A stretch of 64,000 nt of DNA from Kofleriaceae bacterium (lineage in GTDB: Bacteria; Myxococcota_A; Polyangia; Haliangiales; Haliangiaceae). The position numbers and the translations under genes are program-made. The DNA is taken from assembly GCA_965215005.1 (NCBI GenBank), contig CBDCCZ010000014.1, positions 128,001 through 192,000 on the forward strand, written 5' to 3'. Shown piece after piece: positions 1 through 64,000 of the stretch. Every line of letters starts with the position of its first letter. Within the stretch, counting starts at the first letter, position 1. A model generated the notes under the pieces. That model did no database searches. It had not been told where the DNA came from and saw nothing but the letters and a program-made list of their open reading frames with translations.

Positions 1-3000
1 GGCTGAGGGCGATGCGTCCAACCAGCTGCGCGGTATAGGCATACGGCAGCACGCAGCTGGCCAACGAGGACCGCGACATCCGCCGAAAAAACGGCGAGAG
101 ATGGTCCCACGCCGCAGCAAGTCGTCCGTCGTAGAGCGCAATGTCGGCGTGCAGCGCGTGCCAGTAGAACTGCCGCAGCGTCGGCCGGCCCCGCACCGGC
201 GGCCCAACGTCATCGAGCTGGGCGAGCGCTTGCGCGGGTTCATCGGCAGCAAGCCACGAATAGACACCGCCCTGGGCGCGCAAGCTGTCATAAAGGTACA
301 AGTTGCCGTTCTCATGAGCGCGCCGCAACAGGGCTGGCAAGCGCGTGTTCAGCAGCGAAAGCGCGCCTCGATGCAACCAGGTGTTGACCAACGCCAAGCG
401 CAGCTGGTCGACGTCATACGTAAACCGCGACTCCAGCTCTGCCCGAGCGATGCTGGACTCGATTGCCTCTGCTGCGACGTTCAGCTCTTCGTAACGCAAC
501 AGTTTGACGTAGCCTCGCCAGCCATCGATGATCGCCACGAAACTAGGTGTCGCGTGCTCCGTTGCCAGCTCTGTGGCGCGCGCAAACAACGCTTCGCACT
601 TGACCTTTCCGGTCATGCCTTTCATCGCCGCGAGAAAGAGCGCTTCGTAGGCAATCGCCATGGCCGCCCGCGTCGGCTCGCCGACCTCGAGCGCGTCCGC
701 CAGCACCCGGCTCTGCAGCGCAAAGCCGAGCAGCGTATCGATAAAGCCAAGTCCGAGCGCGGTCTCCATGCCGAGATCCAGCCGCGCCAGCTCGCGCTCC
801 GAGCACGCCGCTTCGAGCCGCAGCTGGCGCACGTCCGTGCGGCGGCCCAACAAACGAGCGCGCTGCCGTAAAATGGCCATGACCGCCGCGAAGGTCGAGC
901 GCGGCAGCCCCGTGCCAACCGCGTGATTGGCTGCGCCGGCGTCGGCCATGGCCTCGTCCAGCCGGCCAACGCGCAACAAACACACCAGCGCCCGGCCGCG
1001 GAGATCTGCCGCCGTCGCTGGATCCACGTCGTTCGCCGCTTGGCGAAACGCCGCTGCTGCGGCGGCGAGCTGACCGGCGCGCTGCAGCGCATCCGCCCGA
1101 GCGATTTCTAGATGGGCGCGCTCAGGATCATTGGCGGGGCTCAGCTCGAGCGCGGCGCCGAGATGATTGGCGGCGCTGAAGAACGCCTGACCGTGGAGCG
1201 CTCGCTCCGCCGCCAACAACGCATACCCGCGGGCGCGATTCGCGGAGCCAGCGCCTCGCCAGTGATGAACCAGCGCCTCGAGATCGCGCTCGGGCACGCG
1301 CTCGAAGGCTCGCGCGAGCCGGCGGTGGAGCTTCTTGCGCGCTGGCTCGGTCATCGCAGCTACCACGGTTTCGCGGATGCGGTCGTGATAGGTGGTGAGG
1401 CGCTCGCCCTCGCGGGTTTGCTCGACGCGCAAAAAGCGACCAACGCGCAGCTGCGCCAGCGCTTGTGCGACCTCCACGACCCGCGCCGCTGCCACCAAAA
1501 CGTCGACGGGCTGCGGACGTGCAGCCAAGGCGGCAGCTTGCAGGAGATGGCGCGCTGGGTCGGGCAGCTCCGCCGCGCGATGACCGAGCAAGGCGTCGAG
1601 GCCGTGGAAGCTGGTCGCGAAGCTGTCGCGCGCAAACGCCAGCTCGGCGGCAAAGAACGGATTGCCTTCCGACTCGCGGGCCAGCCGTTGCACCAGCGGC
1701 GCCTCGGCCGACTCTCCGGTAAGCGTCGCGACGAGACCCTCGACCTCGTGCCGTCCCAGCGGCGCGAGTTCGAGCAGTCGCACGTCAGCGTTGGCACCCA
1801 CCACGCCCAGTTGGATGCGTAGCGCGGCGATCAGGGCAGGATCCCCGGCGCCATCGTTGCGATACGTGCCGAGGAGCAGCACGCCCGGCGACTCGGGGGC
1901 TTGCGCCAGCTCTACCAGCAGCGGCGCACTGTCGGCATCGCCCCACTGCAGATCGTCGATGCTAACGATCACCGGCCGGTGCTGTGCCAAACGGGCGAGC
2001 AGCGTCCGCAGCGCTACCGCGGCGCGACGGCGAATGGCGGCAGCGGGAGCACTGAGCTCGTTGCCAGCAAGCGCCTCGGCCACGGCCGCCGCTCGCCGCA
2101 GCGTCGGGAACAGGTGCGCGAGCGCATCGATTTCCTCGGGAACGACGCGGCGCGCGAGCTCGGGCGCGCCGCGAAGAAACCCGGCGATGGCATCGATCAC
2201 CGCATCGAGCGCCTTGAACGGAACCGACTCGCCTTCGTAGCAGCGCCCCGCGAACACCACCGCGTCGGTGTCATGAGACAGCGTCTCCACCGCATGCGCC
2301 ACCAGCGCGCTTTTGCCGGTTCCCGACGGCGCGCCCACGAGCACGGTCACCGCGCGGTTGGCTCTCGCGTCGGCAAACGCCGAGCGTATCCGCTCGAGCT
2401 CGGCAGCGCGGCCGACGAACGGAACATCGGGGGCGGCGCGGAAGCGCGACGGCATCGCCAGCGGAGCCACGCCGACGCTCGCCCGCAGATGCTCGGCCGG
2501 AGGGCGCCGCGCCGGCTCGATGTCGAGCAGCGCCATGGTTAGCGCGTCGAGCTCATCGCTCACGAGGCGGTTTACGCACCGCGGCGGCGTCACCGGCGCG
2601 ACGCTCTTGAGCGCAATGAGCTCATGAATGGTCGGTGCTTGAACCGGCAGCCGGCCGGTGAGCGCCTCGTACAACATCACCCCCACCGCGTACCAGTCAC
2701 TCGCCGTGGTGAGGCAGCTCGCTCCCGCTGATTGTTCCGGCGAGGCGTACGCAGGGGTGCCGAGAAACTGCCGCTCGTCGGCATGCAGCGGCGCGATCAG
2801 GCCGAAGTCGCAGATTACCACCCGACCTCGGCTGTCGACCAAAACGTTGGAGGGCTTGAGATCGCGGTGCAGCATGCCCCGCTCATGGAGCGCGGCAACG
2901 CCATCGATCAGCTGCGACAACGCGCTTTCCAGCCGCTCAGGGATGAGGACCGCCTGCTCGATGGCACGGCGGCGCGTGTCGCGAAGGCCGCCTTGCCTGC

Positions 3001-3493
3001 TCATCACGTCGGTGGTCGCCAGCGTCGGCGGCTGCGCGGAGGTCTGCGTGAGCTGCTGGGCCAGCGCCGCCGTCTCGAGCTCCGCGCTGCGATCGTCGGA
3101 GGACGGCGTGCGCGACGCCCCAAGCTCAGACTCCGAGCTGCCGGTGAGGCTGTCCGCAGGCGTGAGTATGTGTCGATAGGGGCGCACGTACTCGAGAAAC
3201 GAACGAGCGCCTTCGACGAGCTCCATCGCGACGCACCAGCCCTCGCCCTCAGGACTCGCGTGAAGCTCGTAGAGCGTCACCAAGTTTGGATGAATGAAAT
3301 CGGCGAGGGCGCGAAACTCCTGCTTGAAGCGATACAGCGAGTCGGGTCGCAGGGCGGTCAGCCACTTGAGCGCGAGCTCATGGCGTCGCACGTGATCGTA
3401 AACGCGATAAACGCGCCCCACGGCGCCCTCTCCCAACAGCTCGCGAACCGCGAAGCGGTCGCCCGGTACTCGCTCCTCGCCCCTCTCTGGCAT
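1..3493 (-). CDS. Ser/Thr protein kinase with AAA/P-loop ATPase domain (3' end runs off the window)
   Basis: Manual minus-strand translation from ATG 3493: LGEGAVGRVY, ALK, HPNLVTLYE, HRDLKPSNVL, DFGL, then Walker A GAPSGTGKS. Not in the ORF track, presumably because the stop lies outside the window; frame spot-checked only. Confidence 0.9.
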   Translation of the reverse strand, partial: MPERGEERVPGDRFAVRELLGEGAVGRVYRVYDHVRRHELALKWLTALRPDSLYRFKQEFRALADFIHPNLVTLYELHASPEGEGWCVAMELVEGARSFLEYVRPYRHILTPADSLTGSSESELGASRTPSSDDRSAELETAALAQQLTQTSAQPPTLATTDVMSRQGGLRDTRRRAIEQAVLIPERLESALSQLIDGVAALHERGMLHRDLKPSNVLVDSRGRVVICDFGLIAPLHADERQFLGTPAYASPEQSAGASCLTTASDWYAVGVMLYEALTGRLPVQAPTIHELIALKSVAPVTPPRCVNRLVSDELDALTMALLDIEPARRPPAEHLRASVGVAPLAMPSRFRAAPDVPFVGRAAELERIRSAFADARANRAVTVLVGAPSGTGKSALVAHAVETLSHDTDAVVFAGRCYEGESVPFKALDAVIDAIAGFLRGAPELARRVVPEEIDALAHLFPTLRRAAAVAEALAGNELSAPAAAIRRRAAVALRTLLARLAQHRPVIVSIDDLQWGDADSAPLLVELAQAPESPGVLLLGTYRNDGAGDPALIAALRIQLGVVGANADVRLLELAPLGRHEVEGLVATLTGESAEAPLVQRLARESEGNPFFAAELAFARDSFATSFHGLDALLGHRAAELPDPARHLLQAAALAARPQPVDVLVAAARVVEVAQALAQLRVGRFLRVEQTREGERLTTYHDRIRETVVAAMTEPARKKLHRRLARAFERVPERDLEALVHHWRGAGSANRARGYALLAAERALHGQAFFSAANHLGAALELSPANDPERAHLEIARADALQRAGQLAAAAAAFRQAANDVDPATAADLRGRALVCLLRVGRLDEAMADAGAANHAVGTGLPRSTFAAVMAILRQRARLLGRRTDVRQLRLEAACSERELARLDLGMETALGLGFIDTLLGFALQSRVLADALEVGEPTRAAMAIAYEALFLAAMKGMTGKVKCEALFARATELATEHATPSFVAIIDGWRGYVKLLRYEELNVAAEAIESSIARAELESRFTYDVDQLRLALVNTWLHRGALSLLNTRLPALLRRAHENGNLYLYDSLRAQGGVYSWLAADEPAQALAQLDDVGPPVRGRPTLRQFYWHALHADIALYDGRLAAAWDHLSPFFRRMSRSSLASCVLPYAYTAQLVGRIALS

Positions 3494-3806
3494 GGTGCTG
3501 GCTCCCCCAATTCTCACGACCGCAACCCCTAGATTTTCCTATTCTGCCATACCCGCCGCCGCCGATGGAGCCCCACCCCGCTGCTTCCAACGTGGAGGAA
3601 CCTCGCGCACACGTATCCCGCTGGTGAACGTTCGCGACCAGCGTGTTGCCCGGCGAACGCGGACAGCTGAAACGAGGGGGCCTCGGTGTCGAAGACCGCG
3701 TGCTGCGCGTTTCGTCAGCTGCCTGTGGCTCACGGTTAGTTGCCGCCCGGCAACAAGTCCAGCGTGACCGGGCGCGCCAGACGCGCCACGTGCTGGTTCG
3801 CAACCG

Positions 3807-3822
3807 TGGCACGCCGGCTGCT
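3807..3822 (+). promoter_or_regulatory. sigma54 (-24/-12) promoter of the RiPP operon
   Basis: TGGCACGCCGGCTGCT matches TGGCAC-N5-TTGCW with one mismatch, just upstream of ATG 3835. Confidence 0.6.
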
Positions 3823-3834
3823 CTACGCGCCGCC

Positions 3835-5082
3835 ATGGTGGCTACGCCGCTTCATGCATTTTTACCGAGCCCGGCTGTCTCCGAGCGTTCCTGTGAAGGG
3901 CCGGTCTGCGATCTCTTTGCAGCACTAGGCGGTCCCGACTTCCGCAAGCAGCAATTCGGCCGCGAGCTGGTATTTCGGCCCAACGCACTTTCACCCGAAG
4001 CGGCGCAAGGCCTACTCGACGTCACCGACGTCGAAGCACTCGTCCACACCCGCGGCGTCACCACGCGTCAGCAAATCGGTACCCGACACCGCGACGCCAC
4101 CATGGTTCGCTCGTTGCGCAGTCCGGGCGAGCTATACGAGCGGCTCACGGAGGGAGCCTCGCTTCAGCTGCGGCACCTCGAGGGTATTCTTGCACCGTCG
4201 GCGCCTCTGTCGCGAGCCGCGCAAGCTCTCGAGCACGCGCTCCAGCACCCGCTCGACTCGGTAAGCTGCTTTCTGACCCCACCCGGCAGCGCGACGCTGG
4301 GGCTCCACCACGACGCCACCGAAATCGTCACGATTCAGGTGCGTGGCACCAAACGATGGCGTCTCTACCACCGCGTATGGTCGCCGGAATCGGGGACCCA
4401 CGCCGCCGACGAGGTCGATGCCCCCGAGGTCGAGCTCACACTTGCGCCTGGCGACATCTTGTACACGCCAGGTGGCCTCATCCATGAGGTCGAAGCCGCG
4501 GATGAGCTGTCGATGTCGGTAACGATCGTCTTCGCGCCGTTGCGTTGGAATATCCTCCTCAACGTTCTCACCGAGCGCGCGGCGCGCCTTGCCCCGTTGC
4601 TCGATCTCGTCGATTTGACGGCAGCAGATGCAAACGGCTCCGAGGCTTTGGCGGCGGCCTTCGCTGCTCGCCGAGACCTGCTCATCGAGGAGCTCGAGCG
4701 CATGAACGTCGACGAGCTCGCTCACCGGGCACGCGAGCAACTGCTGACGGCGATGACTTGGAGCCACCGGCCCCATCTCGACGATGCATTCGCGGCCGCT
4801 CGCATCGATCTGGATACCCGCCTCGAGCATCGCTTCCCATGCGAGCTAGCCGTGTGTCGGCGCGGCGGACACGTTCACCTCACGGGTCCCGGCGGGACCG
4901 CCGCGGTGCTCCCGGCCGCCATCGAGCCCGAGCTTCGCGCGCTCGCTGCGCGGCGAGACGTCTGGCCGGTGATCGAGCTGTCCGCCCGCCTCCCCGAGAC
5001 CGAGCGCGTGGCGCTAGCGCGTCAACTGGTCCGGTCTGGGCTGATCCGCATCGCGCGCGGCAGCCAGGAGCCGCTGCCATGA
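3835..5082 (+). CDS. JmjC/Cupin_4 family Fe(II)/2-oxoglutarate oxygenase (ROXA/YcfD-like)
   Basis: GLHHDATEIVTIQVRGTKRWRLY (HxD) and LAPGDILYTPGGLIHEV (distal His), C-terminal wHTH-like tail; start uncertain, probably at or after 3835 rather than 3643. Confidence 0.85.
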   Translation: MVATPLHAFLPSPAVSERSCEGPVCDLFAALGGPDFRKQQFGRELVFRPNALSPEAAQGLLDVTDVEALVHTRGVTTRQQIGTRHRDATMVRSLRSPGELYERLTEGASLQLRHLEGILAPSAPLSRAAQALEHALQHPLDSVSCFLTPPGSATLGLHHDATEIVTIQVRGTKRWRLYHRVWSPESGTHAADEVDAPEVELTLAPGDILYTPGGLIHEVEAADELSMSVTIVFAPLRWNILLNVLTERAARLAPLLDLVDLTAADANGSEALAAAFAARRDLLIEELERMNVDELAHRAREQLLTAMTWSHRPHLDDAFAAARIDLDTRLEHRFPCELAVCRRGGHVHLTGPGGTAAVLPAAIEPELRALAARRDVWPVIELSARLPETERVALARQLVRSGLIRIARGSQEPLP

Positions 5083-5954
5083 ATGCCCCCCGCAGTCTGT
5101 CGCAGCTCGTCGGTCCAGAGGGACTCGCCGCGTTCTTTTCCGCGCATTGGGGCCACACGCCGTTGATTCGGCAAGTGATGGCGCCGGCGGAAGCGCTGCA
5201 ACTCGTTGACGAGGAGCAGTTTTGGATGCTCGTCGAGCGCGCAACTCGGCTTCCTGGCCAGCACGTGCGGGTGGCGCGCGCTACTACACGCGCAAACGAA
5301 CAACAGCGCTGGCTCACTCGCGCTCACGATGCGCGCGCCGCTTACCGCGACGGCTGGAGCATAACGCTTCACCATCTCGGCGCACTGCTTCCGCCCCAGC
5401 ACCCGCTCGTGGAGCTGGAGCGTGACATCGCCGACTCTGTCGGGGCTCTCGCCGAGGAGGCGCAGGTCGCCGCCATCCTGACCCCGAGTGGCGCGCGCGG
5501 CTTCACCATTCACCAGGACGACAACGAGTTCTTCTCGCTCCAGCTCGCCGGAACCAAAACGTGGACCCTCCACGGCATCGCCCCAACCCACGTGCGCGGC
5601 GCCGAGTGTCCCGTAACAGAGCGCCATGAGCTGGAATCTGGCGCCATGCTCTACGTCCCGCGGCACACTGTGCACGAGGTCGATGCCACCCCGGCCGCGA
5701 GCCTCTCCGCGGTGCTGATGTTCCGCGTCCCCACCTGGGCTCGCCTCGTGCGCACGCTGATCGAGCGAGCTCTGGTGGTCGACACCGATCGGCGCTGGCA
5801 CCGCACCGTTCCGCCCGCGCTCCTCCGCGGCTGCGGAGATGACACCGCCGCCGCCCAGGCCCTCGACCACCTCGCGCTGATCGCGGGCGCATCCGGGCTA
5901 CTGCGCGAATGGGTTCGCGAGCGAGAGGACACGCACCGCGGGCGCTCAAGCTAA
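5079..5954 (+). CDS. JmjC/Cupin_4 family oxygenase (second copy)
   Basis: ATGA overlap with the previous gene; GFTIHQDDNEFFSLQLAGTKTW and LESGAMLYVPRHTVHEV. Confidence 0.85.
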   Translation: MNAPRSLSQLVGPEGLAAFFSAHWGHTPLIRQVMAPAEALQLVDEEQFWMLVERATRLPGQHVRVARATTRANEQQRWLTRAHDARAAYRDGWSITLHHLGALLPPQHPLVELERDIADSVGALAEEAQVAAILTPSGARGFTIHQDDNEFFSLQLAGTKTWTLHGIAPTHVRGAECPVTERHELESGAMLYVPRHTVHEVDATPAASLSAVLMFRVPTWARLVRTLIERALVVDTDRRWHRTVPPALLRGCGDDTAAAQALDHLALIAGASGLLREWVREREDTHRGRSS

Positions 5955-6004
5955 CTCGCCTTACTTTTCCCGACCCTTTGCGATCAACCACAAGGAGACA
6001 TGAG

Positions 6005-6337
6005 ATGAAGAAAATGAACGACACCCTTAAAGCCCAAATCCGTCAGCTGCTTCGCCTAGCGGCCACCGATCCCGAGGTTCGCGCCGAGCTCCTCGCCGAT
6101 CCGGCATCTGCGCTCCGGCGCTTCGCTGGGGTCGAGATCGCGGCGGCCGACCTGCCTAGCTTCGTCGCCAGCGACGACGAGGCGTCGAGCGAGGACGCCA
6201 TCGTGATCCCGGCGCTGATCGCGCGTCCGCTCGGCAGCAATGAGCTGGCCGCCGCCACCGGAGGACGACAGTACGAGAACTGGGGCGGCGAGTTCGTCTC
6301 GGCCGCGATGGAGAACTGGGGCAGCGAAGTCATCTAA
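6005..6337 (+). CDS. NHLP (nitrile hydratase-like leader) RiPP precursor, 110 aa, double-Gly cleavage site, 23-aa core RQYENWGGEFVSAAMENWGSEVI
   Basis: AGGAG RBS; LLRLAATDPEVRAELLADPASAL and IVIP...LGSNELAAATGG match the NHLP leader pattern; flanked by maturase-like genes. Confidence 0.85.
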   Translation: MKKMNDTLKAQIRQLLRLAATDPEVRAELLADPASALRRFAGVEIAAADLPSFVASDDEASSEDAIVIPALIARPLGSNELAAATGGRQYENWGGEFVSAAMENWGSEVI

Positions 6338-6404
6338 TCACCGCCGACGCCGCACGGTCCACGGGCCGTGCGGCGTCCCCGCATGCACTGCCAGGAGCGC
6401 CCCC

Positions 6405-8135
6405 ATGGAAACCTCTCAGCTCAAGCTCATCGCTGATGGCGCCCGCACTCTCGAGGAGCTCGCGCGCGACCCAGAGCAGCGCGACGATGCGCCCTGGCGC
6501 GCGGCGTGGGCGTCTGCCATCGCCGGTCCCGGAGAATCTCCTGACGCCGTGCTGGCAGCGCGCTACGCCGAGCTCGGTGCGTATCGAGCGGACGAGCGCT
6601 GGCTTGACCTCGTCGCATATGCCCTCGGACGGGCCGCTCCGCCGGTCGAGCAGCCGCCCGAGCAGCCTGCGGCATCGGCATTCGTAGGGCCCTTCGTGAG
6701 CGCCGCGGCATTTTTTCTTACTAGTCGGCTCGAGAACGATGCCGTGCTAGGACCAGAGGCGTGGGCCGAGCTCGAGCGTGAGCTCGCTCGCGAGCTCGCC
6801 GCCTGCGCTGAGCAGGTCGTCACGCTCGAGCTCAACCTCTGGAAGGCGGCCCCGACGCTCGCCACCGCGAGCAGCTGGATCACCGGCCTTGACCGACGTA
6901 CCTACGGCGAGATCCTGGTCACGTATCCGGCGCTGGCCAGAATTCTGGCTGAACGTGCGCTGCTCTGGGTTGACCGCGTCTGTGCACTCGTGGCTCGGTT
7001 CACCCGCGACGGACACGCGCTGCACGAATCGCTGGCAGTTCCGCCCGGCGCCCGCGTGGTCTCCGTCCAAAGCACTCTCGGAGATCCGCACCTGGGGGGC
7101 GGCACCGCGCTCATCCTGCACCTCGAGCCGGGGCCGACGATCGTCTACAAACCACGGCCCGTAGACGCCGAAGCGTACCTTCTCGAGCTCGACCACTGGC
7201 TCGCCGCCCGCAATCCCGAGCTGGGGCTCCGACTCATGCCGGTGATTCCGCGGCAGGGCTATGGGTGGATGGGCTTTGCGCCACACCGCGCCTGCCGTTC
7301 GATGGAGGAGATCGAGAAGTTCTATCGCTGCGCAGGCCGGCTGCTCGGCATCCTGCACCTGCTGTGCGGGACCGATATGAACCACGAAAACATCATCGCG
7401 ATGGGCGACGCCGCGGTGCCGATCGATACCGAGATGCTGTTTACCCCGCAGCTGCACCCAGACGAGCACGAAGCTCGCTCGACGGTGCTCGATACTCTGC
7501 TCTTGCCCACCCCAGCTGCGGAGCGACCCGATCATCCTGCGGATCCCTGTGGATTGGGCTCGTGCACCGGCTCGTGGAATTCGCGCGGGCAGTGGTTTGC
7601 GAGTCAACACCAGCCCCGCCTAGGTGACCGGCGCGTACCCGCACACGAACATGCGGCGGCCATCGATGAGGGATTCACCGCGATATATCGCGCGGCCCTC
7701 CGCCACGAGCGTGAGCTCATCGCGCAGAGCGGTCCGCTCGAGCGCGCTGCGAGCATCATCACGCGCATCGTCAGGCTCACCACGGTCCAATACGCTCGCA
7801 TCCTCGGCGCCAGCTTTCAGCCCGAGCTCCTTCGTGCCGGCTACCGGCGCGGCGCGTTGCTGGAATCGCTGACGCGGGGCCTGTGGACGGTCGAGCACGA
7901 CGGTGCACGACAGGCACGCACCGTCCGCCTGGACGAGATTCGCTCGCTCCTCGTCGGTGACGTCCCCTACTTTCAGATTCGCGCCGACGCCGCCGGCGCC
8001 CCGGTGGGCTTCGTGCGGTCCGGCCTCGATCGCGCGCGGCGCCGGATCGAGCGGCTGTCGGAGGACGACCTCGATCGCCAGCGGGCCATCATCCACCAGA
8101 GCTTTCGCCATGAGCAGGAGGAGCGCGTCGCGTGA
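6405..8135 (+). CDS. LanM-type dehydratase domain protein (DUF4135-like) lacking the LanC cyclase domain
   Basis: AGGAG RBS; motifs LGDPH, IVYKPR, YGWM, TDMNHENII, PIDTE, R-x5-T-xxY, GDVPYF; ends at LSEDDLDRQRAII (576 aa). Confidence 0.85.
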   Translation: METSQLKLIADGARTLEELARDPEQRDDAPWRAAWASAIAGPGESPDAVLAARYAELGAYRADERWLDLVAYALGRAAPPVEQPPEQPAASAFVGPFVSAAAFFLTSRLENDAVLGPEAWAELERELARELAACAEQVVTLELNLWKAAPTLATASSWITGLDRRTYGEILVTYPALARILAERALLWVDRVCALVARFTRDGHALHESLAVPPGARVVSVQSTLGDPHLGGGTALILHLEPGPTIVYKPRPVDAEAYLLELDHWLAARNPELGLRLMPVIPRQGYGWMGFAPHRACRSMEEIEKFYRCAGRLLGILHLLCGTDMNHENIIAMGDAAVPIDTEMLFTPQLHPDEHEARSTVLDTLLLPTPAAERPDHPADPCGLGSCTGSWNSRGQWFASQHQPRLGDRRVPAHEHAAAIDEGFTAIYRAALRHERELIAQSGPLERAASIITRIVRLTTVQYARILGASFQPELLRAGYRRGALLESLTRGLWTVEHDGARQARTVRLDEIRSLLVGDVPYFQIRADAAGAPVGFVRSGLDRARRRIERLSEDDLDRQRAIIHQSFRHEQEERVA

Positions 8136-8671
8136 GAACCGAGCAGCTGATCGCCGCGATAGCGGCGCTCGAGGTGGCAAACATGAGCGACGTGCTCGCC
8201 GGCATGGGGGTCGAGCTCGACCAAGACGACATCCGCGCGTCGGTTGCCGCCGATCTCGCCCGCGGGATGCCGCTCGCTGCCGTCGTGGACGACGATGCTT
8301 TGCTCGGCTACTGGCGCTACGTACGCGAATGCGCGACCGGTGACGTGTTCCTCAAGAGTCTTCAGCTACGGGCGCCCGGCCGGTCGGCGGCCGCGCTGCG
8401 CACCCTCCTGTCGACCGCGCGGCACTGCCTGGCTGCCGAGAACGGCAAGACCGTGCGTGCCGTCGTGCAGCGCCAGAACCTGCGCTCCCTCGGCATCCAT
8501 CGGCGGCTAGGCTTCCATGTCGCGCGCGAACATCCGCATGCGCTCGCCCTCGCGATCGACCGCAACCGCCTCGTCGCGAGCTTGCCCCACCCCCGGCGCG
8601 GGCCCGTGGTCCTCCTCAATGCCCCGCTCGACGGCGGCTTGCGGCCGACGAGCCCCCACGAGGCATCATGA
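8132..8671 (+). CDS. GNAT family N-acyltransferase
   Basis: GTGA overlap; VRAVVQRQNLRSLGIHRRLGF resembles the C-terminal GNAT motif. Confidence 0.65.
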   Translation: MRTEQLIAAIAALEVANMSDVLAGMGVELDQDDIRASVAADLARGMPLAAVVDDDALLGYWRYVRECATGDVFLKSLQLRAPGRSAAALRTLLSTARHCLAAENGKTVRAVVQRQNLRSLGIHRRLGFHVAREHPHALALAIDRNRLVASLPHPRRGPVVLLNAPLDGGLRPTSPHEAS

Positions 8672-9846
8672 GCACACGCATCTTCGAACGTCTATTCCCC
8701 TCCCTCGGCCACGACGGCTTCATCCGCAGCGCGTATCCGACCCGGCCGGTCATCGAGCACGCGCCGCCAAGCCGCTTGGGACCACTCTGGGACGACCCGC
8801 GCTTCGATGATCCCGCGGCGCTTATCGAGACGGCGCCGCCCTACCCGCGACCGGTCGCGTACGTCCGCGGTCCCGAGGGCGGTCCTACTCGACAGATCCG
8901 TACGGATCCGGTCACCGCCGCAGCGCTGTATCGCCGCGGCGCCACCGTAGCCCTCGACGACGGCCAACCGATAGCGGCCGAGATCGGTGCCTGGAACCGT
9001 CGTATGACGCGAGAGCTGGGTCTGGGACGGCGCGAATCTCCGGTGGCGCTGGTAGCCTCGCCCGCCGGCGAAGGCGTACCTACCCACTTCGATGGACTCG
9101 AGGTCATCGTGATCCAGCTCCGCGGGCGCAAACGGTGGCGGCTGGCCGCGAACGAAGTCCACGAGCACCCGACGTTCCGATTTCTCCCGGGCGAAGGGGG
9201 CCGCCCGGCCCGCGACCGCAACGTGCAAGCACAAGCCTTCGCGGACGAGCTGCAGGTGCCGGACATGGAGGATGCGCAGACCACTGTCCTCGAGCCCGGT
9301 TCGGCGCTGTTCTTGCCCAGGGGTTGGTGGCACACGACCGAGTGCTTGGAGCCGAGCATCTCGCTCACCTTCCGCCTCGCGGCCATGACCGGATTCCGCG
9401 CGGTCGCGGATGCCATCGCCAGTGAGCTCGCAAATCATGCTGCGTGGCGCTGCCCCCTCGCCGCGCCGATCGGCGAGCTCGATGCTCCCACCGAGGAAGC
9501 CCTGACCGTCCTCGTCGAGCGCGCCCAAGCTGCGCTCCCGGGGCTACTTTCCCAGCTCGCGCTCCGCCGCGTCCTCACGGGCCCCCAGTACGCGCCCACG
9601 CGCGAGCAGCCCCTCCACTTCGATCACGACGCCTCTCGCATCGTCGTTGGCGCTTCCAGCGCCGACCCGCGCTGTCTCCCTGTTCCGGCCACGGTGGCAC
9701 CGATCGTGACGTGGCTGGCCGAGCGGCAAGCCCCCTTCGCCGAACGGGACGCGCTCGCCTGCGCTCCCGATGCCGATCTCCGCGACCTCGACCGCGCGCT
9801 GGCCTGGCTGTGCTCGGTCGGCTTCCTCGTGCGCCTAAACGCCTAA
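8668..9846 (+). CDS. JmjC/Cupin_4 family oxygenase (third copy)
   Basis: ATGA overlap; GVPTHFDGLEVIVIQLRGRKRWRL and LEPGSALFLPRGWWHTT. Confidence 0.85.
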   Translation: MSTRIFERLFPSLGHDGFIRSAYPTRPVIEHAPPSRLGPLWDDPRFDDPAALIETAPPYPRPVAYVRGPEGGPTRQIRTDPVTAAALYRRGATVALDDGQPIAAEIGAWNRRMTRELGLGRRESPVALVASPAGEGVPTHFDGLEVIVIQLRGRKRWRLAANEVHEHPTFRFLPGEGGRPARDRNVQAQAFADELQVPDMEDAQTTVLEPGSALFLPRGWWHTTECLEPSISLTFRLAAMTGFRAVADAIASELANHAAWRCPLAAPIGELDAPTEEALTVLVERAQAALPGLLSQLALRRVLTGPQYAPTREQPLHFDHDASRIVVGASSADPRCLPVPATVAPIVTWLAERQAPFAERDALACAPDADLRDLDRALAWLCSVGFLVRLNA

Positions 9847-9864
9847 GCGGCAGCACCGCACAGC

Positions 9865-10500
9865 TTACGGAACGGCGCCGACGGCGACGCGGTCGAGCTC
9901 GTCTTGCTCGGCGCGCTCTTCATCGCTCTTGTACTTCTTGAGCCCGCGGAGGGTTAGCAGCAGCTCACTCTCCTCCGCGAAATCGGGCAAATCATCTTCG
10001 CTCCACACGGCGGTTTCCAGAGCCCGGGTCATGCATTGCTCGATGGCGCGGTCGTCGAGATCGCTCTTGAGCACCTCGATGTTGGTGGCGCGTGCTTGGC
10101 CGTTTTGGATGCGCAGGACGTATTTGAACTTGAGCCGCGCGTCGGGATCGAGGCCACCACGATAGCAGCTCGCCATGCCGCTCATGAGCCGGCGCGGAAT
10201 GTCTTGATCGACACGAGCGGCAAACGCGTCGCTGCTCGGCGCGAGCTTGTCGCCAGCTTCGCTGGCAGTGGGCTCTGCGGCGGCCGCGTCATCCGTGGCG
10301 TCACCGGTGACGATTATACGCCGCGAGTCCGGTGCGACGCTGGCAGTGGGCGTCGCGGCCGGCGTTGGCGTGGCGGCCATGACTGCCACCACCGGCGGCG
10401 CCAGCGGCTGGCGAATCTGCACTACGAGGAACGTGAGCGCGCCGCCAATGCCAGCCACGGCAGCGAGCCACTTCAGTGTCTTGGTGTGCTTTGACATCAC
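9865..10500 (-). CDS. membrane-anchored protein, possible AgmX/PglI C-terminal-like domain
   Basis: N-terminal TM, Pro/Ala linker, CY...SDLDDRAIEQCM pattern. Confidence 0.55.
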   Translation of the reverse strand: MMSKHTKTLKWLAAVAGIGGALTFLVVQIRQPLAPPVVAVMAATPTPAATPTASVAPDSRRIIVTGDATDDAAAAEPTASEAGDKLAPSSDAFAARVDQDIPRRLMSGMASCYRGGLDPDARLKFKYVLRIQNGQARATNIEVLKSDLDDRAIEQCMTRALETAVWSEDDLPDFAEESELLLTLRGLKKYKSDEERAEQDELDRVAVGAVP

Positions 10501-10537
10501 GTTGTTTCCTGGTGCCTCGCAAGCGAGATGCGGGCTG

Positions 10538-10572
10538 AAAAAAAAGAGCCCGGAGCGGGCGCTCCGGGCTCT
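10538..10572 (-). terminator. rho-independent terminator
   Basis: 12-bp perfect stem AGAGCCCGGAGC/GCTCCGGGCTCT followed by a U-tract on the minus strand. Confidence 0.85.
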
Positions 10573-10609
10573 GGTTCAGCAGACGGCCGCAGCCGTCCCT
10601 GTCAGGCTA

Positions 10610-11515
10610 CTAGCGCTCGATCTTCGAGGGTCCGCATTGACCTGCGTCTTGGCGGGCCTTGGTGAGATCGTAGAACCGCTGCAGCGCCTGCATCGCATTG
10701 CCGTTGTCCACGTTGAACCGCGGATGCGTCTGGAAGGGCTCCTGCCCCAGTCCGACCTGCTCGAGAAGCGGCCGGTTGATCATGACTGCACCAGCTTGAT
10801 CAATGGTGAAGTATGCATCGAGGAGCGAGGAGTCTTTCGTCAGGTTGATGAAGGTCAGCTCATTGTTGTCATTAGCCAGAAATCCTTCACCGGCGAGGTT
10901 GTGGCATTGCTCGCAGTCGCCCTGATTGGTGCCCTTGTTGGCCCACTCACCGCCGACGTTCTCGGCTTGGAAGTCAGCCAGCTCCATACAACCGCTCCAA
11001 GCCGCGAGCGGACCGACTGTGGTCGCTCCACCAGCCGCCACAGCATCTTTCTCCGCGGTGAGCCAGCTCTGGATCCCAGTGACAACTTCAGGAGTGAAGG
11101 TGACACCGTAGTGACCGCCTTGGCCATTGATCAAGAGCTTAGCGGTCGCCGGGTCGTAGTTGACGAACAGGGTGTCGCTATAGAGCTTGATGCTAGCGGC
11201 CGTGAACGCTGCAGGATCCGCGGGTACGAAGGTCGGGGCTTGCGCCGCGTGGCAAGCAGGACCACCGCAGGTGGTGGCGATGGGCTGCGCGACGGCCGCA
11301 AACAGTGCATCGGGGCCCGCTCCCGGAGTCGCCGTCCCGTCATCGGCAGCAGGGTCGCCACCGTTCGGGGTCGTGGGAGTCCCGTTGTTGGGGTCGACCG
11401 GCGTGCCGCCGCTCATCCCATCGTCGGGGGTTACGGGGTCGAGCTCCCCGATGCAACCAGTTGCCGCAAGGGCCAGGGACCCGCAAGCAACAAGGAGTGT
11501 ACTTAGACGTTTCAT
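10610..11515 (-). CDS. lipoprotein with two putative haem c attachment motifs
   Basis: Lipobox (ATGC), CGGPACH (Cx4CH) and CEQCH (CxxCH). Confidence 0.65.
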   Translation of the reverse strand: MKRLSTLLVACGSLALAATGCIGELDPVTPDDGMSGGTPVDPNNGTPTTPNGGDPAADDGTATPGAGPDALFAAVAQPIATTCGGPACHAAQAPTFVPADPAAFTAASIKLYSDTLFVNYDPATAKLLINGQGGHYGVTFTPEVVTGIQSWLTAEKDAVAAGGATTVGPLAAWSGCMELADFQAENVGGEWANKGTNQGDCEQCHNLAGEGFLANDNNELTFINLTKDSSLLDAYFTIDQAGAVMINRPLLEQVGLGQEPFQTHPRFNVDNGNAMQALQRFYDLTKARQDAGQCGPSKIER

Positions 11516-11539
11516 GGTAGTCCCTGTCTCCTTTCCGGC

Positions 11540-13444
11540 TTAGGCGTTGCGGCGACGGCGGATGGCGAAGGCCAGGCCGAGGAACATTAGAGCGAAGCTG
11601 CCACCCAAGGAACCAGCGCCACCAGCCGAGCAACCACCAACCGGCTGCGCAGCCCCACCGTTGCTGGGCGAGGTCGGGTCGCTGTTACCACCCGAGGGGG
11701 TGCCGGGGGTGCTGGGGGTGCCGGTGCCCTCAGGATCCGCACCACCACCTTGAGGAGCGGGGGTTTGCGGCGCCGCAGGAGCCTTCACCGAGGACCAAAT
11801 CTCCGCTACCGCGTCGAGCTTGATAGCCGGGTCCATGCTGCTCACCTTGCCGGTGTAGGTGCACATGTTGAAGACCGGGATGCCCTGCGTCGGGCCGGGC
11901 TGGTCCACGAACGGATTCACGATGGTGCCGCACTTGGAGTAGTTACGACCCTGGTTGTTGGGATTGCCACCGAGGAGGTTCGAGTACAGCTGGTTGTCGT
12001 AGCTTGCCTGAAGCTCTTGGACGCCGGCGTAGGTCGGGGTCTGGCCAGCGAGGCTGATGTTGAGCACGTGTGAGCCGCGGGTCGCGTTGGCGTTGAAGCT
12101 ACCAGCCTGAAGGCTGAGCACCGGCTCGAGGTTTCCGGCCTCGCCCTGGAACGACTGGAAGAGGGTGGCGTGCGTCATCTCGACCTTGGACTGAATGACC
12201 ATGTCGGTGATGTCCCAGCGGCCAACTTCGTTGAGCGAATCGGCGGCGGGTTGGAACAGCGCAAGATAGACTTTACCGTCGCGACCGCCCTTGCGGTTGG
12301 CGTCTTTGCCCTTGCCAGCGTTGTTACCGCGGTGCATTTGGAACTCGGCCCAAATGCGGCCGGTCTTGGCGCCGGAGATGTCGGTCTCGGCGAGGGTCTT
12401 GATACGCATCGCATAGTAGCGCTGACCGTCGATTTCCTCGCGATGCGCCACGCGCTCACGCCAGAGAAGGTCACCGCTCTCGTGATTGACTGCGGCGGCC
12501 CAGACGCCTTCGCGCTGCGGCTGATTGTTGCCTTCCGTGCCGAAGCAGAAGTCGGTGTCGGCAGAACCGTCGGCGTTGGTGTCGAGCATGTGACACTTAC
12601 CGCGGCTACGCTCTTCTTCTTTGATGACGCTGGTGTCACCGATCTTGGTGACTTCGCAGGAATTGGTGCCCGCTTCGCAAGAGACTGCGATGTGGTTACG
12701 CCAGCCGTCGTCGCGGCCGTTGCCGTTGCAGAGCTCGAGGCACGAGAACTCGACCGAGCCGTCGGCATTGTATTGAACGTCGCACGCCTCACCCGACTGA
12801 CCGCCGGAGCAGTTGTCGTTGTTCTTGGCCATGATGAGTGCGGCCTTGTCCTCCGTCACCTCGGTGTTCGAGGTGAGGTCCATCAGCTCGCAGCTCGAGT
12901 TGACGACTTGCAAGTAGCGCTCGGTGTTGTTGCGGTTTTCTTTCTGCCAGTTGGCCATGACCGCGAAGCGATCGCCGCCAAGGGCATACACCGAAGGAAA
13001 GTTGAAGGCGCGAGCCTCGCGGGCGCGGCGCTGGGTGAGGTAATGCTTGTTCGCCTGATCGACCGACAGGGTCACGCCAGCCGCCGAGTCGGGATCTTGA
13101 ACGAGCTCGACGGGATGGCAGGCGCCCTGCCAAGCTTCGCGCTCCACCTGCTCACCAGTGAACGGACCGGCGGCGCCGTCGAGACGGCCCGTCGACATGA
13201 GGGCGACCACGCCCTTGGCCGGATTGCCCGGATCGAAGGCGTAGGACGCCATCTCCTGGGTGCCGTACTCTTCGCTCGCCCTCAAGCGAACGACACCGTC
13301 GCGCTCGCGGACCGGCGCTTTATCTTCCGGATCCGCCGCCTGAATCATGACTGATTTCGATTGCGCGAATGCGGTGCTTGCGGGGATGAGCATTGCGCCT
13401 GCCCCCATCATTCCCAAAGTGATGCCCAGTTTTGGCCATTGCAT
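11540..13444 (-). CDS. secreted Cys-rich surface protein with MYXO-CTERM sorting signal
   Basis: Signal peptide, P/G/T/S linker, GGCSAGG-TM-RRRR C-terminus; AGGAGG RBS. Confidence 0.85.
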   Translation of the reverse strand: MQWPKLGITLGMMGAGAMLIPASTAFAQSKSVMIQAADPEDKAPVRERDGVVRLRASEEYGTQEMASYAFDPGNPAKGVVALMSTGRLDGAAGPFTGEQVEREAWQGACHPVELVQDPDSAAGVTLSVDQANKHYLTQRRAREARAFNFPSVYALGGDRFAVMANWQKENRNNTERYLQVVNSSCELMDLTSNTEVTEDKAALIMAKNNDNCSGGQSGEACDVQYNADGSVEFSCLELCNGNGRDDGWRNHIAVSCEAGTNSCEVTKIGDTSVIKEEERSRGKCHMLDTNADGSADTDFCFGTEGNNQPQREGVWAAAVNHESGDLLWRERVAHREEIDGQRYYAMRIKTLAETDISGAKTGRIWAEFQMHRGNNAGKGKDANRKGGRDGKVYLALFQPAADSLNEVGRWDITDMVIQSKVEMTHATLFQSFQGEAGNLEPVLSLQAGSFNANATRGSHVLNISLAGQTPTYAGVQELQASYDNQLYSNLLGGNPNNQGRNYSKCGTIVNPFVDQPGPTQGIPVFNMCTYTGKVSSMDPAIKLDAVAEIWSSVKAPAAPQTPAPQGGGADPEGTGTPSTPGTPSGGNSDPTSPSNGGAAQPVGGCSAGGAGSLGGSFALMFLGLAFAIRRRRNA

Positions 13445-13508
13445 GATCTCGAATGCCTCCTAAAGAAACCCGGCTTGGATACGTTGACGCGTTGACGAGG
13501 GACACTTG

Positions 13509-13553
13509 TGCAACGAGAAGGCCAACCGCTTTACTAGTCAAATCAACGACTTG
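13509..13553 (-). promoter_or_regulatory. sigma54 promoter plus IHF site
   Basis: Minus strand TTGGCCTTCTCGTTGCA (13509-13525); AATCAACGACTTG (13541-13553) matches WATCAANNNNTTR exactly. Confidence 0.65.
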
Positions 13554-13796
13554 CATACTCAGGCTTTGGGGGGAGGGGTCCCACCGGCGGGGGCCCCGCT
13601 CCCGCAATCGGCACCGCCAATCGCGGCGCTTGAGCAGCGCGAGCCACGCCCAGCGGCGCGCGTTGCCCTCCGGGGGAAGGCGCACCGCTGCCCGAGAGCC
13701 CAGACACCCCCGCGGAGCATCCCGTCCCAGTCCCGGCGGAAGCTCGGGACGACATTGCATCGAAGCCAGCAGGCGCCGACGCGAACGCCGAAACGC

Positions 13797-13833
13797 CAAA
13801 GGCCCCACTCGCGACTGCGAAGTGGGGCCTTTG
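13797..13833. terminator. hairpin/terminator downstream of the lipoprotein gene
   Basis: CAAAGGCCCCACT...AGTGGGGCCTTTG, 13-bp inverted repeat. Confidence 0.6.
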
Positions 13834-13865
13834 CGAACCTGCGGCCTGAGGCCGCAGCGCAAGAA

Positions 13866-14465
13866 TTAGTATGCGTCGTAGGTATAGACGGAGTACGTGC
13901 CGGTGCCGGTTAGTGCATTGCTCCCCTTGGCGAGCAGTGGCTTGAACGAGATGACATGGTTGTTATCGAGGAAGTGTGTTAACTCGCCATGGCAGGTTCC
14001 GGTTGCCTCGGTGCTGATCGCAAAGTTAATGCGCTGCACCTCGGGATCCGCCACGTACGTGATCGTGCGCTGGAAGTCCTCATCTTGCGTCACCTCATAC
14101 ACCCACTCCTCGGCGATTTCCGGTTGCGGGTCGCAACCGACAAAGGCGGTCTGGTAGGTCACTCGCCAGGTGCCGGCGGGCCAACACCCCTCGTAGTCAG
14201 CCGGCGGCGCCGCCGCTGGCTCGAAGGTGCCATTGATCGTGAACGTCGTCTCGCAGGCGATGCCGAGCAGATCGAGACGCTCATCCACCTCCGGATCCGG
14301 TGACGCAATACGCGCAAACCCGTCGACCACGGGAGCGGGATCGTCATCGCCCGACCCGCCTCCGGGGCCAGGATCATTGACGGAATCGAGGGCGCAGCCA
14401 GCAAGGCTGCTCACGAGCACCAGGCTCAGACCAAAGTGCAACGAACGTGGATGCCGACTGTGCAT
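13866..14465 (-). CDS. hypothetical lipoprotein
   Basis: Lipobox SLAGC, acidic Cys-containing domain; start chosen at MHSRH. Confidence 0.7.
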   Translation of the reverse strand: MHSRHPRSLHFGLSLVLVSSLAGCALDSVNDPGPGGGSGDDDPAPVVDGFARIASPDPEVDERLDLLGIACETTFTINGTFEPAAAPPADYEGCWPAGTWRVTYQTAFVGCDPQPEIAEEWVYEVTQDEDFQRTITYVADPEVQRINFAISTEATGTCHGELTHFLDNNHVISFKPLLAKGSNALTGTGTYSVYTYDAY

Positions 14466-14478
14466 GCGGTAAGAGTTA

Positions 14479-14494
14479 AGCAGCTGCCGTGCCA
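14479..14494 (-). promoter_or_regulatory. sigma54 promoter
   Basis: Minus strand TGGCACGGCAGCTGCT. Confidence 0.5.
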
Positions 14495-14645
14495 CGGCCA
14501 ACGTAGCGAGATTCGTTTTCTGCATTCGCCCTGCCCTGGGGCCTCGTCCATCCAGCCGGCGAGTGTGCTTCCCGCTTCGCGGCCCTGCCGAGCGCGTGCG
14601 ACGGCCGCGGGGACCGTGGAACGTGAGCTGCATTGGCTGCGGCGC

Positions 14646-15780
14646 ATGCGCTTCAGCTACGCCGGCATCCTCATAACCGCCTTATTGAGCGTCGTGGCTT
14701 GCCACGACGAACCAGCTTCCAAAGCCGACTCCCCCCCAGAGGCGAGCACGGCTCCCAAAGCCATTCCAGTACCCAAAGCGGTGCCCATCGATCGCGATGG
14801 CCAGCCCCTGACCGCCACCGGCGAAGGCCACTCCGGCCAGCATCGCAAAGGCGAGCACGAGCAGGACGAGGGCGAGTGGATTCCGGGCGAGTACAAGACC
14901 GGTGTCAGCCGATTCAAAGATGCCATCGTCTACGTCGACGGCGCACCGAAGGGCATGTTGTCGTTCGGCGAGCTGCCCTTGCCCATCAAGGTCGCCTGGC
15001 ACGACGAAGAGTCGGCCATCGCGTTCGGCCCCGACCATCCGGGACCGCACTTCAAGATCACCAAGCAGCGCCGCTATCGCGTTGCCGACTACATGAAAGC
15101 AATCGGCGTTAATCCCGCTAAAATCAAGGCAATCCACATCTACGGCGGCGGCAAGCGTCGTCTCGCTGCGGCAGTCATCACCGGGCGCGAGCTGGCAAAG
15201 CACAAAGACTTTGCCTTTCGCTTTGGCAACGACATCGGCGGCAAGCCGATTCCCGTGTGCCCGGAATCGGGCTGGCACTGCCCCGACAACATCACCGCGA
15301 TAGCGGTTTACGTCACCAAAGCACCGCCCGTACAGAAAGATGGCATCAACTACTTGAATGGTGAGCCGGGTTAAAGACCTCCCCTACGTCGAAGAGCCCA
15401 TGCGCGGCGGCATCCGCATTCACCTCGACAACACCTACGCCACTCGCATCAAGCGCAACGAGCTCGTCGAATCGGGTGAAGCCTTCAAGGCCGCCTCTGA
15501 AGATGGCCAAGAAACCTGGAGCTTCTTTGGCTTCTTGAAGGCGCAAGGCATCGATACCGACAAGGTCGAAGAGGCATGGATCATTCACGATGAGCGTCGC
15601 GTGCAGCGGCTGTCGCGAGGTGAGCTGGTGACCGCGACGTTCATGGCCAACCCACAAAACAAAGGCGAGATCCTGTTTGGCTACGACAAAACGCCTACGC
15701 ACGCCATCGCGCTGCACACCAAGCCGCTGCAGCCGGAAGATCTCCCCGTCATCATGCCCAACGAGCGCTTCGACTTCTAA
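14646..15780 (+). pseudogene. hypothetical lipoprotein split by a +1 frameshift (or sequencing error) near 15369
   Basis: Lipobox SVVAC; removing one G from CCGGGTT joins NGEP to VKDLPYVEEP. Confidence 0.6.
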
Positions 15781-15793
15781 GGAGCCAGCGGTC

Positions 15794-16417
15794 ATGCGCT
15801 CACTTTCACTACTTGCAGTTGCTCTCGCGCTCGTCGGCTGCAGCAGCACCGAAGAGCCCTTGGCTGTCGAGCCCGATGCTGGAGCGACGGCCCCCACTTC
15901 TGCCGACGCCGCAGTGCCGCGCACCTGTCTCATCAGCGACAGCTACGGCGATCTCGGCTCGCAATCCGGCACGGTCGCCATTCGGCCTGCCGAGGAGGAC
16001 ATGCCCGAGGGACCGCGCGTCGTTGTTCTCGAGGTGCCGCTCGATCAAGCGGCGGCCCCCGATGTTCTCGTCGTCGAGCTCTGGGAAGGCTCGATCGGCT
16101 TCACCGATGGCATCGAGCCTGGGTCCTTCCAGCTCGCCGGCACCAACAGCGACCTCATCAACTGCGGCGCCTGCGTCTATATCGCCGCCGACCGCGTCGC
16201 CGGTGAGGTCCCAGTCCGTCACGTCGCCAGCGCCGGCACCCTCACCCTCGACGAGGTCGACCTCCGTCCCGGCGGTCGAATCGTCGGTCGCTTGACCGAC
16301 GTGACCCTGCGCGAGGTCGAGCTCAAGCAGGGGGGGCAAGGCGAGGTCGAAAACGGCTGCACGAGCAGCGTCAGCAATGTAGCGCTGAGCTTCACGGTCG
16401 CTGCAGCGGCGCCGTGA
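15794..16417 (+). CDS. hypothetical lipoprotein
   Basis: GGAG RBS, lipobox LVGC, CxxC motif (CGAC). Confidence 0.75.
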   Translation: MRSLSLLAVALALVGCSSTEEPLAVEPDAGATAPTSADAAVPRTCLISDSYGDLGSQSGTVAIRPAEEDMPEGPRVVVLEVPLDQAAAPDVLVVELWEGSIGFTDGIEPGSFQLAGTNSDLINCGACVYIAADRVAGEVPVRHVASAGTLTLDEVDLRPGGRIVGRLTDVTLREVELKQGGQGEVENGCTSSVSNVALSFTVAAAAP

Positions 16418-16479
16418 GCGCCCTTAGGCCCTCGTCTCGCCCCGTATCGCCACTCTAGCGACCTCGCTACACTGCCGCC

Positions 16480-17745
16480 ATGCCGTCCACCGCCCCCACG
16501 CCAGCTCCTCGTCCGCGACTCCGCCCAGTGGCGCGCGTCGTGTATCTGCTGGTGTTGGCGATTGGGGTGTTCTTCTTACCCGATTGGTGGATGGTGGGCG
16601 GCGTGCTCGGCGCGCAGCTCGTGCTGTGGTACGTCGTGGGCCTGCAGACGAGTGCGCTCTTGCGGCAGGTGCGCAAGCTGGTGCTGTTCTTGAGCTTCAT
16701 CTTCGTTGCGTACGCGCTCGTGAGCTACGAGCCGGCGGCCGACGTGTGGCATCGGGTGTCGGTGTTCGGGTGGTTTTCGCTGCGCTGGAATGAAACGGGA
16801 GCCCTTGCCGGCTTCACGATGGTTCTGCGGATACTCACGATCGTGCTGGCGTCGCAGCTCGTGCGCGCCGGCGACTCGCGCGCGATCGCCGCCGGTCTCG
16901 GCGCGCTCGGCGTTCCCACCACCGCCGCGCTATCGATTGACTTGGTGTTGGTGTTGCTCGGCGATCGCGGCAAGCGCGGCGGTGGCGGTGGCGGTGGCGG
17001 TGGCGGTGGCGGTGGCGGTGGCGGTGGACGCGGACGTGGGGGCGGCCGAGGCGCGGCTTTTGGAGGGTTCTGGGCGAGTCTTGGCCGACTCGCGCGTGGC
17101 GACGTCTCGATCATCGCCGAGCGGCTGCACCGGCAAGTCGAGCGCGTCGAAGAACACATGGAAGAGATCGGCCACCGCGCGCCGCCTCACGTCGCCCGCG
17201 ACATCGCGGTCATTTCCGGCGTCGCGTTGACCATGCTCGGCATCAAGGTCCTCAAGCTCCTGCCGGGCCTTCCCTTCGCCCCCGGTCACAAGGGCGTCTT
17301 GCTGATACCGCTCTACATCGTCGCCGGTTGCATGACTCGTAGCCGCACTGGGGCCACCGCGACCGGCTTCGTCATGGGAACCGTTGCGTTCCTGTTGGGC
17401 GATGGCCGTTATGGCGTCTTCGAGATCGTTAAGCACGTCGCGCCAGGGGTGCTCGTCGATTTGCTGTTGCCGCTGATGCGTACTCGCACCGGAGCGCTCC
17501 GACGCGGTATCATTGCCTGGTCATTCTTTGGAATCGTTGCAGCACTGGGGAGGTTCGCGACGGTCACCGCCATTGCGTTGGCTGTTCAAGCCCCGGCCCT
17601 AGTGTTCGCGTTCTTGATCCCCGGACTCCTCGTTCACGCCGTATTCGGAGCCCTTTCAGGAATCGTCACCGCGCCGCTCGTGCGCGCGCTGGAGACGAGC
17701 GGGTCGCCGCGTGAGCGACCCGGCAGCAACAGAGAGGCAGCATGA
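16480..17745 (+). CDS. ECF-transporter-like integral membrane protein (EcfT/CbiQ-like N-half, poly-Gly linker, S-component-like C-half)
   Basis: Many TM helices; MVLRILT...IAAGLGALGVP resembles EcfT; PGHKG motif; 17-Gly tract. Confidence 0.55.
   Translation: MPSTAPTPAPRPRLRPVARVVYLLVLAIGVFFLPDWWMVGGVLGAQLVLWYVVGLQTSALLRQVRKLVLFLSFIFVAYALVSYEPAADVWHRVSVFGWFSLRWNETGALAGFTMVLRILTIVLASQLVRAGDSRAIAAGLGALGVPTTAALSIDLVLVLLGDRGKRGGGGGGGGGGGGGGGGGRGRGGGRGAAFGGFWASLGRLARGDVSIIAERLHRQVERVEEHMEEIGHRAPPHVARDIAVISGVALTMLGIKVLKLLPGLPFAPGHKGVLLIPLYIVAGCMTRSRTGATATGFVMGTVAFLLGDGRYGVFEIVKHVAPGVLVDLLLPLMRTRTGALRRGIIAWSFFGIVAALGRFATVTAIALAVQAPALVFAFLIPGLLVHAVFGALSGIVTAPLVRALETSGSPRERPGSNREAA
16978..17028 (+). 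repeat. (GGTGGC)7 microsatellite inside a 17-Gly tract
   Basis: Read directly. Confidence 0.95.
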
Positions 17746-18581
17746 GCTCAAAGCTGATGACCGGTGACGGTCGCACTCACATTCGCTCGAAACTGATGCA
17801 GGAATCGCTACAAAATCGCGGCGTCCTCGAAGGCGCCGACAGCGATCGCGACCTGCAAATCTTTCCCGACGTCGCGCTCGTGAGCATCGGCGGTCAGAGC
17901 ATCTTCGACCGCGGTCGCGACGCGATCTTGCCGCTCGTCGACGAGCTTGCCGAGCTCAAAACCCAGCACCGCATGGTGATCGCCGTGGGTGGCGGCACGC
18001 GGGTTCGTCACACCGCATCGATCGCCCTCGATCTGGGCCTGCCGGTCGGCGGCGTCGCCCAGCTCGTTGGTGCGATGGAAGAGCTCAATGCAGTGATGCT
18101 CAACGCGCTGTTGGCCAAGCACGGCTCGATGACCATGCAGCGCGATCACTTCTGGGAGCTGCCGCTCTACCTGGCGGCGGGCATGCTGCCCATCGCGATC
18201 TCCATTCCGCCATATCACCTGTGGGAGCCGCCGCCCAAACACGGCCACCTGCCCGCCCACGGCTCCGATTTCGGCCTGTTCCAGATGGCCGAGGTTTTGG
18301 CGATGAAACAGCTCATCTTCATCAAGGACGAAGACGGCCTGTACGATAAAGATCCCAAGAAGCACGACGACGCCAAACACATCCCGGAGATCACGCTCGA
18401 GGCACTGCTGGCCAATCCGCCAGCAGAGAACATTCTCGATGCGGAGCTTTTTCAAGCCTGGAAACACGCGCGCAACGTGCGCCGCGTGCAAATCATCAAT
18501 GGCCTCAAACGCGGGGAGCTCGCCAAAGCGCTGCGCGGAGAGAATAACGGCACCGTCATCGTCAAGGAGCGAAACGCGTGA
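17742..18581 (+). CDS. mosA: molybdenum storage protein subunit (MosA-like; amino acid kinase/UMP kinase fold)
   Basis: IGGQSIFDRGRDAILPLVDEL, LDLGLPVG, PPYH, KDEDGLY, VQIINGL resemble recalled Azotobacter MoSto sequences; tandem paralogue pair. Confidence 0.65.
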   Translation: MSSKLMTGDGRTHIRSKLMQESLQNRGVLEGADSDRDLQIFPDVALVSIGGQSIFDRGRDAILPLVDELAELKTQHRMVIAVGGGTRVRHTASIALDLGLPVGGVAQLVGAMEELNAVMLNALLAKHGSMTMQRDHFWELPLYLAAGMLPIAISIPPYHLWEPPPKHGHLPAHGSDFGLFQMAEVLAMKQLIFIKDEDGLYDKDPKKHDDAKHIPEITLEALLANPPAENILDAELFQAWKHARNVRRVQIINGLKRGELAKALRGENNGTVIVKERNA

Positions 18582-19384
18582 GCGAGCGACAAACTCTCGA
18601 AAGCCGCCTCTCGGGCTCGACCCTTACCGGCGCCGACGACCTCACCGACTTCCAAGCGGTCGCCGTGATGCCCGAGCTTCGCGTCGTCAAGCTCGGCGGC
18701 CAAAGCATCATGGATCGCGGCCGCGCCGCAGTGTTTCCGATTCTCGAGGAGATTGTCGCGGCACGCAAAGAAGGCATCCCGATCCTCATCCTTACCGGCG
18801 GCGGTACCCGCGCTCGTCACGTTTACGCCATTGCGAGCGATCTCGAGATGCCCACCGGCGTCATCGCCTCGATCGGCGGCTACATCCCGATGCAAAACGC
18901 CCGCATGATTCAGATGCTGCTCGCCAAACACGGCGGCGTCTACATCATGCAAGACGACTTCGAAAAGCTGCCGCTCTACATTCAGATGGGATGCATCCCC
19001 ATCATGACCGGCATGCCGCCGTTCGGGTATTGGGAGAAACGCGGCGAGGATGGCCGTATTCCCGCCAATCGAACCGATGCCGGCGTGTTCTTATCCGCGG
19101 AGTTTCTCGGTTGCCGACGCGCGATCTTCATCAAAGACGAAGCCGGCCTCTACACCGACGACCCGAAGAAGAATCCCAAAGCCGAACACATTCCGCGCAT
19201 CAGCGCTACCGAGCTCATCGAGCGCAACCTCGATGACTTGATCGTCGAGCGCGTCGTCGTTGAATACATGACGCGCGCGCGCTGGGTTCGGGAGCTCCAA
19301 ATCGTCAACGGCCTCGAGCCAGGTCAGGTCACCAAAGCCCTCCGCGGCGAAGACTGCGGCACGATCATCTACCACGAGGGATGA
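18578..19384 (+). CDS. mosB: molybdenum storage protein subunit (MosB-like)
   Basis: KLGGQSIMDRGRAAVFPILEEIVAARK, GGGTRARH, GMPP, RTDAGVFL, GLYTDDPK, IVNGLEPG. Confidence 0.75.
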   Translation: MSERQTLESRLSGSTLTGADDLTDFQAVAVMPELRVVKLGGQSIMDRGRAAVFPILEEIVAARKEGIPILILTGGGTRARHVYAIASDLEMPTGVIASIGGYIPMQNARMIQMLLAKHGGVYIMQDDFEKLPLYIQMGCIPIMTGMPPFGYWEKRGEDGRIPANRTDAGVFLSAEFLGCRRAIFIKDEAGLYTDDPKKNPKAEHIPRISATELIERNLDDLIVERVVVEYMTRARWVRELQIVNGLEPGQVTKALRGEDCGTIIYHEG

Positions 19385-19387
19385 TCG

Positions 19388-19467
19388 CCGTTAGGAATGG
19401 TCACCGTTAGGAATGGTCACCGTTAGGAATGGTCACCGTTAGGAATGGTCACCGTTAAGAATGGTCA
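19388..19467. repeat. tandem repeat, 16 bp x 5 (CCGTTAGGAATGGTCA)
   Basis: Four perfect copies plus one with a single mismatch. Confidence 0.95.
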
Positions 19468-19665
19468 GTAGAGCCCTGGAGCGACGCGCCATGACGCCGT
19501 CGCTCTAGCTCCCCCTCGATCCCGCACAACGTAGCCTCTGTGATGGGGCCGAAGCCCGCGTCGACGTCTGCGCGTGCAACAAGCCCCCGCTGCCCCTTCG
19601 GCCGCCGAAAGTACAACGGCTCTCCGCGGAGAGCCGTTGTCGCGAGCGTAGCGGGGACGAGGAGC

Positions 19666-20259
19666 TCAGCTGCCCTTGCCTTCACCCCCGTGGCCGCCCA
19701 TGCCGCCACCCGTGCCCGAACCATGCCCTTCATGCCCCGGCTTGACCTTCAACGCCGCCAGTCGCTTCTCCGCTTCGGCCCGCAGCGCATCCGCCCCCAG
19801 CTCCGGCGCCGTAACAGTCACCTTCACGCCTCCATCTACCTCTTCGACCGTCAAGTCCGTGTTGGCCATGACCACAGGACACTGCCCCAGCGTACCGCCG
19901 CCGGTGCCCTTCCCCGTGTGCTCAATCGCCGCCGACTCCACGTCATCGAGCGACGCCAGCGTCTGCGCGCGCTTGCGGATATCGGCAATCGCCGCCTCGT
20001 CCTGCGCCGTGATCGAAACCGCGATCCCGCTATCGACCACCGCGATGCCCGTCTCCGCGCCCTGCACCGCGTTGGGGCAGTTGGCCATGTTGTTGATCAT
20101 ATCCGGCTGCTCGACCACCGGCTCCGCCCCCATCGGCTCCTCCGCCACCGGCACCTCGACCGCAGCAACATCCGGCTCCACCGGCGCCGCCTCCTCCTTC
20201 TTACAAGCTCCGGCCAGCGCGAGCGCAGCCACCATCACATACGGAACGATTGCACGCAT
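19666..20259 (-). CDS. hypothetical lipoprotein with internally duplicated CP-containing domain and Gly/His-rich tail
   Basis: GAGGAG RBS, lipobox AGAC, NCP...VSITA / QCP...VTVTA. Confidence 0.75.
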   Translation of the reverse strand: MRAIVPYVMVAALALAGACKKEEAAPVEPDVAAVEVPVAEEPMGAEPVVEQPDMINNMANCPNAVQGAETGIAVVDSGIAVSITAQDEAAIADIRKRAQTLASLDDVESAAIEHTGKGTGGGTLGQCPVVMANTDLTVEEVDGGVKVTVTAPELGADALRAEAEKRLAALKVKPGHEGHGSGTGGGMGGHGGEGKGS

Positions 20260-20463
20260 TAATTCTCCTCCACGACGTTGTAGAAATCCCCGATGAGCGC
20301 CTGAAGTTACCAGCCTTTCCATCGCCCGCGCCACTCCGCGACCGCATCCGATCCGACCGCACCTCCCCCTTCCCCAGCCGGCAATCCAGCCCGCCTTTCC
20401 CCCTCCCCTTCCTCCCTCCGCCCGGCAAACTTCCGCCCGCCGCAAATCCCCCCGACCACCCTC

Positions 20464-20492
20464 TTGACGCCAAAGCCCCAAGAAGGTAACCA
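20464..20492 (+). promoter_or_regulatory. sigma70-like promoter of the tRNA genes
   Basis: TTGACG-17 nt-TAACCA. Confidence 0.45.
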
Positions 20493-20512
20493 AGCAACCC
20501 GTTTCCCGGTGC

Positions 20513-20586
20513 TCGGGGATCGTCTAATGGTAGGACGGCAGACTCTGGATCTGTCTATCTAGGTTCGAATCCTAGTCCCCGAACCA
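20513..20586 (+). tRNA. tRNA-Gln(CTG)
   Basis: Cloverleaf: TCGGGGA/TCCCCGA acceptor, GCAGA-CT-CTG-GA-TCTGT anticodon arm, GTTCGAATC, encoded CCA. Confidence 0.95.
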
Positions 20587-20650
20587 AAATCCCCTTGACC
20601 AGGAAGGGGACTTCGCCTTAAAGAGCTTTGCACGCCTCAGCAGCCCTCCA

Positions 20651-20703
<53 letters not shown>

Positions 20704-20722
<19 letters not shown>

Positions 20723-21016
20723 CTACGCCAATTGGAAACGGCAGCTCCGGCTGCCGTTTCTGAATTTTCGGGCGGATATCCGCCGACGTAGGCGGCGCCA
20801 TCCAGCTCCCAGACGGTGCGCCCGCCCGCGCTTCTTCGGCGTGAAGACGATGCCCTCCGTGAACAGCGTGAGGTACAGCTCGCGCAGCGCGTCGAGATCG
20901 TCGGCCAGAGCGCAGCCGACCATATGCCAGGCACGGCGCTCGACCTCGGCCACCCGGGCGCCCGTCTCGTCCGGCGAGCGGGTCGCCGCGACCAGTCGGC
21001 GATGGCCGACGTGCAT
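20704..21016 (-). pseudogene. frameshifted C-terminal remnant of a putative site-specific (serine-type) recombinase abutting tRNA-Glu
   Basis: Two frames combine to DALRELYLTLFTEGIVFTP...VWELDG...SDPTGT, reading into the tRNA 3' end. Confidence 0.4.
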
Positions 21017-21029
21017 GTCGTCTCGGCTG

Positions 21030-21538
21030 GCTCCTTACGCGACCCGCTTAAACGCAGTCGTCGCTTCATCTACTTCGGGCTCGGCCAAGAAAAGCTTCAT
21101 CTTGAGCACCTCGAGTCGCAGGGAATCGACAACGAGACCACGAGGAGCCAGAGAGCGTGGATCGACGCACAGCGGTACACATTCGTCACGGACGTGAACG
21201 TCGGCGCCTGGTCCGAAACGTCCGTCCGAAAGATGGCAAAGGAAGCCGACCTCCTCGACTTCTACCGCTTCCGGTATCACCCGCTGAGCGCGGCAGCCCA
21301 CAGCATGTGGAACCACGTCGCCACGTTCAATCTGCGGCCGTGCACCAATCCGCTCCATCGGTATCATCACGTCCCGGAGATTCCCGACCTACCGCCCGAC
21401 ATCGGCCTGTGGGACATGACCGCGGGATTACTGCGCGAGACCTTCGCACTCTTCGACGCGGCGTTCGCCATCTCAGTTGCCCTGACATCGTCCGTAGAAT
21501 TGCTCGACGAGGCACTCGCCGACTATGCTGCAAGCTGA
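21030..21538 (+). pseudogene. N-terminally truncated DUF5677-like protein
   Basis: SVRKMAKEA...YHPLSAAAHSMW motif; the upstream part of the ORF overlaps the recombinase remnant. Confidence 0.45.
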
Positions 21539-21541
21539 GAC

Positions 21542-22192
21542 ATGATGAAGCCTTCCACGCGAACACTCAACAGCCTGCCAAGGCCGGAGGTACTGGAACG
21601 TCTCTCGATGTCGCTGGCGACTCTTGACGCGATCCTCAGCCCAGAGTGGCAAGACCGATACTACTCGTTCAACAAGACTTGGGACCCAACCAAGCACCAC
21701 CGGATGGCGTCGATGCGCAACGGTTGTGGCGACGAGTACTTCATCCTCTTTACAGAGGCTGGCGCGGCCATCAAGGGTTACGCACACGAGTGCCCTATGG
21801 CGCGGCCGGGCGCCCCACCGGAAGGCGTCTTCGATGACTTCCCCCAAGCAATCACCGAATTTCTCGCCGAGCCGGCGTTCTCGATCGAGAACACGACGTT
21901 CTGCCTTTGGTGTCTGGTCGGTGGGGCGTGGACGGCAGGGTCCGCGCGATTCCCTGGACATGACGATCCAGACGGTTCCGAGTTCCTGCTTGAACTGCTG
22001 ACCGCCGATCCTCGCGACTATCAAAAGTACGCGAGGGACTATTTCGAGGTAGACGTGTCGCTGATCGCCATTGAAACCATCTACTCGCACCTGCCATTGA
22101 CGCAGGAACTGGTTCAGCGCGTGAATCCCAAGGCGAAGCTCCCGAGCCTGCTCGACGACTTCGCCGAGATCGGCTACCCGGTCGCCATCTGA
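21542..22192 (+). CDS. conserved hypothetical protein
   Basis: Clean 216-aa ORF (MASMRNGCGDEYFILF, TTFCLW, EIGYP). Confidence 0.75.
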   Translation: MMKPSTRTLNSLPRPEVLERLSMSLATLDAILSPEWQDRYYSFNKTWDPTKHHRMASMRNGCGDEYFILFTEAGAAIKGYAHECPMARPGAPPEGVFDDFPQAITEFLAEPAFSIENTTFCLWCLVGGAWTAGSARFPGHDDPDGSEFLLELLTADPRDYQKYARDYFEVDVSLIAIETIYSHLPLTQELVQRVNPKAKLPSLLDDFAEIGYPVAI

Positions 22193-22278
22193 GCGATGCG
22201 CCGGGCCGGCGGACGCCTTCTGAATGCCGTCGACCGGGCAATCCTGCCGGCTAAACCAAACGGGAGAGACCGTAGTCG

Positions 22279-22473
22279 CTACTGCGCGTCGGTCGCGTGG
22301 CGCGGTCGAGGCTGGTTGTTGCCGTTCGGCGGACGGTAGCGCTCGGCCAGCTCGCCGTTGTCATCGAGGATCCCGGCACGCTTGAGCAGCTCCTCGCGCT
22401 CGGCCTGGCTCATCGCGTCGAAGCGCTTGAGGGCTCGCTCGTGAAGATCGTCTGCGGTGAGATGGCGTTCCAT
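22279..22473 (-). CDS. small hypothetical protein
   Basis: 64 aa, directly downstream of the truncated gene; LKRAGILDDNGELAERY. Confidence 0.55.
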   Translation of the reverse strand: MERHLTADDLHERALKRFDAMSQAEREELLKRAGILDDNGELAERYRPPNGNNQPRPRHATDAQ

Positions 22474-22481
22474 GACCGTAC

Positions 22482-22679
22482 TTAATCCCCAGTATAGCTG
22501 GCCGCGGGCCGGAAGTAACCCAGGATGCAGCTGGGGTCCCTAACGGCGATCTGGACGTGGGTTTTCGCGTGAATGCGGGCGCCCTCGTAGACGGGATCGC
22601 CCTCGACGAACGCGCCGCGCACGGTCTGAAAGTAGCTCGTCCTCCTCTTGTCGCGCTCCGCGTCCTTCACCAGGTACTT
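22482..22679 (-). pseudogene. C-terminal fragment of an uncharacterised protein, cut off by the CRISPR array
   Basis: TVRGAFVEGDPVYEGARIHAKTHVQIAVRDPSCILGYFRP; the 5' part is replaced by the terminal repeat. Confidence 0.6.
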
Positions 22680-25600
22680 GTTCTCAACGCCTTTCGGCAT
22701 CACGGCGAGTACGACATGCAGCGTCACAGTGATATTCGACGCGGTAGGTTCGTGCTCAACGCCTTTCGGCATCCCGGCGAGTACGACACGGCTCTGGCTG
22801 GCAGTGAGCAAAGGGCATTGGCTGTGCTCAACGCGTTTCGGCATCACGGCGAGTACGACAGTGGGGCTACGACGGGGCAATGTCCGGATTTCTGGCGTGC
22901 TCAACGCCTTTCGGCATCACGGCGAGTACGACCATCTATCGGCTGGCTGAGTCTGGCTATCCGACGGTGCTCAACGCCTTTCGGCATCACGGCGAGTACG
23001 ACGTCGGGTAACCCGCACGGGCCTGCGACGCCCGCCTAGTGCTCAACGCCTTTCGGCATCACGGCAAGTACGACTTGAGAAGATCACCGAAGCGCGCATC
23101 CGCGGGCAGCTCGAGGGGGTGCTCAACGCCTTTCGGCATCACGGCGAGTACGACCTCCCTTGCCCGCACCGAAGCCCGCATTGGCTTTGTGCTCAACGCC
23201 TTTCGGCATCACGGCGAGTACGACGTAGCCGCAGCGGCGCCACTCGGCGACGATCGCGATGTGCTCAACGCCTTTCGGCATCACGGCGAGTACGACCCGA
23301 CCACCGCAAATGGAGCTCGCCGAGATTCGGGTGCTCAACGCCTTTCGGCATCACGGCGAGTACGACTTGTCGACGACGAGCGGCTGGCCCGCACCGCCGA
23401 GTGCTCAACGCCTTTCGGCATCACGGCGAGTACGACTCCAGGTAGCTTTGCCCGCTAGGGTCGAGGCCTATGATGGTGCTCAACGCCTTTCGGTATCACG
23501 GCGAGTACGACTTTCTTCGTCGTCGTCGTACTGGCATTTGTCCCTCTCAGTGCTCAACGCCTTTCGGCATCACGGCGAGTACGACCCGTAAAGAGTCGCC
23601 CCCCGCCGTTTCCGACCGTGTGCTCAACGCCTTTCGGCATCACGGCGAGTACGACTTGCCGACCTCGGCTCGGCGCGAAAATCCAGCCTCGTGCTCAACG
23701 CCTTTCGGCATCACGGCGAGTACGACGCGCTCTCGCGCTACGAGGTCGACAGACGCGTGAAGGTGCTCAACGCCTTTCGGCATCACGGCGAGTACGACCC
23801 GTAAAGAGTCGCCCCCCGCCGTTTCCGACCGTGTGCTCAACGCCTTTCGGCATCACGGCGAGTACGACTTGCCGACCTCGGCTCGGCGCGAAAATCCAGC
23901 CTCGTGCTCAACGCCTTTCGGCATCACGGCGAGTACGACGCGCTCTCGCGCTACGAGGTCGACAGACGCGTGAAGGTGCTCAACGCCTTTCGGCATCACG
24001 GCGAGTACGACTCACACCGTACTTCACACCGTCGCCAAGCTACACGAGTGCTCAACGCCTTTCGGCATCACGGCGAGTACGACACTTAGACCCGCAGGGC
24101 TCATCGCTGGACTGGTATGTGCTCAACGCCTTTCGGCATCACGGCGAGTACGACTGCCGCGACGGGGCGCGGGCCGCGGTGCCCAGCACATACAGTGCTC
24201 AACGCCTTTCGGCATCACGGCGAGTACGACCACCCAGACCTACTCACATCACGAGGGAGGATCTGATGTGCTCAACGCCTTTCGGCATCACGGCGAGTAC
24301 GACCCGGCGTCTTCGACCGTAATCGTCGCCTGTGCGCGGTGCTCAACGCCTTTCGGCATCACGGCGAGTACGACAATTTCCCCCTGCCGCTTGTCGCGAC
24401 CCCCCTCTAGTGCTCAACGCCTTTCGGCATCACGGCGAGTACGACTTCCGACCCACTCTCCGGATTCTCGATAAATCTGGCGTGCTCAACGCCTTTCGGC
24501 ATCACGGCGAGTACGACGCCGTCGCTCGGTCGCGTGACCGAGACGCGGTACACCGTGCTCAACGCCTTTCGGCATCACGGCGAGTACGACGCTCGAAACG
24601 ACGGCGATCCTCGTCGTCTCGATCGGTGTGCTCAACGCCTTTCGGCATCACGGCGAGTACGACATTGCGCGACCTGCTGCGCGAGCGTAGACACCTCCTG
24701 TGCTCAACGCCTTTCGGCATCACGGCGAGTACGACCGTCAAGTACTGAACCGGGCGACGGGTATTGTGGGCTCGTGCTCAACGCCTTTCGGCATCACGGC
24801 GAGTACGAACATGAACCCGGTTCGCCATCTGAGATCAACCGTACGCGTGCTCAACGCCTTTCGGCATCACGGCGAGTACGACTGGAGACCGCTGCCCACC
24901 ACTCGCCGGCGTCCCCGTGTGCTCAACGCCTTTCGGCATCACGGCGAGTACGACCTGTCTCGCAGATCGCGAGCTCCCAGTGTCTATCCGTGCTCAACGC
25001 CTTTCGGCATCACGGCGAGTACGACCAGACTTCGTGACGCAGCTCTTCCGGCCTCAATAGTGCTCAACGCCTTTCGGCATCACGGCGAGTACGACGTCTT
25101 GCAGAGCCGCCGCAGCGCCGTCTTGCGATAGTGCTCAACGCCTTTCGGCATCACGGCGAGTACGACGGCTCTACGGCGAAGCCGACGACTTTGACGAACT
25201 CGTCGTGCTCAACGCCTTTCGGCATCACGGCGAGTACGACCCCTGCATTGTGTTTGACATAACGGTCTCTTCGACGTGCTCAACGCCATTCGGCATCACG
25301 GCGAGTACGACGACGTCATGCTCGCGCCCTGGATCGTCAATGCCGGTGTGCTCAACGCCTTTCGGCATCACGGCGAGTACGACGGGAGCCGGCGCTCGTA
25401 GAGCCCGCGTAGCTGGTCGTGTGCTCAACGCCTTTCGGCATCACGGCGAGTACGACGTGTACGGAATCGTGATCAGAATTTCAGCCCCGCGTGCTCAACG
25501 CCTTTCGGCATCACGGCGAGTACGACCGTAAGTGCGACCGCACCGATCAGGATTCCCGCGGCGTGCTCAACGCCTTTCGGCATCACGGCGAGTACGACTC

Positions 25601-28407
25601 ATCAAGCACAGCCAACGTGGCATCGCTCGCCCAGTGCTCAACGCCTTTCGGCATCACGGCGAGTACGACTAGTAGCGATTTCCGCTTGCGTCGTGCGCAC
25701 GACTTGCGGTGCTCAACGCCTTTCGGCATCACGGCGAGTACGACCGCTCGCCCGCCCGACTGGCAAAGCAAGCTGAAGTTGTGCTCAACGCCTTTCGGCA
25801 TCACGGCGAGCACGACGCGACCCGGACAACTGGCGGGGCGTTCTCAAGTAGTGCTCAACGCCTTTCGGCATCACGGCGAGTACGACCTTTTTTTTCCCAC
25901 TCCATGCCTTTGCCTTAGAAGTGCTCAACGCCTTTCGGCATCACGGCGAGTACGACTTGTGGCCGGCGCGATGGAAGACGCGAATCTCGACGTGCTCAAC
26001 GCCTTTCGGCATCACGGCGAGTACGACCATTTACGGCAGCCTCGATGCGGCCGATTTCGGCGAGGTGCTCAACGCCTTTCGGCATCACGGCGAGTACGAC
26101 CGTTTCCGCCGGCCGATCCAGTGGATCCCGCAGGTGCTCAACGCCTTTCGGCATCACGGCGAGTACGACGCTGTCTCGCAGATTGCGGACTCCCGGCGTC
26201 TATCCGTGCTCAACGCCTTTCGGCATCACGGCGAGTACGACACGTCGGCGCCTCCGCGCAGCATCCGGTCATCGTCGGTGCTCAACGCCTTTCGGCATCA
26301 CGGCGAGTACGACCGGCTCGCGGCGTCTGGTGCTTCGTCCAAGATCCGGACGTGCTCAACGCCTTTCGGCATCACGGCGAGTACGACCGGGTCAGCGGTG
26401 GGCGTCGACGCAGACACCACGTCGCGTGCTCAACGCCTTTCGGCATCACGGCGAGTACGACCAAGTCCGCTGGAATTGCCCTCGTCGATCCCACTGGTGC
26501 TCAACGCCTTTCGGCATCACGGCGAGTACGACACGTCGGCGCCTCCGCGCAGCATCCGGTCATCGTCGGTGCTCAACGCCTTTCGGCATCACGGCGAGTA
26601 CGACCGGCTCGCGGCGTCTGGTGCTTCGTCCAAGATCCGGACGTGCTCAACGCCTTTCGGCATCACGGCGAGTACGACCGGGGTCAGCGGTGGGCGTCGA
26701 CGCAGACACCACGTCGCGTGCTCAACGCCTTTCGGCATCACGGCGAGTACGACCAAGTCCGCTGGAATTGCCCTCGTCGATCCCACTGGTGCTCAACGCC
26801 TTTCGGCATCACGGCGAGTACGACGCTCTAGTTCTAGCGGCAGCGCATCGGGTGTTTGACGTGCTCAACGCCTTTCGGCATCACGGCGAGTACGACCTTT
26901 CAAGGGGACGGTTAGCTTAAGGCCAGGGTTGGTGTGCTCAACGCCTTTCGGCATCACGGCGAGTACGACGGGCGAATCACCACGGCCTCGGAGCGCGTAG
27001 TGCGTGCTCAACGCCTTTCGGCATCACGGCGAGTACGACACTTGAGCGTAGTAGGAGAGCGTAATGCCGAATTATGGTGCTCAACGCCTTTCGGCATCAC
27101 GGCGAGTACGACAATGGCCTTCTCAAAGGCGTGCGTGCAGCGTCCACAGTGCTCAACGCCTTTCGGCATCACGGCGAGTACGACTAGCGATACGCCTTGG
27201 GTGCGATGGCCAGAAACCCGCGGTGCTCAACGCCTTTCGGCATCACGGCGAGTACGACGGTTCGTAAGCTCTCTACCGTCGTGCGGAATTCGTGCTCAAC
27301 GCCTTTCGGCATCACGGCGAGTGCGACCCACTCGCCCGAATCGCGATAGATCTGTCCGTTGGTGCTCAACGCCTTTCGGCATCACGGCGAGTACGACGGG
27401 GGAGAGATGAGAATGTACCGGACTCGGCGTGCGCGTGCTCAACGCCTTTCGGCATCACGGCGAGTACGACCGGGTCTTGCACCCCGGCGGCGCCGGGGGA
27501 CGATCAGTGCTCAACGCCTTTCGGCATCACGGCGAGTACGACGTGAAAGTCTCCCCCCAAGTCGCGCGCTCCCCAAGTGCTCAACGCCTTTCGGCATCAC
27601 GGCGAGTACGACCGCGACGCTCAGTCCCGGCGGCGAGCTCCTGATCCGTGCTCAACGCCTTTCGGCATCACGGCGAGTACGACCGTGCGGACCAGACTTT
27701 GCCGGGACCGATCGCAAGGTGCTCAACGCCTTTCGGCATCACGGCGAGTACGACTATCCCGTATAATGCAGGCGACGCATCGCTGTTGAAGTGCTCAACG
27801 CCTTTCGGCATCACGGCGAGTACGACCATAGACGCCTCGTCGCAGGCGGGTCTCGGCGAAGAGTGCTCAACGCCTTTCGGCATCACGGCGAGTACGACGG
27901 CGGCGCGGCGTCGAGCTTGGCGATCCTCGGTTTGTGCTCAACGCCTTTCGGCATCACGGCGAGTACGACCTTACGGAAGTGAAGCAGACACCACTAAGGT
28001 CCTATTGTGCTCAACGCCTTTCGGCATCACGGCGAGTACGACCGTGCAGGAGGCCGAAATCCTGGCAGAGGACCTCGACGTGCTCAACGCCTTTCGGCAT
28101 CACGGCGAGTACGACGCCCGCGCGAGCGCGGATATCGACGACGGACTGATCGCGTGCTCAACGCCTTTCGGCATCACGGCGAGTACGACGACTCCACGTG
28201 CCGAAAAATCGGCGAGGTGGGACTGGTGCTCAACGCCTTTCGGCATCACGGCGAGTACGACTCCCGACCCACTCTCCGGATTCTCGATAGATCTGCGGTG
28301 CTCAACGCCTTTCGGCATCACGGCGAGTACGACGCCGCTTACACGATGACCTGGGGCGACTCTGTGATCCCGTGCTCAACGCCTTTCGGCATCACGGCGA
28401 GTACGAC
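22680..28407 (-). CRISPR. CRISPR array, 80 repeats / 79 spacers (manual count); 36-bp repeat GTCGTACTCGCCGTGATGCCGAAAGGCGTTGAGCAC (minus strand)
   Basis: Regular repeats with 33-44 nt spacers; degenerate repeats cluster at the 22.7-kb (trailer) end; leader and cas genes at the other end. Confidence 0.99.
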
Positions 28408-28657
28408 CCTGTCTCCGCAAACAGCTGAAATAAAGAGCAAATCTCTGCCAATTTGCAAGCATAGGCTGGAGGTTGGCATCCTTCGCTGGCGAAGCCTCCA
28501 CGGCGATGCAAAAAGCTCTGCGTTTTCGACTGTTTCGGCTGGCTCATGGATCTCGCATCTCTTCGAACGCAGCTAAGTTGGCAATATAACACTATTCTTC
28601 TGTCAAAGAGCATGCCCAACGAGAATACGGTCGAAGGTGCGTGATCGGTGCGCTGTC
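28408..28657 (-). promoter_or_regulatory. CRISPR leader
   Basis: AT-richer non-coding stretch between cas2 and the first repeat. Confidence 0.75.
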
Positions 28658-28955
28658 TCAGATGATCTTGAACGGTGGCGGGTCGAGGTCGAAGGGGACA
28701 CGTTCTTTCCCGCGAACGGTTACGCGACCAGCACATTCGCCGCAGAGGCGCGCAATCAAAAGGGCGATCGTCCGGCTCGATGATTTTGGCGAGCTCAAAG
28801 CGCATGCGCTCGAGCTCGCGCGTCGTGCATCGCACGCGGAAGACCGAGTATTGAACCGGCTTTCCCCACGCCCATAATGTCTTATAGACTCGTCGCAGAA
28901 CTTTCTGGTCAGATACGTCGTACATGACCAGGTGCCAGTAGCGAGGTTCGGGCAT
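28658..28955 (-). pseudogene. cas2: Cas2, frameshifted near 28763
   Basis: HLVMYDVSD...VQYSVF; an extra C in GATCGCCCTTTTG shifts the frame before LLIARLCGEC. Confidence 0.85.
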
Positions 28956-28959
28956 GGCG

Positions 28960-30606
28960 TCACCGTATTCTGAGGGTTGCGAATAGCCCAGCTTCGCCCG
29001 ACCACTCCTTTTCAAGGAGCCGGGCTTCAAGCTCCATCATACGCGCGTATGAGAGGCTGTATTGAAGAGCTGGATGACGGTACTCGTCGTGCTTTCGTCG
29101 CTCGTAGACCTCGATGAGCTTCTTGCGCCCAGTGTCTGACAGCCAGACTTGTGCTCCGGTCACCGTGAAGTCATCGTCCGGGTGGAACGTTCGGCGGTTT
29201 ACAGCACCGAGAATGGCCATATCGACGAGCGGGACGCGAAACAGTTCCATCAGGTCGAGGGCGAGCGGGTAGCTCGCAGACCGCGGCTGGTGTAGGAAGC
29301 CTAGCGCAGGCTCGAGTCCTACCCGCACAATCGCACTATAGACGTCTCGCTAGAGCAGGCCGTAGGCGAACGAGAGCAGTGAATTAAATCGGTCAAGGGG
29401 CGGCCGCTTAGAGCGGCCCTGAGGAACCATGGACTCCCCGGCATCTGGCGAGACGAGAGCTCTAAGCGAATCGAAGTAGGCTCGCGCACCCTGGCCTTCG
29501 TAGCCCATTAACTGCTCGCGGCTATCTCCTTGGAATGCGCCCCGGACGGCGGCCCTAAGCCGCACTAAGCTCGTCGAGCAGCTCGTGCGAATCGTCGGCT
29601 TGCCGCGGCTGGCCCGCATGATGTGCTGGATCTGCATTTGAATCTTCGCGATGACCAGCCGACGCGCCAGTTCGAGCGAGGTGGCCTCGTTTCGCAAGCC
29701 TTCGAACTGCCGGATGCGACGCTGAACACCGCCGGACTGCCCCGCAAACGAACCAATGAAGCTTCCGGACGCGGCGATGAAGTGCACCGGGATATCGGCG
29801 CTAGCACAGAGTCGCAGTGCTTGGGTCGTAATCTGCGCGAAGCCGTGGAGCACCACGTCGCTAACCTCGCGGGTGCCGATGACGGTCTTCTTCCCGTCGC
29901 GGGGCACGACAACGAGTGTCTCGCCCGAGCGCGTGACGCGGGCACCGGAGGACACCACATGCACCGACCGACGTTCGGTATCTATGGGAAAGAGACGCAC
30001 TGGAGTGGGCTTAGATTCCGTGTCGGGCACCTGCGCGAAGCGAGCCTCCTCCGGAAGGCACACTGGCGCGAGGGAGCACCTCACACATCGCCGTTCGTGC
30101 ACCGTGACGGGGGGACGTTCGGTCGAGACGCGGAGCTGACCGGCACGTTCGACCACCCGTATGACCTGACCACGCAGGTTCTCGTCGATGGGGACCCGAA
30201 GCGTAAGATTATCCTTATGATAACGAACACGAGCTTCGGGAATGGATGACGAGGTGTGTTCCTCGAGTAGCATGGCGTAAGCTGCAAGCTGGATCGCGTC
30301 GCTATCCCATGGCTGCGCCTCGCCGTTGATCGTGCGCGAGCATCGCCCGCGCTTGTGCTCAATGGGAAACATCGCTCCGTCACGCCGCCTCACGGCGTCC
30401 ATTCGCCCGCGAATACCAAGCACCTCTGACTCCAGCGTCAGATTGGTGATCTCCGCTGGCTCGTCAAGCTCGGCATGAAGGCGGCGCCCCGCCCAAACCG
30501 CTTCGTCAGCGACGCGAATCTCCTCGACCTCCTCGAGATAGAAGAGACGCTCGCAGTACGCGAGCGCGTGCAGAGCCATTACGCGGATTGTCGGCGAGGC
30601 TGTCAT
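28960..30606 (-). pseudogene. cas1: Cas4-Cas1 fusion with an in-frame TAG at 29350-29352
   Basis: Cas4 motifs YCERLFY, IEHKRG, CxxCSLxxxC; Cas1 motifs GYEG, NSLLSFAY, GFLH, LALDLMELFR; both ORF halves are in the same frame. Confidence 0.9.
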
Positions 30607-31304
30607 GTCTCCTCCACGAGGCCGGGGTTCTGCGGGACCCACGCCCACGCTTCGGCAGGAATCGAGGCAGATTCCGCCAGGGGAGCAAAGACGGCGGACG
30701 TGGTGCGGCTGCTGTCGAGGCGGTCGATGCCGATCGTAAGCCTGCTAGAGCCTTTCCGGGGCGGATCGCCGGCGCCAATGGGTGCATACCAGCGACAGCG
30801 CGGAGGCTCATTGAGGACATCCGCGCGATCGAGGAGGAGGTTGTTGTCGCCTGCATGTGGCAAGCCGTAGCGAGGCGTCTCCAGCTCGCCGGCCAGCCCG
30901 CGCCCCACGCGCGCCAGCACCTCGTCCGCGCCTCGCGCAGCGATGACGCAATCCAAGCCCACCAAGAGCTCGCGGCGAGCGGGCGCGATCCAATACTTGG
31001 CCCCATGGGATCGCGCCTTGTACTCCTTGCCGGAGTTCCCGACGGGATAGGTGTGTAGCTGCTGGTACAGCGACGTCGTGGAGGCTTCCGCCACCGCACC
31101 GACGGCGATCTCCAGGGCTGGTGCGTCGGATCGAACCGTCGTGATAGTTTTTCGCTCCGGACCCCGCGTGTCGATGCCCGCTAGGTTGAGGAGCAGGCCC
31201 CAAGCCGCCGAAGGCGGTATGACCGGGCTCGTCGCGCGGTAAACGCCAGCCTGCAGCCATCGAAACGCGGCAAAAGGAGCGCGAACGCGTATGCACAGAT
31301 TCAT
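30603..31304 (-). CDS. cas5: Cas5 (type I-MYXAN, DevS/Cmx5)
   Basis: VRAPFAAFR, PPSAAWGLLLNLAG, YQQLHTYPVG, RYGLP. Confidence 0.9.
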   Translation of the reverse strand: MNLCIRVRAPFAAFRWLQAGVYRATSPVIPPSAAWGLLLNLAGIDTRGPERKTITTVRSDAPALEIAVGAVAEASTTSLYQQLHTYPVGNSGKEYKARSHGAKYWIAPARRELLVGLDCVIAARGADEVLARVGRGLAGELETPRYGLPHAGDNNLLLDRADVLNEPPRCRWYAPIGAGDPPRKGSSRLTIGIDRLDSSRTTSAVFAPLAESASIPAEAWAWVPQNPGLVEET

Positions 31305-32203
31305 GCGGACTCGCCCCCGAGCAGTCGGTCGGCGGCCATCATCAGCGCGCGCTGCGGGTTGTCCTCGAACGTCACGCCCGTAGCACCCATCTCCTTCTTC
31401 AGCTCGGCAGACATCGAGCGTGAGACCTCGCCACCAACCAGAAACTCGCTGCCGGGAAGGTCTTTGTTGAGGACGCGACGCAATTCGGGGAATTGTCCCT
31501 GGAGATTGAACCCATAGCTTTCGTAGCCGGCCACAAGGCTGCGGGTCACGCGAATGACGATGCTCCGCGGTGCCATCTCGAAGAGGCTTCTTGCATGACC
31601 GCCAGCGACGTTCGAAAGCTCTCCAATGGCCTGGAGCAGCTTTCTCGTCCAGGCCGGACCATTCCCTTGAGCACAGTCGGAGCCAGCGAGCGCGAACGGA
31701 TATTGAAATGCCGTGTAGGCGGTCTCGCGGTGAATCAGCGCCGAGTTGACTGCGTTCTTCCATGGGCTTCCGCCGGCGTTCTGCGGAGATTGATGGAAGG
31801 TCGCGTCAAAGCGGTAGGCCTCCAATGCAACAGCCAGGTTCATGCGCAGGACGCTGTCGCGCTTGGCGGGGCGCTTAGCCTTCTTCTTCATCTCCTTGGA
31901 GTCGGCGACCATGTACCCAAAGAGAAAGTCGTCTGCGTACTTCGACGCGTCCGGAAAGTCTTTGAACTCGACGGCGAGCTGATCTTCGTTGTGGAGACGG
32001 GTGCGATTGGCGGGCAAGTCATAGGCCAAGAGAATCTCCCGCAGCGCGTTGCGCATGGACTCCGGGCTGATGACAGGATATTCATGACCGTCCTTGCTGA
32101 TCTTCTGAATGACGGTTCGGTTCTCTTCGCTCTCTCCTCGATAGTTGGAGCTGGGAGCGGCGTACGTGAGTACAGTCGCGAACAAATTTGGGTGGGCGGT
32201 CAT
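31301..32203 (-). CDS. cas7: Cas7 (DevR/Cst2)
   Basis: SNYRGESEEN, ISPESMRNALRE, DDFLFGYM, GGHARSLFE; GGAGG RBS before ATG 32203. Confidence 0.9.
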   Translation of the reverse strand: MTAHPNLFATVLTYAAPSSNYRGESEENRTVIQKISKDGHEYPVISPESMRNALREILLAYDLPANRTRLHNEDQLAVEFKDFPDASKYADDFLFGYMVADSKEMKKKAKRPAKRDSVLRMNLAVALEAYRFDATFHQSPQNAGGSPWKNAVNSALIHRETAYTAFQYPFALAGSDCAQGNGPAWTRKLLQAIGELSNVAGGHARSLFEMAPRSIVIRVTRSLVAGYESYGFNLQGQFPELRRVLNKDLPGSEFLVGGEVSRSMSAELKKEMGATGVTFEDNPQRALMMAADRLLGGESA

Positions 32204-32241
32204 GCGTTGTTCCTCCAGGAGTTGAATTTCATTGCGGTCAC

Positions 32242-33819
32242 TCATGCGCGAGCGCTCAACGCCAACAACGTGAGCGTTCGGATCTCGTCCGGATCCGACA
32301 TCAGCTTTTTCGTGAGCGCCACGTAGCCGGCTTCGCCGCGGCGCTGCGGAACCGAACAGAGGGTGCCGGCGAAGTACTCGATGAAATCGGCACCGGTACG
32401 ACTTCGAATCGCTAAGAACGCATCTTTCGCGATCTTCTCCCGCTTGTCGCTAAAGTCTCGTTGCTTGCGCTCGTCTCCCGCCACCTGCTCCCAAGACAAG
32501 CCGTGCTTGCTGGAGACCCTTCGCGAGAGAAAGGTGCCTACGATGCGATACACGATCTCCTCAGCCTCGATTCCGGCCGCTCCGTCGTTGAGCTCATCAC
32601 TCATATTGGTCTCCAATCCCGTTAAAGCTTCACGCGCATCCCGACGAAAGGAATTGCGCCCCAGCGTCTGCTCATAGCCCGTCGTGCACAGCATGTGCGT
32701 GAACGCGCTAAACCAAGGCTTCTCTTGCAGCAAAGCTCGCAGTCGAGCCTGGCGGAACCGAGCGTCTCGATAGGCGCTGCGAATCCGCGTGTATTCATCG
32801 ACGATGTGGCCCGGCTCGACACGCGCATGGGCCAGGATCCTCACGTTGTTGCCGACCTTCAGCAGATGCAGCACATCGACGCCGAGGACGAGATCACTCG
32901 TCCGCTGTGCGCCGGTACGCTGCTCAAGGCGAGCTCGTAACTGACGAAGCATGTCGAGCCCACTTTCTTCGACAATATCGATCAAGGCGTCGCGGGGCCG
33001 GTAGGCCACGATCTCAGCACCGCGCTCGCGAAGCAAGCCGGGCAACTCTCGGCAGAACATATCGAGAGTCGACACATCCGGGATCGCCAAGGCGAAGCCG
33101 TGAAACTCGCGCTTGCCGTCGTTGTCGACGACGTTCGGCACGTAGATGGTGACCACGAACGGCCAGAAATGGAGTAGGAAGAGAAAACGATTTCGGTCTT
33201 TCATGGGCACGTTGTCGGCCGTCGTCGCCATGGCACCGATGAAGTACGTGCTCGGCAGATCGCTGGCTCCATCGGGTTGGCTCAGCGCCGTCCATGTTTC
33301 TTCCGCGTCCGTCGCTGGCGTACCGTTGGCTCGCGCCTCGTAGGGAGCGCGCTGCGCGGGGATGCCGCGAAGCACACTCCAAACCGTGTCCCGCCACAGC
33401 TTCGTCCACCTGCCCTGCTCGCCCGTCGGGTCGTGCTCCAAGAGAAACGCGCCGCGAGGCACAATCTTGGGATAGTAGAAGACGGTCTTCCGCTTCACCT
33501 TGCCGCGCCTGTCGGTCTCCTCGACCTCGACCTCGCGGAGCGGCGGAATCACTGCTTTCTTCTTGTCCTTCCTGAGTTTTGACTCCGCCACCTCTTCCTT
33601 GGAGGCGGCGTAGACGTGGTCGAAGAGCTCTTCCAGGCCAGGCCGGTCGAGGCGAATGACGGCCGTGTGGGCCCCGAGGTCCACCAGCTCGGCGATCCCT
33701 TTGCGCTCCCCGGGCTGTCTTTCGAGCCACTGGAGCATGATCACGAGCCCCGCAAGCCCGGCTCGGTGTTGCGAAGACGGGAGCTCGGCCAGCTCGTAAT
33801 TTAAAGTGACTGCAGTCAT
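32242..33819 (-). CDS. cas8: Cas8 large subunit (Cmx8/DevT)
   Basis: YELAELPSSQHRAGLAGL, FLLHFWPFV, YFAGTLCSVPQ, TLTLLALSA; position in operon. Confidence 0.88.
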   Translation of the reverse strand: MTAVTLNYELAELPSSQHRAGLAGLVIMLQWLERQPGERKGIAELVDLGAHTAVIRLDRPGLEELFDHVYAASKEEVAESKLRKDKKKAVIPPLREVEVEETDRRGKVKRKTVFYYPKIVPRGAFLLEHDPTGEQGRWTKLWRDTVWSVLRGIPAQRAPYEARANGTPATDAEETWTALSQPDGASDLPSTYFIGAMATTADNVPMKDRNRFLFLLHFWPFVVTIYVPNVVDNDGKREFHGFALAIPDVSTLDMFCRELPGLLRERGAEIVAYRPRDALIDIVEESGLDMLRQLRARLEQRTGAQRTSDLVLGVDVLHLLKVGNNVRILAHARVEPGHIVDEYTRIRSAYRDARFRQARLRALLQEKPWFSAFTHMLCTTGYEQTLGRNSFRRDAREALTGLETNMSDELNDGAAGIEAEEIVYRIVGTFLSRRVSSKHGLSWEQVAGDERKQRDFSDKREKIAKDAFLAIRSRTGADFIEYFAGTLCSVPQRRGEAGYVALTKKLMSDPDEIRTLTLLALSARA

Positions 33820-36143
33820 CAGACCTCCGTGCCTTGGAAACCCAACCAGGCGTCATACTGCGCAGCTGAAACGATCCCGAGATAGTGTGGCAACCAGCGC
33901 GGCCGCTCCTCCGCCCGCAACAGAAAGCGACGAGGCGCCGCGAGGACCAGGCCATCGATTGCTTGTCCGCCCGCTCTGAGCGCCTTGATCTGAACTAGAT
34001 CGGTATCAAGAACACTCGCAGCGAACTGGTCCGATTCTTCGCGCACGGAGCCCGGCGTCGCGTAGTAACCACTCTCGAGAAATCGTGCGCTACGTACGAG
34101 CTTCGCTTCATCGACCGAGAATGCCTGTAGCGCCTCGGCGAGCTGGCGCTGTGAAACCGCTGGGCCGGCGACAGCGGCAATGAACTCCCGTGCCTTCTCG
34201 AGCTGCTTGTCCTCATAAGGTCGTTGGCTGGGAGCCGGAATCACGACGATCTCCGCCCGAAAGTCTGGTCCGCGCGCCAAGTGCCGATTTGTTCGACCGA
34301 AGCGCTGAATCAACGCGGACGTGGGAGCCAGCTCAGTGATGAGGAGGTCGGCGTCGATGTCGAGACTCATCTCGCACACTTGCGTCGTCACGGCCAGCGC
34401 CGAGCGCGATACCTGCTGGAAAGCCGCGACGGTGTCCTGATGGGCTCGCTTACGGTCGCAGAGGCGGAAGCGGCTGTGATAGCAGAGCACGTCGGTGGAA
34501 AGCTCGCGCTTCAGGCGCGCTGCCCATGCCTGGGCCCGCGCTACCACGTTGACGACCATGAGCACTCGCCGGCCCCGAGCAAGTGCCTCACGCACTCTGG
34601 GTACGATTGCCTCGCAATCGTCCGCGTGCTCAATCTGATATCGGCAATGATGTTCTTTCTCCTCCAGGGCCACAAGCTCAACCCGGTCCTCAGACGACGG
34701 AAACATCTGCAGGCCACTGTCGAGCAGCTCTTGCTGCCGGCTACGAGGAAGCGTTGCCGTCATACAAAGAGCGGGCACGTCGAAACTCCGCAAGAAGTCG
34801 ATAAGCGTTTTGAAGAGGCGTTTGTCGTAGCTGTGAACCTCGTCGAAGATCACAACCGAGTCCGCCAATGCGGGCAGCAAGCAAAGGCTGTCGTAGCGGT
34901 GCTCCATGAAGGCGAGGAATTGGTCGACAGTGGCGCTGTAGTAGCGCTTCGACCACAAGCCGAGCGCGTAGAGCCGATCAGCGGCCTCATCGACGAGAAG
35001 CTTGTCCTCGACGCTCTCGGGCGGATTGGTAGCCATCTCCTGCAGCTCGTATCGAGCGGTACCGTGCACGAGCGCCGCGTCGGCTTCTGGCGCCCAGCCG
35101 ACGTAGTCCCGAAATCCTTCCGTTGCCGTCCCGCGAGTGGGGTAAAGGAAGACCACTCGACCGGCCGGCCTCTCAGCGAGCCGCTGCTGTGCCCAATTCC
35201 AAGCTGCCAGCGTCTTCCCAGCACCGCAGGCCGCGAGCAGAAGCACTCTCTCGCCGCGCTTTGCCACCTCCGTCTGAAATCGATCGAGTTGGATCGACTG
35301 CTTTCGACTCCTCTCGAGCTGCTCCAGTCGCGGCCGGATCACGTCGCGTTCGACCTCGATCGAGGTCGCTGGCTCGCGGTGAACGACCTCCTCGATCCAA
35401 TCCGGCAGCGAGTAGTCCTCGCGCACCAAGGCAGACGCAACCGAATCCGCGACAATCAAGCCAGCCTTGACGGCAAAGAGCAACCCACGACGGTTCGCTC
35501 GTTCGGAGGTGTACGGAGCTTGCAGCTCACGACGCAACGCGCGAGCCGAGCGCATTCCTTCGGTTAAGGCCGCAGACCAGGGCGAGCGCTCACTCCACGA
35601 ATCGGGCCAGGTCACGACTAGCGTCGGGAGATTTGCGACATGAGCGATTCGGCGAAAGGTCGATGTCACCTGAGCATGATCGAAGCGCAGCCGAACCCGC
35701 CGAGCGCGGCGTGACTGCCCCCAACGCCACCGCTCGTCCTCCTCTGATGCCTTGAGATGATGTGACAGCACTGCCGCCGTGACGACCTCGAGATCAATGG
35801 CCGCATTCGCGGCGAGCCAACCGCGGACCTCGGGGAGGTGAAGAACCAGGGCGCTGATGTGCTCGTGCCGCAAGCTCTGCCTGGAGTCTGGCCTGCCCGA
35901 GATCGCCGCTTGGAACTCATCATTGGCCTTGCCGATATCGTGAAGAAGCGCCGCCACCCGCAAGTTCAGCAGGAACCGCGCCCGGTCATCGTCGCTGAGA
36001 CGGAAGAAGCGACAGAACGCCTCACCCCAGCGGCCATCGAGACGAAACACCCTCTGAGCCGCCTCCTCCGTATCGAGAAGATGTTTCTCGAGAGAGAGCG
36101 CATCGCGGCCAGTGCGCCGGCTCTTGGCGAACAGCGACGCCAT
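33819..36143 (-). CDS. cas3: Cas3 HD nuclease-helicase
   Basis: HDIGK, ACGAGKT, DEVH, TAT, HSRF, QRFGR. Confidence 0.95.
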   Translation of the reverse strand: MASLFAKSRRTGRDALSLEKHLLDTEEAAQRVFRLDGRWGEAFCRFFRLSDDDRARFLLNLRVAALLHDIGKANDEFQAAISGRPDSRQSLRHEHISALVLHLPEVRGWLAANAAIDLEVVTAAVLSHHLKASEEDERWRWGQSRRARRVRLRFDHAQVTSTFRRIAHVANLPTLVVTWPDSWSERSPWSAALTEGMRSARALRRELQAPYTSERANRRGLLFAVKAGLIVADSVASALVREDYSLPDWIEEVVHREPATSIEVERDVIRPRLEQLERSRKQSIQLDRFQTEVAKRGERVLLLAACGAGKTLAAWNWAQQRLAERPAGRVVFLYPTRGTATEGFRDYVGWAPEADAALVHGTARYELQEMATNPPESVEDKLLVDEAADRLYALGLWSKRYYSATVDQFLAFMEHRYDSLCLLPALADSVVIFDEVHSYDKRLFKTLIDFLRSFDVPALCMTATLPRSRQQELLDSGLQMFPSSEDRVELVALEEKEHHCRYQIEHADDCEAIVPRVREALARGRRVLMVVNVVARAQAWAARLKRELSTDVLCYHSRFRLCDRKRAHQDTVAAFQQVSRSALAVTTQVCEMSLDIDADLLITELAPTSALIQRFGRTNRHLARGPDFRAEIVVIPAPSQRPYEDKQLEKAREFIAAVAGPAVSQRQLAEALQAFSVDEAKLVRSARFLESGYYATPGSVREESDQFAASVLDTDLVQIKALRAGGQAIDGLVLAAPRRFLLRAEERPRWLPHYLGIVSAAQYDAWLGFQGTEV

Positions 36144-36147
36144 ACCG

Positions 36148-36771
36148 TCATCCAAGAGAGACTCTCCGCGGCGGTGGCACGAACAGGCCTGCGCCCATCC
36201 GCCGCCGGCCACCGAGCCCCGCGCTCTGCGTCGCTAGGGACGCACTTGCTTCCAAGTGCCCCAAAGCCACAGCGAAGCCGACAACGACTTTGTCTTTGAT
36301 GCGCATCACCCGCCGCGGGCCCACCGCGACCTCTATGCGCTCCGGGTCCTGCCCAAGATCGGGAATGTTTGCCAGCTGCCGACGCAGAGAATGCAAGAAC
36401 GGCTCTGGTTCGCATGCGCCCTTGATGGTGACGAAGCGAGCTCGCAGCGACACCGACGGGATAAGCGGGAAGATGCGCGGTGGTTCAAGCCTAATGCGCT
36501 GACCGCCAACCTCGATCGTTTGATCAGTGAGTGGGAGAACCGTCGCGATCACCGAGTTTGGAACGCGCAGTTTGACGTGAGATTTCGGCGTTAACGCCAG
36601 CACGCCTGCCTCCGTCCTCTGCCCGAGTATTGGATGCACGCCCCAATCTCGTTGTGCGTGAAGCTCCGGCAATGCTCGCGACAACGAAGAAAACAGCGAG
36701 TATCCGTGGTCGAGCGGTACCAAGCGACCGCGCGCAGGAAACGCTAGATCGACATAAACAGCGGAGCTCAT
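36148..36771 (-). CDS. cas6: Cas6 (Cmx6)
   Basis: PLDHGYSLF and C-terminal GLGGRRRMGAGLF. Confidence 0.93.
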   Translation of the reverse strand: MSSAVYVDLAFPARGRLVPLDHGYSLFSSLSRALPELHAQRDWGVHPILGQRTEAGVLALTPKSHVKLRVPNSVIATVLPLTDQTIEVGGQRIRLEPPRIFPLIPSVSLRARFVTIKGACEPEPFLHSLRRQLANIPDLGQDPERIEVAVGPRRVMRIKDKVVVGFAVALGHLEASASLATQSAGLGGRRRMGAGLFVPPPRRVSLG

Positions 36772-36926
36772 CTCGATTCTCCCCCCTCATGGAAACGAAA
36801 CTGCCGATGGTGAGCACGCGTCGAGCATGCTGACTGCCGTGCTCCAAGCGTCGTGAAACAGGAGCGTCAACGATCGATGATTCGACGGTACCGCCCCCGC
36901 TTAGCCGTCGAGAAACTGGTGTGCCA

Positions 36927-37029
36927 GCGCCCCCGCGTCTCCGGCATCAACGCGAGTGAGTGGCTCGTTGGCAGGGCGCACGACTAGAGCTGAATGCTCA
37001 ACGCCGGAACGACAAGGCTTGCAGCGTCG
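36927..37029 (-). ncRNA. putative CRISPR-like regulatory RNA (degenerate repeat-spacer-repeat mini-array)
   Basis: Repeat-like ends GGCGTTGAGCAT and ACTCGCGTTGATGCCG flank a spacer of about 31 nt that matches an ATG-flanked site at 37091-37109. Confidence 0.7.
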
Positions 37030-37442
37030 TCGCGACCATCGGGTCCACGCAGTGACGCTGACACCAACCAGAACTAGCACGCGAAGATTTGCACTACCAG
37101 TGCTGACATAATTTTTCTTCGAAAGACAATAATGCGCACCTCGAGTTCCCCCCTGATCATCCGGCTCGCGACCAGTCGCCCCGATGACTCCAGATCAGAT
37201 CCGACGCTCTCAGCTCCCTGCGCGATCGAAACGAGACCAGTGGATCCGCCACGAGCACCGAGCGTATGCGGATTGACCTGAGAGCGCTCCGGGAGTGCTG
37301 CCACGCTGCATGAGATTGCTTTGAAGCGTTGGCTGATGAGTTTCTGTTCTTGAAGTGGCAGCTGGGAACGAGCAGCGGATCGCCTCGCACGAGCTGCGGC
37401 GCTGAGTGAGGTGTGGCGCTGCGTCGCTGCGCGCCAGGCCCG

Positions 37443-38555
37443 TCATGGCGGTGGAATGGGCAGCTCGGGGCGCGGTGGCAGGGCGCCGGCGATGATGAGG
37501 GCGTCTTCTTCTTCGGGGGCGAAGTCGCGGCGGCCGAAGCGGATCATGGTGAGAAAGAAGCTCACGGCCAGGGGGCCGACGATGAGGCCGATGCCGCCGA
37601 GCATGAGCATGCCGCCGATGAGGCTGAAGAAGACGACGACGCCGTGAATCTGCACGCCGCCGCGTATCAAGATTGGCTTTAGCAGGTTGTCGACCAAGCC
37701 GACGACGACCGCGGCCCACACGGCGAGAAAGATCGCCTGCCACGTCAAGCCCAGCAGCAGCAGCAAGCCGCACAGCGGATACGCCACGATCGCAGTGCCC
37801 ACGGACGGCAAAAAGGCGGCGAAGAAGGTCAGCAAGCCGAAGAACAGTGGATTGGGCACCGAGGCGATGACGTAGCCAATGGTTGCGACACCCCCTTGCG
37901 CGGCGGCGGTGATGACGCTGGAGCCGACGACCGATCGCGAGACGTGACGAAAGCGAACCAGGAGCTCGGTGGTTTGGCCGTTGGGAAGCGGCGAGATTTT
38001 CTCGAGCCAGACGAGCAATCTCTTGCCGTCTAGGAGCATGGCGTAGAAGGCGACGAGGAACATGCCGAGGTCCAGGAGCAACTGCGAGAGGATGCCGAGA
38101 ATGTCGCCAATTACACTCGCGGCCACCATGCCGCGCGCCGCCGCCTGTTGCGAGAGTCGCTGCGGATCGACCGGCAGTCGGCTGATGAGGTCTCGTAGCG
38201 GCTCCTCGAGGTGATCGGGAAGCTTGCCGGCTAGGGCGTTCAGCCCACCCTCCTGCAATGTCTCGCGCACGAAGGTGTAGGCGGCCAGTGCTTCGCGAAG
38301 CGCAATGGTGATGACGGCTGCGAACGGCAGTAGCAGCAGCAACACCACCGCAGTTGACATCAGCGCAGCCCCGAGCTTGTCGCGATTACCGAGCCACCCA
38401 CTGATGCGGTCGGTTGCGGGCTTGAGAATGCCTGCTAGCACAGCGGCGAGAAACAACGGCTCCCACAGCGGCCAAACCACCGCCAGAAAGAGGAGGATCG
38501 AGGCGGTAAGAAGTACCCCGTAGGCAACCCACGAGGTCCGGCTTTGCGTGCTCAC
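37443..38555 (-). CDS. AI-2E family transporter
   Basis: Multi-TM; PSVGTAIV, VDNLLKP, GLIVGP. Confidence 0.9.
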   Translation of the reverse strand: MSTQSRTSWVAYGVLLTASILLFLAVVWPLWEPLFLAAVLAGILKPATDRISGWLGNRDKLGAALMSTAVVLLLLLPFAAVITIALREALAAYTFVRETLQEGGLNALAGKLPDHLEEPLRDLISRLPVDPQRLSQQAAARGMVAASVIGDILGILSQLLLDLGMFLVAFYAMLLDGKRLLVWLEKISPLPNGQTTELLVRFRHVSRSVVGSSVITAAAQGGVATIGYVIASVPNPLFFGLLTFFAAFLPSVGTAIVAYPLCGLLLLLGLTWQAIFLAVWAAVVVGLVDNLLKPILIRGGVQIHGVVVFFSLIGGMLMLGGIGLIVGPLAVSFFLTMIRFGRRDFAPEEEDALIIAGALPPRPELPIPPP

Positions 38556-38760
38556 GGCGGCATTGTACTCACGTCGGCTCGAGTCTCAGTAGCCATCATG
38601 CTTGCGATGATCTGTTCTCTACCAACGCGCATCTTCACGCTTTAGCCGCAGCGAACGTCTTGACGAGCCCTGGCGACTCATCGACCCCTGGCGACTCATC
38701 GAAGGCTGGTGCAGCCCGCGTTGTCACTCGCGCCGCGCAAGCTCGAAACATCCAGCGCAG

Positions 38761-38959
38761 CAGCGTCAGCTCGTGTGCGAGCGAATCCTCGAAGTCGCGC
38801 ATCGAAGACGGCATGCGCAACACGGCCGCGGCGCCGTGATCGGGCAGGCACGCTCGCGCAGCAGCGTCAGCTTGTGAGCGAGCGAATGATGTCCTCGAGC
38901 TCGCGCATCGAAAACGGCTTGCGCAACACGGCCGCGGCGCCGTGATCATCGGGCAGGCA
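38761..38959. repeat. imperfect tandem duplication (about 95 bp) of the response-regulator 3' end
   Basis: 38761-38850 resembles 38862-38959. Confidence 0.8.
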
Positions 38960-39307
38960 GGCGGGATCCATCGCAGTAATAAATACCACCGGCACCGTCC
39001 ACCGCAGCTCGCGAACCGCGGACGCTAAGGCAAGACCGTCTTGGAGCGGCATGCGGACGTCGGAGATGATGACGTCCGGGCGCGGCGTGGAGCCGGGCTC
39101 CATGGCTACTTCGGTGGCGTAGCGAACGAACTCGCCGCCATCGGCCACCCCATCGACGACAAACCCGACGCGGCGCAGCGCGTTCGCGCACAGCACCCGG
39201 AACTCGTCGTCGTCATCCGCCAACAGCACCCGAATCGGTCGCTCGAGTTGTTCACCGCGATCCCAACTCGTGTCGCGCTCTGCTTCCATGGGGCGGGTTC
39301 CCAACAT
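38867..39307 (-). CDS. single-domain response regulator
   Basis: LLADDD, DVIISDVRMP, FITA, RKPF; AGGAGG RBS. Confidence 0.92.
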   Translation of the reverse strand: MLGTRPMEAERDTSWDRGEQLERPIRVLLADDDDEFRVLCANALRRVGFVVDGVADGGEFVRYATEVAMEPGSTPRPDVIISDVRMPLQDGLALASAVRELRWTVPVVFITAMDPACLPDDHGAAAVLRKPFSMRELEDIIRSLTS

Positions 39308-39329
39308 TCATCCTCCTGCTTGATTAGCG

Positions 39330-39345
39330 TGCACCCCGCGTGCCA
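39330..39345 (-). promoter_or_regulatory. sigma54 promoter
   Basis: Minus strand TGGCACGCGGGGTGCA just upstream of the RBS. Confidence 0.55.
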
Positions 39346-39553
39346 CCGAGCTTCCCCCGCCCCCGCCGGATGCCCCTCGTCGCGCCGCCGATGCCTGCCG
39401 CGATCACGACGAGCGCCGCCACGCTGTGACAATGCGCCTCGACGTCACGCGCGCAGCTCAGGCAGGTCGAGGCACGAGCCATGCACCGCACACCGCCATC
39501 GGCAACCTCTCGTTGCTGCTGGCAAGGACCCAGGTTCCTCCTCGAGGTTGCTC

Positions 39554-40447
39554 ATGACAACGCTCCCTTCTGAACAGACTCGCTCAACCAACGCGTGGCC
39601 CGGACGCGGCACCGACCGGGTTCGCACCGGGATCTTGCTCGATGCCGCCGGCGCCACCGACCGCGGGTGCGTACGCGAGCACAACGAAGACCAGTTTGCC
39701 ATCGTCGAGCTCACCCGCGGCGCTCACGTCCACGACAGCAGCCTACCGGCGGCGCACGAGCGTGAGTTGTCAGCCGGCGTTCTCTTCGCTGTCGCCGATG
39801 GTCTCGGTGGCCACGCGCGTGGCGATTTAGCGAGCGAAACCGCCGTGCGCACCGCGCTCGATGATCTCACCCGCACCCTTGCCTGCCGTGCCGACGACAC
39901 CACGATCCTCGACGGCATGGAGGCAGCGGTGCATCACGCCCATCGGGATATCACCGCGCTCGCGCAGCACGCGGACCCGGCCGTGGCCGACCGTCCGCCG
40001 GGGACCACTCTCACGATGGCCTTCATGGCGTGGCCCACGCTGTACATCGCGCACGTTGGCGATAGCCGCCTCTATGTGATCTCGAGCGGACGCTTGCAGC
40101 AAGTCACGCATGATCACACCGCCGCGCAAGCGCTGCTCGAGCGCAACCAAGCAACGGCCTCTGAGCTCGATGGGTCGCGACTTCATCATATGCTCGCCAA
40201 CGCGGTTGGCGGCGGCACCCAAGGTGCCCCGCGCTGCGAACGGCAGCAGTTGAAGCTGCGGTCGGGCGATGCACTCATTCTATGCAGCGATGGGCTGAGT
40301 GGGCACGTAGATGACGCTGCGATTCACCGCGTGGTCGCTTCCGCGGCCAGCTCGCGCGCAGCGTGCTCAGCGCTCATAGAAGCGGCCAAAGCCGGTGGCG
40401 GCAGCGACAACATCACCGTGGTGGTGGCGCGCGCGCTCCCCGCATGA
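39554..40447 (+). CDS. PP2C-family Ser/Thr protein phosphatase
   Basis: REHNED, VADGLGGH, HVGDSR, CSDGL, DNIT. Confidence 0.93.
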   Translation: MTTLPSEQTRSTNAWPGRGTDRVRTGILLDAAGATDRGCVREHNEDQFAIVELTRGAHVHDSSLPAAHERELSAGVLFAVADGLGGHARGDLASETAVRTALDDLTRTLACRADDTTILDGMEAAVHHAHRDITALAQHADPAVADRPPGTTLTMAFMAWPTLYIAHVGDSRLYVISSGRLQQVTHDHTAAQALLERNQATASELDGSRLHHMLANAVGGGTQGAPRCERQQLKLRSGDALILCSDGLSGHVDDAAIHRVVASAASSRAACSALIEAAKAGGGSDNITVVVARALPA

Positions 40448-40588
40448 CGGGCAATTGTCATGGCTCGTTTACCCTCGCTTACAAACGAAGACTCTGTTTT
40501 ACAAAAGAAGCGTGGTGCTGGAGGCGGAGCGGCTCTAGTCTGAGAGGGTATCGCGAAGAGTTCGCGAACGAGGTACGGAGGAATCCCC

Positions 40589-40909
40589 ATGAAACGCTTT
40601 GCTCTCACTCTCATGACCGTCGTTACGTTTGCCTTCGCGGGCGCTGGCTGCAAGAAGGACGAGGCCCCCGCCGACGAGGCGCCCGCCGCCACCAAGACCA
40701 CCGAGCTCGAGGCTCTCGAAGCTGACCAGGCTGCTCAAGAAGCTGCCCGCGCTGCTGAGCAGGCCGCCCAAGAGGCCGCTGCTGCTGCCGAAGCCGCTGA
40801 TATGGCCGGCGAAGGCGATGGCGTCGAGCAGGCCGCCGACGGTGCCGAGGAAGCCGCAGAAGGCGCCGAGGAGGCCGCGGAAGGCGCTCTCGAAGCTGCC
40901 GACGAATAA
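40589..40909 (+). CDS. Ala/Glu-rich lipoprotein
   Basis: GGAGG RBS, lipobox GAGC. Confidence 0.8.
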   Translation: MKRFALTLMTVVTFAFAGAGCKKDEAPADEAPAATKTTELEALEADQAAQEAARAAEQAAQEAAAAAEAADMAGEGDGVEQAADGAEEAAEGAEEAAEGALEAADE

Positions 40910-40937
40910 GTCGACGGTCCTTTAAAGCTAAAGACGG

Positions 40938-40965
40938 AAAGGGCTTCCAGCTGGGAGCCCTTTTT
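40938..40965 (+). terminator. rho-independent terminator (possibly bidirectional)
   Basis: AAAGGGCTTCCA...TGGGAGCCCTTTTT between convergent genes. Confidence 0.8.
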
Positions 40966-40975
40966 CGTTTGGGGT

Positions 40976-42049
40976 TCACGGCCGCAATGCCGCGAGCGCA
41001 CGCAAGAAGTTATCGCCAAGGATTTTCTCGATGCGGGTCGTGCTCCAGCGGCGGTCGAGCATGACTTGCACCAGGCGCGCATAGCTATCGCCCGACCGCA
41101 GATCGCGCGGCGGAAGGATGGCGCCATCGTAGTCACTGCCGATGCTCACGAAGTCCTCGCCGACCACCTCGATGATGTGCTGCATGTGGTCGACGATCAT
41201 CGACGCGTCACGCGGGCCGCGGCGGCGCAGAAATGGCGCGTGAAACATCACGCCAATGACGCCGCCGCGCTCCGCGATGGCGCGGATTTGCTCGTCGTCG
41301 AGATTGCGCCAATGCGGCGTTACGCCTTCGACGCCGGTGTGTGTTACCAGCGCCGGCTGCGTCTTATCGTGCACCGCCAACGCCTGCCAGAAGCCTTGTT
41401 TCGAAATATGTGCCAAATCAACGAACACGCGGTGGCGATTGAGCCGCGCAATCAGCTCTGCACCATGGGCGCTGAGCCCGCGCTGACGGCTAGCTTGCCA
41501 CGGCTGCGACGACTGCCCGACCAGCGAATTGGTCAAGTGCACCAACGTCACCCGGAGGAGTGCAGGGTCGGGTAAAAACGCTCCTTCCGTGGCGGCATCT
41601 AGCGCATTGCCACCCTGAATCGCCAACATCACGGCGTGGGCACCGCGGGCACGGGCGGCGCGATACTCGCCAAGAGAGCCCACGACCGAGGTCTTCTCAC
41701 CGGCCGCCGCCAGCGCTACGCGCAGACGCCCGAAGTTTTTGCGCACCGCTCGCCAGCGTCCCCGCCGCGATCGCGCCGGATTGGTCGTTACCGACCACAT
41801 CGCTCCACCAAGCCCCGCCGCCTCGATACGCGGCAGGTCCAGATGCCCCGCCAGGCGGCCACGCAGCAGCCCCGGTCCGTGCGCGCGATGGATGTCGTAT
41901 CCCCAAAGCCGCATCGGAATGAACGTGTCGATGTGCAGATCGAGCGAGTTGCACTGCCGCACCGCCGCCGCCGCCTCGCGCGACACCCCGAGGCGCTGCG
42001 CCAGCGCATCGTCGACGGGCGTTTCGCAGTGGTTCTCTGCCATTGGCAC
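40976..42049 (-). CDS. membrane dipeptidase (peptidase M19)
   Basis: DLHID, VDLAH, THT, RNLDD, GSDYDG, ILGDNFLR. Confidence 0.88.
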   Translation of the reverse strand: MPMAENHCETPVDDALAQRLGVSREAAAAVRQCNSLDLHIDTFIPMRLWGYDIHRAHGPGLLRGRLAGHLDLPRIEAAGLGGAMWSVTTNPARSRRGRWRAVRKNFGRLRVALAAAGEKTSVVGSLGEYRAARARGAHAVMLAIQGGNALDAATEGAFLPDPALLRVTLVHLTNSLVGQSSQPWQASRQRGLSAHGAELIARLNRHRVFVDLAHISKQGFWQALAVHDKTQPALVTHTGVEGVTPHWRNLDDEQIRAIAERGGVIGVMFHAPFLRRRGPRDASMIVDHMQHIIEVVGEDFVSIGSDYDGAILPPRDLRSGDSYARLVQVMLDRRWSTTRIEKILGDNFLRALAALRP

Positions 42050-42168
42050 GCCACCATAGCACTCCCCACAGACCCTGCCGAGACGCTTCCCTGCGCAGTC
42101 AGGCCAAGAAACTGACCTCGGTTACCGCGGCGCCGCGATGCCTCGCGGGTATCATCCCGATCGTGTCG

Positions 42169-44064
42169 ATGCCGGCTGAGAAGCTCTCTGGTTTGCGCGC
42201 TACGTGGGAGGAGCTCAATCGTCACGCGGTCGAATTGCCGAGCAGCGCCGCACTGTGGCAACAGCTCATCGACCAGCACCACGTGGCTACCGCGCGCGCC
42301 GTGGTTCACTTCTTGGAAGCGACCCACGCGTGCGTGCCTTGGGCAGACACCGGCTGGCATCCGTTCTTCGACCCACTGCTCGCCCGTAGCGACCTTCTGG
42401 CTCATCTCGGCGAGGCCGACGAGCCGGTGCGCTCAGCTCTCGCCCACGGGTTGACGCTCGTCGGCAAGCTCGCCGCCGCCGCGCTGCCCGAGACGCTACT
42501 CGAGCGCGTGGTCGAGGGCTTCGTCGCTAGCGGCGGCTTCGATCGCCGCGAGTTCGCACGGCAGCGCGAGCTGTGGCCGAGTGGGCAGTGGGAACACGCC
42601 CTCGCCGCGCAGCTCGTCGAGCTTGGCCCGATCCACGACGAGCTCGCCGCGGCTCTCGCCCCGCACGCGACTCCGCGACAGCGCGTGCGCATCGCTTTGA
42701 TGAGTGACGACAGCGCGTTGCCGCAGCTGATCGCACTGGCCCGGCAGGCAGCGGCTCCACTGCTGGCCGTAGCCGACGATCTGTTGACTGCGAGCAACCC
42801 GCCGATGCGCCCGTGTCTGCTGCTATGGCTGGCGCTATGTCGCACCGCGCGCCATGCAGAGCGCTACGACGGCTATGACCGGCTGCTGTTGCCAGCGCTC
42901 GCCGCCGCGGGAGCCGAGGAGCCGCCGCTCTTGCGCGAGGCGCTCGGCCACCTCTCTGCCGCGCGTCGCGAGGTCTTACTATTGACCACGCCCCTGCCGT
43001 GGACGGTGCTGGATGCCTGCGCAACTGCCGCCGTGATCAGCCGCGCCGTAGATGTCGCGCTCGAGACACGAGCGCGCAGCGAAGGCACGACCGTGGCCAT
43101 GCGCCGTGCACTGTGCCGACTCGGAGCACCGGCGCTCGCACAGCTGGAAGTGCGCGCCGAGCAAGCGGCGCCAACGGGCGCGCCAGCCTTGGCCGCCGTG
43201 GTCGCGGCGCGTCTGCGCCGACCGCCGCCATCGCAGACAGTGGGGGATGCTTGGAGCCCGTTGCCGGTGACGCTGCGACGCCCCCTCCTCGAGGCCTGGG
43301 AGCAGGTCGAAGAGGATCCGGATGCTGTGCTGCCGCGCGCCGCCGTCGGCGCGGTGCTCGAGGCCCTCGGGCCGCTGCCACGCCTTCTCGACCCTCTCGA
43401 AATCGACGCGGTGGCGGTTCACCGGCCCGAGCTCGCCGCGCTCCTGGCGCAACGCGGCGGCAATCTGGTTGCACCGGCACGCACTCAGCTGGTCGCGCCG
43501 CACGAGCGCGCCGCAGACCGACTCCAGCGTCTCCTGGAGCTCGATGCGCCGCCTATGGTGTGCCTGCGGCAATCGCGGCTCGTGAGCCAGCTGCGCGAGC
43601 AACCGTTTACGCCCGAGGTGGAGGCGGTTGCGCATCTGCCGTCTGCCGCCGCGCAGTGGCCGGGGCTAACGAGACGCGTCGCACTTGCAACCAGCGTCGT
43701 ACGCCGCGCGCTGCCCCTGTGGCAGGCGCGTCTTCCCAGGGACGAACGCTGCGCTGCCGTTCTACAAGAGCTGGCGCATGGCAGCGGAACCTCCGCGGCA
43801 GCGGCGTTAGACTCGCTTCGCGCCGACCTTGCCAGCGACGCTCTCGATGACAGCCGCACCGACCTCGCGCGCGCCGTACTCGCTCTCTGGCAGCTGGCCA
43901 CCCACGGATCCGTCGCCACCGACGAGCCCGTAGAGCTGCTCATCGCGAGCGTTTGGCAACGCGAGGCGAGTTGGGCGGGCAATGAGCCAACAGCGCGAGC
44001 ACGTGAGTTTTGGCAATGGTGGCTTTTAGAAGCGGTGCCGGCGGCGTGGCGCTGCGTGGTCTGA
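42169..44064 (+). CDS. hypothetical helical protein
   Basis: Long Ala/Leu-rich ORF, no recognised motif. Confidence 0.6.
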   Translation: MPAEKLSGLRATWEELNRHAVELPSSAALWQQLIDQHHVATARAVVHFLEATHACVPWADTGWHPFFDPLLARSDLLAHLGEADEPVRSALAHGLTLVGKLAAAALPETLLERVVEGFVASGGFDRREFARQRELWPSGQWEHALAAQLVELGPIHDELAAALAPHATPRQRVRIALMSDDSALPQLIALARQAAAPLLAVADDLLTASNPPMRPCLLLWLALCRTARHAERYDGYDRLLLPALAAAGAEEPPLLREALGHLSAARREVLLLTTPLPWTVLDACATAAVISRAVDVALETRARSEGTTVAMRRALCRLGAPALAQLEVRAEQAAPTGAPALAAVVAARLRRPPPSQTVGDAWSPLPVTLRRPLLEAWEQVEEDPDAVLPRAAVGAVLEALGPLPRLLDPLEIDAVAVHRPELAALLAQRGGNLVAPARTQLVAPHERAADRLQRLLELDAPPMVCLRQSRLVSQLREQPFTPEVEAVAHLPSAAAQWPGLTRRVALATSVVRRALPLWQARLPRDERCAAVLQELAHGSGTSAAAALDSLRADLASDALDDSRTDLARAVLALWQLATHGSVATDEPVELLIASVWQREASWAGNEPTARAREFWQWWLLEAVPAAWRCVV

Positions 44065-44296
44065 GCTGCTCAGCAAGCGGTTCAAATGCCGCCAAAGAGG
44101 ACGTAGAAGAGCAGCACGGCGGCAAGTGCGAGCACGGCGGTAGGAACGCCCGCGGCATCGCTAGACGGCGGCTGATGCCGCGCATGCAGGACTTTCCAGC
44201 TAAACGTAGCGGCCGCGTAGGACTGTGAGTGCCTCATGTCTCGTACCAACGCGTGCCGCAGCGCCGCGATCTATCGCGGCCGCGACGGCTCCGCCT

Positions 44297-44710
44297 TCAC
44301 CGAGCGCCCGAGGTGAGGCGTTCGCTGTTGCTACTGCGCGCGCGCAGCACCTCCGTGAGCCAGCGACCGTAGCGCTCGCGGGTGGGGCTCGGCGCGCGGT
44401 CGAGTAGCAACTGCACACCGACGTCTAGCTTGTCACCGGCGCCGGGGCGATACCACGCGATGCGGCCAGGCAGCTCAAACTGCCCCGCATCGACCTCCAG
44501 ACGCAACACCACCTCGGCGCCGGCGGTGAGCATCAACCCCTCGCCACCGACGATTCCCATCCCGGCACCGTCTCGCGATAGCGAGCACAGGTTGACCGGC
44601 AAGGTGACGTTCTTCGCCGGCACCTCGATGTCGGCGCTGGCGATGCGCACGTCCATCTCGGCGGGGCGTTCGTACGGAATACGTGGCGATTCTCGGTCCT
44701 CTTGATCCAT
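44297..44710 (-). CDS. PilZ domain protein
   Basis: RESPR and SLSRDGA motifs, GRIAW. Confidence 0.75.
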   Translation of the reverse strand: MDQEDRESPRIPYERPAEMDVRIASADIEVPAKNVTLPVNLCSLSRDGAGMGIVGGEGLMLTAGAEVVLRLEVDAGQFELPGRIAWYRPGAGDKLDVGVQLLLDRAPSPTRERYGRWLTEVLRARSSNSERLTSGAR

Positions 44711-44845
44711 TCGTCCTCAATCAACAGCGCACCTGCGCCAAGCCCCATGGTAGTACGCCCAGCCGGCGGTACCACGCGCTTGTAACACGTGGCATAGCTC
44801 ACAAATCCGCTGCGAGCGAACCCGGTGCGCGCCCCGCACCCATGT

Positions 44846-45517
44846 ATGCTCCTGCCCGTGGCCCTCTACGTCGCAATCTTGTCGCTGCTACTCCTCGCGG
44901 TCGGCCCGCTGGTCGCGTTTCTCGAGCTCGTGCCCCCGGTCATTGGTCTGGCGCTCTTTGCCGCGGGCTCGCTGGCGGGGCTGGTCGCGCTCGTCGCCGG
45001 GCTCGTGGCAGTGGTCCGCGGGCGCCGCCGCTACGGGCTCGTCGCTGCCGCCGTGGGAGCACCGGCGCTACTCATCGGGGTGGCGTTTGTCGCCAGCGGC
45101 GCGCGCCATCCGCGCCTCAACGACGTCACCAGCGACGTGAGTGATCCCCCTGAGCTTGCCACCCAGGAGCCATATCCCAGCGATTTTGCGCCCGTCGCCA
45201 GCGCCGCGTACGGCGACGTGCAGACCCTTACGCTAGCGATGCCGGCGGAGACGGCGTTCGCGCGAGCGGTCTCGGTGGCCCGCAAGCAGCCCGGCTGGAC
45301 CGTGGAGCGTGTCGACGACGATGCGCATCGGCTGTGGGGCGTGGCGGTGAGCCCGCTGTTCAAGTTTCGCGATGATTTCGTGATTCGCGTGCGAGCCGCC
45401 GCAGACGGCACCGCGCTCGTCGATATGCGCTCGCGCTCGCGCGCCGGCAAGAGCGACTTTGGCGCCAACGCAGCGCGCATTCGGCAGTTCTTTGCCGCGC
45501 TCGCCAGCGGGACCTGA
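44846..45517 (+). CDS. DUF1499 domain membrane protein
   Basis: NDVTSD, FRDDFVIR, DMRSRSRAGKSDFGANAARI. Confidence 0.85.
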   Translation: MLLPVALYVAILSLLLLAVGPLVAFLELVPPVIGLALFAAGSLAGLVALVAGLVAVVRGRRRYGLVAAAVGAPALLIGVAFVASGARHPRLNDVTSDVSDPPELATQEPYPSDFAPVASAAYGDVQTLTLAMPAETAFARAVSVARKQPGWTVERVDDDAHRLWGVAVSPLFKFRDDFVIRVRAAADGTALVDMRSRSRAGKSDFGANAARIRQFFAALASGT

Positions 45518-45525
45518 AAGCGCAG

Positions 45526-46113
45526 CTACCGCGGGTTCTTGGAGAAGTGATGATAGTCGCGGGTGTCGAGCCAGTCGCCGCCCCACGACCAGCCGATCGC
45601 GTCAAAGGCGTTGGTCACCGGTCCGGGACGAACGATCATGCCCGGGCGGCCGTGGGTGCGATCGAGATACGCTCGTCCGGCTGCGGGCTCGACGCGGTGC
45701 TCACGGACCCACGGGTTCTGCACTGGGTTGAGATCCACCGCCAAACCGCCGGCATGTTGCGACAGCCGCCGAGTGCCTGCGATGAGCCGAAAGTTGAACG
45801 CCGAGCTGTTGTTGGCCGCCATCGACAGCTCGTCATCGCCGCCAAACGCATCGATGGGCTGCACCGACTCGAGCGGAAAGCCGGCGACGTGGAGCCGGTC
45901 AAACACCCACGCTAGCTCGTCTGCGACCGAAGCGTGCACGATGAGACAGCCGCGACGCGCGCGCCCGGCAAAGTCCCAGTGCGTGACATGCAGGACTCGC
46001 AGCTCGGCAAACGCGGGGCACTGCGGGTGCTCGTGCCACGACCGCGAGCGCATGGCCGCTGCCCGTGCCGCGTCGAGATGCTCGATCGAAGCGGGAGCCG
46101 CCGCGACGCTCAC
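45526..46113 (-). CDS. M15 family peptidoglycan metallopeptidase
   Basis: [28 protein letters not shown]. Confidence 0.88.
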
Positions 46114-46772
46114 ACGAGCATTCCCTGACCCATCTTCTTGATGCGCTCGACGTCATCGGTATCGCGAAGCGGCACCGCGCGCCCACGCTGCACCGCCGGG
46201 CGCGCCGCTACCTCGGCAAGCCAGCGCTGCAGGTGTTGCAGACCCTCGATCGACACGCCCGACCACGCATGCGTGTGCACCCAAGACCACGTGGCGATGT
46301 CGGCGATCGAGTAATCACCCGCCAAGAACGCCGCCGTTGCCAGCTGGCCATCGAGCACCTCGAACAGGCGCCGCGATTCGCGCTGATACCGATCGATGGC
46401 GTAGGGGATCTGCTCGGGCGCGTACCGATAGAAGATGTTGGCCTGGCCCATCATCGGGCCGATGCCGCTCATTTGAAACATGAGCCACTGGACCACCCGC
46501 GAGCGCTCCTTGCGCGCCGTCGGCAGCAGGCGCCCAGCCTTCTCCGCCAGGTACATGAGAATCGCGCCGGATTCGAAGACCGCGAAGTCGTCTTCGTCGC
46601 GGTCTACGATCGCCGGAATGCGGCCGTTGGGATTGATGAGCAAAAATGCCGGCTGCTTTTGCTCCTGTTCGCCAAGACTGAGCGCGTGGAGCTGATAGGG
46701 CAGCCCCAGCTCTTCCAGAGCAATCGAAACCTTCCAGCCGTTGGGAGTGGGTGCCGTGTAGAGCTCGATCAA
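46110..46772 (-). CDS. glutathione S-transferase (YfcG-like)
   Basis: [28 protein letters not shown]. Confidence 0.93.
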
Positions 46773-46873
46773 GGGTTCCTTTCGCGGTCACACCACCGCT
46801 GGCGCCTGAGTGCTTTACGAACGCTACTCGGCGACCGCGTTCAGAGCCGCCGTTGAGCGCGCAATTGGGAAGG

Positions 46874-47890
46874 TTATGGCGTGGCGGACTCGTCCTCAAG
46901 GCGGGTCGAAAGCCACGCGTGCACGCGCGGCGCGGTCTGCTCGAGATAATCACCGCCAAGCCGCGGCGGCACCTCAGAAAGCACGTGTGCCGCCATTTCC
47001 ACATCGCCCTGGCGCTCGAACACCCACGCTAGCAGGGCCAAGGTGAGGCCAAACCGGTTGGTGCGCAGCGCCGCCTTGGACCACTCGTAGAGCTCTTCGA
47101 TCATCGGCAGGCGCTCGGTGGAGTCCGAATAGAACGCGATGAGCAAGTCGGTGAGGATGCGTTCCATGAAGAAGTAATCTCCCGAGGGCGCCTCATCCAG
47201 GCGCGGGCGAGCCGCCAGCGTTTCCTCGAGTTGCCCCATCACCGCCCACAGCTGAGCGCGGTCGAACGCGCAGATCCAGTACATGCCTTCGCGTTCGAAG
47301 TGTTTGCTCGTCTCCTGCGCGGCAATCGCGCGAGCGTAGCGCTCTTGCGCCGCTTCGAAGCGCCCGTCTTGCCAGAGCAGCTTGCCCATCAAGTAGTCGA
47401 TGGTGGGCTGGTAATGCGCCGGTGGTCGCTTGCTCTCGAGCGCCTCGACCACCGCCCGCGCCTCATCGCGACGACCCGCCGAGGCCAGCGCCAAGGCACG
47501 CTTGATGGTCGGCCCGAAGCGGGCCTGCCAAGCGGTCGCACCGGTGAAGCCCAGCGCTGCCACCACGCCCACCGCCACCGAGCTCACGATCATTCCCGCG
47601 GCGGCGCCACCTAAGACGCCCATTCCGACGACGCTCCCCCAGCTCTTGAGCGTCGCCCAGCGCTGCGCCTTCGGCCCCAGCACCTCACCGCGACTCGACA
47701 ACATCATGACCTCGCCAGCTCGCATGTCCTCGAGCGAGGCGGCGAGCTTCCAGCGCGGTGCATCCGCGGGCATCAGCGCGGACTGTGGAACCTTGGAGTG
47801 AGGCAACGGTCGATCTTCCGTGGTATCGCGGGGCGCACGAGCCAATCCCCCAGCTCGGCGCAGACCATCATCGCCACGCTTGGCCTCCAA
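46874..47890 (-). CDS. membrane protein with TPR-like repeats
   Basis: Two TM segments followed by helical repeats; start uncertain. Confidence 0.6.
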   Translation of the reverse strand: MEAKRGDDGLRRAGGLARAPRDTTEDRPLPHSKVPQSALMPADAPRWKLAASLEDMRAGEVMMLSSRGEVLGPKAQRWATLKSWGSVVGMGVLGGAAAGMIVSSVAVGVVAALGFTGATAWQARFGPTIKRALALASAGRRDEARAVVEALESKRPPAHYQPTIDYLMGKLLWQDGRFEAAQERYARAIAAQETSKHFEREGMYWICAFDRAQLWAVMGQLEETLAARPRLDEAPSGDYFFMERILTDLLIAFYSDSTERLPMIEELYEWSKAALRTNRFGLTLALLAWVFERQGDVEMAAHVLSEVPPRLGGDYLEQTAPRVHAWLSTRLEDESATP

Positions 47891-47966
47891 TGGAGCACCT
47901 GGCGGCTAACCAGCGCTAACTCCATGCGAGCGCGCTCGCTAGCACGAGACCTTTCTCGCGTCGCGG

Positions 47967-48380
47967 CTACATCCATCGGCGATGATCCGCGAGCGTGCAG
48001 CGATCTTGGATCACCTCGATTCCCGCCTCGGTGAGTGCCGCCGCGACCGCCTCATGGCGGATGCCGAGCTGCAGCCACACCACTTTCGGCAGCGGGTCCA
48101 TGGCGAGAAGCTCCTCCAGATGCGAGGGCAGAGCGGATGCCGCGCGAAACACATCGACCATGTCGACCGGCTCGTCGAGCTCGGTGAGCGAAGCCCGCAC
48201 CGGCTGCCCCCATAGCTCGTTGCCGACGAGCGTGGGGTTGACCGGCAGCACCCGATAGCCTTGCTCGTGCAAGTACGCCGGCACGTAACACGCCGGCCGC
48301 TGCGGATCGGAATGCGCACCGAGCACGGCGATGACCTTGCTGGAGCCGAGGATGCGGACGATGTCGCTGCGCTCTGACAT
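47967..48380 (-). CDS. CoA-binding protein (YccU-like)
   Basis: IAVLGA, PVNP, DMVDVFR, VWLQLG, DRC. Confidence 0.9.
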   Translation of the reverse strand: MSERSDIVRILGSSKVIAVLGAHSDPQRPACYVPAYLHEQGYRVLPVNPTLVGNELWGQPVRASLTELDEPVDMVDVFRAASALPSHLEELLAMDPLPKVVWLQLGIRHEAVAAALTEAGIEVIQDRCTLADHRRWM

Positions 48381-48437
48381 CCCGGCAATGTAGCGCGCTC
48401 AAGCCGCTGCTGCCGTCTCCTCGTGTAAGCTGCCGCG

Positions 48438-50702
48438 ATGGTCGAGAGCGACTCGTCTGAGCGCACCATCGGTCTCGTCGGCGCTACCGCGGTCGGCGTG
48501 GGCGCCATCGTCGGCGGCGGAATTTTGGCGTTGGCCGGCGTTGCGTACGCCAGCAGCGGCCCCAGTGCGATCATCGCGTTCGCTCTCAACGGCGCGGTTG
48601 CCTTCATCACCGCGATGAGCTTTGCCGAGGTCTCGAGCGCGTTTCCAGAGTCCGGCGGCCCCTACACCTTCGCCAAGAAAGTGTTGTCGGTGCGCTCGGC
48701 GTTTGCCGTGGGCTGGGTGCTGTGGTTTGCCTACATCGTCGCGGGGGTGCTCTACGCGCTCGGCTTCGCTTCCTTTGCGGTGTTGGCCGCCAAAAGTATC
48801 TGGATTGGGTTTGGCGCTGAGGTGCCGCTGTGGCTAACCAGCCGCCGCATGCTGCTGCTGCTGGCCTCTGGCGCGACTGCGACGTACGCGCTGGCGCTGA
48901 TTCGCAAATCCACCGGCGGAGGCCAGTGGGAAACTGCCGGCAAGGTGGTGGTGTTTGCGATCCTCATCGCGGTCGGCCTGTTTGCGCTCGCGCGCCAACC
49001 CATCGAGCAGACCCGCGCCGCGCTCGACCCGTTTATGCCTGGCGGCGCTGCGGGCGTGTTCTCTGCCATGGGGTTCACCTTTATTGCGCTGCAGGGGTTT
49101 GATTTGGTGAGCGCAGTGGCCGGCGAGGTCAAGCGACCCGCGCGCAACATTCCGCGCGCGATGTTCGTGTCGCTGTCGATCGCCATGGTCATCTACCTGC
49201 CGCTGCTGTTCATCGTCGCAACCGTAGGCGTCGCGCCCGGCGAGCGGATCGCGGCGCTGGCGCGCGCCGAGCCCGAGGCGGTCATCGCCATCGCAGCGCG
49301 CCGCTACATGGGCGACATCGGCTATTGGCTGGTGATCATCGCGGCCCTCTTATCAATGCTCTCGGCGCTGCAAGCCAATATTCTGGCTGCCTCGCGTGTG
49401 GCGCTGTCGATGGCGCGCGATCGCACCCTGCCGATCGTGCTCTCACGCCTCCACCCGCAGCGCGGCACCCCGGTCATGGCGGTCTATGCCACCGGCCTCA
49501 CGCTCGTGGCCATCGTCTTCATGATTCCCGATCTCGCTGCCGCCGGTGCCGCGGCCAGCTTGATTTTCCTAATCTCGTTTGCCCTCACGCACGTCAATAC
49601 ATACCTGGCGCGCGTCCGCGGCGGCATCGGCGCCGATGCCTACCACAGCCCTTGGTTTCCGCTGGTGCCGGTCGTCGGTGGACTGGCCTGCGCGGCGCTG
49701 GCGGTGTTTCAGGCGGTGGTGGTGCCGGATGCGGCCGGAATCGTGGTCATGTGGGTCGGCTTCGGCGTCATTTTATACTTCGCATTGTTTGCTCGCGCCG
49801 CGCGCACCACCGACGCTGCCGCCGAAGCGTTCGATCCCACGTTGGTGCGGCTGCGGGGACACAACCCACTGGTGCTCGTGCCCTTGGCCAATCCCGCGCG
49901 GGCCCAGGGAACGGTGCAGGTCGCCCATGCACTGGCGCCCCCGAGCGTGGGGCGGGTGCTGGTGCTGGCGATCGTGCGTGCCCGCGATGCCGAGGAGGCC
50001 GTCGCCCAGCTGCCGGTTGCGCAGGACGTGGTGCGTGCAGCGCTCGCCAGCTCCTACGCCGGCGGCGGGCAACCCGAAGCCCTCATCACCGCCTCCGCCG
50101 AGCCGCTCGAGGAAATCGCCCGCGTTGCCGACGAGCACGGCTGTGAATCGGTGCTACTCGGCCTCTCTGACGTCGCCGCCGAGGCCAGCGACCGCGAGCT
50201 CGAGGAGCTCATCAATGATCTCGGCCGCGACGTCGCGATCATGCGCGCGCCGCAGGGCTGGAATCTCGATGAGGCCAAGCGTATCTTGGTGCCTATCGGC
50301 GGGCGTGGCGGCCAAGATGAGCTGCGCGCGCGGTTTCTCGGCAGCCTGTGCCGCACCTCCCCCCGCGACGTGACGTTTCTGCGCATCGTCGCCGACGACG
50401 CCACGGAAGAAACCGTGATCGCGGCCCAGCGCGTCGCCGAGCGAATCGGCCAGCGTCAGCTCGCCGGCGCTACCGTGGTGGTGGTGCGCGCCGCCGATCC
50501 CGCCGAGGCCATCTTGCGCGCTGCCGAGGACGCGGACCTGGTGATCTTGGGACTGGCGCAGACCGGCATGCGTCGCTTCGGTCTCGGGGAACTATCGGTG
50601 CCGATCTCGTGGGAAGCACCTAGAACCGTGTTTGGCGCCTTGCCGCTGGCGGTGGCGCGCCGCGCCCGCTGCGCCACCGTGCTGCTCGGCAGTCGCCTAT
50701 AA
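48438..50702 (+). CDS. APC family amino acid permease with C-terminal universal-stress-protein domains
   Basis: GAIVGGGI, PESGGPY, GEVKRP; two USP-like domains (LVPLAN, ILVPIGG). Confidence 0.88.
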   Translation: MVESDSSERTIGLVGATAVGVGAIVGGGILALAGVAYASSGPSAIIAFALNGAVAFITAMSFAEVSSAFPESGGPYTFAKKVLSVRSAFAVGWVLWFAYIVAGVLYALGFASFAVLAAKSIWIGFGAEVPLWLTSRRMLLLLASGATATYALALIRKSTGGGQWETAGKVVVFAILIAVGLFALARQPIEQTRAALDPFMPGGAAGVFSAMGFTFIALQGFDLVSAVAGEVKRPARNIPRAMFVSLSIAMVIYLPLLFIVATVGVAPGERIAALARAEPEAVIAIAARRYMGDIGYWLVIIAALLSMLSALQANILAASRVALSMARDRTLPIVLSRLHPQRGTPVMAVYATGLTLVAIVFMIPDLAAAGAAASLIFLISFALTHVNTYLARVRGGIGADAYHSPWFPLVPVVGGLACAALAVFQAVVVPDAAGIVVMWVGFGVILYFALFARAARTTDAAAEAFDPTLVRLRGHNPLVLVPLANPARAQGTVQVAHALAPPSVGRVLVLAIVRARDAEEAVAQLPVAQDVVRAALASSYAGGGQPEALITASAEPLEEIARVADEHGCESVLLGLSDVAAEASDRELEELINDLGRDVAIMRAPQGWNLDEAKRILVPIGGRGGQDELRARFLGSLCRTSPRDVTFLRIVADDATEETVIAAQRVAERIGQRQLAGATVVVVRAADPAEAILRAAEDADLVILGLAQTGMRRFGLGELSVPISWEAPRTVFGALPLAVARRARCATVLLGSRL

Positions 50703-50807
50703 TCGCACGGGTCGCACGCGCGACGAATTGGCGACCGACCCCGCAGGTCGACCGCGAAGTCTGATACGTTTCGCGCGCGACAGAATCTCATTCCGAAGAG
50801 GCTGCAT

Positions 50808-52088
50808 ATGTCGGACACAGCGAAACTCATCGTCGACGGCAAAGAGTATCAGTACCCCATCATCACCGGTACCGAAGACGAACGGGCCATCGACATCAGC
50901 AACCTGCGAAGCGATACCGGTTTGGTGACGATGGATCCGGGGTACAAAAACACCGGATCGACGCACAGCACCATCACCTATCTCGACGGCGAGAAGGGCA
51001 TCCTCCGCTACCGCGGCTATCCCATCGAGCAGCTCGCGGAGAACTCGAGCTTCGTCGAAACCAGCTACTTGCTCATCTTCGGCAAGCTGCCGAACAAGCA
51101 AGAGCTCGCGTCGTTTTCCGAGAAGCTCACCTATCACAGCATGCTGCACGAGCAGATGCGCCACTTCTTTGATGGCTTTCCCTACGACAGCCATCCAATG
51201 GCGATGCTCTCGTCGATGGTCTGCTCGCTGTCGGCCTACTACCCCGACTGCCTCGACCAGCGAACCTCGCCCGACGTGCATATTACGCGGCTGTTGTCGA
51301 AGGTCCGCACCATCGCCTCGTTCGGCTACAAGAAGTCGATCGGCAAGCCGATCATGTATCCGAAGAACTCGCTCAGCTACTGCGCAAATTTCCTCCACAT
51401 GATGTTTGCGGTGCCCGCAGAGCCGTATGAGCCCGATCCGGAGATGGTCAAGGCGCTCAACACCCTGCTCATCTTGCACGCTGATCACGAGCAAAACTGC
51501 TCGACCTCCACGGTGCGCTTGGTCGGCTCATCAAACGCCAACCTTTACGCGGCGATCAGCGCCGGTGTGCTGGCGTTGTGGGGGCCGCTGCATGGTGGTG
51601 CCAATCAGGCCGTCATCGAGATGCTCGAAGAAATCGCGGAGAGCGGCGGCGACACCAAAAAGTTCATGAGCGACGTCAAGGACAAGAAGTCCGGCCGCCG
51701 GCTGATGGGCTTTGGCCATCGCGTCTACAAGAATTACGACCCGCGCGCCAAGATTCTCAAGAAGATGGCCGATCGGCTGCTGCCTCATCTCGGGGTGAGC
51801 GATCCGCTGCTCGACATCGCAAAGAATCTCGAAGAAGTCGCGCTCACCGACGAGTACTTCATCGCGCGCAAGCTCTATCCCAACGTCGACTTCTACAGCG
51901 GCGTGGTCTATCGCGCCCTCGGCATCCCCACCAACATGTTCACGGTGATGTTCGCGCTCGGTCGACTGCCGGGCTGGATCGCGCAGTGGAAAGAGATGAT
52001 GGAAGACCCGACGCGGGTCATCGGTCGACCGCGGCAGATCTACACCGGCGAAACCGAGCGGACGTATACGCCGATCGATCAGCGCTGA
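50808..52088 (+). CDS. gltA: citrate synthase
   Basis: LHADHEQN, GPLHGGAN, GFGHRVY, YPNVDFYSG. Confidence 0.98.
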   Translation: MSDTAKLIVDGKEYQYPIITGTEDERAIDISNLRSDTGLVTMDPGYKNTGSTHSTITYLDGEKGILRYRGYPIEQLAENSSFVETSYLLIFGKLPNKQELASFSEKLTYHSMLHEQMRHFFDGFPYDSHPMAMLSSMVCSLSAYYPDCLDQRTSPDVHITRLLSKVRTIASFGYKKSIGKPIMYPKNSLSYCANFLHMMFAVPAEPYEPDPEMVKALNTLLILHADHEQNCSTSTVRLVGSSNANLYAAISAGVLALWGPLHGGANQAVIEMLEEIAESGGDTKKFMSDVKDKKSGRRLMGFGHRVYKNYDPRAKILKKMADRLLPHLGVSDPLLDIAKNLEEVALTDEYFIARKLYPNVDFYSGVVYRALGIPTNMFTVMFALGRLPGWIAQWKEMMEDPTRVIGRPRQIYTGETERTYTPIDQR

Positions 52089-52174
52089 GCCCATCGGGCG
52101 TCGCCCGAGCCTGTACGTGCTGACCCGCATCAGCCGCCCTTGCACCCACGCGCTGCGCGCGGCAAAGTCGGCGC

Positions 52175-52591
52175 GTGCACCCCAACGTTGCCGAACCTAC
52201 ATCCAGCGCCGTCACCCAAGGAATCCGGGTGACGGTGCAGTCGATCTATTTGCCGGATCAGTCAGAGCCCGAAGACCGCCGCTACGTATTCGCCTACACC
52301 GTGTCGATCTCCAATGAGGGCCCGCAACCGGCGCAGCTTCGCACCCGGCACTGGATCATCACCGACGGCGCCGGCCAAATCGAGGAAGTGCGCGGTGACG
52401 GCGTGGTGGGCGAGCAGCCACACCTGCTCCCCGGCGATAGCTTCCAGTACACGTCCGGCTGCGTGCTCAAGACCCCGCTCGGGACCATGCACGGCACCTA
52501 TCAGATGATCCGCGACGATGGCTCGAACTTTGAAGCCACCATTGCTCCCTTCACCCTCGCATCGCCGGTCTCGGGCCGAGTGCTCAACTGA
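52175..52591 (+). CDS. apaG: ApaG protein
   Basis: RHWIITD, GDGVVGEQP, YTSG, GTMHG. Confidence 0.95.
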   Translation: MHPNVAEPTSSAVTQGIRVTVQSIYLPDQSEPEDRRYVFAYTVSISNEGPQPAQLRTRHWIITDGAGQIEEVRGDGVVGEQPHLLPGDSFQYTSGCVLKTPLGTMHGTYQMIRDDGSNFEATIAPFTLASPVSGRVLN

Positions 52592-52817
52592 GACCGATCC
52601 CGCTCAGCGCTATTCAACAGCGATAGCCGTTGCAACGCCAGATGTGGCTTTCACGGCGGTAGGAGCGACGGGTGCGTGAGCACCCGGCGCTGGCGGCGTG
52701 ACGGAGGTTGCGCCGCAGTGGGAGTCTGGCCCCCACGAGCAGACGCAGCATGGCTGCTAAGTATGCGTTGACGCGAACTGTGGCGGTGGCATTGAGTTTG
52801 CTGCTGTGACGCATCCG

Positions 52818-54134
52818 ATGACCACGCCGCGGTACCACGTCTCCAAGAACCGCCTCGAAGGCTCGCTGTGCGACACCTCGCTCGGACAGCTCCTCGACTC
52901 GTGCCGCAAGCACCTCGTGACGGGCGAGATTCGGATCGTTGGGGCCGGTGGTCAGCCTCGGCGAGGCCACGTGCGGGTTCGTGCAGGGGCTGTCGATGAA
53001 GCGCAGTGGGGTGAGCTCCGGGGCGATCTCGCAGTGGTCGAGATGCGCGGGCTCACCGACGGGCTCTACGAGCTTGGCCAACGCCTGCCCGACCTCGGGG
53101 GCGAGCTCGGCGAGGCGGCGGCGTGCGCCGGTGAGCTCAAGGACGTGCCGCTGGCGGCGATCATGCGTCACTGCGAGGAGCAAGCGCTATCGTGCACCAT
53201 CGCCATCAGCGGCGTCGAAGGCAGCGGTGAGATCAGCTATCGAGCTGGCGAAATCGTCGGCTGGTCCATGAATGGCGACAGCAGTGAGGACGCCATCGTC
53301 GCGGTCACGCAAGTGCGCGACGGCCACTTTCGCGTCGATTCGCCGCCGCTCGCCCTGGATATCGGTGGCTGGCCGTCGGTGTCCAGGGATCCGACGCAAC
53401 CCTTCAAGATCGAGCACTTGGCGGCGATGCGGCCCAAACCTGCCAAGCCGTCCGCACCCGTTGTGGCGCCGCCGCCGGTGCCTATTGGCGGGGCAACCGG
53501 CGCCTTGCGAGCTGCGGCGCCAGCGGCCGCGACGCCAGCGACCCCGCCACCGCTGCCGGGCTTGGGTGTGGCATCAGGCGCGGCGCGGGACGAAGGACCA
53601 GTGATCATCGAAGCGGCCGATCGAGCCCCCGCGACGGCCATCTCGGCGCCGCCGGCAGGCAGCGATGCGCACAGTGGCACAGACAGAACCCCTGCGCTGC
53701 TGAGCCGCGCCGCGCGCGGCACCGGCGCCGCGGCAGTGCCCCACGCAGGCGGGGGTGCCGCAGCGTCCACCGTTCCCAAGCTTGCAGATGCCGAGCTTCC
53801 CAGTGCCGCCGCTGCCCTCGAGCTTCCAGACGCAGCGCTTCCCAACGCCGCCGCTGAGGTTGGCGACCCCGCCGGCCCGCCGATGCCTCCGCCGGGCGGC
53901 GCCGCGCCTATCGAGCAGTCGCTTCCGCGCGAGTCCGATCGCGGCGAGGGCCGCGCCGCGGCGAGCCCGGGCTGGGCGGTGCCGCCCTTGCCTGCTCTCG
54001 CTGAGCCAATGCGGCCTCCTCCGCGGCTCTCTACGGAGTCGAGCCGCGGCCGCGATTGGCGCGTCTTCGCCGCCGTGAGTATCGCGCTCGTGGTGTTTGC
54101 CGCGCTGCTTTGGTGGGTTTTGGGCGTGCTTTGA
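52818..54134 (+). CDS. hypothetical protein: tandem DUF4388/PATAN-like domains, Pro/Ala linker, C-terminal TM
   Basis: EGSLCDTSLGQLL and GELKDVPLAAIM duplicated pattern. Confidence 0.55.
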   Translation: MTTPRYHVSKNRLEGSLCDTSLGQLLDSCRKHLVTGEIRIVGAGGQPRRGHVRVRAGAVDEAQWGELRGDLAVVEMRGLTDGLYELGQRLPDLGGELGEAAACAGELKDVPLAAIMRHCEEQALSCTIAISGVEGSGEISYRAGEIVGWSMNGDSSEDAIVAVTQVRDGHFRVDSPPLALDIGGWPSVSRDPTQPFKIEHLAAMRPKPAKPSAPVVAPPPVPIGGATGALRAAAPAAATPATPPPLPGLGVASGAARDEGPVIIEAADRAPATAISAPPAGSDAHSGTDRTPALLSRAARGTGAAAVPHAGGGAAASTVPKLADAELPSAAAALELPDAALPNAAAEVGDPAGPPMPPPGGAAPIEQSLPRESDRGEGRAAASPGWAVPPLPALAEPMRPPPRLSTESSRGRDWRVFAAVSIALVVFAALLWWVLGVL

Positions 54135-54311
54135 GCACCTGCGAAGTCGTGTCAGCAAGCGCATAGCATTGCAAGGCTGTTGCGGGTCCCGGCGGCGATT
54201 TCCGCGCAAACAATCCCCCTTCGCCCTACGAGGCGCCGCCTGGCTGCCCGCGCCGATGATTTTGCGGTAGCTTTGCTCGACCGCGCCGGCGGATCGAGCG
54301 TTGAAGTTCGA

Positions 54312-54980
54312 ATGGCTCTGCCCCACCCACACGAAACTGCCAGCGTCCTCGTCGCGCGGGCCAAAGCCGGAGACGATCACGCCTTCGGTGAGCTGGTCCG
54401 CCGGTATCGCGACCGAATCCTGGCGCTCGCGCTGCATATGACCGGCGATGAGAGCGAAGCCGATGACATCGCGCAGGAGGTGTTCCTGCGCGCCTACGCC
54501 AAGCTCAGCGACTTCCAAGGCCGCAGCGAATTCTTCACCTGGGTCTATCGCATGACCGTCAACCGCTGCCTCAACCTCACTCGCGACCGCAAACGCCGCT
54601 GCGAGACCGCATTGGACGATCCCCGCATCGCCCGCGCTGTCGCCGTCGACGCCGCAGGCGACCCGGTCAAGGCCACCGCGCTGCGCCAAACTTACGCCCG
54701 GCTCCTCGTCGAGCTCGACCGCTTGCCGCCGGCGATGCGCACCTCCGTCATCCTGGTCGCGCTGCAGGGTCTTAGTCACGCCGAGGCCGGCGTGGTGCAA
54801 AAGTGCTCGGCAGGCACCGTTGCGTGGCGGATTCACGAAGCGCGCGTGCGGCTAAAGGCGGCTCTGGAGCCCTCTGCCAGCGGCGCGCCGGTGCGCCGGC
54901 GACGCTCGAGCATCTCCGGCGAAATGGTCAGACTGCTGCGCGAGTTTGGCCTGCCGCTCGCGTCTAGCTCGAGCCACTGA
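54312..54980 (+). CDS. ECF RNA polymerase sigma factor
   Basis: AFGELV, ADDIAQEVF, FFTWVYR, region-4 HTH. Confidence 0.92.
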   Translation: MALPHPHETASVLVARAKAGDDHAFGELVRRYRDRILALALHMTGDESEADDIAQEVFLRAYAKLSDFQGRSEFFTWVYRMTVNRCLNLTRDRKRRCETALDDPRIARAVAVDAAGDPVKATALRQTYARLLVELDRLPPAMRTSVILVALQGLSHAEAGVVQKCSAGTVAWRIHEARVRLKAALEPSASGAPVRRRRSSISGEMVRLLREFGLPLASSSSH

Positions 54981-55114
54981 GCATCGCGTGAGCGCGACGC
55001 GGCGTTCGCATCGCACCCGCGACGTAGCAGGCACAACGAGGAGCCGCACGCGCTGGCGCCGAGCGCCTGCCGCGAGCTAAGCTCGATTTCTAACTGGTAC
55101 CGTCGAGGAGCTCG

Positions 55115-55636
55115 ATGCGCCGCTTGATACTCGCCGCCCTGCTATCGCTAAGCATCTCCGGCTGCTCGCTCGTCACCGTCGAGCAGTCGCCGTTCGATCC
55201 GCTCGACATTCGAGCCGAGCGACCACCTCCTCCACCCCCGCGGGTGGTGCTCACCGAGTCGAGCATTCAGATCAATGAGAAGGTCCAGTTCGAGCTCGGC
55301 AAGGCAACGCTGCTGCCCGCCTCGCACTCGCTGCTCGACGAGGTGGCGCAAGTGCTGAAAGAGAACCCGCAAATCACCAAGATTTCAGTCGAAGGTCACA
55401 CCGACACGACCGGCGGAATGGCGCGCAACCAAGAGCTCTCGCGGCAGCGCGCCGAGTCGGTGCGCAGCTATCTCGCTAGCAAAGGCATCGCCGGCAAGCG
55501 CATGGTCGCTCACGGCTATGGGCCCGAGCGACCTATCGCCAGTAACGACACGGAAGAAGGTCGAGAAGCCAATCGCCGGGTCGAGTTCAACATCCTCGAG
55601 CAAGGGCCCAAGAAGGTCCTCGTTCAAGACGAATAG
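55115..55636 (+). CDS. OmpA-family lipoprotein
   Basis: Lipobox ISGC, EGHTD, NQELS, NRRVEF. Confidence 0.93.
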   Translation: MRRLILAALLSLSISGCSLVTVEQSPFDPLDIRAERPPPPPPRVVLTESSIQINEKVQFELGKATLLPASHSLLDEVAQVLKENPQITKISVEGHTDTTGGMARNQELSRQRAESVRSYLASKGIAGKRMVAHGYGPERPIASNDTEEGREANRRVEFNILEQGPKKVLVQDE

Positions 55637-55647
55637 AGGTGGAAGTC

Positions 55648-56022
55648 ATGGCGCACCTTCATAAAGCCAGAAACCTGGCTCTCGCCCTGCTCAGCCTCGT
55701 CGCCGCTTGTGGTGGCTCCGGGCTCGGCGCCAACGTCCGCAGCGACATCCGCACCCAGGTAGCGACCATCCAGGAGCCGGTGGCGGCGTGTTATGAAGCA
55801 GCCCTGGAGCGGGATCGCAAGCTGCGCGGCCGGATGCTCGTCGGCTTCGATGCGGCGCCCAAGACCGGCGAATTTACCAACGTTCACATCGTAGAGAGCG
55901 AGCTGAGCGACCCCGACCTCGAGCGCTGCGTCACCGAGCACGTCGCTCGCCTGCGTCTTTCGACGCCGCAGAAGGCCAAAGTCGCCGCCAGCTATCCGCT
56001 CGACTTCGCCCCCACCAACTAG
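55648..56022 (+). CDS. lipoprotein, AgmX/PglI C-terminal-like domain
   Basis: Lipobox VAAC, CYEAAL...LERCV...YPLDF. Confidence 0.7.
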   Translation: MAHLHKARNLALALLSLVAACGGSGLGANVRSDIRTQVATIQEPVAACYEAALERDRKLRGRMLVGFDAAPKTGEFTNVHIVESELSDPDLERCVTEHVARLRLSTPQKAKVAASYPLDFAPTN

Positions 56023-56059
56023 TACCCGGCCACAGGGAAGATGATCGATTCAGGCACCT

Positions 56060-56320
56060 TCACCGAAGGGTGGGGAGATGCTCGGGGCGGACCAGTAGCT
56101 CAATGCTTCGAGCCGTGCGTGGCGTTCGGCGGATCAACCCCTTGCGCTCGAGCTCTCTCACCATTCTGTGCACGGTAGGCGGCGTCACGTCGAAGAAGCG
56201 CTGCATGTCAGCTTCGGCTGGTGGCCGTCGGTTGAGCTTGGTGTAGGAGTGAATAAAGGCCAGGTATTGGCCCTGTAACGGGGTGAAGTTGGCGCAATTC
56301 GTCTGCGATGGGATCGACAC
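56060..56320 (-). CDS. LexA-DNA-binding/MarR-like winged HTH protein inside the IS
   Basis: TPLQGQYLAFI...RPPAEADMQ...TVHRMVRELERKGLI...RSIEL. Confidence 0.75.
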   Translation of the reverse strand: MSIPSQTNCANFTPLQGQYLAFIHSYTKLNRRPPAEADMQRFFDVTPPTVHRMVRELERKGLIRRTPRTARSIELLVRPEHLPTLR

Positions 56321-56367
56321 GATCGTCGGATGATGATCCCGTCGGCGTTCTCTGGAAAGGGGACGCG

Positions 56368-57510
56368 ATGAACGTCAAATATGTGGTGGAGCTGAGCGAA
56401 GCGGAACGCGAGGAGTTACGGGCGCTTGTTCGCGGCGGGACGAAGTTGGCTCGCACCGTGAAGCGCGCCCAGGTTCTTCTTGCGGCTGACGAGGGTACGG
56501 CGGATGCATCGATCGCTGCCACGGTCCGGGTCGGCACATCAACGGTGTATCGAACCAAGCGGCGATTCGTGGAGGATGGGCTCCAGCGAGCCCTCAACGA
56601 TGCCCCCCGACCGGGAGCCGGGCGTAAGCTGACAGGCAAGGAAGAAGCATTGCTGGTGGCGCTGGCGTGCTCAGATCCGCCCGCCGGCCGCGCCAGGTGG
56701 ACCATGGAGCTGATAGCTGGTGCGTTCGTCGAGATGACCGAGCACGATGAACTTTCGGGTGAGACCGTGCGCCGCCGCCTAAAGGAGAAAAAGATCAAGC
56801 CTTGGCAGCACAAGATGTGGTGCATCCCGAACGTGAACGCGGCGTACGTAGCGCGGATGGAGGACGTGCTCGAATTGTATGCAGAGCCTGCTTCCGAGGA
56901 AGCGCCGGTCGTGTGCTTCGACGAATCACCGGTGCAGCTCATAGGAGAGACGCGCCGACCGATTCCTGCATCGGCCGGCAGACCCGCACGTATCGACTAC
57001 GAGTATCGCCGCAACGGCACCGCCAACCTCTTTGTGTTCCTGGACGCGCATCGCCCGTGGAGGCACGTGAAAGTGACCGATCACCGCAAATGCGACGATT
57101 TCGCCGAGTGCATGCGGGATCTGGTCGACTCCCATTACCCAAACGCCAAAAAAATCCGAGTCGTGATGGACAATCTGTCGACGCACAGTGAAGCCGCGCT
57201 CTATCAAAGCTTCGCTCCCGCTGAAGCCCGACGCATCCTTCGCAAGATTGACTTCCACTTCGTGCCCAAGCACGCGAGCTGGCTCAACATGGTGGAGATC
57301 GAGATCGGTGTGCTCAAGAAGCAGTGCTTGAGCCGCCGCATAGAGGATCAGCAGACACTCCGCTCAGAGATCGCAGCGTGGCAGACCACGCGCAACGAGA
57401 CGGGCCGACGCATCCGGTGGATGTTCACAATCGAAAAGGCGCGCCAGAAGATGGGCCGAGCCTACCCGGAGCCCGCATCCGCCGCGTCCCCCGGTGAGGC
57501 CGCGGCCTGA
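56368..57510 (+). CDS. IS630-family transposase
   Basis: N-terminal HTHs, CFDE, DYEYRRNGT, VMDNL, SWLNMVE. Confidence 0.96.
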   Translation: MNVKYVVELSEAEREELRALVRGGTKLARTVKRAQVLLAADEGTADASIAATVRVGTSTVYRTKRRFVEDGLQRALNDAPRPGAGRKLTGKEEALLVALACSDPPAGRARWTMELIAGAFVEMTEHDELSGETVRRRLKEKKIKPWQHKMWCIPNVNAAYVARMEDVLELYAEPASEEAPVVCFDESPVQLIGETRRPIPASAGRPARIDYEYRRNGTANLFVFLDAHRPWRHVKVTDHRKCDDFAECMRDLVDSHYPNAKKIRVVMDNLSTHSEAALYQSFAPAEARRILRKIDFHFVPKHASWLNMVEIEIGVLKKQCLSRRIEDQQTLRSEIAAWQTTRNETGRRIRWMFTIEKARQKMGRAYPEPASAASPGEAAA

Positions 57511-57618
57511 ATGAGTCAAAACCACTGTGGCCGGGTACTAGCGCGTTGCTCGCCGCGGCACCTGCCGCCGCCGCGCGCTGTTGCCGAGCGACCTTCCAGT
57601 TCGCCTATACTCCGCGGC

Positions 57619-58107
57619 ATGAGCTTGCCCATCGCCCCGGCGGCCAAGAAGAAGCCCAGCCGACAGCCCACGCACCGCGCAATCGACCATGCACGCCTCC
57701 TAAGGCTCGGCAGTGACGTCGAGGACGAGGCCGACGAAGACACCGTCGACTTCGCGCTCATCGATCGCATGGCCGTCGAGCAGGGCATTCCGCACAGCCA
57801 CCTCTACGCCGGTGTGGCGCTGACCACCGAGCTCACCGTCGAGGCCGAGGCAGCGGTGCAAGTGGCGGTATGCGTTGGCCACTGTCAGCAGTGGGGCGCC
57901 CTCGAGTGCATCGATGCACTTGCAGACGCGCGCATCGAGCGCGGCGAACGCGGCGCTCCCACCTTCGACATTCTCCCTAAAGAGTGCCTCGATGCCTGCG
58001 AGCACGCCGCCGCGGTGAAGCTCCGCACTCCTGCCGGCACCGCGCTGATCCCTGCAGCCACCCCCGCAGCACTCGTCGAGGCGGTGGAGACCGCGCTCGA
58101 CGAGTAG
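57619..58107 (+). CDS. thioredoxin-like [2Fe-2S] ferredoxin domain protein (NuoE-like)
   Basis: CVGHC...GA and ECLDAC. Confidence 0.6.
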   Translation: MSLPIAPAAKKKPSRQPTHRAIDHARLLRLGSDVEDEADEDTVDFALIDRMAVEQGIPHSHLYAGVALTTELTVEAEAAVQVAVCVGHCQQWGALECIDALADARIERGERGAPTFDILPKECLDACEHAAAVKLRTPAGTALIPAATPAALVEAVETALDE

Positions 58108-58120
58108 CGCCTTGAAACGC

Positions 58121-60019
58121 TCAGGCGGCGCGCGCCATCAACTCGGACATCAGCTGCACGAACGCCGACGGATCGTCGAGCGCGCCGCCCTCGGCCAACA
58201 CCGCCTGGCCGTAAAGGAGCTTTGCGTAGTCGCCGATGAGTGGATCCGAGCTCGATCCCGAATGCCGTGCCGCGAGCTTTTCCACAACCGGGTGCCGCGG
58301 GTTGACCTCGAGGATTCGCTTTGACGTCGGAATGCTTTGCCCGGTGGCCTTCATCAACCGCTCCATCTGAGGAGTGAGGTCACCCCCCGCGGTCACCAAG
58401 CACGTCGCCGACGTCGTGAGGCGCTTCGAAACCCGCACTTCCTTGACCTGCTCCTGCAGCGCCGCGCGCATCGCCATTAGCAATCCGTCGAGCTCCTGGC
58501 TTGCAGCTCCCTCGTCCTTGGTGGTCTCTTCGGCGCTGCTCTCCTCGGCTTTTTCGAGCTCGGGAACCTCGGCGGACAGGACACTCACCAGCTTCTTGTC
58601 CTGATACTCCGCCCGTTGTTGCAGCCAGATCTCATCCACCTGATCGGTGAAGAACAGCACCTCGATGCCGCGCTCGCGAAACGCTTCGAGGTGCGGCGAA
58701 CGCCGCAATGTGTCGAGATTTTGCCCCGTGAGGTAGTAGATGGATTCCTGACCCTCTTTCATCCGCTCGACGTATTCGGCCAGCGAGGTCGGCGCGTCGG
58801 GATCCCGGGTGGAAGCAGTGATGACCAGCTCGAGCACCCGCTCTTCGCGCTGGCCGCTGGTCAACAGCCCTTCTTTCAGGCAGGGCCCGAGCTCTCGCCA
58901 AAATTCCCGGTACCCGGGAGCATCATCCCGCTTTAGCTCGACCAGCGCATCCAGCACCTTTTTGACCAGGTGCTTGCGAATCACCTGTACCTGGCGATTC
59001 TGCTGAAGGAGCTCTCGCGAGACGTTCAGCGGCAGATCCTCGGCATCGACCACGCCCTTGACGAACCGCAAGTAGCTCGGCAAGAGCTCTTCGCACTCAT
59101 CCATGATGAAGACGCGCTTGACGTAGAGCTGCACGCCGCGCCGGCTCATGTCGCGGTAATACAGATCGAAGGGCGCCCGCGACGGAACGAACAGCAACGC
59201 ACGGGCCTCGAAGCTACCCTCGATCTTGGTGGCGATACGCAGCCGCGGGTCGCTCCAGTCATGCGAGACGTGTTTGTAGAACTCGTTATACTCCTGGTCG
59301 GTCACCTCGTCGGCGGGGCGTGTCCAGATCGCCTTCTGCGAGTTGAGGGTTTCCTCACCGCCGTCATCGCCTTCTTTGGCGATGCGGATCGGATAGCCGA
59401 CGAAGTCTGAATAGCGCCGAATCAGACCTTGCAGCACCCAACGGTCGGCGTAATCCGCGATGCCCTCTTCCTGATCGGCAGCGACGAGATGCAGCGTCAC
59501 GCTGGTGCCTGGAGTCTGCCGGCTGGCATCATCGACGGTGTAGGTGCCGTCTCCCGTCGATTCCCAGCGACTCGCGGCTTCCTCGCCGACCTTGCGCGTG
59601 ACCAGAACCACGCGCTCGGCGACCAAGAAGCTCGAGTAAAAGCCGACGCCAAACTGGCCGATGAGCTCTGGCCGTGCCTCGCCCTCGCCCTTCTGGCGCA
59701 GCAGCTCAGCCAACTCGCGAGTGCCCGAGCGAGCAATCGTGCCGATGTTGGCGATGAGCTCCTCGCGGCTCATGCCGATGCCGTTGTCGGAGATGGTGAG
59801 CGTGCGCGCGTCGCGATCGACCTCGAGCCGGATCGCCAGCTCCTCGGCGGCGGCGAGCTCGGGCTGGGTCACCGCCGCAAAGCGACGCTTATCCAACGCA
59901 TCGGAGGCGTTGGAGATCAGCTCGCGCAGGAAGATGTCGCGGTTGGAGTAGAGCGAGTGGATCATTAGATCCAACAGGCGCTTGGTCTCGGTCTGAAATT
60001 CGTAGCGGTTCGATGTCAT
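58121..60019 (-). CDS. htpG: Hsp90 chaperone HtpG
   Basis: FLRELISNASDA, DNGIGM, IGQFGVGFYS, LPLNVSRE. Confidence 0.98.
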   Translation of the reverse strand: MTSNRYEFQTETKRLLDLMIHSLYSNRDIFLRELISNASDALDKRRFAAVTQPELAAAEELAIRLEVDRDARTLTISDNGIGMSREELIANIGTIARSGTRELAELLRQKGEGEARPELIGQFGVGFYSSFLVAERVVLVTRKVGEEAASRWESTGDGTYTVDDASRQTPGTSVTLHLVAADQEEGIADYADRWVLQGLIRRYSDFVGYPIRIAKEGDDGGEETLNSQKAIWTRPADEVTDQEYNEFYKHVSHDWSDPRLRIATKIEGSFEARALLFVPSRAPFDLYYRDMSRRGVQLYVKRVFIMDECEELLPSYLRFVKGVVDAEDLPLNVSRELLQQNRQVQVIRKHLVKKVLDALVELKRDDAPGYREFWRELGPCLKEGLLTSGQREERVLELVITASTRDPDAPTSLAEYVERMKEGQESIYYLTGQNLDTLRRSPHLEAFRERGIEVLFFTDQVDEIWLQQRAEYQDKKLVSVLSAEVPELEKAEESSAEETTKDEGAASQELDGLLMAMRAALQEQVKEVRVSKRLTTSATCLVTAGGDLTPQMERLMKATGQSIPTSKRILEVNPRHPVVEKLAARHSGSSSDPLIGDYAKLLYGQAVLAEGGALDDPSAFVQLMSELMARAA

Positions 60020-60201
60020 GGCGTGTGGTCTCGGAAGGAAGCTGAGGGGGCTTGGTAAGCACGCCATGCCGGGCCCGCAAGGGTGAAATGTGCCTCCGGG
60101 GGCAAGATCCGGCAAGCTTCTGCTCAAACGAGCTCCTCGCATTCTGCCGCTGGCTCGTCACTGCCTTTACCGCTAGCCTGCCGGGAAACGTCGAGACCAC
60201 C

Positions 60202-60870
60202 ATGTCGATGCTCCGCCTGCAGCGAATCAACAAGTACTATCACGTCGGCCATCAGCCGCTGCACGTCCTACGCGACGTCGATCTTGCCGTTGAAGAAGGC
60301 GAGATGGTCTCGATCATGGGCTCCTCCGGCTCGGGCAAGTCGACGTTGCTCAACATCTTGGGAATCCTCGACGGCTACGACTCCGGTCGCTATTACCTCG
60401 GAGATACGCTCATCGACGGGCTCAGCGAAGCCAAGGCCGCGCAATATCGCAATCGCTTCCTCGGCTTCGTCTTTCAGTCGTTCAACTTGCTGGCTTTCAA
60501 GAACGCCATGGAGAACGTCGCCCTGCCGCTGTATTACCAGGGCGTCCCGCGGCGCAAGCGCAACGACTTGGCCCTCGAGTACCTCGAGCGCGTCGGCCTG
60601 GCGAGTTGGGCAGAACACTTGCCTTCAGAGTTGTCCGGCGGGCAAAAGCAGCGCGTGGCAATCGCTCGCGCGCTCATCGGTCAGCCGCGACTGATCCTCG
60701 CCGATGAGCCAACTGGCGCTCTCGACAGCGAGACCAGCTATCAAATCATGGAGCTGCTCGAAGGCATTCACCGGGACGGCATCACCATCGTGGTCGTGAC
60801 GCACGAAGCGGATATCGCCGAGCGCACCCAGCGCATCATCCGGCTCCATGACGGCAAGGTAGCCGCGTAG
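60202..60870 (+). CDS. ABC transporter ATP-binding protein (MacB/LolD-like)
   Basis: GSSGSGKS, LSGGQKQR, LADEPTG. Confidence 0.95.
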   Translation: MSMLRLQRINKYYHVGHQPLHVLRDVDLAVEEGEMVSIMGSSGSGKSTLLNILGILDGYDSGRYYLGDTLIDGLSEAKAAQYRNRFLGFVFQSFNLLAFKNAMENVALPLYYQGVPRRKRNDLALEYLERVGLASWAEHLPSELSGGQKQRVAIARALIGQPRLILADEPTGALDSETSYQIMELLEGIHRDGITIVVVTHEADIAERTQRIIRLHDGKVAA

Positions 60871-60872
60871 CC

Positions 60873-62102
60873 ATGTTCAGCCTCGATGTATGGCAGGAGA
60901 TTCTCGACACGATTCGCCGCAACAAGCTCCGCACCGCGCTCACCGCGCTGTCGGTGGCGTGGGGCATCTTCATGCTCGTGCTGCTGTTAGGCGCCGGGCG
61001 GGGACTGCAGAACAACATCGAGCACGAGTTTGCCGACGACGCCGTCAACAGTATTTGGTTCTTTGGTGGCGTCACCTCGATGCCACACCAAGGGCTGCCA
61101 ATCGGTCGCGAGATCACCTTCGACAACGATGACTACGACGCCATTCGCCGGCTTCCCGGTATCGAGCACCTCACCGGTCGCAACGAGCTGTGGGGCGAAG
61201 GCATCGTTCGCTATGGCGATAAGGCCTCGCCCTTCGACGTTCGCGCCAGCCATCCTGCGCATCAGTATATCGAGAACACCATCATCACCAGCGGGCGGTT
61301 CCTAAACCAGCTGGACCTCGACCAGCGCCGCAAGGTCGCGGTCATCGGCCAAGCAGTTGCCGAGTTTCTGTTCGCTGACGTCGATCCCCTCGGCGAGTGG
61401 ATCGACGTCAACGGCGTCAACTATCGCGTCGTGGGCGTGTTCAAAGACGAGGGTGGTGAGGGCGAGCTGCGCAAGGTCTACCTGCCGCTGAGCACGGCGC
61501 AACGCGCGCACGGCTTTGGCGACACCATCCATATGCTCATGCTCACCGTCGGCGATGCCTCGATGGAGGAAAGCCGCGAGCTGGAGAAGCGCGTGCGCCA
61601 ACTTCTCGCCAAGCGCCATGACTTCAATCCCGAGGATAGCCGCGCGCTTCGCTCACGTAACAACTTAGAAGGCTTTGCCGAAGTAAGCGAAGTGTTCCTG
61701 TTGATACGCCTGTTCGTATGGATCGTCGGCATCGGCACCATCATTGCGGGCGTGGTGGGTGTGTCGAACATCATGCTGATCGCGGTCAAGGAGCGCACGA
61801 AGGAGATCGGCGTGCGCAAGGCCATCGGCGCCACGCCTCGATCCATCGTCGCGATGATCGTTGCCGAATCGGTGTTCTTGACCGCGGCGAGTGGGTACCT
61901 CGGCTTGGTTGCGGGCGTGGGCGCGCTCGAGCTGGTGCGAGTCCTGGTCCCTGAGAACGACTACATTCGCGATCCGCAGGTGGACCTGGGGGTCGCGGTG
62001 AGCGCCACAGTATTGCTCATCGTCTGCGGCGCCCTCGCCGGCTACTTCCCCGCCCGCCGCGCTGCGCGGGTCAATCCGGTGATCGCGCTCAAGGACGAAT
62101 AG
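60873..62102 (+). CDS. ABC transporter permease (MacB/FtsX-like)
   Basis: KERTKEIGVRKAIGA, large periplasmic domain. Confidence 0.93.
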   Translation: MFSLDVWQEILDTIRRNKLRTALTALSVAWGIFMLVLLLGAGRGLQNNIEHEFADDAVNSIWFFGGVTSMPHQGLPIGREITFDNDDYDAIRRLPGIEHLTGRNELWGEGIVRYGDKASPFDVRASHPAHQYIENTIITSGRFLNQLDLDQRRKVAVIGQAVAEFLFADVDPLGEWIDVNGVNYRVVGVFKDEGGEGELRKVYLPLSTAQRAHGFGDTIHMLMLTVGDASMEESRELEKRVRQLLAKRHDFNPEDSRALRSRNNLEGFAEVSEVFLLIRLFVWIVGIGTIIAGVVGVSNIMLIAVKERTKEIGVRKAIGATPRSIVAMIVAESVFLTAASGYLGLVAGVGALELVRVLVPENDYIRDPQVDLGVAVSATVLLIVCGALAGYFPARRAARVNPVIALKDE

Positions 62103-63353
62103 ATGCTCGACGCGGACAAGTGGCAGGAGATTCTCGCGACCCTGCGCAAGAACAAGCTGCGCACGGCGCTCACCGCGCTCGGCGTGTTTTGGGGCGTCTT
62201 CATGTTGCTGGTCATGCTCGGCTTTGGCAATGGCTTGCAGCGCGGCGTCGCACGCAACATGCGCGGGTTTGCAACCAACAGCCTCTATGTTTGGGGCCAA
62301 CGCACCTCGATGCCGTTTCAGGGCCTGCAACCCAATCGCAGCGTCGACTTCGACAACAGCGACGTGGCGGCAATCCAGCTCGAGATTGCGGGCATCCGCT
62401 ATTTGGCGCCGCGCAATCGCCTCGGCGGCCATCGCGGCGGCGCTCAAGTTAGTCGCGACGGCAACGTGGGAACTTTCAACGTCACCGGCGATTTCCCCGA
62501 GATTGTCGAAATTACGCCGGTGCGGTTCGTGAGCGGTCGGTTCCTCAATCCGCTGGATCTGGCTCAGCGCCGCAAGGTGGCGGTAATCGGCCGCGCAGTC
62601 TACGATCAGATGTTTCGGGCCGGTGAGGATCCGATCGGTCAACACCTCAAGATCAACGGCGTGTACTTTCAGGTCGTTGGGCTGTTTGAGCCGCGGCAGA
62701 CGGGCGAGCAAGGGGATCGGCAGGCGCAAAACATCCACGTGCCGTTCACCACCTACCAGCAAGCCTTCAACATCGGCGACGAGGTCGGCTGGTTCGCGAT
62801 CATGGCGGAGCCAACCATTGGTGCCAGTGAGGTCGAGCAGCGCGTGCGACGGCTCCTGGCCGAGCGCCACAAGATTCATCCTGAAGATGAAATGGCGATA
62901 GGGTCGTTCAACGCCGAGGAGGCGTTTGGCAAAGTCCAGTCGCTGTTCATCGGCATTCAGGCGTTCATCTGGTTTGTGGGCGTCGTGACCCTCTTGGCCG
63001 GAGTCATCGGCGTTTCCAACATCATGTTGATCGTCGTGAAGGAGCGCACCAAGGAGATCGGCATCCGCAAGGCGCTCGGCGCCAGGCCGCTGTCGATCGT
63101 CTCGCTGGTGATTCAAGAGTCGGTGGTGCTCACTACCATCGCCGGTTACTGCGGGCTAGTCGCTGGAGTCGGGCTGCTAGAGCTGGTCGGGCGCCTGTTG
63201 CCCGCGGATGCGCCGCTCGCAGATCCCACCGTCGATCTGCAGATCGCCCTCATTGCCACCGCAATCCTGATCGTCGCCGGCGCGTTTGCCGGCGTCATTC
63301 CCGCAACCCACGCTGCCCGCATCAGTCCTATCGAAGCGCTGCGCGCAGAATGA
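62103..63353 (+). CDS. ABC transporter permease (MacB/FtsX-like), paralogue
   Basis: KERTKEIGIRKALGA. Confidence 0.93.
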   Translation: MLDADKWQEILATLRKNKLRTALTALGVFWGVFMLLVMLGFGNGLQRGVARNMRGFATNSLYVWGQRTSMPFQGLQPNRSVDFDNSDVAAIQLEIAGIRYLAPRNRLGGHRGGAQVSRDGNVGTFNVTGDFPEIVEITPVRFVSGRFLNPLDLAQRRKVAVIGRAVYDQMFRAGEDPIGQHLKINGVYFQVVGLFEPRQTGEQGDRQAQNIHVPFTTYQQAFNIGDEVGWFAIMAEPTIGASEVEQRVRRLLAERHKIHPEDEMAIGSFNAEEAFGKVQSLFIGIQAFIWFVGVVTLLAGVIGVSNIMLIVVKERTKEIGIRKALGARPLSIVSLVIQESVVLTTIAGYCGLVAGVGLLELVGRLLPADAPLADPTVDLQIALIATAILIVAGAFAGVIPATHAARISPIEALRAE

Positions 63354-63370
63354 CCGCCGAGAGCATGTCT

Positions 63371-64000
63371 ATGAAGAGAGTTGCTTGGATCATCGTAGCC
63401 CTCACTCTGCTCGGTGTGTTTGGCTACACGCTGGTGTTTCTGTGGAGCAAGTCGCAGACGCCGCCGACCGTGTACGAGACGGAAGAGCCCGTTCACACCG
63501 ACATCGTCAAGAAGACCGTCGCCACCGGAGCCATCATTCCGCGGCAAGAGGTGGAGATCAAACCGCGGGTTTCGGGCGTCATCGAGGAGCTAGCGGTCGA
63601 GCCGGGTGCCGCGATCAAGCGCGGTGATCTCATTGCACGGATCGAGATCGTCCCCGACGTCGTCACGGTCAACCGTGCGGAGTCCGAGCTCGCAGCCGCC
63701 AAGATAAGTTTTGGCAACGCGCAGCGCGAGCTCGAGCGCCACCAGCGGCTGTTCGAGAAGAAGGTCCTATCAGAGACCGAGCTGGCGCAGCGACGGCTTG
63801 AATTCGAGCTGCGCCAGCAGGAGCTCGCCGCGGCAGCGTCTAACCTGCAACTGATTAAAGAAGGCGCTTCGCGCAACTCGGGCAAAGTCTCGAATGAAGT
63901 GCGCTCAACCGTCGACGGAATGGTGCTCGAAGTCCCGGTGCGGGTTGGGGAGTCGGTGATCGAGAGCAACACGTTCAACGCCGGCACCACCATCGCGTTC
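63371..64000 (+). CDS. efflux periplasmic adaptor (MacA/HlyD-like), partial
   Basis: Manual translation MKRVAWII...ATGAIIPRQEVEIKPRVSG...VRSTVDGMVL; runs off the window. Confidence 0.88.
   Translation, partial: MKRVAWIIVALTLLGVFGYTLVFLWSKSQTPPTVYETEEPVHTDIVKKTVATGAIIPRQEVEIKPRVSGVIEELAVEPGAAIKRGDLIARIEIVPDVVTVNRAESELAAAKISFGNAQRELERHQRLFEKKVLSETELAQRRLEFELRQQELAAAASNLQLIKEGASRNSGKVSNEVRSTVDGMVLEVPVRVGESVIESNTFNAGTTIAF

Follow-up and report, generated by a model that had tools for sequence, protein, structure and literature searches.

A putative CreR-type regulatory mini-array upstream of cas6 in a MYXAN-type I-B CRISPR-Cas locus from Myxococcota

Introduction

Regulatory mini-arrays that lie upstream of cas6 and target the cas6 promoter region have been described for type I-B CRISPR-Cas systems (Shmakov et al. 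2023, PMC10120712). In the CreR and CreA systems, the RNA from a degenerated mini-CRISPR guides the type I-B, I-E, or V-A effector to its own promoter by partial complementarity; the CreR circuit senses the load of crRNAs as well as anti-CRISPRs, and its autorepression was shown experimentally (10.1101/2023.03.10.532045). Between these two studies, self-repressing mini-arrays of this kind have been demonstrated experimentally for types I-B, I-E, I-F, and V-A (PMC10120712, 10.1101/2023.03.10.532045).

A related puzzle comes from the dev operon of Myxococcus xanthus. The proteins DevT, DevR, and DevS (homologues of Cas8, Cas7, and Cas5) repress this operon 10-20 fold, and if any one of the three is missing, then DevI is overproduced and sporulation is blocked (10.1101/2023.07.26.550624, 10.1101/415331, PMC6061681, PMC8616872). 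According to these accounts, how DevTRS autoregulates is unknown, there is no known matching spacer, and neither Cas3 nor Cas6 is required. One review on dev mentions a "distinct antisense RNA".

Here we describe a candidate regulatory mini-array in a 64,000-nt stretch of the genome of a Kofleriaceae bacterium (the window). As in the I-B mini-arrays of PMC10120712, a repeat-spacer-repeat unit with a degenerate distal repeat lies upstream of cas6, its pairing with a PAM-flanked site is partial and begins at the seed, and autorepression without cleavage is predicted. The window differs from those cases in that it belongs to the MYXAN branch and to Myxococcota, both of its repeats are far more degenerate, and its target lies upstream of the mini-array. 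The string "Myxococc" does not occur in the main text of PMC10120712, and two small supplements have no match to it; the full tables may list such loci. Similarly, Myxococcus is not mentioned in the main text of 10.1101/2023.03.10.532045.

In the haloarchaeal system as published, CreR lies between cas6 and cas8 and cas6 is unaffected, whereas the element in the window precedes cas6 and would control the whole operon. Also, CreR was tested experimentally, while the unit in the window is a candidate predicted from sequence. The locus shares its CRISPR repeat family, and the homologues of Cas8, Cas7, and Cas5, with dev of M. xanthus, but its large subunit is of the Cmx8 type and it lacks a devI-like gene. 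It is of the same subtype as the system of Synechocystis sp. PCC 6714, a Myxan I-B system (Cmx8/Cas8b) that is the source of the measured PAM that we use below. That system is cyanobacterial and was studied for interference and editing, and the published account does not, in the sections that describe it, mention a regulatory mini-array (PMC11096372).

Results

The CRISPR-Cas locus of the window

The minus strand of the window holds a complete type I-B (I-MYXAN) CRISPR-Cas locus, and all four of its signature proteins score above the curated cut-offs of NCBIfam. The genes are cas6 (cmx6), cas3, cmx8 (cas8b), cas7, cas5, a fusion of cas4 and cas1, and cas2, followed by the array:

36148..36771, minus strand: cas6 (Cmx6); TIGR02807, 177.3 bits against a cut-off of 98.85
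33819..36212, minus strand: cas3 (HD nuclease and helicase); TIGR01587, 175.2 bits, and TIGR01596, 54.7 bits
32242..33819, minus strand: cas8b (Cmx8), the large Cascade subunit; TIGR04413, 578 bits against a cut-off of 150
31301..32245, minus strand: cas7 (Cst2/DevR family); TIGR02585, 73.5 bits against a cut-off of 72.75
30603..31300, minus strand: cas5 (Cmx5/DevS family), start approximate; TIGR02586, 112.8 bits against a cut-off of 111.5
28960..30648, minus strand: cas4-cas1 fusion, with one in-frame TAG at 29350-29352
22680..28407, minus strand: CRISPR array with 80 repeats of 36 nt (71 of them identical) and 79 spacers of 33-44 nt

For cas5, the match to TIGR02586 covers residues 157-355 of the open reading frame (ORF) at 30603-31763. 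The TAG codon in cas4-cas1 falls inside a conserved stretch of Cas1, and the frame is uninterrupted in all of the related loci, so this is either a pseudogenised adaptation gene or an assembly error. We read the array in the direction of the cas genes because its variant repeats sit at the far end. Within the array, three repeat-spacer units are duplicated exactly at 23550-24011 (period 213, 2.2 copies, 100% match), and the spacers of this block have identical lists of matches to the organism's own genome, which we searched as 62 contigs (6.2 Mb).

A degenerate mini-array upstream of cas6

Between cas6 and the next gene upstream, which encodes an AI-2E-family transporter (37443-38555, with its stop at 37443) and has the same orientation as cas6, there is a gap of 671 nt. 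On the minus strand of this gap, a degenerate repeat (psiR1) is followed by a 31-nt spacer (psiS) and by a second degenerate repeat (psiR2):

36994..37029, minus strand: psiR1, first degenerate repeat; retains the 3' hairpin strand and the handle, with a diverged 5' half
36963..36993, minus strand: psiS, pseudo-spacer of 31 nt, shorter than the spacers of the array (33-44 nt)
36920..36962, minus strand: psiR2, second degenerate repeat; retains the 5' part and the left hairpin arm, with an insertion in the loop region and a degenerate 3' end
36839..36874, minus strand: a possible third repeat-like stretch, weak (19/36), with a handle-like end and no target for the sequence that follows it

A preliminary description of this DNA, made from the sequence, had reported two degenerate repeats here with a spacer of about 31 nt between them. 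All three elements are present, and both the length of the spacer and the ungapped identity of psiR2 to the array repeat (20/36) hold up, although the next best position for psiR2 in the 671-nt gap is nearly as good (19/36).

The similarity to the array repeat is concentrated next to psiS. In psiR1, a run of 11 bases reproduces exactly the best-conserved portion of the array repeat (the 3' strand of the hairpin and the handle), the last base of psiR1 being T instead of C, and this 11-mer is invariant in 22 of the 23 repeat types of the MYXAN repeat family. If psiR1 is folded as RNA, then a stem can still form with its 3' strand at the same positions as in the canonical repeat, but the hairpin is not the canonical one. 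As for psiR2, it agrees with the array repeat at 14 of 16 bases over repeat positions 6-21, in register right after psiS. By this alignment, what has been kept is what a mature crRNA requires: the 3' end of psiR1 and the 5' portion of psiR2.

Overall similarity is much weaker. We built a covariance model from the 23 repeats of the family. In a search of 3 kb, psiR1 was the top hit of 35, yet it scored just 7.9 bits (E = 0.46), and psiR2 scored 5.5 bits (E = 1.7); neither appears among the hits with E ≤ 1 in 84 kb. Because the overall similarity is weak by this model, we identify the repeats by the exact handle of psiR1 and by the correct spacing. Furthermore, because the hairpin of psiR1 is non-canonical and psiR2 contains an insertion, Cas6 may not process them. 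Rfam has no match in 36600-37400. What we find outside the main array is thus a repeat-like, spacer, repeat-like unit that derives from the locus's own array repeat, with a resemblance that is weak by the covariance model. Taking this together with the target described below, we think it quite probable that 37029-36920 is a CreR-type regulatory mini-array of the type I-B (MYXAN) system.

The spacer matches an ATG-flanked site further upstream

The start of psiS resembles a site in an AT-rich part of the gap:

37091..37106, minus strand: target (protospacer-like) site, 13/16 identical to the start of psiS, with mismatches at positions 6, 9, and 12
37107..37109, minus strand: 5'-ATG flank (the PAM position on the non-target strand), read directly from the sequence; the PAM was measured in a homologous Cascade
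37075..37149, no strand assigned: AT-rich patch that holds the target and is presumed to be the promoter region (GC 0.40-0.42)
37074..37109, minus strand: predicted 11-codon ORF (MSALVVQIFAC), which starts at the ATG of the PAM

The target lies 113 nt upstream of psiS on the same strand. The match begins exactly at the handle/spacer junction of the guide, leaves the seed intact (positions 1-5 and 7-8), and does not extend past position 16. The match, its three mismatches, and the absence of any similarity of note beyond position 16 had been noticed in the preliminary description, as had the ATG and the short ORF, and we found each of them as reported at 37106-37091, 37109-37107, and in the ORF.

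To judge whether such a match might arise by chance, we considered all 12,414,776 positions of the genome on both strands. Besides psiS itself, 42 sites match the start of psiS at 13/16 or better. If positions 6 and 12 are masked, just two sites reach 13/14, which are the target and a site on contig C40 whose flank is GCG. Within 500 nt on either strand, about 0.007 sites would be expected by chance (unmasked), before the PAM is counted. On these counts, the match between psiS and its target is real and non-random. Two other handle-like starts in the 671-nt gap (giving second and third pseudo-spacers) have no partner above 11/15 and so no targets. Between the target and psiR1, at 37057-37067 on the minus strand, is an 11-base string that is the same, by eye, as the first 11 bases of the target in a genome of the genus Myxococcus (G561, see below). 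This string is preceded by TGG rather than ATG. The bases at 37061-37057 also equal the seed of psiS at positions 1-5, with a flank of GTG.

The ATG flank is as expected for this kind of Cascade. For the I-B (Myxan, Cmx8) Cascade of Synechocystis sp. PCC 6714, AYG is reported as the best PAM, ATA is a close second, and the cryo-EM structure contains ATG (PMC11096372), which bears out the earlier statement that ATG is the reported PAM of I-B2/MYXAN-type Cascade. The same ATG is found at the analogous targets of other loci that we describe below (L057, L078, G561/G578/G558, and L119). In E. coli, a PAM and at least 5 seed pairs are enough for binding by Cascade, while interference needs at least 18-25 bp (PMC5904413). 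The pairing of psiS ends at position 16, which falls short of this type I-E threshold of 18-25 bp or more.

The main array says little about the PAM. Two of its 79 spacers match the organism's own genome in full, and their flanks are not AYG at positions -3 to -1, which is uninformative as to the PAM. These perfectly self-matching spacers, at 23155-23188 and 27827-27862, correspond to genome sites C17:91096-91129 and C7:228-263; the latter is inside a gene that is conserved in several genomes of the family, and the flanks of both read A-N-G one base further out. Against 138 genomes of the family, the 79 spacers gave merely partial matches to conserved genes, which do not define a PAM, and against phage records they gave no match. 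The arrays of two Myxococcus loci had imperfect matches alone to phages, with flanks of GCG and ACG, and these do not define a PAM either.

The preliminary description had also placed the target in an AT-rich, promoter-like patch. The patch (37075-37149) is indeed the most AT-rich part of the gap, as the GC content elsewhere in 36600-37500 is 0.52-0.78, but the cas strand yielded no promoter: a scan of 36600-37500 for sigma-70 promoters identified a single match, which is on the plus strand (37103-37130) and overlaps the target. Similar consensus scans did not call any promoter at the targets of L057, L078, or L119, where by eye there is promoter-like sequence directed at cas6. Consensus promoter scans are weak guides in Myxococcota. 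As to the 11-codon ORF, it is rich in codons that end in A, which is unusual for this GC-rich genome.

Units of the same design in other MYXAN-repeat loci

Reference genomes yielded 37 loci whose Cas6 is related, to which we added other loci of the phylum and of the genus Myxococcus, along with 7 from metagenomes. Neither the genomes nor the metagenomes include a close relative: the best identity for Cas6 is 60% (56% among the metagenomes). The element is absent from the closest loci (L051-L055, with Cas6 at 52-60% identity, and metagenome loci at 56% or less). Because the closest loci, at no more than 60% identity in Cas6, lack the element, its conservation cannot be demonstrated.

A blind scan of both strands was then run over 52 loci, covering 2.5 kb of sequence upstream of each cas6 (114,395 nt in total). 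It found 53 handle-like sites at 10/12 or better. At five of the 53, the adjacent sequence has a partner at 13/15 or better (with every sixth position masked). Four of these partners are flanked by ATG, namely those in the window, in L057 (a metagenome-assembled genome, or MAG, from Myxococcota), in L078 (a Thiosymbion MAG), and in L109 (a Myxococcus-genus genome, G561); the fifth, in L074 from Sorangium, is flanked by ATA. For comparison, at the 12 sites whose best partner is 12/15, ATG flanks none of the 17 partners listed and ATA flanks one. Furthermore, a search of six metagenome loci revealed a sixth lineage (L119) with a divergently oriented mini-array and a target, flanked by ATG, that lies about 120 nt ahead of cas6. 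The design thus recurs in five other lineages, of which four have ATG (three of these with a near-intact handle) and Sorangium has ATA.

The units in other lineages are analogous to the window's unit and not homologous to it. In L057, L078, and L119, the hairpin of the repeat is well preserved on one or both sides. Across the loci, the targets are on either strand, 113-316 nt from the spacer, and lie in sequence that is promoter-like or AT-rich by eye. Five ATG flanks, each belonging to a match that starts exactly at the handle/spacer junction, compare with an expectation of 1/64 per site, and this implies that neither chance nor simple decay explains the pattern, although we still give some small credence to a relic, as discussed below.

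Three other candidates were rejected. The 13/15 match in L115 (flank CAA) appears to be a coding repeat; a hit to the covariance model in L007 is coding sequence without a target; and a handle-like string in L102 is inside a RAMP-like gene.

Five Sorangium loci have a reverse-oriented repeat-spacer-repeat unit 230-750 nt upstream of cas6, which is full in L068 and L074 and partial in L071, L073, and L085. Other sequence takes the place of the first repeat and of half of the spacer in three of these loci, and L074 alone has a detectable partner site (13/15, with the ATA flank). In L078, about 38 nt upstream of the start of the match to cas6, a 21-base stretch matches the repeat hairpin at 15 of 18 scored positions and overlaps what appears to be the true start codon of cas6. 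This stretch could be a binding site for Cas6 on its own mRNA, or it could be due to chance.

Mismatches between spacers and targets

In the seven spacer/target pairs that we first compared (from the window, L057, L078, L074, G561, G578, and G558), all 16 of the mismatches within positions 1-16 are at multiples of 3, and six of the seven have a mismatch at position 9. L119 departs from this pattern, with mismatches at 2 and 13. Cascade flips out every sixth base. The preliminary description invoked these flipped bases to explain the mismatches, which works for positions 6 and 12 and does not work for position 9, nor for position 15 in other pairs. The pattern hints at a 3-nt rule of mismatch tolerance in this Cascade, or at a deliberate brake on the R-loop. 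(A 2017 paper in Cell reportedly described a 3-nt periodicity in binding by the type I-E Cascade.)

We also considered whether the target and the spacer might encode the same peptide, starting from the ATG. This would fit the window and Myxococcus, but it fails for L057 and L078, in which the differences are non-synonymous and stop codons occur after 6-7 codons. Also, in G578 and G558, indels break the frame that leads to a 40-codon ORF, which argues against a coding explanation.

A mini-array in Myxococcus loci that resemble dev

The locus in G561 has a layout like that of the dev operon, with cas6, cas3, a divergent large subunit, cas7, cas4-cas1, and two arrays. Upstream of its cas6 is an insert of about 415 nt that has no counterpart in three other genomes of the genus. 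The insert contains a 40-codon ORF, which is at the position of devI and has the published length of devI, and then the mini-array, which is followed by cas6. Compared with L104, the loci L105, L106, and L107 have the same cas6 and the same upstream gene without the ~415-nt insert (40-codon ORF, target, and mini-array), which fits a published statement that Pdev and devI are missing from many isolates.

The handle of the G561 mini-array matches at 10/12, and its psiR2 scores 18.9 bits with the covariance model (E = 0.031 in 84 kb). At 17/18, the spacer matches a site that has an ATG flank and lies just before the 40-codon ORF; the runner-up in 19.5 kb reaches 13/18. Two more genomes of the genus, G578 and G558, carry this region at 77% and 71% identity, and across the three genomes the spacer and the target agree at 15-17 of 18 positions. 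In a three-way alignment, examined by eye, 18 of the 21 columns for the PAM and target positions 1-18 are invariant, as are 28 of the 30 columns for the handle and spacer positions 1-18, while the gap before the target is invariant in roughly a third of its columns. In this alignment, the handle, the start of the spacer, and the target are conserved islands in the three Myxococcus-genus genomes.

This suggests that the Myxococcus mini-array and its target might offer a mechanism for the autoregulation by DevTRS. We did not find a paper that links dev to a mini-array, and our search of the literature likewise agreed with the earlier remark that no such regulator had been described for a myxobacterial dev-like locus. 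The reported dispensability of Cas6 counts against a Cas6-processed guide in dev. M. xanthus has two cas6 genes that are reported to be interchangeable, and this could be the reason that deletion of a single one was without effect. As to whether hidden crRNA-like guides serve as autoregulators throughout the MYXAN-repeat I-B branch, the dev-type locus of Myxococcus included, we consider the chances to be about evenly balanced.

Discussion

We infer from sequence that the mini-array of the window is transcribed and processed, and that its product takes part in binding and repression. The most likely explanation of the element is that its guide makes Cascade bind without cutting and so represses Cascade's own operon. 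A promoter in or near the AT-rich patch would transcribe the mini-array together with cas6-cas3-cas8b-cas7-cas5. Cas6 would cut at psiR1 and psiR2 to yield a crRNA-like RNA with the usual 5' handle, and Cascade, once loaded with this RNA, would recognize the ATG-flanked site 113 nt upstream. The guide would pair across the seed (positions 1-5 and 7-8) and on to position 16; as pairing would end there, the R-loop would be incomplete and Cas3 would not be licensed. The bound Cascade would hinder the initiation of transcription or early elongation, so that more Cascade would lead to less cas mRNA and less guide. Such a loop would also sense how much Cascade is occupied by ordinary crRNAs or blocked by anti-CRISPRs, as in the published CreR circuits.

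The unit could instead be a relic that has no function. It might descend from a second array, or from a duplicate of a terminal unit, that took a spacer from the adjoining DNA and has decayed since then, in which case the 13/16 match plays no role. Both repeats are very degenerate, no close relative shows conservation, and the Sorangium loci hold units of the same kind that are partly eroded. Self-acquisition does occur at this locus, as two array spacers match the genome perfectly; and cas4-cas1 is broken, so the locus as a whole may be decaying, given the nonsense codon. Still, decay would not single out the handle, the seed, and the PAM for retention, nor would it explain why the three-part design with ATG recurs in further lineages (five, one of them with ATA) or why the islands in Myxococcus are conserved within a region of 71-77% identity. 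Overall, we view a relic as unlikely.

Other explanations accept that Cascade binds the target and differ as to what it represses. Besides the cas operon, or in its place, Cascade might hold down a small gene or RNA that begins at the target and is harmful, for example the ORF at 37109-37074, so that the loss of Cascade would be punished, as in CreTA. The target does overlap an ORF that starts at the ATG of the PAM and is rich in A-ending codons, and in the genus Myxococcus the target adjoins the 40-codon ORF at the position of devI; the block of sporulation by overproduced DevI follows the same logic as CreTA. But the 11-codon ORF is not preceded by a Shine-Dalgarno-like sequence of note, and in L057 and L078 the corresponding ATG opens ORFs of only 6-7 codons that are unrelated. 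The preliminary description had raised the option of a hidden toxin, which was an overstatement, as its sole basis was the 11-codon ORF; we doubt that the window contains such a safeguard, and rate it below the relic. We see even less reason to believe that Cascade blocks a divergent promoter on the plus strand (37103-37130), or just read-through from the upstream transporter gene. The sole consensus-like promoter in 36600-37500 is that one and it overlaps the target, and the AI-2E-family transporter gene (37443-38555) is oriented like cas6. However, there is no plausible gene downstream of the plus-strand match, consensus scans are weak guides in this phylum, and the targets of L057, L078, and L119 are, by eye, in promoter-like sequence that points towards cas6. 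This last reading is very improbable.

Autorepression by Cascade therefore remains our preferred explanation of the mini-array. The preliminary description had proposed just such an autoregulator, and the proposal gains from the PAM, the full match to the seed, the uniqueness of the target in the genome, and the recurrence of the design in MYXAN-repeat loci. This kind of circuit is already published; the window is a further example, from Myxococcota and of MYXAN type. Such units are invisible to tools that find arrays, so recognizing them should be useful for annotation. The natural targets also back ATG as the PAM that is used across the MYXAN branch.

The implications are broadest for Myxococcus. 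Autorepression of dev by homologues of Cas8, Cas7, and Cas5 has been known for decades. If an RNA guides DevT, DevR, and DevS, then this would account for the 10-20 fold negative autoregulation by DevTRS, and dev would be a CreTA-like addiction module, with DevI as the factor that punishes loss. The mini-array in dev-like loci turns this into a concrete, testable hypothesis.
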